Shown in pieces: positions 1-64,000 of a stretch of 64,000 bases of DNA. Position 1 is the stretch's first letter; each line of letters starts with the position of its first letter. The DNA lies in contig CM074518.1 in NCBI GenBank assembly GCA_037379345.1, positions 1,426,001-1,490,000 on the forward strand, given 5' to 3'. The notes beneath the pieces were generated by a model, which saw only the letters and a program-made list of their open reading frames with translations, did no database searches and had not been told where the DNA came from. The DNA comes from Perna viridis (lineage: Eukaryota). The position numbers and the translations under genes were made by a program.

Positions 1-559
1 ATAATTAGAACATTAACTCACTTTTCACTTGAACAGTAGTATATCTTTACTGTTCAGAAGTCGAAAACAGTGGTTTTACTCCTTTGTTTATACGCATCCA
101 AGGTGCCCTGATTGCAGCCATTGAAGTTGTCACGTGATGATGCAAAACAGAATGTACAAGTTATGTCTATTCTGTCCCGAATAAGTCGTTTAATACCGCG
201 AAAAGTACTAAGATTTTTTTAGTCTTAGTTTAAACATGTTTTGTTCAAATAATATTACAAATATATTGAAATTACCATAATTTCCACAAATCTGGGTTAT
301 GTCCATTTTTATTGAGGTTTGTTTTTCTTTTTTTGATATTCACTCCCTAGATAAACTGATTTACAGAAGAATATTGTCACTTTTTTACATTATTTTTTTT
401 TTCAAACGTCTATAAATTCTGGTGAGAACCCACATCATGCTTGAAAGCAGGCAAATGTTGTGTCAATTCTAAACAGAAAAATAAAAGTAATAAATAAAGC
501 GCTATGAATTATAGACTTGTATCTTTAACCTCATTTTGTTGTCAAATATGATACCATAT

Positions 560-1060
560 ATATTAAGAAATACCTTAGTAATAATCATGTCATACATGAC
601 AGTCACTATGGCTTCAGAAGCAAAAGGTCTTGTGAAACGCAACTTTTCATTAGTATTCAAGAATTAGCAGAATCAGTTAATTGCAAATGGTAATCAAATT
701 GATATCATACTTCTAGACTTTTCAAAGGCCTTTAAAAGATCCCCTATCAAAGACTCGTAGATATAACTATTACGGTATTTGTAACCAAAATTTAAAATGG
801 GTAACTGATTGCTTAGATAACAGACAACAAGTACTCCTAAATATAGCGCCACATCATCTAAATCATCAATAAACTCCTGTGTCCCTCAAAGGACTGTTTT
901 GGGACCTACTTTATTTTATTAATGATTTACCTGAATTTGTTGACTGCAGTGTTGTACAGTCAGTTATAAAAATGACTGAGATTCATTGCAGAAAGACCTG
1001 TCAATTAGTGGGAAGATGACTGGCAAATGAAATTGAACCTAGATAAATGCTATGTCAAAA
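560..1060 (+). mobile_element. Degenerate non-LTR retrotransposon (LINE, CR1/L2-like) RT fragment
   Basis: Broken-frame motifs HYGFRSKRSCETQL, NQIDIILLDFSKAF, VPQRTVLGP, INDLP, WQMKLNLDKC. Confidence 0.8.
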
Positions 1061-1204
1061 CTGGCAATTCAAACATTCTAAACCACCGTCATTTAAGTAC
1101 AGCTCTGCCTTAAAACCAGGCAGGAGCTTTTGAGCTGCGATTCATACATATCTTAGTCCCAAAGATATTTTAATTGTATTAACCCTTCAGTAGGCCTCAT
1201 ATAA

Positions 1205-1317
1205 ACTTTGATAAGACTGACCTTGGTTCCTTTGGTTACTGTCTCCCAAATCTTTGATAAGACTGACCTTGGTTCCCTTGGTTACTCTCTCCCAAAACTT
1301 TGATAAGACTGACCTTT
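1205..1317. repeat. Tandem repeat, ~43 bp x ~2.6, containing the Penelope-tail motif accttggttcccttggttactct
   Basis: Direct repeats of tttgataagactgaccttggttcc(c/t)ttggttact; the core matches 2631-2653. Confidence 0.75.
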
Positions 1318-1733
1318 ATAATAGATTATCCAAAATTTTAAAAATAAACAATATTCTCTATTCCAGTCCTAGAGAAAACTAGGAAATCTTACCACAATCA
1401 AATAATAGAATAAAATAAAAATATAAACAAAAACGTTTCTTTGTTGGTGTTTTATTTTTTTCTGCTTTAACCTTTTACTAAAAATGTGTTCATGCAAATA
1501 GAAAATAAATAAATATACTAAATTATTTTTATCAAAATTTGCCTTTTTGCCCAAAAAAAGTTATATTTAACTAATACTGAAGCTGTATGAACATTTTGAC
1601 AGAAGGATGGCAGGAAGACGGTTACTTTGTCTTAAAGTTGGAAATTGAATAGAGATATAGAATCAAAGTGCTGTTAAAACTGTAAACATAAATTTGCATT
1701 TCCCACATAATTAAGTATTGATTTTTTTCTTAT

Positions 1734-2653
1734 ATGTTTAAACTGAGAGTTTTTCAACAAACGGTCGGCATTCCAATGGGAACAAATTATGCTCCTCTAC
1801 TGACTGATCTATTCCTTCATTTTTATGAGACTGACTTTACAGCTGATCTGATCCAAAAGAAGGAACATCGTTATACTACATCCTTTAATCTCAGTTTCCG
1901 CTATATAGATGACGTATCATCTTTAAACAATCCTAATTTTGGGGATTTGATACACTGCATCTACCCCAAAGAACTTGAGATAAAGGATACTACAGACACT
2001 GTGAAGTCAGTCTCATATCTTGACCTACACTTAGAAATCGATGTAAAGGAAAACTATTGACCAAACTTTACGACAAACGTGATGAATTTTCACTCAGAAT
2101 TGTCAATTTTCCTTTAATCTGTAGCAGCATCCCTTCAGCACCTGTGTATGGAGTGTTCATATCACAACTCATGCGTTATGCCAGAGCTTGCCGAAACTAC
2201 GCAGACTTTTTGTATCGCACTATAATTCTAACAAATAGGCTTACAGAACAGGATTATGTTGCTACAAGATTGAAGTCATCACTACAGAAGTTTTATGGTC
2301 ATCATCATAAACTTGTGGATCGTTACGGTGTATCCATCTGCGCCATGAAAACTGATTTGTTCAACTGTCATAGTTTTCTTCTCCTCTTTCGTCTACCCTG
2401 GACGACTTTTTATGAGAAACTCGGCCGGTGTTTCTAGAAAAGCAGAGGACGCTTACCCTACTGGCGCATCTGGTCCATGCTCCTAGATTTTTAGTGGAGT
2501 CAAAGTTTGCTCATTTGCTTATTTTTACATTGTATGTATGATTTTAGCTATTTTATGTTCTTTGTTGTGTGTGTCTGTTTTCCATGTCTGGTCTTTGTCC
2601 CTGGATTACATTCTTTTGATTACCGCTATAACCTTGGTTCCCTTGATTACTCT
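1734..2653 (+). mobile_element. Penelope-like retroelement: RT C-terminal part (frameshifted) plus 3' tail
   Basis: ORFs 1734..2060 and 2057..2437 give FQQTVGIPMGTNYAPLL, RYIDDV, SYLDLHLEI, LYDKRDEF, SSIPSAPVYGVFISQLMRYARAC, typical of PLE RT/thumb; the tail recurs at 11229-11432 and 41046-41193. Confidence 0.85.
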
Positions 2654-2875
2654 TTCATCAGAATCCATACACAGAAAGGTATATTGCAGGATATTCATTT
2701 TGCTCCAGGAAGGAGATGTCAATTCATCTTACAAAGATATTGTTCGCAGTGAAGGATGGGCCGCAAGCTTATTGCAATACCACCTACTCTCGTAGTGGCA
2801 TTAATGATAAGTGGATACTTAAAAATTTTAAAGATTTACTTCAAAACCAAAAATCCCGTAGTTTTTCGGAAATTC
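2654..2875 (+). mobile_element. Second Penelope-like fragment (RT N-terminal part) directly after the tail of the first
   Basis: Reads HQNPYTERYIAGYSFCSRKEMSIHLTKILFAVKDG...YSRSGINDKWILKNFKDLL, matching the PLE region upstream of RT motif A. Confidence 0.7.
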
Positions 2876-3490
2876 ATACCAATATACCAAATAGGCATTG
2901 CAGTTTAGAGAAAAGTCACATCAATACTAACATACCAAATGGGGAATGCAGTCCAGAGAAAAGCCACATCAATACTAACATACCAAATGGGGAATGCAGT
3001 CCAGAGAAAAGTCACATCAATACTAACATACCAAATGGGGAATGCAGTCCAGAGAAAAGTCACATCAATACTAACATACCAAATGGGGAATGCAGTCCAG
3101 AGAAAAGCCACATCAATACTAACATACCAAATGGGGAATGCAGTCCAGAGAAAAGTCACATTAATAACAATATACCAATGGAAATTGCAGTTTAGAGAAA
3201 ATTCAAATACAAACCAATATATCAAATATGTATTGCAGTCAAGAGCCACATCAACTAGCCACATAAATACCTATTTACTAAATGGATATTGCAGTTTAGA
3301 GAATAGCCACATAAAAACCAATATACTAAATGGGGACTGCAGTCCAGAGAATAGCCACATGAATATCAATATACCAAATGGGGAATGCAGTCTAGAGAAA
3401 AGCCACATACCAATATACCAACAGAAATTGCAGTTTAGAGAAATGTCACATATATACCAATATTATCACATGGGGATTGCAGTCTAGAGT
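2875..3490. repeat. Minisatellite, 48 bp unit (cacatcaatactaacataccaaatggggaatgcagtccagagaaaag[t/c]), ~13 copies, decaying to the right
   Basis: Direct repeats visible; 16-aa periodicity in the overlapping ORFs. Confidence 0.95.
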
Positions 3491-3721
3491 ATTGTGACAT
3501 AAAAACTACTATACCGGTCTAGTAGATGGCCAAAAGATAACCAGCCAATATAAGATCATCAGATTTTATTGCCTGCAAAATATTAACATGATGTATCACA
3601 AGTTACCTACAGTTGATGTTTTACATTTATACATATACACAATGTGACAGAAGAGTTATACAAACACCTTCTAAACATATAATGGTGATACACTTAAAAC
3701 ATTTCCTAACATTAACCTACT

Positions 3722-4260
3722 GACCAAGTCTGACCTACATTATAATGTCATAACTGACCAACTCAAGAGTCTGACCTACATTATAATGCCATAACTGACC
3801 AACTCAAGAGTCTGACCTACATTATAATGTCTTAACTGACCAACTGAACAGTCTGACCTACATTATAATGTCATAACTGACCAATTCTGCCATGAGTCTG
3901 ACCTACATTATAATGTCATAACTGACCAACTCAAGAGTCTGACCTACATTATAATGTCATAACTGACCAACTCTACCATGAGTCGAATCTTGTTTGTGAT
4001 GTTATAACTAACAAAAAATGCATTCTAAGTCTGACCTTGTTTGTAATGTTATGACTGACAAAAAATGTATTTTAAGTCTGCCCTTGTTTGTGATGTCATG
4101 ACTGACAAATGTATTCTAAGTCTGACCTTGTTCGTGATGTAATAACTGACCAACTCTAAAATGTGTCTGACTTTGTGATGTCATAACTGACAAAAAATGT
4201 ATTCTAAGTCTGACCTCGTTTGTGATGTCATAAGTGAACAACTCTATTGTAAGTCTGATC
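3722..4260. repeat. Minisatellite, ~39-45 bp unit (agtctgacctacattataatgtcataactgaccaac...)
   Basis: About 12 direct repeats that shift to a second variant (agtctgaccttgtttgtgatgt...) after ~3985. Confidence 0.9.
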
Positions 4261-5530
4261 TATTTTTACAACCGATCGCTGATACTTACATTCCCTTACA
4301 CCACAAGTAGCATCACGTAATTCTATAAATATTTTTTTTGCCACTAATTATTTAGAATAAGATTAATATAAATTAAACCTAACAAAAGGACCATTCATAT
4401 ACAAGTACTAGTAAACATATGATATTACAAAATGAGCAAAATATAAGACTATCGTCATGGATTCACACCTGATAATTAAAACAGAGGTATCGGTGGGTTT
4501 ATAAATTAAAATTGATGTACTTAAGTCTTAAATTCCTGTCAGTCAAAAAATCAGAGACTTATATAAGTTGTCTCCGAATGAAGAATTTATTAGATAGAAC
4601 CAAACTTGGGACTTTGGGTAACTTAAATAGATAACTGAGTCTATAGTTTAGAAATAGCAAATATTGTTCAGATCAATCACATTATTCTATAACATATTAG
4701 TATATATAAATACAATGTATTAAAATAGCTAAGGGATGATGTGATGTTTACAGCCATTAATCTTGAGACAAAAAATAAAAAAAAGGAAATTCAATAGTAA
4801 CAACTATGACCAAGACAATTCCTCTATGAACACTAGTTTAATAGGGTAGCTGCAAATCTAGAATACCACCTGACCTATACCCGATTGGTTTATATTTATT
4901 CACATTAAACTGAGACAACAGAAATTTGACATTGGTATAGTTTGGGACAAGAAACTTTATAGGAGATGGTTCAGTAAGGGCAAAATTTTGTCTCAAAAAC
5001 AAAGTTTACATGAAAAAAACTTTGTTGTTTCTCCAGCTCTTAAATGAGTTTTAAAGTTGATTTGATTGATTTATGGTGATAATTAGAACATAGACAGTCA
5101 AATATGCCCTTTAAACTTGGTTGAGATTGGGAAAATCTGTTAAAATAAGCTAGAAAACACCAAATTTGGTGCAGTTTTTCACTCGTTTAGCAATGGCCAC
5201 ATGCATGTTGACTCTCGTGCTTCATATATTTTGTGTATAATTGTCAGTTACAACTCATGTAAAAATATCTTGAATCAACAGATGTGTGCCCATCTTGAAA
5301 ATTGTAGAAAAAGTTAAAGGTTTAAGTAAAAGTTACATAAATGCATACTGTTATTTCTGGAATAACATCATAAATCTCCTCAAAAACATCTTATATTCAG
5401 TGTTTGTGACCATTTTACAATAATACTACTACCTAGAAATCAGCTTTAATCAATTTTTCCAAAATGACCAAATTATGAGGCCAGAAGGGGTCCTTACCGA
5501 ACATTCTCCCTTGTATCCCTTACGTTTATA

Positions 5531-6304
5531 GCGAGCGCCATGAAGCAGTGCGAGCTCTACCATTATTACATGTACATTCTAAATTTCCCTTAAGGTTCCC
5601 TAATATACTAACGAAAAAAAAAAGTCATGTCCTAGAAGTAACAAAAAGTGACTGTCCTTACAGAGAAAATTCATCATTTCCTTCAGTCAAACAAATAAAA
5701 AAATATAGGTTATGATTACGTTTCAGTAAAAATAGATTCATCTTTTCTAATAGTTTTCAAGTCTTTTCTAATCTGTTTTACTCATTTAACGAAGTGAATG
5801 TTATGTTTATAAAAACTTCGGAAATACCACGTGGATGTACATACATATATCTCCGCTGTTCCACTGTTGCAGTTGTCAAGAAGCTAACCCACCTTGGAAA
5901 AAAATATAACTGATTATTTTATCAAAATCAAAGCATAGCTTTTCTAAGATAGGAAAGGCAATCATTTTCTTGTTTGGAATTTGCAGCTGTCATCTGAATT
6001 TTGTTTACGTCACATAATATGTATAAAATATTCCCACCATCCATGGAGAACTTTAATATTTCCGGTATCTGTACAGATTGATCTGAAAGGCCAAAACTAA
6101 AAAAACTCCCCCATTAATTAACAAGACATATTTTCAAATAGAAATATTGATTCTGCTTGCTGGTTAAACATAAATAAAAATATAGCACTTGCGAAGCAAA
6201 AATTTTCATCTGGGTGGCCCCCCCCCTTCTTTGTAATGTCCATTATTATTTTTACGCATCTCACACAGACGGTACATATATATAGTAAAGCTCACGGTGC
6301 TCGC
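5531..6304. mobile_element. Putative MITE / non-autonomous DNA element
   Basis: Imperfect inverted ends: gcgagcgcc...gcgagctctaccat...atgtac versus reverse complement gcgagcaccgtgagctttactat...atgtac. Confidence 0.4.
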
Positions 6305-8754
6305 TGATTTAAGCAATGCCTACCCCACATTAGTCATTACCACTACACATTTAGTAACACCTAATGAGAAACTGATATCAAAGGGTAGATTTCCAGGTCA
6401 ACCTTCCGGCATTACTGTCTCAAGAAACCTCAGACTAAGCTTGTCACATCAATATTGACAAACAAGATAAAGTTAGTAAGTAAAGGATATAGTATACTTA
6501 GGGATGTTTTGGCCACCAGTACTATTTAGAAAAAAGAAACTTAGGTTGGCAAGTCAATTTAAACAACTGGAAATAATAACAGTAGATGAAACTAAATTTT
6601 ATAGGAAGCTTGTTATAATTTGTCATATGACGTTCACCAAAAAAATATTGTAATAATAAATCTACAATTTTGATCTGTAAAAGTGGAATGTTGTCTTTGA
6701 AGTAAAAATGCTGTTAAGGTTGAAAATTGTAGCAAGTAATGAAACCAAATATAGAACCATACCATTATTTTGTAACATTTTCACCAAGTACAGATAGTTT
6801 ATTAATTCTGATTATTGAAATTGACATAAAATCCTTTAAACCTAGTAATGGTTCTGTGTTATAATCAACTTAATTAATTACAAATATGAAATTCTGATTG
6901 ATTTTAATAGAAACAAATCAGAAAAAAAATCCCAAAAATTGGAGTTAGAGCACTCAAACAGCAAATACAGTACATTTGAACTGGGCATAAAACTTGACAA
7001 AATGGGAAAAAAATATATAAATGAGCAAAATGTCCCTGGAAAATTTTTAAAAGAGGTACACTGTGAACTTAAGGATTTCAAATCCAACAATATCAGTATT
7101 TCTGTCTCATTGACAACATTTGTTCCCATAGGTCAGCTCTAGAGTATCTTCTGATTGCATAGATAAAAGCACTCAAATCTCCTCCAAAAAGTAGCTAACT
7201 ATTGCAGTCATCTAAAGACTATGAAAGTTATCAATGAACTAAATGATGGAATTGCAAAAAGTTTTCTTTAAAAAAATTGAATGATGAATTCGAATACTAC
7301 TTACATTGAACTCAAAAATATAAAGTATTTAAGACTTTTCTTAATACACTATTGAGTGTGGGTCATGTCAGGTAAATATTTCATGGCAGTTATATACATT
7401 AGACCCTAGTAGTTTTATTAAATGAGAGATATGAAATAACTAAATAGGTTTACATACAAGATCATGAAAAACAGGCAAAAAAAAAAAATAAACATAAGAG
7501 TGATCTGATGACAATAGAGGAAAAAAAAACTCAAAATTTTCAAATGAAGGGAATATTCTCAGAACATATTATGCTATTACCTAGTGATAGGGATTAACAA
7601 GTGTATACCAAGCCAAATAACAAGCTATTTATAGCAACAAACTTTAATGACCTAATTACAAAAGGTCACCGGCAAAAAAATGAGATTCTTAGTATGAACA
7701 CTTTAGATATACTCTTACATTTACCATAAAGAAACACATTTAGTTATAAATTTAAGGCCAATTCAAAACGTTAACATTAAAATGATATACAACAAAGTAT
7801 TCTATATATAAAACTGAACAAACACACACACAAACACGCACACACACACACATCTTATTAACAAAAATAAATGAAGTATTTCAACAAATAATGCACACAA
7901 CTCTTGAGCACTAATAGTTAACAGAGAGAGACAACAAAGAACTCAAATGGGTATAAATCAATTCAACATTGAATTTACAAGAGTACTTATATTATTATAC
8001 TGATGTTTACAATGAATCTCAACAAGAAAACCCAACTTAAGAAAAAAAGAAAAATGATTCCAGTAAAAATATCTGCAAGATATCCTTACACATGTAATAT
8101 ATTGAGTAATTAATGAACATTCTAAAATATAATACATATAAATAAGGATCATTATATAATAGAACAGAACCACCTAATGATAACTAGCTGTGTTATATAT
8201 CAATTCAATATTAAAAAAAAACTCTACATATTAACATAAAATATTTCTATTTCTGGCATTTTCTGAGCATCTAGAGAGTTAAATAAATACTATGAAAGAC
8301 AAAAAGTTTGGCAGAAGTTAAAATATGGCAAATAATACAAGCTAATAATAAAATGTACTAATCTAGAACTAATGTAAACAATACATGTCATTTTTAATAC
8401 ATTAGCCAAGGTATAAGAGAGCAAAAATGATGTACGATAGATAATGTACTAATTGCTCATACAGACAATTAAATATGCTAATTGGTATTAATTTATAATT
8501 ATATTTTTTTTCTATATTACTTTCCATGCAAAAATTTAGTGATTCCATTTGTTACTGATTACAGCCTATGTTGTCTTTGAAAGAAAAAATAAAAATAAAG
8601 AGTAACAGTTTTGGCAAAATGAGTACATACATACCATTCTATTTTGGTATTACATAATAAACAAAATAATAATAATAATATTTAATAAGCTTACAATAAA
8701 TAAAATCAACACAACATACAACAGGTCCATATCTGTTAATCTACGGAACAGTAA

Positions 8755-9035
8755 ATGTGGTATATTCTCCCTCAAGACTGTCACGTGTGGGAGTTTCTCC
8801 CTCATTGAGTGACGTGTGGTATATTCTCCCTCATTGACTGTCGTGTGTGGGAGTTTCTCCCTCATTGACTGTCATGTGTGGTATATTCTCCCTAATTGAC
8901 TGTCATGTGTGGTATATTCTCCCTCATTGACTGTCATGTGTGGGAGTTTCTCCCTCATTGACTGTCATATGTGGTATATTCTCCCTCTTTGACTGTCATG
9001 TGTGGGAGATTCTCCCTCACTGACTGTCATACGTG
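8755..9035. repeat. Minisatellite, ~31 bp unit (tctccctcattgactgtcatgtgtggtatat), ~9 copies
   Basis: Direct repeats; the adjoining 9035-9198 segment resembles 12795-12958 (dispersed repeat). Confidence 0.9.
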
Positions 9036-9991
9036 GGTGATTTTTCACATAAAAGCAAATTTTTCACGTAAAAAATCAATTGTTTAGTGTTTAACAAAAT
9101 ATGTAGTAATTTTTATTATAAATATCCCACAAAATTTATATTTCTATGTGGGAGATTTTCAGTTTTTCATTGATTTTGTGGGAGGATTAACAGGTATGAT
9201 GGTCTTCAATCAGAGCTAATTTTCTCAGAGAACAGAAATAATACATGCATTAATTCTAATGATTTATTTTGTACCTTATATCTCTATTATCATGTTTATC
9301 TCATGTAAGCCAATTATCTTTCATAAGTTTATTCTGGAATTGAAAAATGTTACAACAATTAACTTTTGTAATGACCTACTTCACACATGTCAACCACAAA
9401 TAGTAACAGAATCATTTTCTTTTTATCAATAATGAAATCAGAATGTATTTTGTAATCAATGAGTATACCATTGTTTACATAAGTAGTAGAAATCCAATAT
9501 TATTGTAGGGACTTAAGATGTACAAAACAAAACAATATATTCTGACATGTGACCATAAAATTTATTTTCTTGTTTATTGTTGATGTAAAATGTTTAAGGG
9601 TTACAACAGTTCTTGAACACATGTATAAAATTCAATGAGAAAAATAAGTCTATAAAAACAAAGTAACATCTAAAAACCACACTTGTAAGTATCATAAACA
9701 AAGAAAAGGACTTTTCTGACAACTTTATAATACTTCAACACTCATGACATTGAAAACATGGAAGATAAAAAGTTAACAAATATAGCATATCTTCTAAATT
9801 GCACATATCCATTAACTGTCAATGTATATAATCCTGTTCATCAGTTTTGTTCATATATAAATTGTTAACGAGAATCAACAAGTCAATTCTGTACACGGTG
9901 TATCAGACTGGTACTGAAGATGTTGTATGGGCCATATGAGACAATGTCTTAATATCGTACTGACTGGTAGAAGAATTACTTGATAGGACTT

Positions 9992-10240
9992 TTATCTTGT
10001 ATTGTGGACTAGAACTAGACCAAGTTTAGGAGTCCAGAATAGACAAGCAGTCCAAAAGTCTGCAACAGATATAGATTCCAGAAACCCAGAACAGACAAGA
10101 AGTCTAGGAGTCCAAAAACTCACAACAGACATGGAGTCCATGAGTTCAGAAGTCCATGAACCCAGAACAGACATAGAGTCAGAGAGACCAGGATCATAAA
10201 TTACAAGTAGTTGACTAAGCACACTAGAATCTACCAGTCT
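9992..10240 (-). other. Probable terminal (3'UTR) exon start of PLCL; true 3' end unknown and probably further left
   Basis: Strong acceptor tattttattttacag|AGACTG at 10241/10240, downstream of the donor at 10746; followed by a long U-rich sense-strand region. Confidence 0.5.
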
Positions 10241-10316
10241 CTGTAAAATAAAATACCATTATTAGCTATATACCAAGTAGATAATAAACTGCCTGAAAGA
10301 TGTTTGTGTTCTGTGC

Positions 10317-10440
10317 ACAAATCATGTATTTTCACCAGTGATCATATTTTAAGTTATTCATACAAATCATGTATTTTCACCAGTGATCATATTTTAAGTT
10401 ATTCGTACAAATCGTGTATTTTCACAGTGATCATATTTTC
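10317..10440. repeat. Tandem repeat, 45 bp x ~3
   Basis: acaaatcatgtattttcaccagtgatcatattttaagttattc repeated. Confidence 0.85.
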
Positions 10441-10506
10441 ACTTTTTTCACAAAAAATAATAGTGATGTAGTCTTACTACAACGTTTATTGTGAATTGTC
10501 TGATTG

Positions 10507-10768
10507 AACCCACCTGATCCTAAAGGACCGGTTTTGTTGTGTATTACCCTATTCAACCCACCTGATCATAAAGGACTGTTTATTGTGATGTCCAATTAAA
10601 CCCAACTGATCATAAAGGACTGTTTTTTTGTTTATTACCCAATTCAACCCATCTGATCATAAAGGGCTGTTTTTTGTGTATTACCCAATTTAACCCACCT
10701 GATCATAAAGGACTGTTTTTTTTGTGTATTACCCAATTTAACCCACCTGATCACAAAGGACTGTTTTG
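10507..10768. repeat. Minisatellite, ~44-49 bp x 6, made from the last-coding-exon end plus its splice donor
   Basis: Unit aacccacctgatcataaaggactgttttt...; the rightmost copy is the real exon end including the stop codon. Confidence 0.88.
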
Positions 10769-10834
10769 GTCTGAATAATCATCATCAGCATCACTCTCTT
10801 TCCTCAACCCTGTTGACCCTGAAGTCTCCACAAT
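10751..10834 (-). CDS. PLCL: PLCL last coding exon: [27 protein letters not shown]-stop
   Basis: tttttcag acceptor; TGA at 10751-10753, followed 4 nt later by a CAG|gtgggt donor (exon end 10747). Confidence 0.8.
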   Translation of the reverse strand: MVETSGSTGLRKESDADDDYSDQNSPL

Positions 10835-13800
10835 CTGAAAAAAAGTTTACCAGTGTTTTATCTACTATTGACACCATTTAATTCCAAGTTAATATGGCTT
10901 AAATATTAGTTTAAACATTTAATTGAAACATTAAAGAACATTAGTGTGCACACTAACAATACCTCAAAAGTACACATGTACACTCTTTCAAAAAATCCAG
11001 ACCCTATTACAAGATAATAATTGGTCCCCTTTATAATATAAGACAGCTGGCTGGTTGGAAATATTGTACCAATATACAAAAATAAGGGAGACAGTTCTGC
11101 CGCAAAGAATTTCTGCCTAATTACCATTGTCAGCTGTCTTGGAAAACTTTACACTGCTGTCTTAACCAAAAGACTGAAAAAATACTCTGATATTTTCATG
11201 ATCTTAAAAGACAATCATGTGGTTTTAGGGTAATCAAGGCAACCAAGATTGTAGTGGAAATCAACAGAATGTAATCCAGTCACAAGACCAGCCATGGCAA
11301 ACAGACAAACACAACAAAGAACATAAATTAACCAAAATAATACAAAGTAAAGTAACAAAAGTAAATGAGCACTTCCGACCCCACTAAAAACAGAGCATGG
11401 ACCAGGTGCACCAGTAGGGTAAGTGTCCTGTTTTCTAGAAACGCTTACCGCAAAAAAATTATCCCGTGCAATTATTGACTTTGAAAATGCAAGGCCAAAT
11501 TATGTCTTACTGACCAGTGTAGCCTTTTGTGCTAACTGTAAGATACTGTAAATATATTAATTTTTGCTGTGTACATATTTTCACTACTACCGAGATGGAC
11601 AGAAAATCATGAAAAAAATGTATCAGCAGAATGGAGTTTTAAACATTATATAACGATAATTATATTTTAAAACCCCATTAAATTAAGCTACTGCGAAAAA
11701 TAACAAATTTACAGTAGTCAATGGGCATGCGTGGAGCATGCTCAATATACACTTCCACAAGGATAATTCTTATAATCTGTTCAAGCTCTACCTTGCGGAA
11801 TTATATTTTGAGCATGCTTATCAACTTCGCACAAAAGGGACTGTTTGGAAATCTTGACATGAGAGTGCAAAAACTGTTAACTACAGACTTTATAAAAAGA
11901 CTGTATGTTTTGAAGATTACTTTAAAACTCTAGATGAGAGTAAATCTTTACTACTATGTTGATTTAGAACAGTGAACCATAGATTACCCATAGAGACAGA
12001 CCATTGGTAAAATAGAAGTGAGCAAATTTGTTTCAGTAATTAGTGAACCATAGATTACCCATAGAGACAGATCACTGGTAAAATAGAAGTGAGGAAATTT
12101 GTTTCGGTAATCAGTGAACCATAGATTACCCATAAAGACAGACCATTGGTAAAATAGAAGTGAGGAAATTTGTTTCAGTAATCAGTGAACCATAGATTAC
12201 CCATAGACAGATCACTGGTAAAATAGAAGTGAGGAAATTTGTTTCGGTAATCAGTGAACCATAGATTACCCATAGAGACAGATCACTGGTAAAATAATAG
12301 CAAGGAAATTAGCTTCAGTAATCACTGTAACATAGGAATAAGGCTAAAAGTCTTCAAGGGTAAAAAGGAGTCACTCTAGAACTTCAATCCAATAAAAACT
12401 TAATGGATTTCTTCAAGCTGAAGAAGAATGGTCTTCACTTTTCTCAATCTCTGTTTTTTTTTTTTAGATATACCAAAATAAGTGGCTTACCACTATGTTA
12501 ATTCATAGATATGGTAGCCATGTTTTTAATGGAGCAAAAATCTCAAGGTAATTTCTGTGCAGGATACCAAAATGACCACTCATATCAACTTTTATCAAAA
12601 CATGTCAAGTATTTCGGAGATAAAGATGCTTCAATAAAAGTTTACTAGCAACGACATCAACTGACAACAACAATGAAGGCACCAAGTGATTGCTATAGCT
12701 CACATAGCCCTTTGTGTCAAGTAAGCTAAAATGCATACATATTAACCTTTTGGAACAATTCATATGGGAGATCCGCCCTAAACAGTGTCTCAGGTGAGAT
12801 ATTTTTATGTGAAAGCAAATTTATTAAGCAAAAATTCATTCATTTAGTATTTTTAACAGAAAAAATACTAATTTTGACCAAAAACCTCCACCAAATCTCA
12901 CATTTTTCATTGATTTTGTGGGAGCCTCCACCTTAATGAGGGAGAGTTCACAGGTATGTAAAAAAGACATCTTTCAACTTTAGTAGATCTATAATTTTGA
13001 ATATAGTATGGCATAAATTGGGAAATGAAAAATCTGAACAATATTTCATTATGCAGAATAAAAAATACAGAAGAAAACAAGTGCTTTTTTTTCCCAAAAA
13101 GTGTATTGCAGATGTTCAATTGGAAAGGTTATAAGAGTACACATGACCTTTGTGAGAGTAACTACCTGTCTCAAATATTCTTTACAATCATGTTTGGCTT
13201 GCATTAATAAATCAGCTTGACCTTTAAGCACCCTAATGTTCCATGCAAAGTTCTCCATTGCCTATAAAAGAAAAAAATGTATCTATATCATGTAACATTT
13301 GAAATTCAGTTTATAGAAATCGGAAGGCATTTACATCTCATACAAACTAATAAATCAAAATACATGGATGAGCTTACAATTATAACATGGCTCGCAGTAA
13401 CATATATCCACAGTGATGTATAATAAATGATTGATTAGAAATAACCATCTGTGACATTTAATGCAGCAGTCTCTATATAGAGAAGATGTGATTCATTCTT
13501 GTCAGTAACTCACAAAAATCACTTCATTTCTTATTCAGTTATAAATCATATAAACAGTCTTGGAAGGTTTTCTGTACACGGAATCTCCTCTCCCATCGGC
13601 TGGAGTTTTATAAGGATTGGTATGTACACTGAATCTCCTCTCCCATCGGCTGGAGTTTTATAAGGATTGGTATGTACACTGAATCTCCTCTCCCATCGGC
13701 TGGAGTTTTACAAGGATTGGTATGTACACTGAATCTCCTCTCCCATCGGCTGGAGTTTTATAAGGATTGGTATGTACACTGAATCTCCTCTCCCATCGGC

Positions 13801-16800
13801 TGGAGTTTTACAAGGATTGGTATGTACACTGAATCTCCTCTCCCATCGGCTGGAGTTTTAGAAGGATTGGTATGTACACTGAATCTCCTCTCCCATCGGC
13901 TGGAGTTTTACAAGGATTGGTATGTACACTGAATCTTCTCTCCCATCGGCTGGAGTTTTACAAGGATTGGTATGAACACTGAATGTTCTCTACCACTGGC
14001 TGGAGTTTTATAAGGATTGGTATGTACACTGAATCTCCTCTACATTTGGCTGGAATTTTATAAGGATTGGTATGCACACTGAATGTTCTCTACCATTGGC
14101 TAGAGTTTTATAAGGATTGTTTCGATACACATATATACACAGAATATGTATAGGAGATCATGAAGAGCATTCATAAATGTCTCCTTTCCAGTATCGTTAA
14201 TTGTGAATCAGTCACATTCAACTTAGTAACATATATAAAAAATGTTAAAAATTGAAAGAGCATTTTTGTTATGACTGACCTTAGTAATTTTTTTGCCTTT
14301 TAGCCCAGCATTTGTACACACATTCTCTAAATCTTCATGCCATTCTAATCCTGCCCTCTGAGAATGTATCAGCTTAAAATCAGAAAAAAAACACATGCCA
14401 TTATATGAATGTCTGTTATAGCAAGAATAGATATGGTGAATATGTCAAAGAGACAACACTCCCACAGGAACAGTAGACTGTAACAGTTTAACTAAATTTG
14501 GTAATATTAAACTACACTTATACCAATGTTTGGTTGAAGTTTGTTAAAGAATGCATTACATATTTTATTAGCAAGTAAGGATGTATGAAATATTTACATG
14601 TATATAACAAAAGGGTTACTGCATTCATATTCGTGAACATTATCCCACACAGAGTAAAATATTGACCTCACAAGCTTGTGCAATATGATATCTATTCATG
14701 ACAACATTAACCAATATAACTACAACAGTCCTTTATTATTATCCTTTGTAGTAGGTATAAGCTCAGGACAATAATCCTCAACATTATTGCAATAATTCAC
14801 CAATAACAATCCTGAATATGGCAACGACATATTATTTTACAAATAACAATCCCCGAAATAGTGTAATGACACCAATAACAATCCCTGACAGGGTGTAATG
14901 ACACAGATCACCTAACCAATAACAATCTACAATATTATTGCAGTGACACTGATTATCTAACCAATTAATATCCCCAATTTTATTGCATGACCTGTACTAT
15001 CTAATCAGTAAAAATGTCTTCATTTCATTTAAAACAGTATACATACTCTTTCATATACACTATCAGCTTGCTCTATCAGATTCTTACATTCTGCTACAAG
15101 CTGTTAAAATACAAGAAATATTACTCAGAATTTTAGAAGGAGAGAACTCTACAATCATACAAAACAAAACCTGTCAAGGTAGTCAAGTTCCATTCAATAC
15201 TTAATTCAAAATTGTGAAGCAGTTTTTTTTTTTATTTTGGCATTTTTCCTTAAGGGATTTTTTTTTAACGTAGAATGCACTACGTGTATGGGAGATAACT
15301 TACATCAATAATTTGTGCATATTCTTTGCACATTAAGTATTGTGAATTTTTGCTTGGTTTGATTTGTTATACTAAAATCTATCCTCCTCAAACAAACAAT
15401 TTTCTTCTCTTTCAAGATAATTTTTACAAAGAAAGCATTAGAGAACATATGTTTCAAAGGGAGCAAATCCATACATTTTTACACAAAAGCACTACAAATT
15501 AAATATGTTATAAAAGATAACTATTGGTACACAGGATCATTGTTATTATTTTAATGCTTTAAGTGAACATTTAACACATGAAAATTTCATTACAATTAGG
15601 AAACCACCAAGTGCCACCCATCCTTATATATTTGTCTGATTTTTATATTGCACAGTGCTTAGTTAACTAACTCACTTGTTTTTCAGAACTCAAACTTTAG
15701 AATTTCTATCATCCAGTTTAAGCTCTCACTGCATTTTGCTTATATCGTATAGTAGCATGTACATTTAAGTAGCTAAATTATTTTTTTCTTGGGTTTGTTG
15801 TTACACTGGACATATTTTACAATTACCAATACATGCTGGAGTATGAAAGAACTAACCTCATCAAATGATATCAGAGCTTTCTTCAGAATGTCTGGAAGAG
15901 TACCTTGAGCTTCTAAACAGGGATACTGAAAACATGACAAGAAATTAAATGCAACTGAAAGAATTAAAGAACCTTAGTGAATACGCTCACATACCCCACA
16001 CATCCCCATATTGCATACTCAAGTAAATTTGTTTGTAAGAGAAATACATGTAGAAGTTTGAAACTCCAGACTGGGATTTCTTTGCGTTTTATTTAATTCT
16101 AAGTAAATATCATCATAGCAGAACAAAATGTACACTTGACCTGTAACTTATCATGGTGAACTTATATACCAAAAATCATGTCAATACCTGCAAGTGTTTA
16201 CAATAAACAAAACAGAAAATGGTTATTTCTTTGAATTATACTAAGTACACGGCCCGTAATTTCAATAAAAATCATCTGAGCAGAACGAAACGTAAGCTTG
16301 ACCTATAACTTATCATGGAGAACTTATATACCAAAAATCGTCAATACCTGCAAGCATTTAAAATAGACAAAACAGAAAACAGTTATTTCTTTGAATTATG
16401 CTAAGTACAAGGCCTGTAATTTTGGTAAAAATCATCTGAGCAGAACGAAATGTAAGCTTGACCTGTAACTTATCATGGGGAACTTATATACCAAAAATCA
16501 TAATCTGCATAACTGATATCTGCAAATGCTTCAAACAAAAGTGTGGAAAACTGACGGGTCAAAAACATTATACCCTCCACAAATTTGTTACGTGGGGTAT
16601 AAACAAACACTAAAAAACTGCTTTTTAAAATGTACAAATAACTTCAGAGATTAATTGGAATATTTTTAGTATGGTGCAATAATGATTTGAATACTTGACA
16701 AAATAGTTTCCCCCTACAGTTTATATCAACTGACATAGGTACGAATTTTAATAATTATGTATTTTTGATTCAAGAAATGAATTCTGAAAAAAAATTAAAA

Positions 16801-19800
16801 CTTTGTATAATGATAGGAAGATATAAGATGCTGTGCTATATAGGCACTGAAAACTTAAGTATTTATGTTCATAATGCTTACCTCTCCTTTGATTACCAGG
16901 TTTAAGGAGGCCTGCTCTGATGAATTTGATACTCTAGTGGCCAGTAGACGGATACACTGTTTTATGTTTGCAATGGGAGATAACCCACAGATTTCTTTGA
17001 ACTCAGCCAGAGCCAGCTGTACGGAGTCGCGTAAATCTGTACCATCTCTAAGAGGCTGTATTGCTACCTAAAAACAATGAAAACATGAATCTATGTTTCA
17101 ACAAGTAATTAAGGGAACAAAGACAAGGAAAAGGACACACACAACAAACAATATCATATCAATAAAATAACAGATACAAAAAAAAAAAACAGAAATGAGC
17201 AACCTGCCTTTTTTTTTTTTTTTTTAGAAACATCATCTGAGTTGCTCATGAAATGTCAACTCTGGGTGGACAAAAAAAAAAAGGAAAGGTATGAAACAGT
17301 TATAAGAACTCTAGTAAGACATAAACGATCTGTGTGGTTTAGGCAAACTCTGGCATAATGAATTTCATCAATGGGAATGGAAAAAAAACTGCCAATAACA
17401 CAAGATAATTATCCTATTTCATATCACAGCAATCAGAGCATTCAAAAACAAGTTCATACCTTTAATGAGTCCTTCAGGATGACTTAAATTATTAATTATA
17501 CATTAATTGGTGATTTAAACTCTAACGTCAGATATTCTTTCAGGACTTGAATCAAAATTAGGAAAAGAAGAATGTTTTATTTCCTTAAAAATATTACAGA
17601 CTTATAACAAACCTTGAACGTTTCATCAATACTTTTGACACCAACAGATTTCATACTGGTGTAATCTTTCTTCCTCTTTGTTTTCTTCACGGACATCCCT
17701 CTCCTATGAGATTTCTACAATAACATGAGATGTAAACATTAAATAGAGATATTTGGGACTTAGCTTCAGCAGCACTCTGTGTATGCAGGAGGTCAAAATA
17801 AAGATATTAGGGACGGAGCTTCAGCAGCACTCTGTGTATGCAGGAGGTCAAAATAAAGATATTAGGGACGGAGCTTCAGCAGCACTCTGTGCATGCAGGA
17901 GGTCTGAATATTGCAAAAAAAAAAAAACATACCAAAGTGCCAGCAGTAAGATGAAATCTAAACAAATTACCTAAATAAGAACATATGAAACAGAGACGAT
18001 CAACATATACAATGTAGCGAAATTAAAACAAGGGGCTCCAAGGAGTCTGAATCGAATCGCTCACCTGGTTGAAATTTGTCCTTCAAGGGCAATAAATTTA
18101 AGAAGTTGTCCAACAATTTGAACTCAAGAAGACTTTGGTAGGACTTATCATAAGGACCATTTCAGCAATTGAAAGTTTATTTATATCTATCATAGTTTTC
18201 ATGATATTGTCTTTTTTCATCTTTCAAAGGCAATAACTCTTACAAGGATTTGTCTGACAACTTTTAAACCTGAAGACTTTTGTAGTCCTAATAATAAGGA
18301 TCATTTCAGCTATTGAAAGAATTTGGCTGACCCTAACGGTTTTGCAGATATACGCAAATAACTTCTGTCGGACCCTATGTTCTATTTTTAGTAACGGCCG
18401 GCATGTTTTTTGATGGATCTTAAATCACCAAATCAGTTCTATGGAATATACCCCAGGGAACATTTGTACTGAGTTTGGTTTCAATTGGTAAAGTAGTGTC
18501 AGAGGAGAAATTTTTTGAAAAAAAATAACATTAAAAATAGCAAAAAAACATTGAAGAAGGGCAATTACTCCAACATGGCATAACAGATTAAAATGAAAAT
18601 TTGACAAGATAGATCTCATCATGTTGAACACTTTTACCACCATGTCAGAATTTGGCTAAACCTAATGGTTTTGGAGATATATGGGAAAAACTACTCTCTG
18701 ACCCATATGTTTTATTTTTAGTAATGGTGGCCATGTTTCTCAATGGATCAAAAATCCCCACATCAGTTTTATGTATGGTTCATCATGCTGAACAATTTTG
18801 CCCTTGTTATCATAATTGGTGTGATGGAAGATTGTATTTACATGTGCTTAATTACAACTAATACACAGTGATGGTATCTATGGTCTCTGACCCTAACAAA
18901 AGTATGGGTTCAGCTGATTACAATCTGCCTTTCTCCTTATGTAACCAGTGATATTTGACAGCAACAGGTTTCTGTTTATTCACCATTATTTTCAAACTGC
19001 TAATTAACTATGGTATTAAGTTCATTCTTGATCTTTTTGATACTCCAGTTAATACTTTCTTTTTGCTGTTTGAAAATCCTGGCAATCCTTTCTAATGAGA
19101 CTGACAGTAATGTAATGGGACGATGAAACAAGTTCATATATCCATGATTCTTGTCCAATAAATCACAACATGAAGCTGCATGCCTTGCTGTGCTAGGTAT
19201 ACCCCCATTCATACATGAAGTTGATATCAAACATAGTCAAAATTCTATTACAACACATGTCCCATGTATATTAAGGCACACACCAAAATCTAAATTAAAT
19301 CCAACTGGGAACGGAGATAATTGGGCTGAAATTCAGACAGACCATTATACAACTCGCTCATTGAATGGGGATATAATAAGTCAACGATCTGTCATTTTTC
19401 CAGGCATCGGATTTCCCCAACATGATTTCACATGTTATTTTGTCTTAATAGCAGGTAAGCTAGGGTTTCTGTTTCTGTAAACATCTCATTATATATTAAT
19501 TTTTAATAGATTTAATTAAGTATTGATTTCATAAAAAAAACAGGTGCACCACACACATATACACAGAGTACTTCACAGTTCATATGTTGGTAAAGATTCT
19601 AAGAAATAATAATATTAGACAGACCCTATGTCCATTCATTAAGATAGCATAATCAACATTAAGTTGTATATGTAATGCTAGGTATAAACCTTCTCGTAAA
19701 AGAGAAACAGAAAGATGATACAAATGTATCCAAAACTGCTTACAATATATGGTCCATCTAAATAAAGCCATATGCTAAATTTGAAACTGATTGGTAATCA

Positions 19801-22800
19801 AGATAACTGTGACAAAATAAAGCATCCAATACTTAGCCATAAGCCCCCTGTTGCCAGAAAAAAGTGAAAAAGTTAAATAACTCCAGCAAAATTTGTCAAA
19901 ACAAAATGGTACCACAATATGATCAGCTACAAACAGTAACTAACAATCTTTCGTAAAATTTGAACAAAATCTGTCAAGTGGTTTTCGAGAAGTTGTGTCC
20001 ACAAGTGTGTCTGGACAGACAGTGGTATTTTTATGTTCCCTTCCGCATAACATTGGGGGATAGAAAAAAAAGGTGGGGTAGTTTTGAAAAAAGCTAACAA
20101 AATCACTGGCTTTTTTAATCATATCAGAAGTGTGTACTGTATAATATTTCTACTTTATATCAATCAAGGAACAATACAACAGAAATGTAGGAAATAGTTC
20201 TAAAATATCAGAAATGAATGTAAGAACATATTGCTTAATAAACTTACCCCTCCCCCTCTTTTGTTGGTAATAGCTACATGTACAAACAATGAACAATTTT
20301 CTATTGGTTCTCCACCAGCGGATAGAATATTTATATGTCTGTAACCTGTAATATATAGAGATATAATGTACTTAAGTTTAGAAAGACCATCATCAGGACA
20401 TTGTAAGAGTTAAAGTTATCTGACCTACTGAATTTTTTATTTTCAGTTATTGGAAACAATAATAATTTTCATTTCGAAAATTGATACAAACAACTGGGAA
20501 TGAGTCAACAGTATGTTTTCTTTATTTTATTTTATTTTTTTTTTGTCTGTGTCATCACTGAAGTCAAATTCTTCAAGATATAGTCTGCTTTTGTCATCAA
20601 AATGGCTAGTTATCTCTGCTCAAGTGCCAAGTTCCATAGGCTGTTACAAAGAGCCCCTGAGCACTATAGACCAAGTTCTTTGGTCAGTGTTAGGACTTGT
20701 TAAGGTTAACTTCACGACTGTATATCAAGGCTTTTACATGCTGAATATTATATGTCAAAATCTGTATCACAAGTAGTATCAACATGAGGCTCCTATATCA
20801 TCCCAAGGAAACCCGCCTGTTAGGTGATATAGATTGCGGGTTGATACAACATGTGATACAGATTATGACATGTCATGTTTGTTATATCATATATTTTAAC
20901 TATACTTCAAGTATGTTCTGCGAAGGGTTGCAATATAGGTCTGGGAGCATGATATAGGATATGCGTTAAAGGTTTATCGATATAGGGTTTAAACAGTAAC
21001 TTATAATGCATATAAAAACTTCATCATGTGTATAAATATCCTGTAAAATATTTTAGATGTAGTTCAAAAACTGTACAAGGAGATAGCCGGACAAGCCATA
21101 TAGCCCTATTTCTGAGTAAAATGACTAAGTGTAACTATCACCAATTTCAGTAATATTTCACGAAAATCAAATTTCTTTGGCCCTGCACAACTTAATCATG
21201 TGTAGAAATATCCTGTAAAATAATTCAGATGTAGTTCAAAAACTGTACAAGGAGATAGCCTGACCAGTCATGATCCATATATTTCTGAGCAAAATGACTA
21301 GGTGTTACGATCACCAATTTCCATAATATTTCATGAAAATCAAAATCCTTAGGCCCTGCACACCTCCATCATGTGTAGAAATATCCTGTAAAATATTTTA
21401 GAGGTAGTTCAAAAACTGTACGAGGAGATAGCTGGACAAGCCATGATCATGTGTAATCCGGACGGACAAACAGTTTGTCGCGGGGGCATAAAAAGATATA
21501 CTTTAAGCTAAATATATGATATAACAAGACCATACATGTCACACTTGGGCACACTATAGAATGTTACATAAAACTATTCCTCCCAGAAAAAAAATATTCC
21601 ACTTACCAGTTTGCATACATTCAAAAGGAACTGTGTACTGGCCAATGAATTCATCACCAATATAATCATCATCTAATACAGCTATTCTGACTAGTGCTAG
21701 GTCTGGCAAGTTTATCTGGAACTCAAAACTCTCATCAAATATTGGATTTATACCTATAAATATACCAAACAGCATAAACAAACTATGAAAATGATATGAC
21801 AAAAAGAATCAGTTTACTTATTGCCCTAAAAATTGTACCCCTGTACCTTGACATATTTCTGGAAAATAGTCCCACAGACAATTAACTTATAATTGACACA
21901 AAATTAAATTCTGCACAGTGAGATTAAAACAGTTATTTGATAAATGTAGACAACATTATAAAGCAATGGTTATTTCTGTTTTCTAACTCAGCATCTGATC
22001 CTATGTTTATAGTAGCTCATTTAACTGAAGTTTTCTGTGTGTGCCAAATATTGGTTCTGTCACTAAGAGTGGTCCTAATGGGGGTTTTCATTGATATGAC
22101 ATAAGAGTGGTCCTAATGGGGGTTTTCATCGATATGACATAAGAGTGGTCCTACCGGGGGTTTTCATCGATATGACATAAGAGTGGTCCTACCGGGGGTT
22201 TTCATCGATATGACATAAGAGTGGTCCTACCGGGGGTTTTCATCGATATGACATAAGTGTGGTCCTAACGGGGGTTTTCATCGATATGACATAAGTGTGG
22301 TCCTAACGGGGGTTTTCATCGATATGACATAAGAGTGGTCCTAAGGGGGGTTTTCATCGATATGACATAAGAGTGGTCCTAAGGGGGGTTTTCATCGATA
22401 TGACATAAGAGTGGTCCTAAGGGGGGTTTTCATCGATATGACATAAGAGTGGTCCTAACGGGGGTTTTCATCGATATGACATAAGAGTGGTCCTAACGGG
22501 GGTTTTCATCGATATGACATAAGAGTGGTCCTAACGGGGGTTTTCATCGATATGACATAAGAGTGGTCCTAACGAGGGTTTTCATCGATATGACATAAGA
22601 GTGGTCCTAAGGGGGGTTTTCATCGATATGACATAAGAGTGGTCCTAACGGGGGTTTTCATCGATATGACATAAGAGTGGTCCTAACGGGGGTTTTCATC
22701 GATATGACATAAGAGTGGTCCTAACGGGGGTTTTCATCGATATGACATAAGAGTAGTCCTAACGGGGGTTTTCATCGATATGACACAAGAGTGGTCCTAA

Positions 22801-25800
22801 TGGGGGTTTTCACTGATATGACATAAGAGTGGTCCTAACAGTGACATAAGAGTGGTCCTAATGGGGGTTTTCATTGATATGACATAAGAGTGGTCCTAAT
22901 GGGGGTTTTCATTGATTTGACATAAGAGTGGTCCTAATGGGGGTTTTCATTGATATGACATAAGAGTGGTCCTAATGGGGGTTTTCATTGATTTGACATA
23001 AGAGTGGTCCTAATGGGGATTTTCATTGATTTGACATAAGAGTGGTCCTAATGGGGGTTTTCATTGATATGACATAAGAGTGGTCCTAATGGGGGTTTTC
23101 ATTGATATGACATAAGAGTGGTCCTACCAGTGGTTTTCTTTGATATGACATAAGAGTGGTCCTAACAGTGGTTTTCATTGATATGACATAAGAGTGGTCC
23201 TAATGGGGGTTTTCATTGATATGACATAAGAGTGGTCCTAACAGTGGTTTTCATTGATATGATATAAGAGTGGTCATAACAGTGGTTTTCATTGATATGA
23301 CATAAGAGTGGTCCTAACGAGGGTTTTCATTGATATGACATAAGAGTGGTCCTAACAGTGGTTTTCATTGATATGACATAAGAGTGGTCCTAACGAGGGT
23401 TTTCACTGATATGACATAAGAGTGGTCCTAACAGTGGTTTTCATTGATATGACATAAGAGTGGTCCTAACGAGGGTTTTCACTGATATGACATAAGAGGG
23501 GTCCTAATGGGGGTTTTCATTGATTACATTACTAACCATTATGAGGGACTGTTTTTGTTCTTTCCTCAGCACAATCAGCAGGTATACCAAATATCTCTAC
23601 TGTAACATAAGGATCCGTAACATCTCCTCGAGATCCTGATCCCTTAGGTTTGGGGAAGTGCTGACCACTAATAACCTATTAAAACATAACTGTAATAGTA
23701 AAAACAGGTCAAAGTTTACACTCTCTTTATGAAGAACTTTTAATTTCTTTTTAGTTTTGTTTTGGTTTCAGCTATCTTATCCCTGTAAATATCCCAACTC
23801 ATAAATATATTCAGTGTCTAACCTACATCTGCACTCAAACAAGGAAAAAAAACAAGTTATAGACCTCAGTGAAGATTGTTTACACTGTACAACAAAAAGA
23901 AGGCTTAAATCATATGAAGGCAAATTCCAGTTTTTTTTTGTTGGTTTATTCTGTTTTTTTGTTAACTCAATCACAGAAATCACAAATTACCTTCATGTGA
24001 AGTATCTGAGGAGAGACACCAGGTATTACATCTTTAGTATTGGCACTGAAGTAAGCTATTTCTTCCCTCATTATTGCTGGTTTGAGGACATAGCCACATC
24101 CACCATTCTTACTAAAGAAACCATTGTATAAATCCATCATTAGTCCAGGTGTTTGGTAGTTTAAGGCCACTGAAATTAAACAATGTACAAGTTTTTATCA
24201 TCAGATGTACAATATATTTAATAAATTATAAGGTAGACAGCCTTCAGTGACAAGGTAGTCATCAGGCTAACTATGTATAAAGTGTGGCAAATGAAGAAAA
24301 AAATGCAGGTACTTTATTGCATTATCCAAGTATTTATACCTCATAACCTTTAGAAATAACCATTGAAGTGTTTGTAAAGTTTGCCTTGGAAAAATTACTG
24401 GGAAATTTTCCTGCACTTATTATCTATGTAAACAATAAAAAATACCTATGTCACAGATGCTTCAGAATTAATTCACACAGCTTTTTGGTTGTTTTCTAGA
24501 TGTATTGAACATTGTTGCGGCAAAAAAGACCAACTTGATATAAGTGATGCGCCATCCATTGCTTGATTATTACACAGAATGGTACTTAAGCATTTAAATT
24601 GCTGAAAGTCATGCTGTTAGTTTGGGAACAGAAAAAACTCTCAGTTTTTGTTGTTTTTCATCCACTATCCTTATATAGTAATAGTCATAACTCCCAAATA
24701 TAATCCAAGTCTGAGAGGTAAAGAACTTTGTGGAACAAGATTATAGAGAAACATATGTTTATACTTGAATTACACAGTAAAACTGAATGAAAAACATGTT
24801 TTTGGCCCCTTATTTCATAACGGTTAGAAACATCAAAAATCAATACTATCTTAGTTTTTGTAATTAGAAACCTTGTAAAATTTCAACTAAATTAACTCAC
24901 TAGTATCAAGTAATCGTATGAAAACCAAGTGTCTATGGATGACAGAGCTGTATCATTATACAACCACAAAATTTTTAAAACAATATCTGAAAGCCCATGG
25001 TAACATATTTTACATTCTATACACTAAATAAAAACTAACCCATCTGACATCCACAATTCCACAGGTCCTGAGGATTATAGTTACTAGAATCAACTCTCAT
25101 TCCATTTGGATAGATGCGGGACAGGAATTTCTTATTGTGGTTTACAAACTCCTCAGGACATGCCATTGCCAGCTTTAGTGCTGTAGACTCGCTAAATGAA
25201 CACATTTCCCAATATTTTTCTGCCAAACAATAACATTGATACATTACTTCAATTATTGCCATTGAGTTTGATAAGTATACTGATAGCTTGTTTTTATGGG
25301 AAGTACCAGTAAAATTCTTTTCTCTTTCTTTTTCCAAGATGTACTATTTTTTAGAACTTTTGAATAAAAGACTGCTGATATTTATATCATAATGCAAGTT
25401 AATCACATCATAATTTTTTTCTGTTTAAAATTTTAATGGCTGATATTAAACAGTTTTAATGAATATAAAATTATCAGTAGTGTGAATAATTTGTTGTATT
25501 GTCTCATGGGCTTTCCCTGATTTACTCCATAGTTTTCATATTGTTTTTATTTTGTGTTGTGAAAAGTGACAATAAATTTCATTATAACAACATAAAAATA
25601 CATTGTATAATAAAAGTAAATAATTGTCATTTTGTGATTTTTTTCCTAGTTGATAGATAGTTTCTGATGCAGTGAGAGAAAAAGTCATTCCTAGATGCCT
25701 TTGTTACAATTTGTAATAGAATCATTGGTCATTCTCAGTGGTTATTTTACTTGATCAAGAAAGACATTGCCATAAGATAATCAATTATTATCTATAAATA

Positions 25801-28800
25801 TTATTTTAATGGGCCATTCAGTGAAAATAGAAAATGATGATATCAAACAAAGATATATCTACATGTTTACAGTTGCTGCATTGATGATTCATTGCAGTTG
25901 TGTATCCCAAAGAGACAAAAAATACAATTTAACAATATATCCTAACTTTTGTTGACTTGATACAATGCAATAACGACTTCATCAAATATTAATCTGTATT
26001 GTCTCAGAAAGGCGTGAAATATGCAGAATTCAATACTAAAATAGAACTCCCACAAGGCATAAATCATACTGATAAACTCACTTTCTATTCTCCTTGAAAT
26101 ACTTAATTGAGCCAGTAAAATACAGAATGGTCATTTGTAAGGCAGAAATTGTTTTACTTATGACTGCAAACTGTATGTATGAACACTTCTTTTACAAGAA
26201 CATTGCCTTGAAACAAACTGATGTTCGTAATTAAAATTACTTTTACACTAAATCAATGTCAGATTAATTAATGAAGAGATTCTCAAAACTTGAACAAGGT
26301 AAAGACGGCACCAGAAAATGGTTCTTGCCAATTAGAAACCAAATATACTCAGTATATTGTGGGCAATCATTTGTTTGTGGACCAGTGATGTATTTTATTG
26401 TTTACTGTGTAATTTATTTGTGGTGGATTAATATTTTATTTTTGGTCCAGTGATATATTTTTTATTGTTCATTATTTCTTAATTTGTTAGTGCCCCAGTG
26501 ATTCTTTTTTTTTTATTGTTCATTATGTAACTTGTTTGTGGTCCAGTGATAATTATTTTATTGTGTATTTTGTTATTTGTTTTGATTGCTTATCAACAAT
26601 TTAATTTGATTTGAAACAAACTTTCTGATGGGTTGGTTCTGTCTGAGGTTACTTTGTGTAACTTAGTATAACTAGGTTTGGTACTATGAAATCATTAACA
26701 TTGATTAGTCCACACTCCACGATTCAATAATGCATAATAAAATTTTGTTCACGAACCATTTAATGTTATTAAAATTTGCACTATCCCGCGTTAGAAATAA
26801 AAATTATAAAGAATGTTTTTAATGTTTGAACACCTGATTTGGGCCAGTTTACAGTTTATAAATGTTAATTGCCATAAACCAGTTACTTATATAACCTGTT
26901 CAAAATTGGAAACATTCCTTAATTGTAATTTAAAAATAGCATAAAAAATAAAGAGCTGTGCTTTGAGTGCATGATACGCCCACTGCCCTTTTAACTTGTC
27001 TTTATGCTTTTAATGAATTTATATGATCAACTAGAAATACTGTGAGCCCTGTCAAATACACTCCCCCCACCCCCAAAAACAGTAAATAAAAAATGTAAAA
27101 AACTTGCCACTATCATAACACATGGTCCGTTTTCAATGATTTTTCAACAAATAAATTTCTATGGACATTTCAGCCTTTTTTTAAAGGGTAAAACTTCATA
27201 ACATGGAAATGTAAAATTTGACATTTATACAAATTGGAAGGGAGCTTACTTCAATAGATAAGAACAATTCAACAAAGTTTCATAAAAGTTAGTGAAAGTG
27301 TTTCTGAGTTGTTGTGCAAAAACCTGAAAATCCCCCTTTTTTTAAGTATAAATATTCATAACACGGAATTGATAAATTTGAAATTTATAAAAATCTAAAT
27401 GGAGCTTATGTCAACAGATATGAACAATTCACCAAAGTTAAATAAAAGTTGGTGAGTGTTTTTGAGCTATAGTACGAGGTGTTGACAACAGACGGATGGA
27501 CAGAAAATGGTATACCACAATATGTCCCGTTTTAGACGGGCGTATAAAAGTTAAAAAAAAGACAGTAACTCCAACATGGCTTAACAGAATTACATGAAAA
27601 TTTGACCACAGATAAATCCCATCATGCATTACACCTTTTACAGATATAATATTGCTGAACCTAATGGTTCAGGAGATTCATGTGAAAAACTCCATCATGC
27701 CGAACACTTTTTCCTGTTAAAGTTTTCCTAAACCTAATGATTCAATTTCCAGTAAAGACAAACATTTTTTTCCATGGATCAAAAGTCCCAACCTTTGAAT
27801 TCTAGGTAGAATAATTTAAGGAACATTCAAACCAAGTTTACTTCTTATTGATTCAGTAGTGTCAGAAGAGAAGATTTATATAAAATTGTTAATGACAATG
27901 GACAACATCTATGGACACCAAGTGATTGCAATAGCTCACATAGGTGAGGTCAAAAGTTAAAAAGTGATGTATGGCTACTTACGACTATGTTGAGATATTT
28001 GGAAGTCTTTAAATCTTTTGGACACACAATAATTAACTAAATCTGACAATTCTTTAGCTAGTTTATGCTTTTTCAATGATCCTTCCTGTAAAATAAAAAG
28101 TAAATCACAGTACTAACTAATTACTACCTCAATAACAGCTAACAAGCAATTTGAGACTTTTGCATGACAATACAAAGTCTACTGGCAGAACAAAAATCTC
28201 TTTGAGAAAACAGAATGCAAATTTCATGAATAATTTGTTAACAAGGAAAGTGCAGAAAAAAAAACCTGAACTGCATTAATTTTTGAAGTTTAAGAGCTGT
28301 TATATCTTGTGATCACAATACTTTTTTGCTAAGACAGGGTTTTCACAATAAAATCTTACCCTGGATTTATTGCTTTTCTTTTTCTCTGACTCTGCACCCT
28401 CATCCTCATCAGTCACCATACCTTCATCTGAATCTATGTTCAGCTCTAATTTTTTACCCTAAAAATATCATTCATTCGGCACTTTTTTAAACTAAATTTC
28501 GTAAATGTTCACCAGTTTTATAACCAGTGAACTACTTAACCTTTCCTGGACAATATAAAATGTAATCACAGAGATATGTCTCACCAGTCACACATGGTTG
28601 CTGTGATTGAAAATTTTATAGTGTCTGCAGTGGCATGAAATGATTAAGTAAGACATTAACATTCCCTAAACAAACATCAAACCCACTTACAATTAATCTC
28701 AACAATACCTTGCAATATAATTTTGGAAAGAAATGTATTTGATATGCATTTATTTAAATATGCACCTAACCACATATTTCTATGACATTCCAAAACATAT

Positions 28801-31800
28801 TCTCCATACATCTCCAAACAAATAAAACATATGTTGCATATATTCAGTGTAGGCTAAATCAGAGTTGTCAGCTCCTGAAATTTTTATGTAGCAATAAATG
28901 GGTAATATCAGAATAGTTTCTCTATTTTAATCACTAGACATGTAAAGTTTCCTTATCTCACCTACTGGTTTAGTTCGAACAAGTGGGCTTTCTCATAAAA
29001 AATGGAACAATGGAATAAAGAGTTTGTAAATGATCAAACCTTACCAATATGTGTTTGAAAATTAATTCAAATTATTAATTTTAATGAGAATGACTATTGA
29101 TTGATTATTTCATTCAGTTTATTTATTCAGTGACTGTTATGAATCATCCTATACTTTACACCAGGTCATGACGGATATGTCATGATCAGCTGTTAAATAT
29201 TGGTCAATTCAAAACAATAACTATAAAACAAACTGGACATGAGAAATCTCAGACACCATTGGGTAAGATATAATAGTTCTCAGCAGAGCCTTGTTAGACA
29301 CTGATTAAAACTTACCCTCGGGGGTCTGAGATTTCCCAATTTTGTACTTGCACAGGTGTTAAGTTCTAAATACCTTCACTAATATTTTGCCTTTTAAAGT
29401 TTCTAAACATGGCAGACATGTTGCATTCTCATCAACAGAATCTATGTATAGTTTCTCCTTGAAGATCGTTGTCATATAGTTAGCCATGATTCTCTGTTGT
29501 TTCACACTACAATGGTTCTCTATTGATAACACAACAGGATATCTACAAAGACAAAATACCTCACTCATGAACAGATTAACTGGTTGTTAAATAGAAAATG
29601 AGTAAATTTTTGAATGACAATTTGTGATCAACCCTGCCAGTTTGACACTCCAAGTCACATTATTGTAATACATGCCAGTTCAAGGAAACGGCAATTAAAA
29701 ACATCACCAGGCTCAGAAATACTGCTCCGACATAAATTCAAACCATCAGTATAAAGACAAATTAAGTTCCTTATCATTTTTCTACACGATGATAAAGGGT
29801 ATAATAGGTGAGGTAGAAATACTCACATCACTTTTATTATCAATATTTATAATGAATACCACTGTTGTTAAGTAACCCATATTGGGGTTACAACTGTTGA
29901 TGATGGTTTACCTAGGGCTTACCGTATATACTAGAGTATAAGTAGATCCACCTGTAATTTAGACACCCCTTTTCAGTCAAAAATTTCTGGAACCTAGCCT
30001 TGACTGGCTTGGACCCATTTCTGACAGCTGCATCACTATTAAATATTTCTTAATTACAGTGAATATACAGACAGTAGAAGTAATTATTTACCACTTGTGG
30101 TAAAATGGGCGTGGCATGCTATGCATTTACTTGGTTCTCGTTATTTATAGAAATAAATATATTTCATGACAGAAGTAAATTTAAGTGCATTCATCTCTAT
30201 TGATGACGTAGAACACACATTTTTTTATTGTTTGCTACACTATTTACACAAAAACTGAGCATTTCTGACATGGGTCGAAAAGGAAAAGAATTGAGTAATG
30301 ATGTTCGAAATTTGATATTTGAATCTATCAAGAATAAAAATTTCTCAACTTAAGCAAAAACTTAAGGGATACCAAGGTCTACTATTAAAAGCATAGTGAA
30401 AAAATTTGAGAAGTACGGTTCAGTAGAAAATCCCACTGGAAGGGGGTGGAAAAAATTGTTTACTGACTGGGATAAAAACCAACTTTCAAGGATCGTGAAA
30501 GGGAACCGCCGAAAAACTCTGAAATGATTAATTGTTAGTTTTTAATGGCGTTTCAGCAACCAGGGCTATATCACGGCAAGAAGATTTCGTGAAAGACATT
30601 ACTGGTATTTTTAATGAAGGTAAACATTTAGCTCAAGGACTATCAGAGAAAATGGGAACAGTTTAGGGTACAAACAGAGGGTTTGCGAAGAAAAGAGGGC
30701 CGGTCAGGGAAGTAAACAAGAAAAATAAGGTTAAATGATGCGAAGAGAGAAGAAATTGGACAGTCAATGAACACTGGCGTAAATGGATATTCAGTCAAAT
30801 AGTGATTGGTCAAAATAATAAGATTTATATATGGAGAAAGGCAATGAAAAGTATAACTCGCAACTTGTGTGTCCGCCATGTCACTGTAAACTCAGTATTA
30901 TGATCTAGGGGTGCTTATTTTATAATAAAATGGGAACAATAACAGATGTTCAAGGAAACATCAATGCTCAAAAATACATACAGATAGTCAACGATAATCT
31001 TTGGCCTGTTATTGCCAGACATTTACCCGAAAATGACTACATTTTTATGGACGACAATGCCCCTGTTCATAGAGTAAATATCAGGAAGGCATTAATGACA
31101 AACAACAATATAAATGTGAAAACATGGCCGGCACAATCACTAGATTTGAATGTTATCAAAAATATTTGGCTACGACTTCAACAAGAACCCTTGTTAGTTT
31201 CATCAACACCCGCGAAGAGCTGATGGCGGAAATTGGGACAATCTGGTAAAATGTGCCACAGTAAGAAATTCAGGGACTTTACCATTCCATACTTTTCAAA
31301 ATAAAGGAAGAAATTAAAATGAAAGGAAATCTAACCAAGTTTTTAGGTAAGTTTTCATTGTAAATCACGACAATTTACGATATAAAACGCCACCATCTTG
31401 AAAGTGCCGATAATTAATTCCACTGACTGTACCTGTTTGTTTTGATGTCTTCAATAAACATTGAAATAAATAATTACAAGCAAGAGTTGTTTTTATAGTA
31501 GTAAGTAATTAAATTCATGACAAGCCATGTTTTTCTACAGCAATTTTTCCATTCATTCTAATTTTGGTACAACCAATAACCCAAATTAAAATCATCAATA
31601 TAAGACTCAACAAAGAATAAAACAGGAAGTTTATGATACTTTGACAACTCATTTGAAGATATTTCAGTAAATTAAGAGGTTTTATCTTACGAAAAAAGAA
31701 ATTTACAAAAAGAATTGTAAAAACCAACTAAAATATTGATTACTTTTGTCACAAATTATGGTACATTAATGGTTCATGTTTCTATTACATCTTTGGGTTT

Positions 31801-34800
31801 TTGGCTACATTTGTGTACACAGGTACACCCTGAATTCTATAACCTGTACCTGTACCAAATTCCCTGTACCCAAATCACTGTATTGCCAATTTTTCTATTA
31901 TTATTTGGAATTTTATACTGAAACTTGGTCCTAAAGTTCTGAATGATGTTTTGAATCAGTTGAAGTTAAAACTAGTTGAAAACATTTATGATATTTTCAA
32001 AGTCAGTCGATTTTATGTTCTCATAAGTCCAGAAATGTATAACCAGAAGTTACTGTCACCAATGTCTAAAAAAATGTCAAGAGTTTAAATTTCATAATGT
32101 ACTGTAGCACGGATCCCTGTACCAGCAGAGATATGACCTTATCAAGAATGAAAAAGAAAGTCTCATAAAAAGAATCAGATGTGATTTTAATCCCCACCCT
32201 TGAATATTTTAATAAAAGTATGGCATTCTAGTGTGAAATATATGATAAAATTGTACAAATAACAAAATTACTGGACTTTGATTTTGGGTACGGGAATTTA
32301 GGGTTACACATTTAGGTACTTTTGAAAACTGAAAATCAAATAAAATCAAATTTTCTAACAATATTTTAAAAATCATTGATTCTAGTCTAGCCAAAATATC
32401 ATTTTTTAAATAAGTACAAATCATTTGCTGCAAAATGTCACATAATAATGAATAAAGAAGGGTATTTGGGTATGGGGGAAAGTTGGAATGGATAAACGTT
32501 ACACATTTCAGTATGTACCATGTACACAGGTAAAAATCAAAACACAAAATGGATGAGTGGGAAATACCAATAAAATCATAAAAGGCCAGTATTGTGGCAA
32601 AATAAAGACTAAACAGTAAATATTCTTTTACTGCATCATATTTTAGCTGTAAAAGGTAGAAGATGAAAACAATCTTCCTAAAACTGACGTTTACAATTTA
32701 TAATAACATTGGGGTAAATGATGCCGGTCTGGCTGTTCAATGGGTGTCATGCTCATGTCAATTATGAAGCTTTTAACATTTTTAAGCTGAAAATTTTATT
32801 CATAAACTAAATCTTGTCTATAATTGGAAACTTCCCCAGCAATTTAGTCCAAAAAGTCCAACTTATAGGCCAGTATATATGGTAATTAGCCCTATACAGT
32901 TAATTTTTGTTTATCGTAAGCTTTAATAGCCTCTATTTGGGCTACAACTGTCAACGGTCCCTTACCGTGTAAAGATGTCAACATTGAACACAGAAATAAA
33001 TAACATCAAAGATGTCAACATTGAACACAGAAATAAATAACATCAAAGACGTCAACATTGAACACAGAAATAAATAACATCAAAGATGACAACTAGTTTA
33101 CTGAAAAATTGTCTTAATTGAAAATACATATAACTATTTTTAACGGGCAAAGCAATGTCAAACCTTCCATGGTCTACAAAAAAAGGTAAGACTTTGGCAA
33201 GGATTAAAACTTACACCCTAACTTGGACAAGCATGCTAAGCTATGGCTAGACCATCAAAATCCATTAACTCCTGAACATGGACAAGCATGCTAAGATACT
33301 GCTAGATCATCAAAACCTTCCGTCATGCCAAAAAAATCTTAGCACTAAAATACATACTGTGACACTCTAAAAGCATATTCGTTGATCGTCTCTATAACGG
33401 ATTTGAAGGTGATTTTTGAGGTAAAAGTATGTCCATGGTAAATCATTGGTTCCTCGTTTGGACCGTCCCAGCAGTCCACTGAAATAACAAATCAATACTG
33501 TAAGGACTGTCCGAGCAGTCCACTGAAATAACAAACCAATACTGTAAGGACTATCCGAGCAGTCTACTGAAATAACAAATCAATAATGTAAGAACCGTCC
33601 GAGCAGTCCACTGAAATAACAAATCAATACTGTAAGGATCATCTCAGAAGTACACTGAAATAACAAATTAATACTGTAAGGACCATCACAGAAGTCCACT
33701 GAAATAACAAATCAATACTGTAAGGACCGTCCGAGCAGTCCATTGAAATAACAAATCAATACTGTAAGGACTATCTGAGCAGTCCACTGAAATAACAAAT
33801 CAATACTGTAAGGACTATCCGAGCAGTCCACTGAAATAACAAATCAATGCTGTAAGGATCGTCTCAGAAGTCCACTGAAATAATAAATCAATACTGTAAG
33901 GGTCGTCTCAGAAGTCCACTGAAATAACAAATTAATACTGCAAGGACCATCACAGAAGTCCACTGAAATAACAAATCAATACTGTAAGGACCATCCCAGC
34001 AGTCCACTGAAATAACAAATCAATACTGTAAGGACCGTCCGAGCAGTCCATTGAAATAACAAATCAATACTGTAAGGACTATCTGAGCAGTCCACTGAAA
34101 TAACAAATCAATGCTGTAAGGACTATCCGAGCAGTCCACTGAAATAACAAATCAATGCTGTAAGGATCGTCTCAGAAGTCCACTGAAATAACAAATCAAT
34201 ACTGTAAGGACCGTCTCAGAAGTCCACTGAAATAACAAATCAATACTGTAAGGACCGTCCGAGCAGTCCACTGAAATAACAAATCAATACTGTAAGGACT
34301 ATCTGAGCAGTCCACTGAAATAAAAAATCAATACTGTAAGGACTATCTGAGCAGTCCACTGAAATAACAAATCAATACTGTAAGGACCATCTCAGAAGTC
34401 CACTGAAATAAGAAATCAATACTGTAAGGACCATCCCAGCAGTCCACTCAAATCAATCTACATTGTATATACAGCCATATACTTTTAGGACTATCCCGGC
34501 AGTCCACTGTTGTATAGTGAAGACTGTCCAAGAACTATAATAGGATAATTAATTGGAAAGAGTGAATAACCAAATATGATCAAGAGTTCTGAAGAATGCC
34601 GGGATGTAACGAGTGTGCAGAACTTGTTCTGCGAGCGAGATCAATCTTTACGCGTTCTTGGCATGAGTGATCACATTATGATTATGCACAATAACCAATT
34701 GATCATCCTATTTACTATATAGATTTCCTCCATTATTCATTGCTATTTTCAATATGAATTTTATATTTTGTGAACGGCGGATTGATATTTGTATTGTGAA

Positions 34801-37800
34801 GTTTTGGCAGGAGAAAGTGTGAGAGTGAAATTACCAGATTTATTTCACAGTGTGAATTTTTTTAACACTGGAAACATTTGGTAAATCACTGCTATCTATA
34901 TAATAATGTATTTAACCTAGAGTTAACACCAATTATTTATGTTATTTCAAGTCTTGAAGCAGCGATTTGAATAAAATGCAGAGGAACTTTCACCACCAGT
35001 GCCTTATTTAACAAATGCACAATGTGCTTTCACCACTAGTTCCCTTCTGTATATGCATGTAGTGTGCTTTCACCACCAGTTCCCTTCTGTACATGTGTGT
35101 AGTGTTCTTTCACATCGACATCCTTTATCTAATGCATTACAAACTTACATTCTACACATTGACATCCTTTAACTAATGCATTACAAACTTACATTCCACA
35201 CATCGACATCCTTTATCTAATGCAGTTATATAAGCTTCTATACTGGAAGGTCCTTGTAACTGGTCTTTCATTAAATATCTACAAAACACAAATAGAAACA
35301 AAGGATTCTTATAGTACTGTAACATGTCAAGACTTTTAGACTTGATGTTAAGGTTCAGATTGTTCTACTCAAGCACTTTCTATGTTTTCTCTATAGCTTG
35401 CGCAGAACATTTATGTGAATGCCATAGACACTCACAATTTCCTTATAATGTATATTTGTGCATGCTACTGTTTGTTATCATATATATTTTGGGAAAGTTC
35501 ATAAGAACAAGTTTGTCCTCACTGTTTCCCCCCATTACAAGGTCCCTACTTTAGTTTGTCCATGTTTCTCATCAGTCATTTCATGTGTAAGGCACAAGAA
35601 CAGGTTGTGTTTTCCTTTTATTGTACCATGTATCAGTTAAATCTTTGGGTGCCACGATCTTCTTCCCTTTAGCCCCATTTATTAATTTTGTGCATGTGTA
35701 GCATCCATTACAATGACTGGGACACTCAACCAATCAATAATCTGAAGGGTCCCCAACAGAGTACAAAACCTCTGGCACTGTCTAATTCCAGGATACTGAC
35801 GAAGACTAAGATTCAGGACAGGGGCTGAAGAGACAGAGACTGACCCGTTACTAGGGCTACATACTTTAATAACCTTTTATTACAGACCAGAGCGGTCAAG
35901 CACAGTCTTTCACAATCTCCTACCAGGATCGATATTTTCCCTGGACTTATTGCAGGTGGTGTTGCCATAGATGTCACAATGGTAAGAGTTTGACTCCTGC
36001 AGAGCAAAAATTTGCTTTGCAAATTTGACAGTTCTAACATTGTTGGGGAATTTTTCAGACCCTTCTAAACTTATATTATCTTCCCTGTATCAATTTGATT
36101 CGATGGAGCAGTGTTTTGAAGTCATGTTATTATTTATAAACAAACCAAATAGGGGGTCTCTGATTATTCTTTAATGCTCTGGTATTTGTCTCTAATGAAT
36201 AGTATATTAAGTTGAATGGCTAATGTTCTTCATAAAACAAATATGTCATTTCATGATAGTTGGAATCAGTGCATTACCCTTGAGCAACCTTTGAGTATAT
36301 TGCCACACTACTAGTGCAGTTATAGTATAAAGAAAATATTCTATAGTGGTAAAGGCCACAACCCCAACATAACAACACTGTGACTACAATCTTGTTGTCA
36401 ATCAAGGAGAACACATTACAATTACTTTGTGTTTTGCACAATGTGTTTGTGTGTTTGTGACTTTTTGGGGGTAGTGATGTTATTATATCAACCTTAACTC
36501 TTAGCCATGCATGCAAACCCCATTTATATCAACCTTAACTCTTAGCCATGCATGCTAACCCCCCTTTTATATCAACCTTAACGCTTAGCTATGCATGCTA
36601 ACCCCCTTTTATATCAACCTTAACTCTTAGCCATGCATGATAACCCCATTTAATGAAGTTCTTCAAACTATTTTTGGTAACTTTTTTTAAAAATAAAAAA
36701 AATCCATATTCGATAAGAAATGAAAAAATATATTTCTTCCTTCATGCACATCTATATATGATACCTAATCTTCCTACAAAATTCCATCAAAATTCATTTA
36801 GCAGTTTAGATGGAGTTGCCCTTACAAGAAATGTGGGCAGACAAACAGAGTAACTTTGATTGTGAGGTAATTAATACATGAACTCTGTACAATCTAAATG
36901 AGTCCTGTATCAACCACTACCAGGATCTTAAATAATTTCCTTTTACATTGTTTCAATATTTTCTTCCTTGATTTGAAAAAAAGGCAACTAACTAATCTAG
37001 GAATTTTTTAATAAGTTTATTTAAAACAAGTCATGTTTAAATGTTTGCATGGTATAATTACTTCCTCATTGTAAAGAATGCTACACTAATATGGTCCAGA
37101 CTTAATCAAGTTTGCCCTTTGTTTAACCTTATACACCTAACTACCTTGGGAAAAAAAAACTTAACTGATAATGGCTTTATATGAAACTAGTGCTCTTCAG
37201 GAAATATGGTACTAGAATATTTGATGACAACCACTTAACAGTACATTCTGTGATTTACATGACTATGGCTAATTTCGTTTATCATGCCTAAATGCAAGGG
37301 GATTTTCTGTCTCAGAGTAAGAACTTTAAAATAGTGGTGCTGAAGAAATATGAAAATGGCACAATATAAAACATTTGTAAACGCTCACTTAATCAGCTCA
37401 ACTCTGCAGCTAAACTCAAAAAGCAATATTTTATTCTTTCTTAATACAATCTTGACCATACTAGCATTTACACTTACACAGTAAGTTAACCACTGTAGAT
37501 CATTACTCATGCTGAATAGCATACTCAATTCAACATCTCTTTCTGACTGGAATGTTTCGTATTCAAAGAGAAAGTGAAACAGGAAAATAAGCCAAACTGA
37601 TACAGAGAGATGAGAGAAGCTGATACAGGGAGATAAAAGAAACTGATACAGGGAGATTGAGAGATACTGATACAGGAAGATTGAGAGAAAACTGATTCAT
37701 GGAGATGAGAGAAACTGATTCATGGAGATGAGAGAAACTGATATATTGAGACGAGAGAAACTGTTACAGGGAGATGAAAGATACTGAATATTACCTCAAA

Positions 37801-40800
37801 ATCTGTATCACATGTGGTATCAACCCGAGACTTCTATGACCCAAAGGGCCACCGGCCCCCAGGGTGATACAGGTTGAGGGTTGATCATTATATCGTATAT
37901 TTTAACTATACTTTAAAGTATGGTTCGTGAAGGGGTGTGATATAGTGTATGCGACATAGGTCTAGGGATGTGACATAGGGTATGTGATAAAGGTCTAGAA
38001 ATGTAAATATTCTACAGGGAGATGAGAGAAACTGTTACAGGGAAATTGAGAGAAATTGATACAGGGAGATTGAGAGAAACTGATACAGGGAAACAAAAAA
38101 AACTGTTACAGGGAGATGACAGAAAATGTATATATCAGGAGATGAGCGAAACTGATACAGGGAGATGAGAGAAATTGATATCAGGAGATTGAGGGAAACA
38201 GATATCAGGAGATTGAGAGAAACCGATACAGGGAGACTGAGAGAAACTGAGATGATAACTTCATTACTCTCTTATAAAAGGACCTCATACAAACTTACGT
38301 GTTATGAGAACTAGAGATGAAATAATGACAGAGAGGCTGAGACATATCTTGACAAACATCTTTATGATCTGGATCAAACAAGTTACATTCATCTGACAAC
38401 AGGTACTGAGTAAAACCTACAATAAAAAGCAGCATAACAGCATGATGTTTCTTTGGAAGATGTATACATATATATAAGGGCCTAACTTAAAAATTACTGT
38501 CTTTAGAAGCCAAAGGCAGATAGATCAATCAATGAGCTATTTGTTAGAAAATTTATTTTGAAGTTTAAAATTGAACCAACATAGTATCTAAGATAACTCC
38601 ATTTTCTTACCCATTTTTACATTGAATGTATGCATTGTTTTCTTCTTAAATACGTTTTTTGAAACATTGATTTTACAATGATATATTATAATCTTTGTGA
38701 AGGCTCACCCAGTTAAAGCACTCCTCACTAAACTAAAATAAATTTATTCAACTGATCAGAGCTATAATCTTACACAGTGGAATACATATAATGGAACATT
38801 GTATTGTATCATGGTAAGTTGGGGTAATAGCTTGGCAATAGAAGTTATACCACAGGCATGTTCTTTCCAGTGGTGAGTTGGGGTAATAGCTTGGCACTAG
38901 GAGTTATACCCCAGGCATGTTCTTTCCAGTGGTGAGTTGGGGTAATAGCTTGGCACTAGGAGTTATACCCCAGGGGTGTTCTTTCTAATAACAAGGAAAC
39001 TGTTTATCAAGAATATAAACCTACTGACTGTAATAACTTTTACATCCCATCACAGTATTACTCCAATAATAAAGTTAGAATTGGGGTATAGAAAAAAGAC
39101 AATGTTACCCATCTTGTATTTCTAGTTATCTTAATAATTATCTGTTTTCAGTCCAGCAGATATCAACAAGTCAATTAGTTTTTAAACTTATATTTTTCAG
39201 TTTGCATAAAAAAACAATTAATTTTGGAGTTCGAGTGATAGAACATGTTTTCCCAAAGGTTCTCTCTATATTTAAAGTACTCCTTAAGTGCAGATACTCT
39301 ATTTCAAATGTAAAAAAAAATCTATTATTGATTACAGAAAACTGGCAACACAAAACATCAATTTCTCACCAACCTTAAGCGTTTCTAACAAGATCATCTA
39401 TATTGAAACTACATAGGATATAATCCAATTTCCATGTTGAAACTTAATAAATGATTAAAATCAATTTTAAGCATTGTTTACATGTCTAGAAGATCCCTGC
39501 ATCAGTACATGTGACTATTCTACAGCTGTGTGTTGTGAAAAGAGACTTCCTAGGACACATCAGATCTTATTTAGATTATCTTAAATAATGATACTAGGCA
39601 TCATATGCAGTACAAAACAAAACAATAAATAAAAACAATAGATGAATTTATCTGAAGAAAGTGACATTTTCTGATTGTTTTTGGGAAATTGAGGAATGCA
39701 TAACAGTAATATTGAAAGTTTCAATTTCTTAGTGATATTATAAAAAATGTCTCTTTCAAATGATGGTCAATAAAACCAATATTGTACAGTTATGAGAACT
39801 ACTCTGTAATTATTTCCTCTTAAGATTACAAAATAAAAATATTCACCAGCAATTATGAAAGGTTTAAATTATTTCTTCACTCAAGATGACAAAATTTTGA
39901 TGTTTGACATTTAAGCTTAAGCAAGCTGGTTAAAATCTAATTTTACCATTAAGAGCTGAAAAGAGTTCAAACAAAGAATAGGCTGAAGAAGAATTAGTTT
40001 CTTCATAAAATCATTAAATAAAAAACATGAAAAATGTCTCACTGAAATTTTACAACCACCCATTGGTTAATAAAATACATTGTAACAGGAGAAGAATTTA
40101 CCCTATAAATCAATCTGATGCTTGCTTTTGTTGTATGAAACACTATGGTACAATTTAAAAGAATTTTGTTCACTTATAGTCAAGTTATTGTTCAGACATC
40201 ACGAAAAAGTTTGTTTATGGTGCCATTCCTTAACAGTTTCAGTCACTATCCCACAATCCAAGCATTCCTTTTATGATATAACACCTTGTGATCAAATTTC
40301 AAAGAGATCCATGCATAATTTATCAAGTTAATGTCCAGCGTCATGAAAATGCTTCTTTTTTTGCCCCTATTCCTCAACAATGGAGTTACAACCTTGGAAA
40401 TCAATCTCAGTTTTTCTTTTTGTGGAATGATACTTGTTGATACAATGTCAAAGAGATCCATTCACATTTGATCAAGTTATTTTTGGGAAATTATGAAAAT
40501 GCTTGTTACTGGTCCCTTTTTGGCCACTGATTCCCAAAAGATTCAATTCTCAATCACAAAAATCCCACGCTTCATTTTGTGGTTTGACACCTTGTGGTAT
40601 AATTTCATAGATATATAAACTAACACTCAAGTTAATGTTGTACAAGAACAATGATGACAGCAGTATGAAACCATTGTGCAACAACAACGAAATTTATGGT
40701 TGAATAAAAAGTCACAACCATTTTTTAATCAATGGCTTTAAATGGCAGATCAATGGATACTTACTGTACCTAGAAACTTATAAGGTACCTACCATCAATG

Positions 40801-43800
40801 CCAAGCTGGCCTTTTTTCTTGCCGTCTTTTGATGGTTCATATTTATTGACAATCTCTATACATTTTTCTTTAGTGACTCTTGTCATCTGAAATGAATAGA
40901 ACAGCATAAACTAATTTTATTGATACCTCTATTGAAATATGTTACTTCTATTATGCCAATATATTTTGCAGAAACAATGATGCAAGACAAAATAAAAACC
41001 CGTTTCTTAATCAAACATTCCGTATCGATTCTGTTCAGTATTATAGGAGTAATCAAGGGAACCAAGGTTATAGCGGTAATCAAAAGAATGTAATCCAGGG
41101 ACAAAGACCAGACATGGAAAACAGACATACACAACAAAGAACATAAAGTAACTAAAATCATACATACAAAGTAACAAAGCAAATGAGCAACTCGAACATG
41201 TAAGGAGTGGTTAAATCATTTTACCACTCAAGATAGTAAAGTGAGCTTAAGGGAACATGTTAAAACCTGAATATTACCATACAGAGTGAAGAAATGGTTA
41301 AAATCAAGACTAGAGTGAAGGACAATCAGTTATCCATGAAATCTAAAGAAAACTCAGAATATGTAAAATGTTGGGAAACTGCTTGTAGAAAAGTAATCAC
41401 TACCCAGTGGAGTGTTACAAGCATTTTTAATCACTGGCTTAGATTAGCAGAAAAAAGTTCCATAAGGACTCATTACTCCATCTGTAACCTGAAGTACCAA
41501 GATAACCAAAGAAAATTAAAACAACCCAGAATGAAATACAATACATAAAAGCAACTTTATTTTAAGTATCCATGTTATTTACACAGAGAAATGTTCCAAC
41601 AGAAGGAAAATTTAAAATTACTGAAAGAGTTATACAGCACTAATACCAATACATATTCATCACTGTTTAAACAAAATTTCAGATAAACATGACTCCCACA
41701 ATAAAGAACTTTGCTGACCCAGAATGATACAACCGCAGCATGTCAAACTGTTCATTTGAGGTAAGTGTGGACATAATATTGACACAAGAATAGGTACTTA
41801 CAGTTCATCAAGGACAGAACAACTGGCTTGGACATAAAAAAAGCACAAAAATTTGAAAAAAAAGTTGGAGTTTTTTTTTGGGTGCTGCCCCTTTGGCACC
41901 TTATAGCTCAAAAACTGTAAGAGATATCTGAAATCTGATTTGAATAATGCAAGTGGGGAGATTTTCATAAGGAATCATATAAAAAGATTGGAATTGGACA
42001 ATAAATTAAAAGTAATTTATTGGGCAGGGCCTAGTTTTGAACCCCTTTTACCCAAAAGAGTTAAAGGTATGCCTGCCCTATTTAACAATTTTTAAAAGAA
42101 AATTTCAAAAAGAACAGGTGGTTATCAGCATCATAAAAATTGGATCAATAACAAACTTTTCCTATCAATTCTAATGATAACACCCATTCCCCCCTCACAA
42201 CCCCTTATTTCCAAAAGGGGAGGGGTGAAAACCTCTAAAAACTATAGGGCTCTCCCCCATGTCCCTAGGAATAATGTGTATTAATTTCAATAAGATGGGT
42301 TTAGTTTCACTTAAGTTATCTTAAATAAACTAATGTTAAGGGACGCCAACAATTCTGATGACAGGGTGATACCGTTATACAACTGGAAAACTTCTTTGCG
42401 GTTGTATAATTATTATATGACAATAGAATGTTCAAAACCTTTGACGAAGTTCTGACTGAAATTAAGTTCAAACTGAAAAATAAAGGTGAACCTATATCAC
42501 ACTTGATGACCAATGTTAAGGATGATACAATTGTACAAATGGCAAAAAGATTGATGGCTGAAGTTTTAGATGTTAAATCTTAATTAGCTATTTCACAGCA
42601 TTAAACTCATACCTCTGTCAAAATGTGGCAATTTTAAGATTTCAATGCATTCTGTTTCAGATCTATGGAATAGTGCCAAAATATTACCAGAAAACTAGAA
42701 AATCCTGCTACTTAAAATATTAAAGAATCTTTATCAGAAATTAACAGAAACAAACAAAGTAAGCAGTTTCCTAAAGTGCACTGCAATTACCCCGACAGAA
42801 ACTTACTTACTGACCTTTGGAACATAATTATATAATAGTGTTTCTGATGAACATAAAAATATCAGTGAAAATTATTAGCACTGACAGTGCTCTTTGATGT
42901 CTGATCAGCTCAACTTGTCATGTGATCAAAAATCAGGTACAGTTTAATTCCAACAACAACTTCAGAGTCATTAACTATTAACATTGGGATGGATTGTATT
43001 TAATAACCTGGCAAAGAAACATCAAATGAAAACTAATACTACACATGTATTGGCTCTAGTGCTGATATAGTTATATTAGCCCTGTCATATTATGTCACAT
43101 TAGTTTGAAAGTGTTGCCAGCTATTCTTAAAAGCTGTCTATCTTTATAAGAGTGGGTGTATGACATGATTTAAAACAGTTTGTTTCGCAGGAAATACTAT
43201 CTGCTGGCTCACTCAATTTCATAGTAAAGATCTACAACTATGATCTGTAAGCTCATTCAAACTTAGTGTAAAGAAAAAAATACTATTAGACTCACTCAAC
43301 TTAGGAGTAAAGAACTAGAAATACTGTCAGCAGGCTCACTCAACTTCAGAGTGAAGATCTATAAATACTGTCAGAAGGCTCACTCAACTTCAGAGTGAAG
43401 ATCTATAAATACTGTCAGCAGCCTTACTCAACTTCAGAAAGAAAATAATTATAAATACTGTCAATAGGCTCACTCAACTGCAGAGTAAAAGATCTAAAAA
43501 ATACTTCCAGCAACACTGTATTTAATTACATTTTACTTTAAAAAAAAAAACAACAAAACAGTTTACTATTCTATGACAAAAGCGAAGCTAATTAATGAAC
43601 CGCAGTGATATATGTCTGATTTAATCTGCCTGTTTAACCAAGAGGGCAAGAAGTACATTAGTACACAAGTTTCTAGTTCTGTGATTTTAAGAAAGCATTT
43701 TTTACAACCAAACTAAACCGATATTGCTGTTTACAGTGACTGATGGCAAATACAGAATCTGTGAAAAAAAGCCATTTACAGGCTAATGTGAAATTAAAGT

Positions 43801-46800
43801 TTCATATGTTAATCAGTCTTCTGATACAAAACTTTTCTGCCATAAATAAATATTTTTCCCAGTTCTGGGGTCTAATTTAAAGTAAAATAAGCCTATACCG
43901 GGACTTTTCAGTTTATCATTCATTTATCCAGTCATAATGCCAAAATCCAATATTTCTTATCTACCCCTAAAAATTTAGGTGTGTCAGATGAGGAAAATAT
44001 ACAGTCAGAACATACATCTCAGCATGTCGAGGGAGGTAAAGTACAGAATATACAGTCAGAACATACATCTCAGCAGATCGAGGGAGGTAAAGTACAAAAT
44101 ATACAGTCAACACATACATCTCAGCACGTCGAGGGGGGGTAAAGTACATAATATACAGTCAACACATACATCTCAGCACGTAGAGGGGGGTAAAGTACAT
44201 AATATACAGTCAACACATACATCTCAGCATGTCGAAGGGGGTAAAGTACATAATATACAGTCAACACATACACCTCAGCACGTCAAGGGGGGTAAAGTAC
44301 ATAATATACAGTTAGAACATACATCTCATCACGTAGAGGGGGGTAAAGTACATAATATACAGTCAACACATACATCTCAGCACGTCGAGGGGGGGTAAAG
44401 TACATAATATACAGTCAACACATACACCTCAGCACGTCAAGGGGGGTAAAGTACATAATATACAGTTAGAACATACATCTCATCACGTTGAGGGGGGTAA
44501 AGTACATAATATACAGTCAACACATACATCTCAGCACGTCGAGGGGGGGTAAAGTACATAATATACAGTCAACACATACATCTCAGCACGTCGAAGGGGG
44601 TAAAGTACATAATATACAGTCAACACATACATCTCAGCATGTCGAGGGAGGTAAAGTACATAATATACAGTCAACACATACATCTCAGCACGTCGAGGGG
44701 GGTAAAGTACATAATATACAGTCAACACATACATCTCAGCATGTCAAGGGAGGTAAAGTACATAATATACAGTCAACACATACATCTCAGCACGTCGAAG
44801 GGGGTAAAGTACATAATATACAGTCAACACATACATCTCAGCACGTCGAGGAGGGTAAAGTACATAATATATCTTACCTGCTGGTAGCATTTACAAACAT
44901 CTTACCAGCAGATAACATTTACAAACATCTTACCAGCAGATATCATTTACAAACATCTTACTAGCAGGTAGCATTTACAAACATCTGACCAGCAGATAGC
45001 ATTTACAAACATCTTACCTGCTGGTAGCATTTACAAACATCTTACCAGCAGATAACATTTACAAACATCTTACCAGCAGATAACATTTACAAACATCTTA
45101 CCAGCAGATATCATTTACAAACATCTTACTAGCAGGTAGCATTTACAAACATCTGACCAGCAGATAACATTTACAAACATCTTACCAGCAGATAACATTT
45201 ACAAACATCTTACCAGCAGATATCATTTACAAACATCTTACCTGCTGGTAGCATTTACAAACATCTTACCAGCAGATATCATTTACAAACATCTTACCTG
45301 CTGGTAGCATTTACAAACATCTTACCAGCAGATAACATTTACAAACATCTTACCAGCAGATATCATTTACAAACATCTTACTAGCAGGTAGCATTTACAA
45401 ACATCTGACCAGCAGATAGCATTTACAAACATCTTACCTGCTGGTAGCATTTACAAACATCTTACCAGCAGATAACATTTACAAACATCTTACCAGCAGA
45501 TAACATTTACAAACATCTTACCAGCAGATATCATTTACAAACATCTTACTAGCAGGTAGCATTTACAAACATCTGACCAGCAGATAACATTACCAGCAGA
45601 TAACATTTACAAACATCTTACCAGCAGATATCATTTACAAACATCTTACCTGCTGGTAGCATTTACAAACATCTTACCAGCAGATAGCATTTACAAACAT
45701 CTTACCTGCTGGTAGCATTTACAAACATCTTACCAGTAGATAACATTTACAAACATTTTACCTGTAGATTTATAATTCAAAACAACAACACATTAAGACA
45801 AATTGCACCAATTTAAATTGCATACAAATTGGAGAAAAAAAAACTAATCCATTAGTTAGTTACACCCAGCTTGTTTTAGAATGTAATTGTTAAATATCAG
45901 TCTCTATCAAAGAGATGCAAGGACAGTCAGAGAGAATTATTCTAAGCCACTTCTAAACAGACAAACATATTACTCAGTACTTTAATCAGTCTTTACAATG
46001 TTTGTTTACAGAATTTAAGTTGACTACGCAATAAGTATAACTCTTACATTTTATATAACAGTCTTGTCTTGACAAACCTATTTAAAAAGTTATGAAGCAG
46101 CTGTGAACGAGCTTGCTGATACTTCCATGAGCAAGCAACATGATGCTATTTAAAATCCTTACATTGGATTATCCACCTTGATCTCAATAATTGCTACACT
46201 TATATCTCTATCCTCTGTATTGTTTCATCAAAAACCAAACCAGTGAAGTTGCACTTACAAGTTTCAAAATATGAGCACTTCAAGTGACATTACATGGTTA
46301 GGATTGCTATCTCTGCAGTACAACTGATTTGATGGAATATTTCACTACAGATAGAACCTGCCAGATAGTTAGAAAGACTGATATTTCTGCAGCATTTTGT
46401 AATTGATTTTGATGGAATATATCAGTACAGATAGAACCAGCCAGATCGTTAGGTAGACTGATATACCTGCAGTATTTTGATGGAGTATTTCAGTACATAT
46501 AGACTTTGAAGCAATCATGGTTAATTTTTATCACAGAAACTTCAGTAAACAACATCTCAGTAAAGATTCATGTTTTTATTTAACAAATCAATAAGTTAAA
46601 TATTTAAACATGATTAGCTGAAAGGTGTTTTATTCATTATCAGGAATGAAGTAAATGGGAGATTGGTTCTATCTTATATTTCAGGTAATTACTGATAAGG
46701 TATAATCTCCATTTGGTGTCAAACACATTAAATACATACAAGGGGAACATAGAAGTAAAAATGAACTTTTGCCATTCAATGACTAACACAGAAGACTACT

Positions 46801-49800
46801 TTTATGTGAATCCTACTAGAACTAACAAAAAAATACTCTCTGCATGGGCAGTGATTGATCAATTAGCATATGTCTAAACCTGAACAGTCTGGGACAAGTA
46901 TTGACATTTCATTCAAGCTTGATACATCTCTGAAAATAGATTAAAATTCAATATTTGACACAGTAGGTTTCTTTCACAGAACATATGTATTCAAAAACAC
47001 TAAGCCCTGTGTGGGTCAGGGTGTCCAAAGAATAGTCCCGCAGCAGCGCTAAGCTTTTCGTAAATAGCAAAAAATTAAATAGTGCTCAGAACCCTGGCCG
47101 GGCGCTAGGGTGCTCTGCTATCAGAGCATTTGGGTTGTGTGCCTCAGGTGGTGGAATGGGGTACCCATGACATGTTACATGGTGGGGTTGTCAGGCTATA
47201 ATATGGAAAACCTGACTGCAAACCATAGTGGTGCAACTTGTTGAGAAAGATGCCACGTTCCTAGCATCTAAAAGAACCCTTCTACAGTATTCTCCAGGAG
47301 TAGGAACTGTAAGGCTCCACCACAGGAGGCTAAATTGCCAGACCCAACCCATCCCTCCCTACTTCCAGTGGCAATCAAAATTTGTCGACCCCATTATCCT
47401 AGTGTCCAATCCCATTCCATTGTCATTTCATGTTAATTTTATCACCCATTTCATGTTATCACCTGAATATAGCTGAAATATCACTGCTCAGGTGTTCAAC
47501 CCCAACAACAACAAACAATCAAAGATATATAAAAAATTTTGTGACTTATACATATTAAGGTTCAAAATAAAAAATCTTAATACATCCGTAATTTCAGCAC
47601 ATCAATGAACATGAAGATTTCATCTTAATTACTTACTGAATTTGAATTAAGTTTAATTTTGGACCTCTTGTACCTCAATGGGACCCCAAAATTTAAAATC
47701 TAAATACATGGTTACAGTGAACAAATGGACCCTTCAGAAGTAAATGTGGACCCATTTATAAACAGTGCACAATATGAAAAAAAAAAAGAATTTAATACAG
47801 CAATTTGGTATCAAAGAACCCAAAGAACTCAAATTTAGTAGATATCAAATACACTATGATTTTTATCATAAAAAAAGCCGCATTGTGAGCCAAACTGAAA
47901 ATGGGACAAAAATTTAGATATCTAAATACTTATTAAGATTATCCCAATAAATCATTTTTTCAAGGTTTGCTTTGGATCCCAATTTTGAAAATCTAATCAA
48001 AAGTCCAATTTCTACATGTACAATAATTAAATAAAGTAAATAACAAGCATCACTGAGTGCAGCAATAATTTACAAATGTGGACACAATATAATATATATA
48101 GGGACTAACAGTTCATTATGGACACAACGACTGGTTCGGGTACAATATTGCACAATATTTTGAAATTCAATCTAAGTAAAAAGTTCTACTTTCAGGGTGC
48201 TTTCATCAATCACTTAGTATCACACTATCTTAAAACAGTTAATCATAAAGTAAATTTGCCAGCATACTTCTTATATCCCTAGTAATGAGGAACAGTTTAC
48301 ACAAACAAAATTCATTAAAATAAAATGAAAAATGTTTTAAAATACAGTCTTTTTGACCCCTTTATTCCCTGGTTACTAAAAAAAAATTGAAAATGCAGGT
48401 GTAGAAATCCGAAAGGATTCCAATGAAAAAAAAATCAAAATCTGAAAAAAAAAAGGCTCTGAAGAGCCTGAATACTTCATCTGGTGTAATCAGCCACATT
48501 TTATTTTTTGTATTTATTTTCTTGAATAAAAATTCCTAACACTCATACCTAAGGAACAATCATATCAACTTTCATTGAATTCTATCCAGAAGTTTCACAG
48601 GAGAAAATTTTTGAAAGTAATAACATAAAACACACACACACAAAACATCCAAAAAAGGGCAATACTTCATGCACAGTTACAAACCCTTTACAAACTTCAT
48701 ATAGTTGCATCAAAACCAACAGTTTGGAAACTACAGTTACAGCTTTGGAACAGGAAAACCCATAGAAATACATGCTGCATTACCTAGCTTCTGACACTAT
48801 TTAAAGGTCATTGACATCAACACTACAGATATCATTAGGTTGGAATTAATAACAATATCCTTGAATAACAGAACCAACGTTTGAATACATTTTCCTCCCA
48901 AAAAGTGACCTTTTAAACTGCAATTCATCTGACAAACAAATGAAAATGAAGATTGAAATCAGCTACAATACTTTCTTCTAGAAAGTTTACAGGGTTTACA
49001 AGCTATATGTTTAAAGATTTTTTTGCCTATTAAAGAACAGTATGAGCTCGTCAGGAATTCTCATCATATAATTTGTGTACAGACCACGCCAAAGCATGAA
49101 TACCATTTACTTTACTTCTCAATAGCTTGACAGGCTTTAGCTGACCTTGAAACTGAACCAGAAAATAGATAATAATTGTGGCAGAACAATTAACACCATG
49201 GGTTCATTTGCCAAATATTCATTTCTGAAAATATCACAAAATGCCAAAATATTACCAATAGATAAAATTCCTTGGTTAAGTGTAAGGTTATATTACTAGT
49301 TTTCACTTTATATCACATAACCTATTAATGACTTAAATGTTATCCAGCTGTAGTACTACTACCGTCTGGTAAACCAGAAAAGTCTATACCCTCCCCCATC
49401 CTCCAAAAATGACAACATAATACAGAAATCTTAGTAGTAGGCTAGGTAAAAAACTGAAGAAAAAAAAGACTTTAGGAATTAAAATAATCAATGAAATTCC
49501 GATATTTTTTAACCTAGTTGGGTCATTGCCTCTTTGACATATTACTGAAATCCATTCTTGTTATATTCAAAAGTGCTATGTACATGAAACCTTTGAAGTG
49601 TGTAAGGTTGAGTGAATGTCCTCAGTGGCTTCATGGTTTCTTGCAAATAACAGAAATTTTTAAACAAATTCAACAACAGGTAATATAAAGCTATAATTTG
49701 TATATAGAAACATCTTAAAAACATATCTATTCATTATATCACCAAACACCTAATCATTTCCTTCCAAGGAATGCTGAAAAATCTGAGAAAGAAAATAAAG

Positions 49801-52800
49801 CCTTTCATACTCCAACCATACATGTTATGTTTCTCAAAAATTATAACTCAGAAGTCTATACATATATTGTAACTTAGATTTTTAAAAATAGGATTTTACA
49901 AACTTCAGCACAAGGTTTTTATCAGTGAATAACTTGAGAAGGGAGGAAATAATTTGACAGTCAATATACAATGAAGTTTATAGTGGTGCTGTCTTAATTA
50001 ATCAATCTATTTATAGAAGTCCTAATGTAATATATAGATCTATTAAATATTACTAAATATGATTGATTTTAGGTGACAGGAATTTGACAGGCAATGATAA
50101 GGCTAATTGTACTACAATGTTAAAAGAAGAAAGAGATAGTAGTAAGTCCCTGGACTGTCAGGCAAAATTAACTAATCAATAACCATGTTACAAATCATAC
50201 TTTAACGAGATCAAATGGATTTGAAAATTTCTTAGGTGAACAAAGCAGCGTCATAAAGATGACATATTGACAGCAAAACAATTCACATGCCTGATGTCTA
50301 AATGGTAGGGGTATAAAGATTGGCCACACAAACCTAAATAACTGCACACAAAACTTCACATGCCTGATGTCTAAATGGTAGGGTATAAAGATTGGCCAGA
50401 CAAACCTCAATAACTACATACAAAACTTCACATGCCTGATGTCTAAATGGTAGGGGTATAAAGATTGGCCAGACAAACCTCAATAACTGCATACAAAACT
50501 TCACATGCCTGACGTCTAAATGGTAGGGGGTATAAAGATTGGCCAGACAAACCTCAATAACTGCATACAAAACTTCACATGCCTGACGTCTAAATGGTAG
50601 GGGTATAAAGATTGGCCAGACAAACCTCAATAACTACACACAAAACTTCTATACAGCTTCAACCTAAACGCCTTAAATCTTCCTGATGAACAGGGCTGAT
50701 GATACTAGCTGTATCATCCTGTAGACTTTCCACAGATCAACACTTGTCATCTATGATAATTGAAGCCTACTGTGAAAACAAGTTGATATACCAAAACTTA
50801 TATTTTGTAAATTTTTCACTTGAAAGGCAATGACAGAGTAGATACATTTTTAACAGTTGCCATAGTTTCCAACCAACAACTTGCATCTGTTAGATATTCT
50901 TCCTCTTTCATCAAACCCTTCCTCAGAGTTCACCCTGGTTTCCTTAAGTTTATGCTGATTTTTCTTCAGTGTACATTTTTAAAAAGAATTCTTCAGCATC
51001 GTGGAATATGTTCTCTAGTGTTGTTGGATCTGTACTTCACTGTTAGGTATCTTTTCTTCACTGTTGTGGGATCTGTACTTCAGTATTCAGGTGTCTTTTC
51101 TTCAGTGTTGTGGGATCTGTACTTCAGTGTCCTGGTGTCTTTTATTCAGTATTGTGGGATCTGTACTTCAATGTTCTGGTGTCTTTTCTTCAGTGTTGTG
51201 AGATGGATCTGTTCTTCAGTGTTGTGGGATCTGTACTTCAGTGTCCTGGTGTCTTTTATTCAGTATTGTGGGATCTGTACTTCAGTGTTCTGGTGTCTTT
51301 TCTTCAGTGTTGTGAGATGGATCTGTACTTCAGTGTTGTGGGATCAGTACTTCTGTGTTCTGGTATCTTTTATTCAATACCCAAAAAAACATTTTTACAA
51401 CAAAACATTTTCCAATTTAATTACTTGTTCTATGGTTTACATAAGACAGAGATTAATAGCAATGGACAGACCTATACAGACATATGTCATGACAAACTAA
51501 TATATCACATGTTATAATCAGGAAACTCTCACACCCTTGTCACCTCTAGCATAGTAATTATATCTTACCCCTTGTTCTGCTTCTAAAAATAGTAACAAAT
51601 CATCTGTTGTGAGGTAGTCTGCATTGCTGGCATATCTGTAAATAATTAGTAAAGAAAATAATCAATAAAGGAAAACATCATTATCACATCAGTATGACAG
51701 CATAGAAAGCAATGTGAGGGTTTAATGCCCTTTCATGCTATTGTTGACACTTGAATATAAAACCAAAACATCTATACCATCACTCTCAAATTGGTGAATG
51801 AGTAGCTTTAAAATGTAAATAAAGCTTAATACTGGAGTTAATTGCTGCTCTTATTGTGCTGGTCATACTGATAAGAAGATTCCAGTCTCTAAGTGACAAT
51901 GGAAGTTCAATAATACCTGCTTTTTATTAATATAGACATGGAATTTTCAAGGTTGTATAAACTTAATAAGGAACACTTTCTGACTAATAAAATAGTTCAT
52001 CATATAAAAGTTGGTAAGGAAAAACATTTTGAAGGGTTTAATAAAGTTAACATTGGGTTTTTAGTGTAATATTCTTATTGTTTATAAAGTGTTGAAGTCT
52101 ATAAAACAAATGAAGGAGACAAATTGTAGAAGTTTTTTTTTAATCTATAATAACAGCTATATAATGGCAGTATTCTGAGAAGTATTTATGGTCATGTTGG
52201 ACCTCCATAATAAAATATCACACAGACCATACTGTATATTGTAATAATATAAAGGTGTCACCTTAAAAGCTCCTGCTCTTTTTTTCTATTAAGGAGATCA
52301 TATTATTGCGCAAGTCATAAATATCGAAAGTAATCTGTTAAATATTCATGAAAATTAAATTGAAACAAAATAATTTCCTTTTCTTAATTAATTAGTCGAG
52401 ATTTATTATTAGGAAATTTTAATTTCTTGCGCCTATGGGTGCCACCATGATCGGTTGAACTCTGACGTCATGAAGTCGGTTTGTAAAGTGAAAGTAAATA
52501 GGTAATTGATTACGATGTCCGAAGAAATCGCAAATTTGGGACTTTCCCTCATAAATTCAACCCAAAATAAATAGAAGAAGAGATTGAGGCACAACATGTA
52601 AGCAAATGTCAGACATCATTGACGAACAACGGGATTTGCAGCCAGATGGCTAGTATTTGTAAAGAAAATCCTATGGCTACTTCCATGACTTTCGAAGAAT
52701 GTTCATGTTGTTGGTAAAAAAAAAAACTTTTAGAACATTTCTCTTTTATCATTCGTGCAATCATAAGCTTGACAAATCATCATGTTCTGGTGATTAAATA

Positions 52801-55800
52801 AACAGGATCGTAGAAATATTTACGGAATATTCTTTGTTGACATATTATTTGCAGTACTTGCACCAGTACCAAACTGACTTAGTGACGTCACGAGCCAATC
52901 GGAAGCTATCGGTAAAAATCAATAAAGTCTGCTTATGACCTTCCTTCAGATAGGAGAGTTCTGCAAGATGGTTATCCACTTATATTTCAAGGATTTCGAA
53001 CTTTGCATAGCCTTGAGCATTTTATAAAAGTGCATTTTGCATTAAAGGTTATTTATTTTTGTTTACATGGGTATGATTTATCATAAGAGCCTAACATACT
53101 GCAAAGGTGGTCTTTCCCTTTAATGGATTCTTATAACAGAGTTTTTGCCATGCAAAGTTGTCCTGCTTCGGTCATGTGACCAACAAGAACTCACAATGAT
53201 TCCTGGCAATATGTCAGGCCAAGTTACAGATAGAAAGTTTGCCAGTAGTACTAAACATACCAAAATAGTGCTTCTCTACCATATTTGCCAGCTCCCCACA
53301 GCATAATCAGGTTACAATACTCAAAGCATCATAACCTCATTTAAACCCTGATAATGTTCTGACAAAAGTAAAAAAGTAGATAGTCTTTATAGACAGTGTT
53401 GTTAATAAGGTTGACAGCCGTGGTTATGTTTGTTGGGAGAATATGTCTCCATTGTTATGAAGAATGGTTGCCATGGATACTCATGATCAAGACACAAGCT
53501 CAGGAAAATACCCATAGTTACTCATGTTGAAAATCAACAAAAAATCCACTGTGAGTAAGGCCAGAAGTGAAGGTTACATATGTTGACGACAAACAAACTT
53601 GCATTGTGACTAAGGAAATTGGCAAAGATTATCGTCATTGTAGACAATGAGACTCTAGCCTTACTTAAGGATAGAAGCCATGGTTACTTATGTTGATATT
53701 AGAGAGGAAGTGATATCTGTATTTGAACTATACTGCCAAGGAAGTGCAATAAGAATTATGATTAGACATTTCAATTTTCTTCCTGCTTACAAATGTGTCT
53801 GTACAGTATAACTATTTTAGGCTTTAATTATGGGTATTAGTGAGACAAGAAGTTTAATACCCATATCTATCCTGGATGTTTCCCATTCATTCTCAAGTAG
53901 CTCATGAAACACCTTCATTAGTTAAAGTTCTACATTAATGGGATTTGTATCAGACTTATTTCTAGTATAATGCAAGGCCTGAAGTTCAATGTCCTCTGTA
54001 ATGAATTATACATGTCCTAAAGTCTGGATGTGCCATTAGTAAGACTCACAGAATAAGTTAACTAATTTGGTCCAAAAATTCTGTTAAATCTATTTAATTG
54101 TTTGTTATATGATCCATTTCAACATATTTCTTACATGATAGCAGCCACTTACTCTTCCAAAGCACCTGGTCCATGCTCAATGTTTTATGGTAGAGGTCAA
54201 GTTGTATAATTACACTCTATATTTTGTCATTTATACTTAGTTACCTTTATAAATTAAATATTCATATTTTTGTCTTTCTCCTTTGAGATTATACAATGTA
54301 TTTTTGAATATTAAACTGAAATTGTTTCCACCTGATATTACTAACACAATCGAAAAGTATGTATTCAGAATTCCTGGCTTAAGATTAATATGTTAAAGAA
54401 TGAGGATAGCAGGCAAAAAGTATTTTCAGAAAAAAAAAGGATTTCTAAAAAATGTGTAGAAATAACAACTTGATCAATATCAAAGAAATACATGTATGTC
54501 AGTCTACAGAAATGAAAGCTTTTATGATCAAAAATCCCTTTGGAATAAAATAGATTTTGAATGACATAATTATCACTTTTGTCAAATAAAGTCCACAATT
54601 TTAGAATACATGTGCAAACATGAAGTATATCATCAAGTCTTGACTTTTTAATCCAGTCTACAATGTGGAATAATATTCAAACTTGTCCAGAAAGCAGATC
54701 TTAGATTCTATAAAATCAACACAATAGCTCAAGTGTTCCCACAGCCCTGTTAATTGTAAATCCATTCAACTCCTAAAAATTCTGATACAATTACATCATT
54801 TTGAAATGGCAATGAAAAAACTTAAAGATAGACAAAGAATACCATGTGTTGATTGTTGTGACGAGCTATAAGAATCTTAAGTAAACCTTAGCCCATCAGC
54901 TTCTCACATAAATATCTAGGATTTGTTTAGTTACATAACAGACCATATCACTGAAGGCACATGTTCCATGCTGATTTATACAAATAACATGGAAATGAAC
55001 TTGTGATTGATAAGGTACAGATTAGGCTGTAGACAGAATTACCGATACTCAATAGAACTCTATGCATCAGAAATAGTATAGAAAACATATGACAAAATCA
55101 GAGTCAGTCTATCAAGTTAAACCATCAACCACTTTGAAAATAAAAAAAACATTTGCACATATGTGCACATACCATATATATTTTTTTGGGATTTAGGCAT
55201 GGCAGGTGACTACTTGAGGGCAACACTTGATCACTAGAATGACTCCACAAACTAGATAACTGTGAGTTTAGTGACCACTTGCTGAAACACCCACTCTACT
55301 CCCTAGATAACTATGAGTTTAGTGAATACTTGTTGAAACACCCACTCTACTCCCTAGAAAACTGTGAGATTAGTGACCACATGTTGAAACACCCACTCTA
55401 CTCCCTAGAAAACTGCGAGTTAAGTGACCACTTGTTGATACACCCACTCTACTCCCTAGATAACTGTGAGTTTAGTGACCACTTGTTGATACACCCACTC
55501 TACTCCCTAGAAAACTGTGAGTTTAGTGACCACTTGTTGAAACGCCCACTCTACTCCCTAGAAACTATATAGGAAGGCATAAAATTCATTCAGATTGAAA
55601 TGTAAAACATTATCTGATAAAAAAAAATGTGTGGTAGTTAGCAGATAAAAACTAGGGACAGTAGATGGACTAAAAGAATGATCCATATTAACCTCCCACT
55701 TTCAAGCAGAGCATTATAAAAATAAAAAAGAAGCTGAGAACAGAAAACTGATTTCTAACCCAAACTAATAACTCATATAATGGCAGAATGGGACTAAACA

Positions 55801-58669
55801 AAGATGTGTAATAGACAGGATATGGGACAAAACTCTGATATATACAATGTCCTAAGACCCTGGCAATGATAGGACATGGGACAGAACAAAAGATGTGTAC
55901 TATGCCTTATGACAATGGTAATAGACAGAACATGGGACAGAACTCTGATTTGTACAATGCCTTATGACCCTGGTAATAGACAGGACAAGGGACAGAACAA
56001 AGATGTGTATAATGCCTTATCACCCTGGTAATAGACAGGACATGGGACAGAACGTTGATGTGAAAATGCCTTATGATCCTGGTAAAAGACAGGACAAGGG
56101 ACAGAACTCTGATGTGTACAATGCCTTATGACCCTAGTAAAAGACAAGACATGGGACAGAACTCTGATGTGTACAATGCCCTATGATCCTGGTACTAGAC
56201 AGGGCATGGGACCAAACAAAAGTTGTTGTGTACAATGCCTTATGATCTAGGTAATAGACAAGACATGAGACAGAACTCTGATGTGTACAATGCCTTATGA
56301 TCTTGGTAACAGACAGAACATGGGACAGAACTCTGATGTGTACAATGCCTTATGACTCTGGTAATAGACAGGACATGGGACAGAACTCTGATGTGTACAA
56401 TGCCTTATGATCCTGGTAATAGACAAAACATGGGACAGAACTCTGAAGTGTACAATGCCTTAGGACCCTGGTAATAGACAGGACATGAGCTAATACTAAG
56501 ATGTGTACAAAATCTTTTGTCCCTCAAAATAATGTTCAGTCATATATCATTGACAGGTTGAGATTTTAAATCTTCATTAAGGTAAGTCATAGTACCCAAG
56601 CATCAAATATTCATTGATAAACCAGAATATCTTCAGAATTCAGAACATCTAAAGTGACAATCAGCACTGTGATTTTTAATGTGTCATTTTATAACCAATT
56701 TACATTAGATTTCTATGATTATAACTTTACCAAATTTTAATCAAGACATTAGGTTTAAATGGAGCGAGCAAGATCTGGGGAATTGCGGCAATTAGATTTT
56801 ATAAATCTCCTATTTGCATAGCTATTACCACAAAAAGAGAGATTTATTCCTGCTGATATTCCCAAGCTCGTCTACCAAATTAGCTTTCCAAGAAATTTAC
56901 CAAAAACAGCAGTGTCTTGAGTATAATTTAATGCAAGACCAAAATGCCAAATATCAATAAGTCAGATATTGTCCCTGAAACCAGGAACACATTTATAGAA
57001 AACTAAGATCATTTACATAGAAATATAAATAGCTTCTTATCATGTAATCAATCAATGTTCTATATATAGATCTTCTGCCTTTTAATTCAATAACCATCCT
57101 AGATGAACTAAGTGCAACACAGATTTTTGGTGTATGATGTAAAATCATAGATATCTAAAATGGATCATGTTCTCTTTGATGTGGAAATTACTAGAAGTTG
57201 TCTAATTGTATCACAATTGATGTACATGAGGAAGTGGCTTTCAATAATCAATTACATCCAACAGATAAAGGCTTGATAAAATTGGCACACTGAAATGCTA
57301 AAAAGAACAGAATATCTTTAATTAAGCCAAATTAAACATTCCTTTAACATATTTCTATAATAAAAGTCAAACAGATTTTAAAATAGATTCTTTTGAATTT
57401 AGTCTTTCTAATAATGTCACTGAATTCATAACCTGACTATTTAAAAACAGATATTCTGAAAGTTCTCTAGAGCACCATGTTTTCTGATAAGTTACTTGAT
57501 TGTTAATGAACTAGCTTACCAAATGTTATCGACATGTCACAGCAATAACTTTAGCATTGTATCCAAAAGTCAACGACATTTTTTCCCTCTTCAATCTATA
57601 CTGGATGAGCTCACAATGCTCTATACACAATTTAAATGACAGCAGAACTTTCAATTTTACATAGCAATAAAAAAATAACAAGAAATCTTAAAGCAATGGC
57701 CCACTAGTGAAACTCCAGCATTCAATTATGATATATGGAAAATAAACAAATTCCTTGGTAAACAGAAGTTGTTGTTGAATCCTACCATAAGGCATACCTA
57801 CAGGAAGATTGTGTTAATGAATCCTACCATAAGGCATACCTATAGGAAGAATGTGTTAAAATTTATAGCTGCTGTGATGAGTTGTTGCTGAGAAAATTGT
57901 GACGGAAAAAGTGGTAACAGAGGGAAACATAGATAAGGGTAAAACAGTATACCCCCTGCTTCTTCGGTGTGAGGATTTAACAAGTCAGGTCAAAATGTTC
58001 TATTGTTAAGCTTTATTGAATAGAATACCCAAAGACAAGGCATGAGCAGTTCATAAAAAATTCTATGAAACTTCACTAACAGTTTAAAGGTTACTTTGGT
58101 TAGTTTGATGTTTTTTTCCTGTGTGTTAGAGGGGGATTTTTCCTGTGTTAGAAGGGGGTTTTTCCTGTGTGTTAGAGGGGGATTTTTCCTGCATGTTAGA
58201 GGGTTTTTTTTCCTGTGTAAGTTGGGGATTATTTTTGTGTGTTAGAGGGGGATTTTTCCTGCGTAAGTTGGGGATAATTTTTGTGTGTTAGAGGGGGATT
58301 TTTCCTGCTTAAGTTGGGGATAATTTTTGTGTGTTAGAGGGGGATTTTTCCTGCTTAAGTTGGGGATAATTTTTGTGTGTTAGAGGGGGATTTTTCCTGC
58401 TTAAGTTGGGGATTATTTTTGTGTGTTAGTGGGGGATTTTTCCAGATATCTCACTATGTACTATGGTTGTTTGTGAAGGCTTAACCTGTGCACTGAATTA
58501 TAACTACAATATCTCTCACAGTCTTCCTTTAAATCTCTAAATATTACCTGACTAAGAGAAAGTAAATTTCTGGTCTTGTTGACACTTCCTTGAACAGTGT
58601 AATAAATTCCTCAGAAGTGATTCGACCCTTTATAGCAATGTTTTGGTCCTTACGTTTCAGCTCAATCTC
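10751..58669 (-). CDS. PLCL: Phospholipase C-like protein (PLCL1/PLCL2, PRIP family), 5'-partial multi-exon gene; 21 coding exons in window, 801 aa
   Basis: Hand-assembled exons, all bounded by AG...GT on the minus strand with matching phases (2406 nt including stop). The translation has PI-PLC X-box (SSHNTYL, CVELDCWDG, ENHCS), Y-box (SRIYP, VALNYQT), a C2 domain and PLCL-type segments ([49 protein letters not shown]). PH/N-terminal exons not found in the window. Confidence 0.93.
11047..11228 (+). mobile_element. LINE RT N-terminal fragment
   Basis: Reads [43 protein letters not shown], like the non-LTR PIYK-KG...NYRPI...S-LGK motif. Confidence 0.7.
11229..11440 (-). mobile_element. Inverted copy of the Penelope-like 3' tail
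   Basis: Reverse complement matches 2430-2650 (cttaccctactgg...ctggtccatgctc...ggattacattc...cttggtt.ccttgattac). Confidence 0.75.
11544..11716. mobile_element. Short MITE with TA-flanked inverted termini
   Basis: tactgtaaat ... atttacagta termini. Confidence 0.5.
11970..12325. repeat. Minisatellite, ~70 bp x 5
   Basis: cagtgaaccatagattacccatagagacag...ggtaaaatagaagtgaggaaatttgtttc repeated. Confidence 0.92.
13166..13261 (-). CDS. PLCL: PLCL exon: [32 protein letters not shown]
   Basis: Overlaps ORF 13049..13258; ttatag acceptor, CAG|gtagtt donor; 96 nt. Confidence 0.88.
13574..14119. repeat. Minisatellite, 50 bp x ~11
   Basis: tgtacactgaatctcctctcccatcggctggagttttataaggattggta repeated. 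Confidence 0.95.
14280..14372 (-). CDS. PLCL: PLCL exon: [31 protein letters not shown]
   Basis: ttttaag acceptor, AAG|gtcagt donor; 93 nt. Confidence 0.88.
15047..15100 (-). CDS. PLCL: PLCL exon: [18 protein letters not shown]
   Basis: ttttaacag acceptor, AGA|gtatgt donor; 54 nt; fills the gap expected from PLCL homology. Confidence 0.82.
15857..15925 (-). CDS. PLCL: PLCL exon: [23 protein letters not shown]
   Basis: ttttcag acceptor, GAG|gttagt donor; 69 nt. Confidence 0.88.
15965..16602. mobile_element. Non-autonomous HINE/Helentron-like repeat with internal tandem units
   Basis: Internal ~160 bp repeats (cttgacctgtaacttatcatgg..aacttatataccaaaaatc x3) and terminal hairpin-like tataccctccac...gtggggtata; family assignment is inferred. 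Confidence 0.5.
16882..17067 (-). CDS. PLCL: PLCL exon: [62 protein letters not shown]
   Basis: tttttag acceptor, GAG|gtaagc donor; 186 nt, phase 0-0. Confidence 0.9.
17613..17714 (-). CDS. PLCL: PLCL exon, C-terminal region: [34 protein letters not shown]
   Basis: ttgtag acceptor, AAG|gtttgt donor; 102 nt, phase 0-0. Confidence 0.9.
17756..17904. repeat. Tandem repeat, 55 bp x ~2.7
   Basis: gggacggagcttcagcagcactctgtgtatgcaggaggtcaaaataaagatatta. Confidence 0.9.
18027..18800. mobile_element. Dispersed non-autonomous repeat (HINE-like family)
   Basis: Starts aacaaggggctccaaggagtctgaatcg...ctcacctgg; internal blocks shared with 27565-27950, 12500-12730 and 48455-48680. Confidence 0.5.
20248..20345 (-). 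CDS. PLCL: PLCL exon, C2 end: (G)[32 protein letters not shown]
   Basis: ttacag acceptor, GGG|gtaagt donor; 98 nt. Confidence 0.92.
21020..21490. repeat. ~172 bp x ~2.5 tandem units, probably internal to a HINE-like element
   Basis: catcatgtgta.aaatatcctgtaaaata...gtagttcaaaaactgtac.aggagatagc occurs 3 times; ends cggacggacaaac...gtcgcgggggcataa. Confidence 0.7.
21607..21753 (-). CDS. PLCL: PLCL exon, C2 domain: (G)[48 protein letters not shown](G)
   Basis: Lies within ORF 21554..21802; ttatag acceptor, G|gtaagt donor; 147 nt. Confidence 0.93.
22064..23523. repeat. Minisatellite, 38 bp x ~38 (acataagagtggtcctaacgggggttttcatcgatatg)
   Basis: Head-to-tail repeats without spacers; occupies most of the 1.78-kb intron. 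Confidence 0.97.
23537..23675 (-). CDS. PLCL: PLCL exon, C2 domain: [46 protein letters not shown](G)
   Basis: taatag acceptor, G|gttagt donor; 139 nt. Confidence 0.92.
23991..24169 (-). CDS. PLCL: PLCL exon, Y-box end: (V)[59 protein letters not shown]
   Basis: Lies within ORF 23967..24170; tttcag acceptor, AAG|gtaatt donor; 179 nt. Confidence 0.93.
25040..25219 (-). CDS. PLCL: PLCL exon, Y-box: (Q)[59 protein letters not shown]
   Basis: Lies within ORF 25035..25337; tggcag acceptor, G|gttagt donor; 180 nt. Confidence 0.93.
27983..28085 (-). CDS. PLCL: PLCL exon, Y-box start: [34 protein letters not shown](Q)
   Basis: ttttacag acceptor, C|gtaagt donor; 103 nt. Confidence 0.9.
28360..28458 (-). 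CDS. PLCL: PLCL exon, X-Y linker: [33 protein letters not shown]
   Basis: tttttag acceptor, AGG|gtaaga donor; 99 nt; acidic linker with EGxVTDEDE motif. Confidence 0.9.
29374..29542 (-). CDS. PLCL: PLCL exon, X-box end: (Q)[56 protein letters not shown]
   Basis: Lies within ORF 29359..29568; ttgtag acceptor, AAG|gtatt donor; 169 nt. Confidence 0.93.
30068..31429 (+). mobile_element. Tc1/mariner (Tc1-like, DD34E) transposon, full-length but decayed
   Basis: TA at both flanks; imperfect TIRs cagacagtagaagtaattat / cagtcagtggaattaattat; transposase remnant from ATG 30270 ([16 protein letters not shown]...[14 protein letters not shown]) to [10 protein letters not shown]...[15 protein letters not shown]. 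Confidence 0.9.
30270..31345 (+). pseudogene. Tc1-like transposase pseudogene
   Basis: Multiple stops and frameshifts, a 70-bp insertion, and K where the catalytic E is expected (NVIKNIW). Confidence 0.85.
32970..33092. repeat. Tandem repeat, 39 bp x 3
   Basis: aaagatgtcaacattgaacacagaaataaataacatc. Confidence 0.9.
33358..33478 (-). CDS. PLCL: PLCL exon, X-box: (L)[39 protein letters not shown](Q)
   Basis: tatttcag acceptor, CA|gtatgt donor; 121 nt; contains second catalytic His. Confidence 0.93.
33460..34510. repeat. Minisatellite, 44 bp x ~22, made from a splice acceptor plus the first ~19 exon nt
   Basis: Unit gaaataacaaatcaatactgtaaggaccgtccgagcagtccact; the leftmost copy overlaps the real exon start (33478). 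Confidence 0.96.
35111..35224. repeat. Tandem repeat, 44 bp x ~2.6, spanning an exon end and splice donor
   Basis: cacatcgacatcctttatctaatgcattacaaacttacattc; the rightmost copy is coding ([10 protein letters not shown]). Confidence 0.9.
35193..35278 (-). CDS. PLCL: PLCL exon, X-box: (T)[28 protein letters not shown](L)
   Basis: tttgtag acceptor, T|gtaagt donor; 86 nt, phase 2 to 1. Confidence 0.92.
36484..36650. repeat. Tandem repeat, ~42 bp x 4
   Basis: tatatcaaccttaactcttagccatgcatgctaacccc. Confidence 0.9.
37597..38252. repeat. ~22 bp minisatellite (gagaaactgatacagggagat[t]ga) split by a ~225 bp insert at ~37790-38012
   Basis: Array resumes after the insert; the insert shares blocks with 20775-20990 (atatc.tatattttaactatactt..aagtatg). 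Confidence 0.85.
38299..38416 (-). CDS. PLCL: PLCL exon, X-box start: (G)[38 protein letters not shown](T)
   Basis: ttgtag acceptor, AC|gtaagt donor; 118 nt; contains first catalytic His/Asn. Confidence 0.93.
38811..38985. repeat. Tandem repeat, 59 bp x 3
   Basis: tggtgagttggggtaatagcttggcactaggagttataccccaggcatgttctttccag. Confidence 0.9.
40793..40886 (-). CDS. PLCL: PLCL exon: [31 protein letters not shown](G)
   Basis: tttcag acceptor, G|gtagg donor; 94 nt, phase 0 to 1. Confidence 0.9.
41046..41193 (-). mobile_element. Inverted 5'-truncated copy of the Penelope-like tail
   Basis: Near-identical reverse complement of ~2505-2652; ORF 40883..41182 shares [32 protein letters not shown] with ORF 2538..2795. 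Confidence 0.85.
43280..43510. repeat. Degenerate ~45 bp tandem repeat x 5
   Basis: aaatactgtcagcaggctcactcaacttcagagtgaagatctat. Confidence 0.8.
43995..44870. repeat. Minisatellite, ~51 bp x ~17 (aatatacagtcaacacatacatctcagcacgtcgaggggggtaaagtacat)
   Basis: Direct repeats with variable G-run; 17-aa periodicity in overlapping ORFs. Confidence 0.95.
44871..45765. repeat. Minisatellite, 28 bp x ~32, with a 420-bp higher-order duplication
   Basis: Unit catcttacc(a/t)gc(a/t)g.ta.catttacaaa; 44881-45170 is repeated exactly at 45301-45590. Confidence 0.96.
47004..47521 (+). mobile_element. SINE-like GC-rich interspersed repeat
   Basis: GC-rich island ending atatagctgaaatatc...aaccccaacaacaacaaacaatc (simple-repeat tail); family not identified. 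Confidence 0.4.
50282..50649. repeat. Minisatellite, ~73 bp x 5
   Basis: ttcacatgcctgatgtctaaatggtaggggtataaagattggccagacaaacctcaataactgcatacaaaac. Confidence 0.95.
50990..51377. repeat. Complex tandem repeat built from ~22 bp subunits (cttcagtgttgtgggatctgta)
   Basis: Subunits alternate with cttcagtgtcctggtgtctttt; produces the spurious ORFs 50820..51500 and 51110..51517. Confidence 0.88.
51569..51635 (-). CDS. PLCL: PLCL exon: (R)[22 protein letters not shown]
   Basis: tttacag acceptor, GGG|gtaaga donor; 67 nt, phase 2 to 0. Confidence 0.9.
52289..53123 (+). mobile_element. Possible Kolobok-like DNA transposon remnant
   Basis: TTAA at both ends (ttaagg... / ...ccctttaa), two internal TGACGTCA motifs, CpG-richer than flanks, decayed frame with MTFEECSCC; TIR match is poor. 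Confidence 0.35.
55250..55566. repeat. Minisatellite, 51 bp x ~6
   Basis: ctagaaaactgtgagtttagtgaccacttgttgaaacacccactctactcc. Confidence 0.93.
55787..56510. repeat. Minisatellite, ~59 bp x ~12
   Basis: gtaatagacaggacatgggacagaactctgatgtgtacaatgccttatgaccctg. Confidence 0.93.
58110..58443. repeat. Minisatellite with ~22/45 bp units
   Basis: gtgtgttagagggggatttttcctgcttaagttggggataattttt. Confidence 0.9.
58548..58669 (-). CDS. PLCL: PLCL exon (EF-hand region): [40 protein letters not shown](R)
   Basis: ttacag acceptor, AG|gtaat donor; 122 nt, phase 0 to 2. Confidence 0.9.
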
Positions 58670-60159
58670 CTGTAAGTAGACAACATATCTCAGATTTACT
58701 ATAGACAATACTTCATAATTATGGTCTTTAGTAGATGTGAGATTTTATGGATCAAAGATACAGGTAAAGGCCATACATGTAGCTGTAGGCTGAGGTCCAA
58801 AGTGATTTCTTAGGAAAAAAATCTAATATATACTAAAGACTGTCATTTTTTCATTATAAAACAATTCAGAAAGAAAGCAAAACTATTTCAATATGGTTTT
58901 CATAAAACGTAATGATGTAATGCGAAAAGGCATTTGAATGTGAATTTGAAAGGTAACCAATATGATTTTTAATTAAACAATATCAAGAGTTACAAAATGT
59001 TATGTGTCAGCATTTCATCCAATGAAAACTTCAAAATAAAATCACTAATGATTAAAATCAAAAAGTTTTACTAGTGTTGACTGAAGCTTTAAATCTACTA
59101 ATGCTGAAAAAAAATTAAATCAAATATTTTTACAGCAGACAATACTGCAACTACTGCAAAATTTAATGCAAATAAATGGCTGTAGCTCAAAAGAAGGGTA
59201 TTAATCATGAAATCTGTATTTACATAAATAAATCCCTTAAAGAATTCGAAACATTTGTAAGCAAATTTTCAAAATTGTGTTTTTTTGGGTTTCTTTTGCA
59301 ATTTACCTCAATTTTAGAAATCAAAAGTGACTATTTTCCAAGTTCTGACCATGCTTACGTCATTTAATTATCATAAACACAAACATCTTTACTTGATATT
59401 GCAACTTGTCAAAACCAGAATTTCCAAAAAGACAAATGATTATGTAAATGATCCTGTACTTCAAAATAATCAACACTCTACCTATTACCCTGGAGAATGT
59501 CTGTACAAACAGATCAAAATATGACCAATTTTGGAATGCTTTTGACAGGAAGTTGTATGTCTGTCTGTTTTTAGATATCAGACACAACATACCTTAGACC
59601 ACAGTTCTATTTAATGACTACCAAACTAACCAACACAGATAAAGACACAAGTATGCCGGTTTCTGTCTACTAAAGTTAAAATCATGACATTATGGCATTC
59701 TAACAATGATTTGCAAAAATGAAATAGATAATAAAACTAGATACAATAAACCAAGAGAGATCTCAATCTCCTTTATTTTATTAAAGTTCAATAAAAAGGC
59801 AAAAAAATAATGAAATTTTATCCTATATTCTCAATAAACATTGACTGGCATGGGGACAAAAAATATTTTATGATTATTAACAGTACTAAACTTCTAAATC
59901 AATCATTGATAAGAATGTGTTGTGGTTGTCTGAGGAACAGCATCATGTCCATTGTTGTAAGTTCATATCTCTCTAACTCAACATTTCCTGCTCAGGTGAT
60001 AGCTAGTTTCCTGTAACCACAAGACAACAGTGACAGGAAGTCTCGTTTATCTATTTTGTGACTTGTCCAGCATAATTCATTGTGTCAATCTTATACACTG
60101 TCTCACAATTTCATCATTGAACGAGTTTTCAAACATAAAACAATTTACCAGCTCTAAAA

Positions 60160-60848
60160 GTCTGAATAGGTCAAACCTTCAATAGAAGTCCCCGACTGGG
60201 AAACCTGTCTAAATACGCCAAACCCTTAGTGGGGAACCTGTCTAAAGAGGCCAAACCCTCAGTAGGAAACATGACAAAATAACCAAATCCTCAGTGGGGA
60301 ACCTGCCTAAAGAGGCCAAACCCGCAGTAGGAAACATGACAGAATAGCCAAACTCTCAGCAGGAAAGCTGTCTGAGTAGGCCAACCTTTAAGGGGAAACT
60401 TGTCAGAATAGGCCAAACCTTCAGTGGAAAGTCTGAATAGGCTAAACCCTAATTGGGAAACATATCTGAGAAAGCCAAACCCTCAGTGGAAAACCTGACT
60501 AAATAGGTCAGACACTCATTGGGAAACCTGTCTGAATGGGAACCCAAAATAAATATAAATAGGACCTGAGACCAGTTGTAATAGACTGAAAAGGCCAAAC
60601 CCTAAGTGGGAAACCTGTATGAATAGGCTTAACCTTCACTGGGAAACGTGTCTGAATAGCCAAACCCCCAAAAAGGAAACATTAATTGGGAAACCTGTAA
60701 ACATAGGACCTGTAACCTGCTGTAATAGTCTGAATAGCCCAAACCCTCAGTAGGAAACATGCCTAAATAGGCCAAACCATCAATGGCAAACCCATCTGAG
60801 TAGGCCAACCCTTAGTGGGAATCTTATCAGATTAGGCCTAACCCTCAC
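60160..60848. repeat. Degenerate ~34 bp tandem repeat
   Basis: ggccaaaccctcagtgggaaacctgtctgaata variants. Confidence 0.8.
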
Positions 60849-60940
60849 TTACATACATAGGATCTGTGACCAGCTGTAGTAATTGTAATTCACTATACTA
60901 TTTGTTTTATAGCATGCTATACATGTATATACTTGATCAA

Positions 60941-61141
60941 GTCAATATGCTACATGTACTTATTTAATAATGTCAATATGCTACATGTACTTATATAACA
61001 ATGTCAATATGCTACATGTACCTATTTAATCATGTCAATATGCTACACGTACTTATTTAATCATGTCAATATGTTACATGTACATTTTTAATCATGTCAA
61101 TATGCCACATGTACTTGTTTGATATTATGCTACATGTACTT
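60941..61141. repeat. Tandem repeat, ~31 bp x ~6
   Basis: gtcaatatgctacatgtacttatttaatcat. Confidence 0.88.
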
Positions 61142-61692
61142 GTCCTTGTGTTAATGGAAAAATACATAAGCACAGCCAATCAAAGTTAGCACATCCCAGC
61201 TGCTGATTATAACCATCAAAGGGAATAAAATGTATTATAGGAAGTAAAATACGATCATCTATAAAGAATTGATAAGCCTCATCCATTAATGGCAAGTAGT
61301 CACATCAAAGTCTGTATAAGTCAAATCTGTTGTAACATAGTTGAAGAATTAGAATAGTTATATGATTCTGGTACAATTACAAAATAAATGTCAACAAAAA
61401 ACTTGTCATTAAAGAGCTGCCTCAAAGATTGTCTTAACTCTCAAAATATACTACTGCATTTAAGGTATAAGGTACCTATTATACATTGTACACTACACAA
61501 ACATTACCAGGCCAAACTTATATAGACATGCATATATCATGTAGTTCAATGAGTCTCACACTTTTTATATAGTGAAACATGGTGGCAAAGACCCACAAAA
61601 CAAGAAGTTGATAGTAGAATTTACCAAAAATCATTAACAATATATGCACCATCTACCAAATTATATATCAATCCATCTATTGGGAATTAAGA

Positions 61693-62478
61693 TACAGTCA
61701 AATCTGATGAATCTGGCCACTAAGTAAACTGGAATCCTGTCAATATCGGCTAATTTTTATAGTCCCGAATCTTTTCTCATATTTCCTTTAGATAAATACC
61801 CCTAATGGACCGGCCCCATCCTCTTTCCAAATTCTGGTCATCAACTCCCGTCCCAATACACAAAATCCCTTTATAACCTACCTGTCAAAACAGGGTCATC
61901 AAACACTTGTCAAATTATCAATAGGTAATTATGCAAGATTAACACAATCAAGGAACCCCAAGGGTGTTTAAATTGCTAAGCCGATAAAAGAAATGAATTA
62001 GTGATTAATGTTTATAGCAATCAACTGTTGTTAAATTAGAAAAATGAAATATGTCAATACAGATGGTACACTATACCAATCAACATTTCATCGAAAACGT
62101 GAATCATATGATAAATTATGTAAACACGAAGGATGAGAGATTTCTGCAGTTCTGGCGGCCTATGAAATCCATGTCAGATGACACCATTGTATGCTCGAAC
62201 TGAATGGTGAAAAACAAGGAACACTGGATCAGTTCTTTTAACTTGATACTATGAATGTAAATACATGTATATGTTGATTATTAGAATTTGTCTTCAATTA
62301 AATATCAATTTATTTGATTATTTTTAATCATTGACCATACATATGCCTTGGTTATCATCTGTCATCGTTTTTCAAACCGTTTTTTTCAATTCCCCAATAA
62401 AACCTGCCCAAAACGGTTCACTGTAGAAACCGGCCTCTTTCTGTATTCTGAAGGGTGGCCGATTTTCACAGGTTAACT
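61693..62478. mobile_element. Putative pogo/Tigger-like MITE
   Basis: Begins tacagtcaaatctg...ggccac and ends gtggccgattttcacaggttaact (imperfect inverted ends). Confidence 0.4.
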
Positions 62479-63605
62479 AAACTCAGATAAACAAAATGAC
62501 ATAGAGACAAGGTGATTTGTGTGGGGGTATAATTACACATTAAACATTAAAATTACATATACTATGTCAAGATTTCAAACCAATTTTAATGCATTATGCA
62601 AAGAGAAGAAATTCTCTTTACGTCCCTTAGTAGGTACAGTCTACCTGAACATTAGTCATTACAATATGCTTACAAGGTGCAAGTTCAATTTTTGTAATTA
62701 TTTTTATAATTAGAAATATTATAAACAGATTTTCTCTATACTGTTTAAGAAAGCTGAATAAATACTGGTTTCACTATACAAATAAAATAACCATTAAGAA
62801 TTTCCATGGAGACCTTGATTGTAACTTGGAATTGAAGGACTATTATCTGGTGACCTAAGGGTTCAAGTTGTAATTAACCGTTCTTACCATAAAAAGAATG
62901 TAGAACACAGGCTTAATTGAATTGCTTCAGAATCTGATCAAAGGTTTTAATCATCTGCTCCAGTATTTTCTGTCCATGTAAAAAAGTACATGACTTGCCA
63001 TTATCTTAAAGAACAAACTCTAAAACAATCTTAAAGTAAAGTAATGGTTTACTGGTAATATGGGCCATATAAAATGTGGTGTTTTGTTAGAATTTCAAAC
63101 AGTTTATGGTAAAAATTTGCAATCAAATCTATTACTAACTGAAGGACATATCATTCTTGATTTTTTAAAATCAAACAGAAGAGTCATACATATGTGTTTT
63201 TGGCTACACCTGAGTGAGTGTCCATTAAATGTTCATATAGTGTTTAGTAAATGTCTATAAAAGTGTTGACCAAGTGTCTACAGCTTGCCCATTAGTTTTG
63301 ACATCTAGAGGTTCATCCATTCCCTGACCTTTGAATTTGGGGGTACATATTTAAGGGTACAACTTACCTGACATACTCAGACTAATATTTCTCTTTATAA
63401 TTAAATATTATTCTCAAAAGGAGACAATTATCATTCTGTTTCAGAAGACGGAAATAAAGAATGACCAGCAATTCAAAGATTAAAATAAAAATAGAATATT
63501 GTTAATGTGTGTGCATTTTGACATTTTGACTTGTGAAATTGTACCTACATGATTTTTATTAAACATGACAAACGTACTGCAGTCCATGAACAGGCATGCT
63601 GCTAT

Positions 63606-64000
63606 AAAGTGTCTCCATAGTGACAACTAAGTGTCCAAAAAGTGTCCCTATAGTGATGATTAAGTGTCCACAAAGTGTCTCCATAGTGACGACTAAGTGT
63701 CCACACAGTGTCCCTATATTGACAAATAAGTGTCCATAACATGTTCTTTTAGGGACAACTAAGTGTCCAAAAAGTGTCCCTATAGTAATGACTAAGTGTC
63801 AACAAAGTGTTCCTACAGTGACAACTTAGCATCCACAAAATGTCCTTAGTGATGACAAAGTGTCCACAAAATGTTCCTACAGTGACGACTAAGTGTCCAC
63901 AAAGGGTTTCTATAGTGACGACTAAGTGTCCTTAAAGTGTCCCTACAGTGACGATTAAGTGTCCACAAAGTGTCCCTTCAAGGACGACTTTGTGTCCACA
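63606..64000. repeat. Minisatellite, ~33 bp, running off the window edge
   Basis: aaagtgtccctatagtgacgactaagtgtccac variants. Confidence 0.92.

Follow-up and report, generated by a model that had tools for sequence, protein, structure and literature searches.

A PLCL2-type gene with a spliced 3'UTR intron

The window, a 64,000-nt stretch of Perna viridis DNA, carries exons of a PLCL2-type phospholipase C gene on its minus strand. With 80 kb of adjoining genome added, the gene was modelled as 26 exons encoding 1063 aa with no internal stops, and the modelled protein shares 969 identities with Mytilus edulis P0002, which bears the NCBI name PLCL2 and contains the domains PF16457, PF09279, PF00388, PF00387, and PF00168. 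With one exon (17064-16873) as the query, a protein search picked out 30 proteins from 73 candidates, with Mytilus PLCL2 at the top (97%). The orthology is full-length and covers the PH, EF-hand, X, Y, and C2 domains and the C-terminal extension, which places the predicted protein among the PLCL1/2 (PRIP-like) family; on this homology, we assign the gene to the PLCL2-type phospholipases C of mussels. Metagenome contigs searched with the last 60 residues of P0002 yielded 337 pattern matches, none of which was confirmed as a relative. For exon 11, the automatic donor call (33364, score −3.0) probably misses the true site by 6 nt, which leaves the junction counts given below unaffected.

The 88-nt last coding exon is preceded by a T-rich acceptor and ends in TGA-TCAG, followed by GTGGGT. 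Since the Mytilus and oyster proteins stop where the frame of exon 10834-10747 stops, the TGA at 10753-10751 is the normal stop; for the same reason, a mis-called stop with coding continuing past the intron was rejected. As the earlier note had claimed, the stop is followed after 4 nt by CAG/GTGGGT (the slash marks the exon end, 10747), and an acceptor that it had called strong lies at 10241, scoring 10.4 on a matrix derived from the 25 AG acceptors of the gene itself (2.7–12.4). The intron that these two sites imply was spliced at exactly the predicted donor and acceptor in all seven RNA runs examined: the joint 10240-10747 skips 506 nt and has GT..AG ends. The view that this intron is merely predicted, or that the UTR stays unspliced between these positions, was thereby rejected.

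The seven runs, out of 24 listed, probably amount to six data sets, drawn from five studies: X17 seems to be X1 deposited again (they have in common a 3842-nt contig and a 193-nt piece at depth 2.44), and the two were counted once. X21 alone is on record as RNA; the other runs were taken as RNA by guess, and their contigs are spliced. Joints were listed when backed by at least three raw reads, and contigs lose rare variants. Contig depth over the joint 10240-10747 was 33 in X1, 33.2 in X17, 23.9 in X2, 11.1 in X12, 9.9 in X3, and 7.9 in X7, and in X21 the joint was backed by three raw reads with three starts (19% of the run). The upstream joint 10834-13166, which served as a control, was present in all four runs checked (eight raw reads).

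Beyond the intron, same-strand reads and tiling contigs run to 4300 and further with rising depth. With these pieces taken as a single transcript, the 3'UTR probably has a length of about 6 kb or more. A second 3'UTR intron was considered and rejected; no CT..AC joint was listed in 4300-10240, and the joints at 5699-6278, which fall within a multi-copy stretch, have ends other than CT..AC. This region also holds a 31-nt minisatellite (8756-9042) and the multi-copy stretch itself (about 5212-6427), and several allelic substitutions and small indels were seen among runs.

Table 1. Features around the 3'UTR intron and arrays at other junctions of the gene (window positions unless a contig is named)
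Feature	Position	Strand	Basis or remark
Penultimate coding exon (25 of 26 modelled)	13166..13261	-	94% match to P0002; joint 10834-13166 in RNA
Last coding exon, 88 nt (27 codons and stop, then 4 nt of 3'UTR)	10747..10834	-	Match to Mytilus C-terminus; spliced on both sides in RNA
Stop codon TGA	10751..10753	-	Homologous C-termini
48-nt minisatellite, 5.7 copies; first unit spans exon end and donor	10503..10768	-	TRF, 85% matches, score 367
Authentic donor CAG/GTGGGT, exon end 10747, 4 nt past stop	10741..10749	-	Used in 7/7 runs
Spare donor, copy 2, exon end 10699, 52 nt past stop	10693..10701	-	Intact, no use seen; sequence, RNA runs
Copies 3 and 4, exon ends 10653 and 10606	10600..10655	-	GT lost by two different +1 changes
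Spare donor, copy 5, exon end 10562, 189 nt past stop	10556..10564	-	Intact, read through unspliced; piece 10456-10648
Spare donor, copy 6, exon end 10514, 237 nt past stop	10508..10516	-	Intact, read through unspliced; contig pieces
3'UTR intron, 506 nt, GT..AG	10241..10746	-	Joint 10240-10747; low-level retention in some runs
Second, unrelated minisatellite within the 3'UTR intron, 45-nt unit, 2.8 copies	10317..10439		
Acceptor of 3'UTR intron, outside both arrays	10241..10260	-	Score 10.4; use in RNA
Non-coding terminal exon	4300..10240	-	Contig 8939-10240 with coding exons; same-strand coverage to at least 4300
Sister array at donor of coding exon 10 (exon end 35193), 44-nt unit	35111..35224	-	One intact copy
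Sister array at acceptor of coding exon 11 (33478), 44-nt unit	33460..34453	-	21 upstream copies, 19 with AG
Fourth junction array, acceptor of exon 3, 47-nt unit	G000:C8:1509994-1510278		5 copies, all with AG

A minisatellite copies the donor of the 3'UTR intron

The exon end and donor lie in the first unit of a 48-nt minisatellite (Table 1), a repeat that, with its TRF score, is not due to chance; alignment of its units gave a mean column identity of 89%. Six GATCAG units place exon ends at 10747, 10699, 10653, 10606, 10562, and 10514. CAG/GTGGGT is intact at the first, second, fifth, and sixth of them, and the +1 G has changed to A at 10653 (reading AT) and to T at 10606 (reading TT). The ladder is therefore as first described, with the exon-end-plus-donor unit copied five more times, three copies intact and two lost, and the distances of the intact ones from the stop (52, 189, and 237 nt, with 4 nt for the first donor) hold as well. 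The four intact donors share one 9-mer and one score (6.8, among the lower third of the 25 donors on the gene's own matrix), so the sequence does not forbid use of the spare ones. RNA pieces inside the array show no differences from the window. GT is kept in three of the five spare donors, versus 4.1 expected from the change rate of the other columns (P = 0.21); this survival matches neutral decay, and the test (n = 5) shows selection neither for nor against the spare GTs.

The array would have arisen by the general tandem-duplication process of this genome, like the other arrays here. It began at the exon end, inside an intron that probably owes nothing to it, since some 260 nt separate the array from the acceptor, with a second, unrelated array in between. 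An origin of the intron from the array itself (a Rogers-type AG/GT duplication) was rejected, as the array does not include the acceptor and its copies make poor acceptors, scoring −2.6 to 1.0 versus 2.7–12.4 for the 25 modelled AG acceptors of the gene.

Only the first donor is seen in spliced RNA

No joint at 10699, 10562, or 10514 was listed in any of the seven runs, at the threshold of at least three reads, with three raw junction reads and with contigs that drop rare forms. Within the same read limits, this includes the 52-nt product of donor 10699, which would be expected largely to escape the 50–55-nt rule. Because pieces of depth 2.4 survived beside a contig of depth 33 in X1/X17, we infer that a downstream-donor form above about one tenth of the steady-state RNA would have appeared there; forms destroyed by NMD could lie below that level.

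RNA from within the intron was found unspliced. In X1/X17 and X7, low-depth pieces (2.4–5.7) lie between 10330 and 10648, run across donors 10562 and 10514 unbroken, and extend into sequence absent from every spliced form. The piece 10456-10648 (X1/X17) reads through both of these donors at 2.4 versus a spliced depth of 33, and the piece 10375-10537 (X7) reads through donor 10514, with an intronic depth of about 2.6 versus 7.9 spliced. In X21, depth was 0 over 10265-10621 and averaged 2.0 over 10673-10723, which fits two same-strand raw reads running through 10699. In our reading, some samples splice the last intron slowly or retain it to a modest degree, and the data do not reflect use of another donor; a minor share of the transcripts would keep the 3'UTR intron, with the protein unaltered.

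In the last coding intron, a multi-copy element at 11292-11595 attracted reads on both strands, with a summed contig depth in the thousands.

Arrays at other junctions of the gene

Tandem arrays are common here: 36 merged arrays make up 20% of the window. Four of the 52 modelled junctions lie inside arrays, with 1.5 expected from random placement of 48 arrays in the gene span (P of at least four = 0.066, all four junction arrays counted); without the junction that prompted the analysis, the count is 3 of 51 and P is about 0.2 (0.195, computed for n = 52). An array at a splice junction is thus within chance for this genome, and a mild enrichment is possible at P = 0.066. At the donor of coding exon 10 (AAT/GTAAGT), an identical copy lies 44 nt downstream, the use of which would shift the frame. 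The array at coding exon 11 repeats the acceptor and the first ~18 nt of the exon; 19 of 21 copies keep TTTCAG, and homology points to the last copy as the acceptor used. At four further junctions (23537, 17714, 15047, and 38299), an array starts within 13–49 nt without containing the site, and arrays may be somewhat enriched near exon edges.

Comparison with known junction-spanning arrays

Several published cases resemble this locus; the sources cited below with "in part" were available as partial text. In human F7 intron 7, the first unit of a 37-bp VNTR spans the exon end, and the pseudo-sites function once the first site is mutated but offer it no competition (Borensztajn et al. 2006, PMC1557585, in part). 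The same partial text states that LMNB2 and PDGF use the first donor exclusively, and it summarises minisatellites of human CBS intron 13 and the interferon-inducible 6-16 intron 2, which share the anatomy of the mussel array and at which two pseudo-sites are also used. As in F7, the first monomer of the mussel array lies over the exon-intron boundary, several pseudo-donors are identical, the intronic sequence is gtgggt, and the most upstream donor alone is used. The two differ in that the F7 intron is coding, whereas the mussel intron lies wholly in the 3'UTR, so that alternative use would leave the protein unchanged; moreover, copy-number polymorphism and spare-site function were shown for F7, whereas the mussel array is known from one sequence plus RNA.

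In amphioxus, "mirage" arrays copy donors or acceptors, and splicing appears undisturbed (PMC3087553, in part). Those of Adh3 and the globins BflGb6 and BflGb9 are likewise tandem boundary copies, many with GT/AG and with normal splicing, and, like the mussel arrays, they occur several per genome in a marine invertebrate (PMC3087553, in part). The mussel, however, is a bivalve, with four arrays in one gene, one of them at a 3'UTR intron.

The position of the junction also has parallels. Riley et al. (2025, PMC13223760, in part) place most annotated human junctions confined to UTRs less than 55 nt past the stop, where the mussel junction also lies, at 4 nt; theirs are human data, and duplicated donors do not come up in the text covered. 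Alternative splicing coupled to NMD (AS-NMD) through the 3'UTR, as in HRAS (PMC13223760, in part) and hnRNP A2/B1 (PMC3091714, in part), follows the logic of a switch by donor choice. In those genes, however, the alternative isoforms are observed and respond to UPF1 loss, whereas the alternative junction was not seen at the mussel locus: an intron downstream of the normal stop is spliced here (10240-10747), and a used junction more than 50–55 nt past the stop was found in none of the seven runs, a count of limited power.

Idle pseudo-donors or a decay switch

The array 10503-10768 contains an RNA-supported exon end, it keeps the splice signal in many but not all of its intronic copies (3/5), and its most upstream donor gives the dominant form in all seven runs. 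We hold with considerable confidence that the locus is a junction-spanning minisatellite with silent pseudo-donors, in the arrangement of F7 and of the amphioxus mirages, where the first donor usually wins. The minisatellite copied the donor of a spliced 3'UTR intron five times, and the RNA examined uses the first donor alone; very probably the copies are neutral pseudo-donors, and decay that depends on junctions is predicted to spare the mRNA. The most upstream of identical donors would be chosen, as the F7 experiments suggest, and the main mRNA, with its junction 4 nt past the stop, would be immune to junction-dependent decay under the 50–55-nt rule. The copies are probably not a decay switch but idle repeats of a kind already known.

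Such a switch had been the central proposal of the earlier note: donor choice would decide whether the mRNA is subject to NMD. Downstream donors would be used in some conditions, and junctions 189 or 237 nt past the stop would expose the mRNA to EJC-dependent NMD, giving less PLCL2 with an unaltered protein. The 3'UTR intron is indeed real in RNA, and three spare donors identical to the used one straddle the 50–55-nt line; however, no downstream joint was seen in the seven runs, not even the borderline one at 52 nt, and the intronic RNA runs through these sites unspliced. The five spare GTs bear no sign of selection to keep them, their loss matching a neutral rate, and the gene has three more junction arrays, all at coding exons. 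Use of pseudo-sites is known in CBS and 6-16, but in the F7 experiments the first donor excludes later ones (PMC1557585, in part). As to the decay itself, the genome has matches to a UPF3-family gene and to Mago nashi, which attest the parts and not the dependence, and a snail CRISPR study goes no further than suggesting possible NMD activity in molluscs (PMC12277549, in part). Drosophila and C. elegans, however, define premature stops without needing introns (PMC4770240, in part), and in human HCT116 cells, true 3'UTR introns above and below 55 nt showed no significant difference, distance being no predictor of UPF1 sensitivity (PMC13223760, in part). In the literature covered, which left out most subscription papers, no direct test of EJC-dependent NMD in molluscs was found. 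We regard a hidden switch as improbable, and give the same slim chance to its graded form, an NMD dial built by the minisatellite, in which tissue or stress would govern use of the 52-, 189-, and 237-nt donors and decay would be too fast for ordinary RNA-seq. Products removed by NMD would be scarce at steady state. If the dial were true, repeat number would tune the level of the phospholipase C, making the locus a ready ruler by which to test the 50–55-nt rule in molluscs; a switch would be a repeat-born regulatory device, which the data do not show.

A shade less probable again is that the regulated variable is not donor choice at all but intron retention, or polyadenylation inside the intron, with the array favouring retention or supplying poly(A) signals and a short 3'UTR replacing the very long one. 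The unspliced pieces of X1/X17 (depth 2.4–5.7 versus 33) and X7 and the roughly two raw reads of X21 agree with retention, as does the lack of depth in X17 over 11900-12811 of the upstream intron; however, X3 has no intronic contig depth, X2 and X12 have none at 10380-10683, and the slight depth of X2 in the upstream intron (0.72) means that precursor RNA or DNA can contribute. Three AATAAA motifs, at 10636, 10584, and 10490, would suit polyadenylation, but AATAAA is frequent in A+T-rich DNA, the pieces reach 10330, beyond the last of the three, and no cluster of molecule ends was listed, at low depth. Least probable, and in our view barely credible, is that the copies are recursive (ratchet) sites, each used as an acceptor and then as a donor. 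The intact copies do read AG/GT, the exon-end CAG would rebuild a donor, and the final mRNA would be the one observed; yet their acceptor scores fall under those of all 25 modelled acceptors, no joint from 10747 to any copy was listed, and the intron is just 506 nt long.

With idle pseudo-donors as the preferred reading, the locus adds a bivalve case to a known arrangement and is of modest significance. What is unusual is its place at a 3'UTR intron, with copies straddling the NMD boundary: first-donor preference appears here where no reading frame needs protection. Its practical value is that of a natural reporter, in which loss of the donors one after another would shift the junction from 4 to 52, 189, and 237 nt past the stop with the protein unchanged, and which could tell whether NMD in molluscs relies on exon junction complexes.

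Other observations in the gene and window

Open frames at 1722-2434 on the plus strand presumably resemble a reverse-transcriptase fragment of a retroelement. Intron 2 of the model (minus strand, G000:C8:1518545-1518673) holds the first 43 codons of exon 1 a second time, nearly identical and with their upstream flank. Intron 4 (minus strand, G000:C8:1501609-1503060) starts with ATATCCTT, ends in AC, and has TTCTTTAAC just upstream of its end; it resembles a U12-type AT-AC intron. Although PLC-like proteins of this type are "inactive" by name, the Mytilus protein aligns to PLC-delta1 and retains the motifs SSSHNTYL, ELDCWDG, IYHG, and ENHCS, which are also retained in the window exons 38416-38299, 35278-35193, 33478-33364, and 29542-29374. 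We assume that the catalytic residues sit in these motifs and that some of them are missing in vertebrate PLCL1/2; the mussel PLCL2-type enzyme may be catalytically active.
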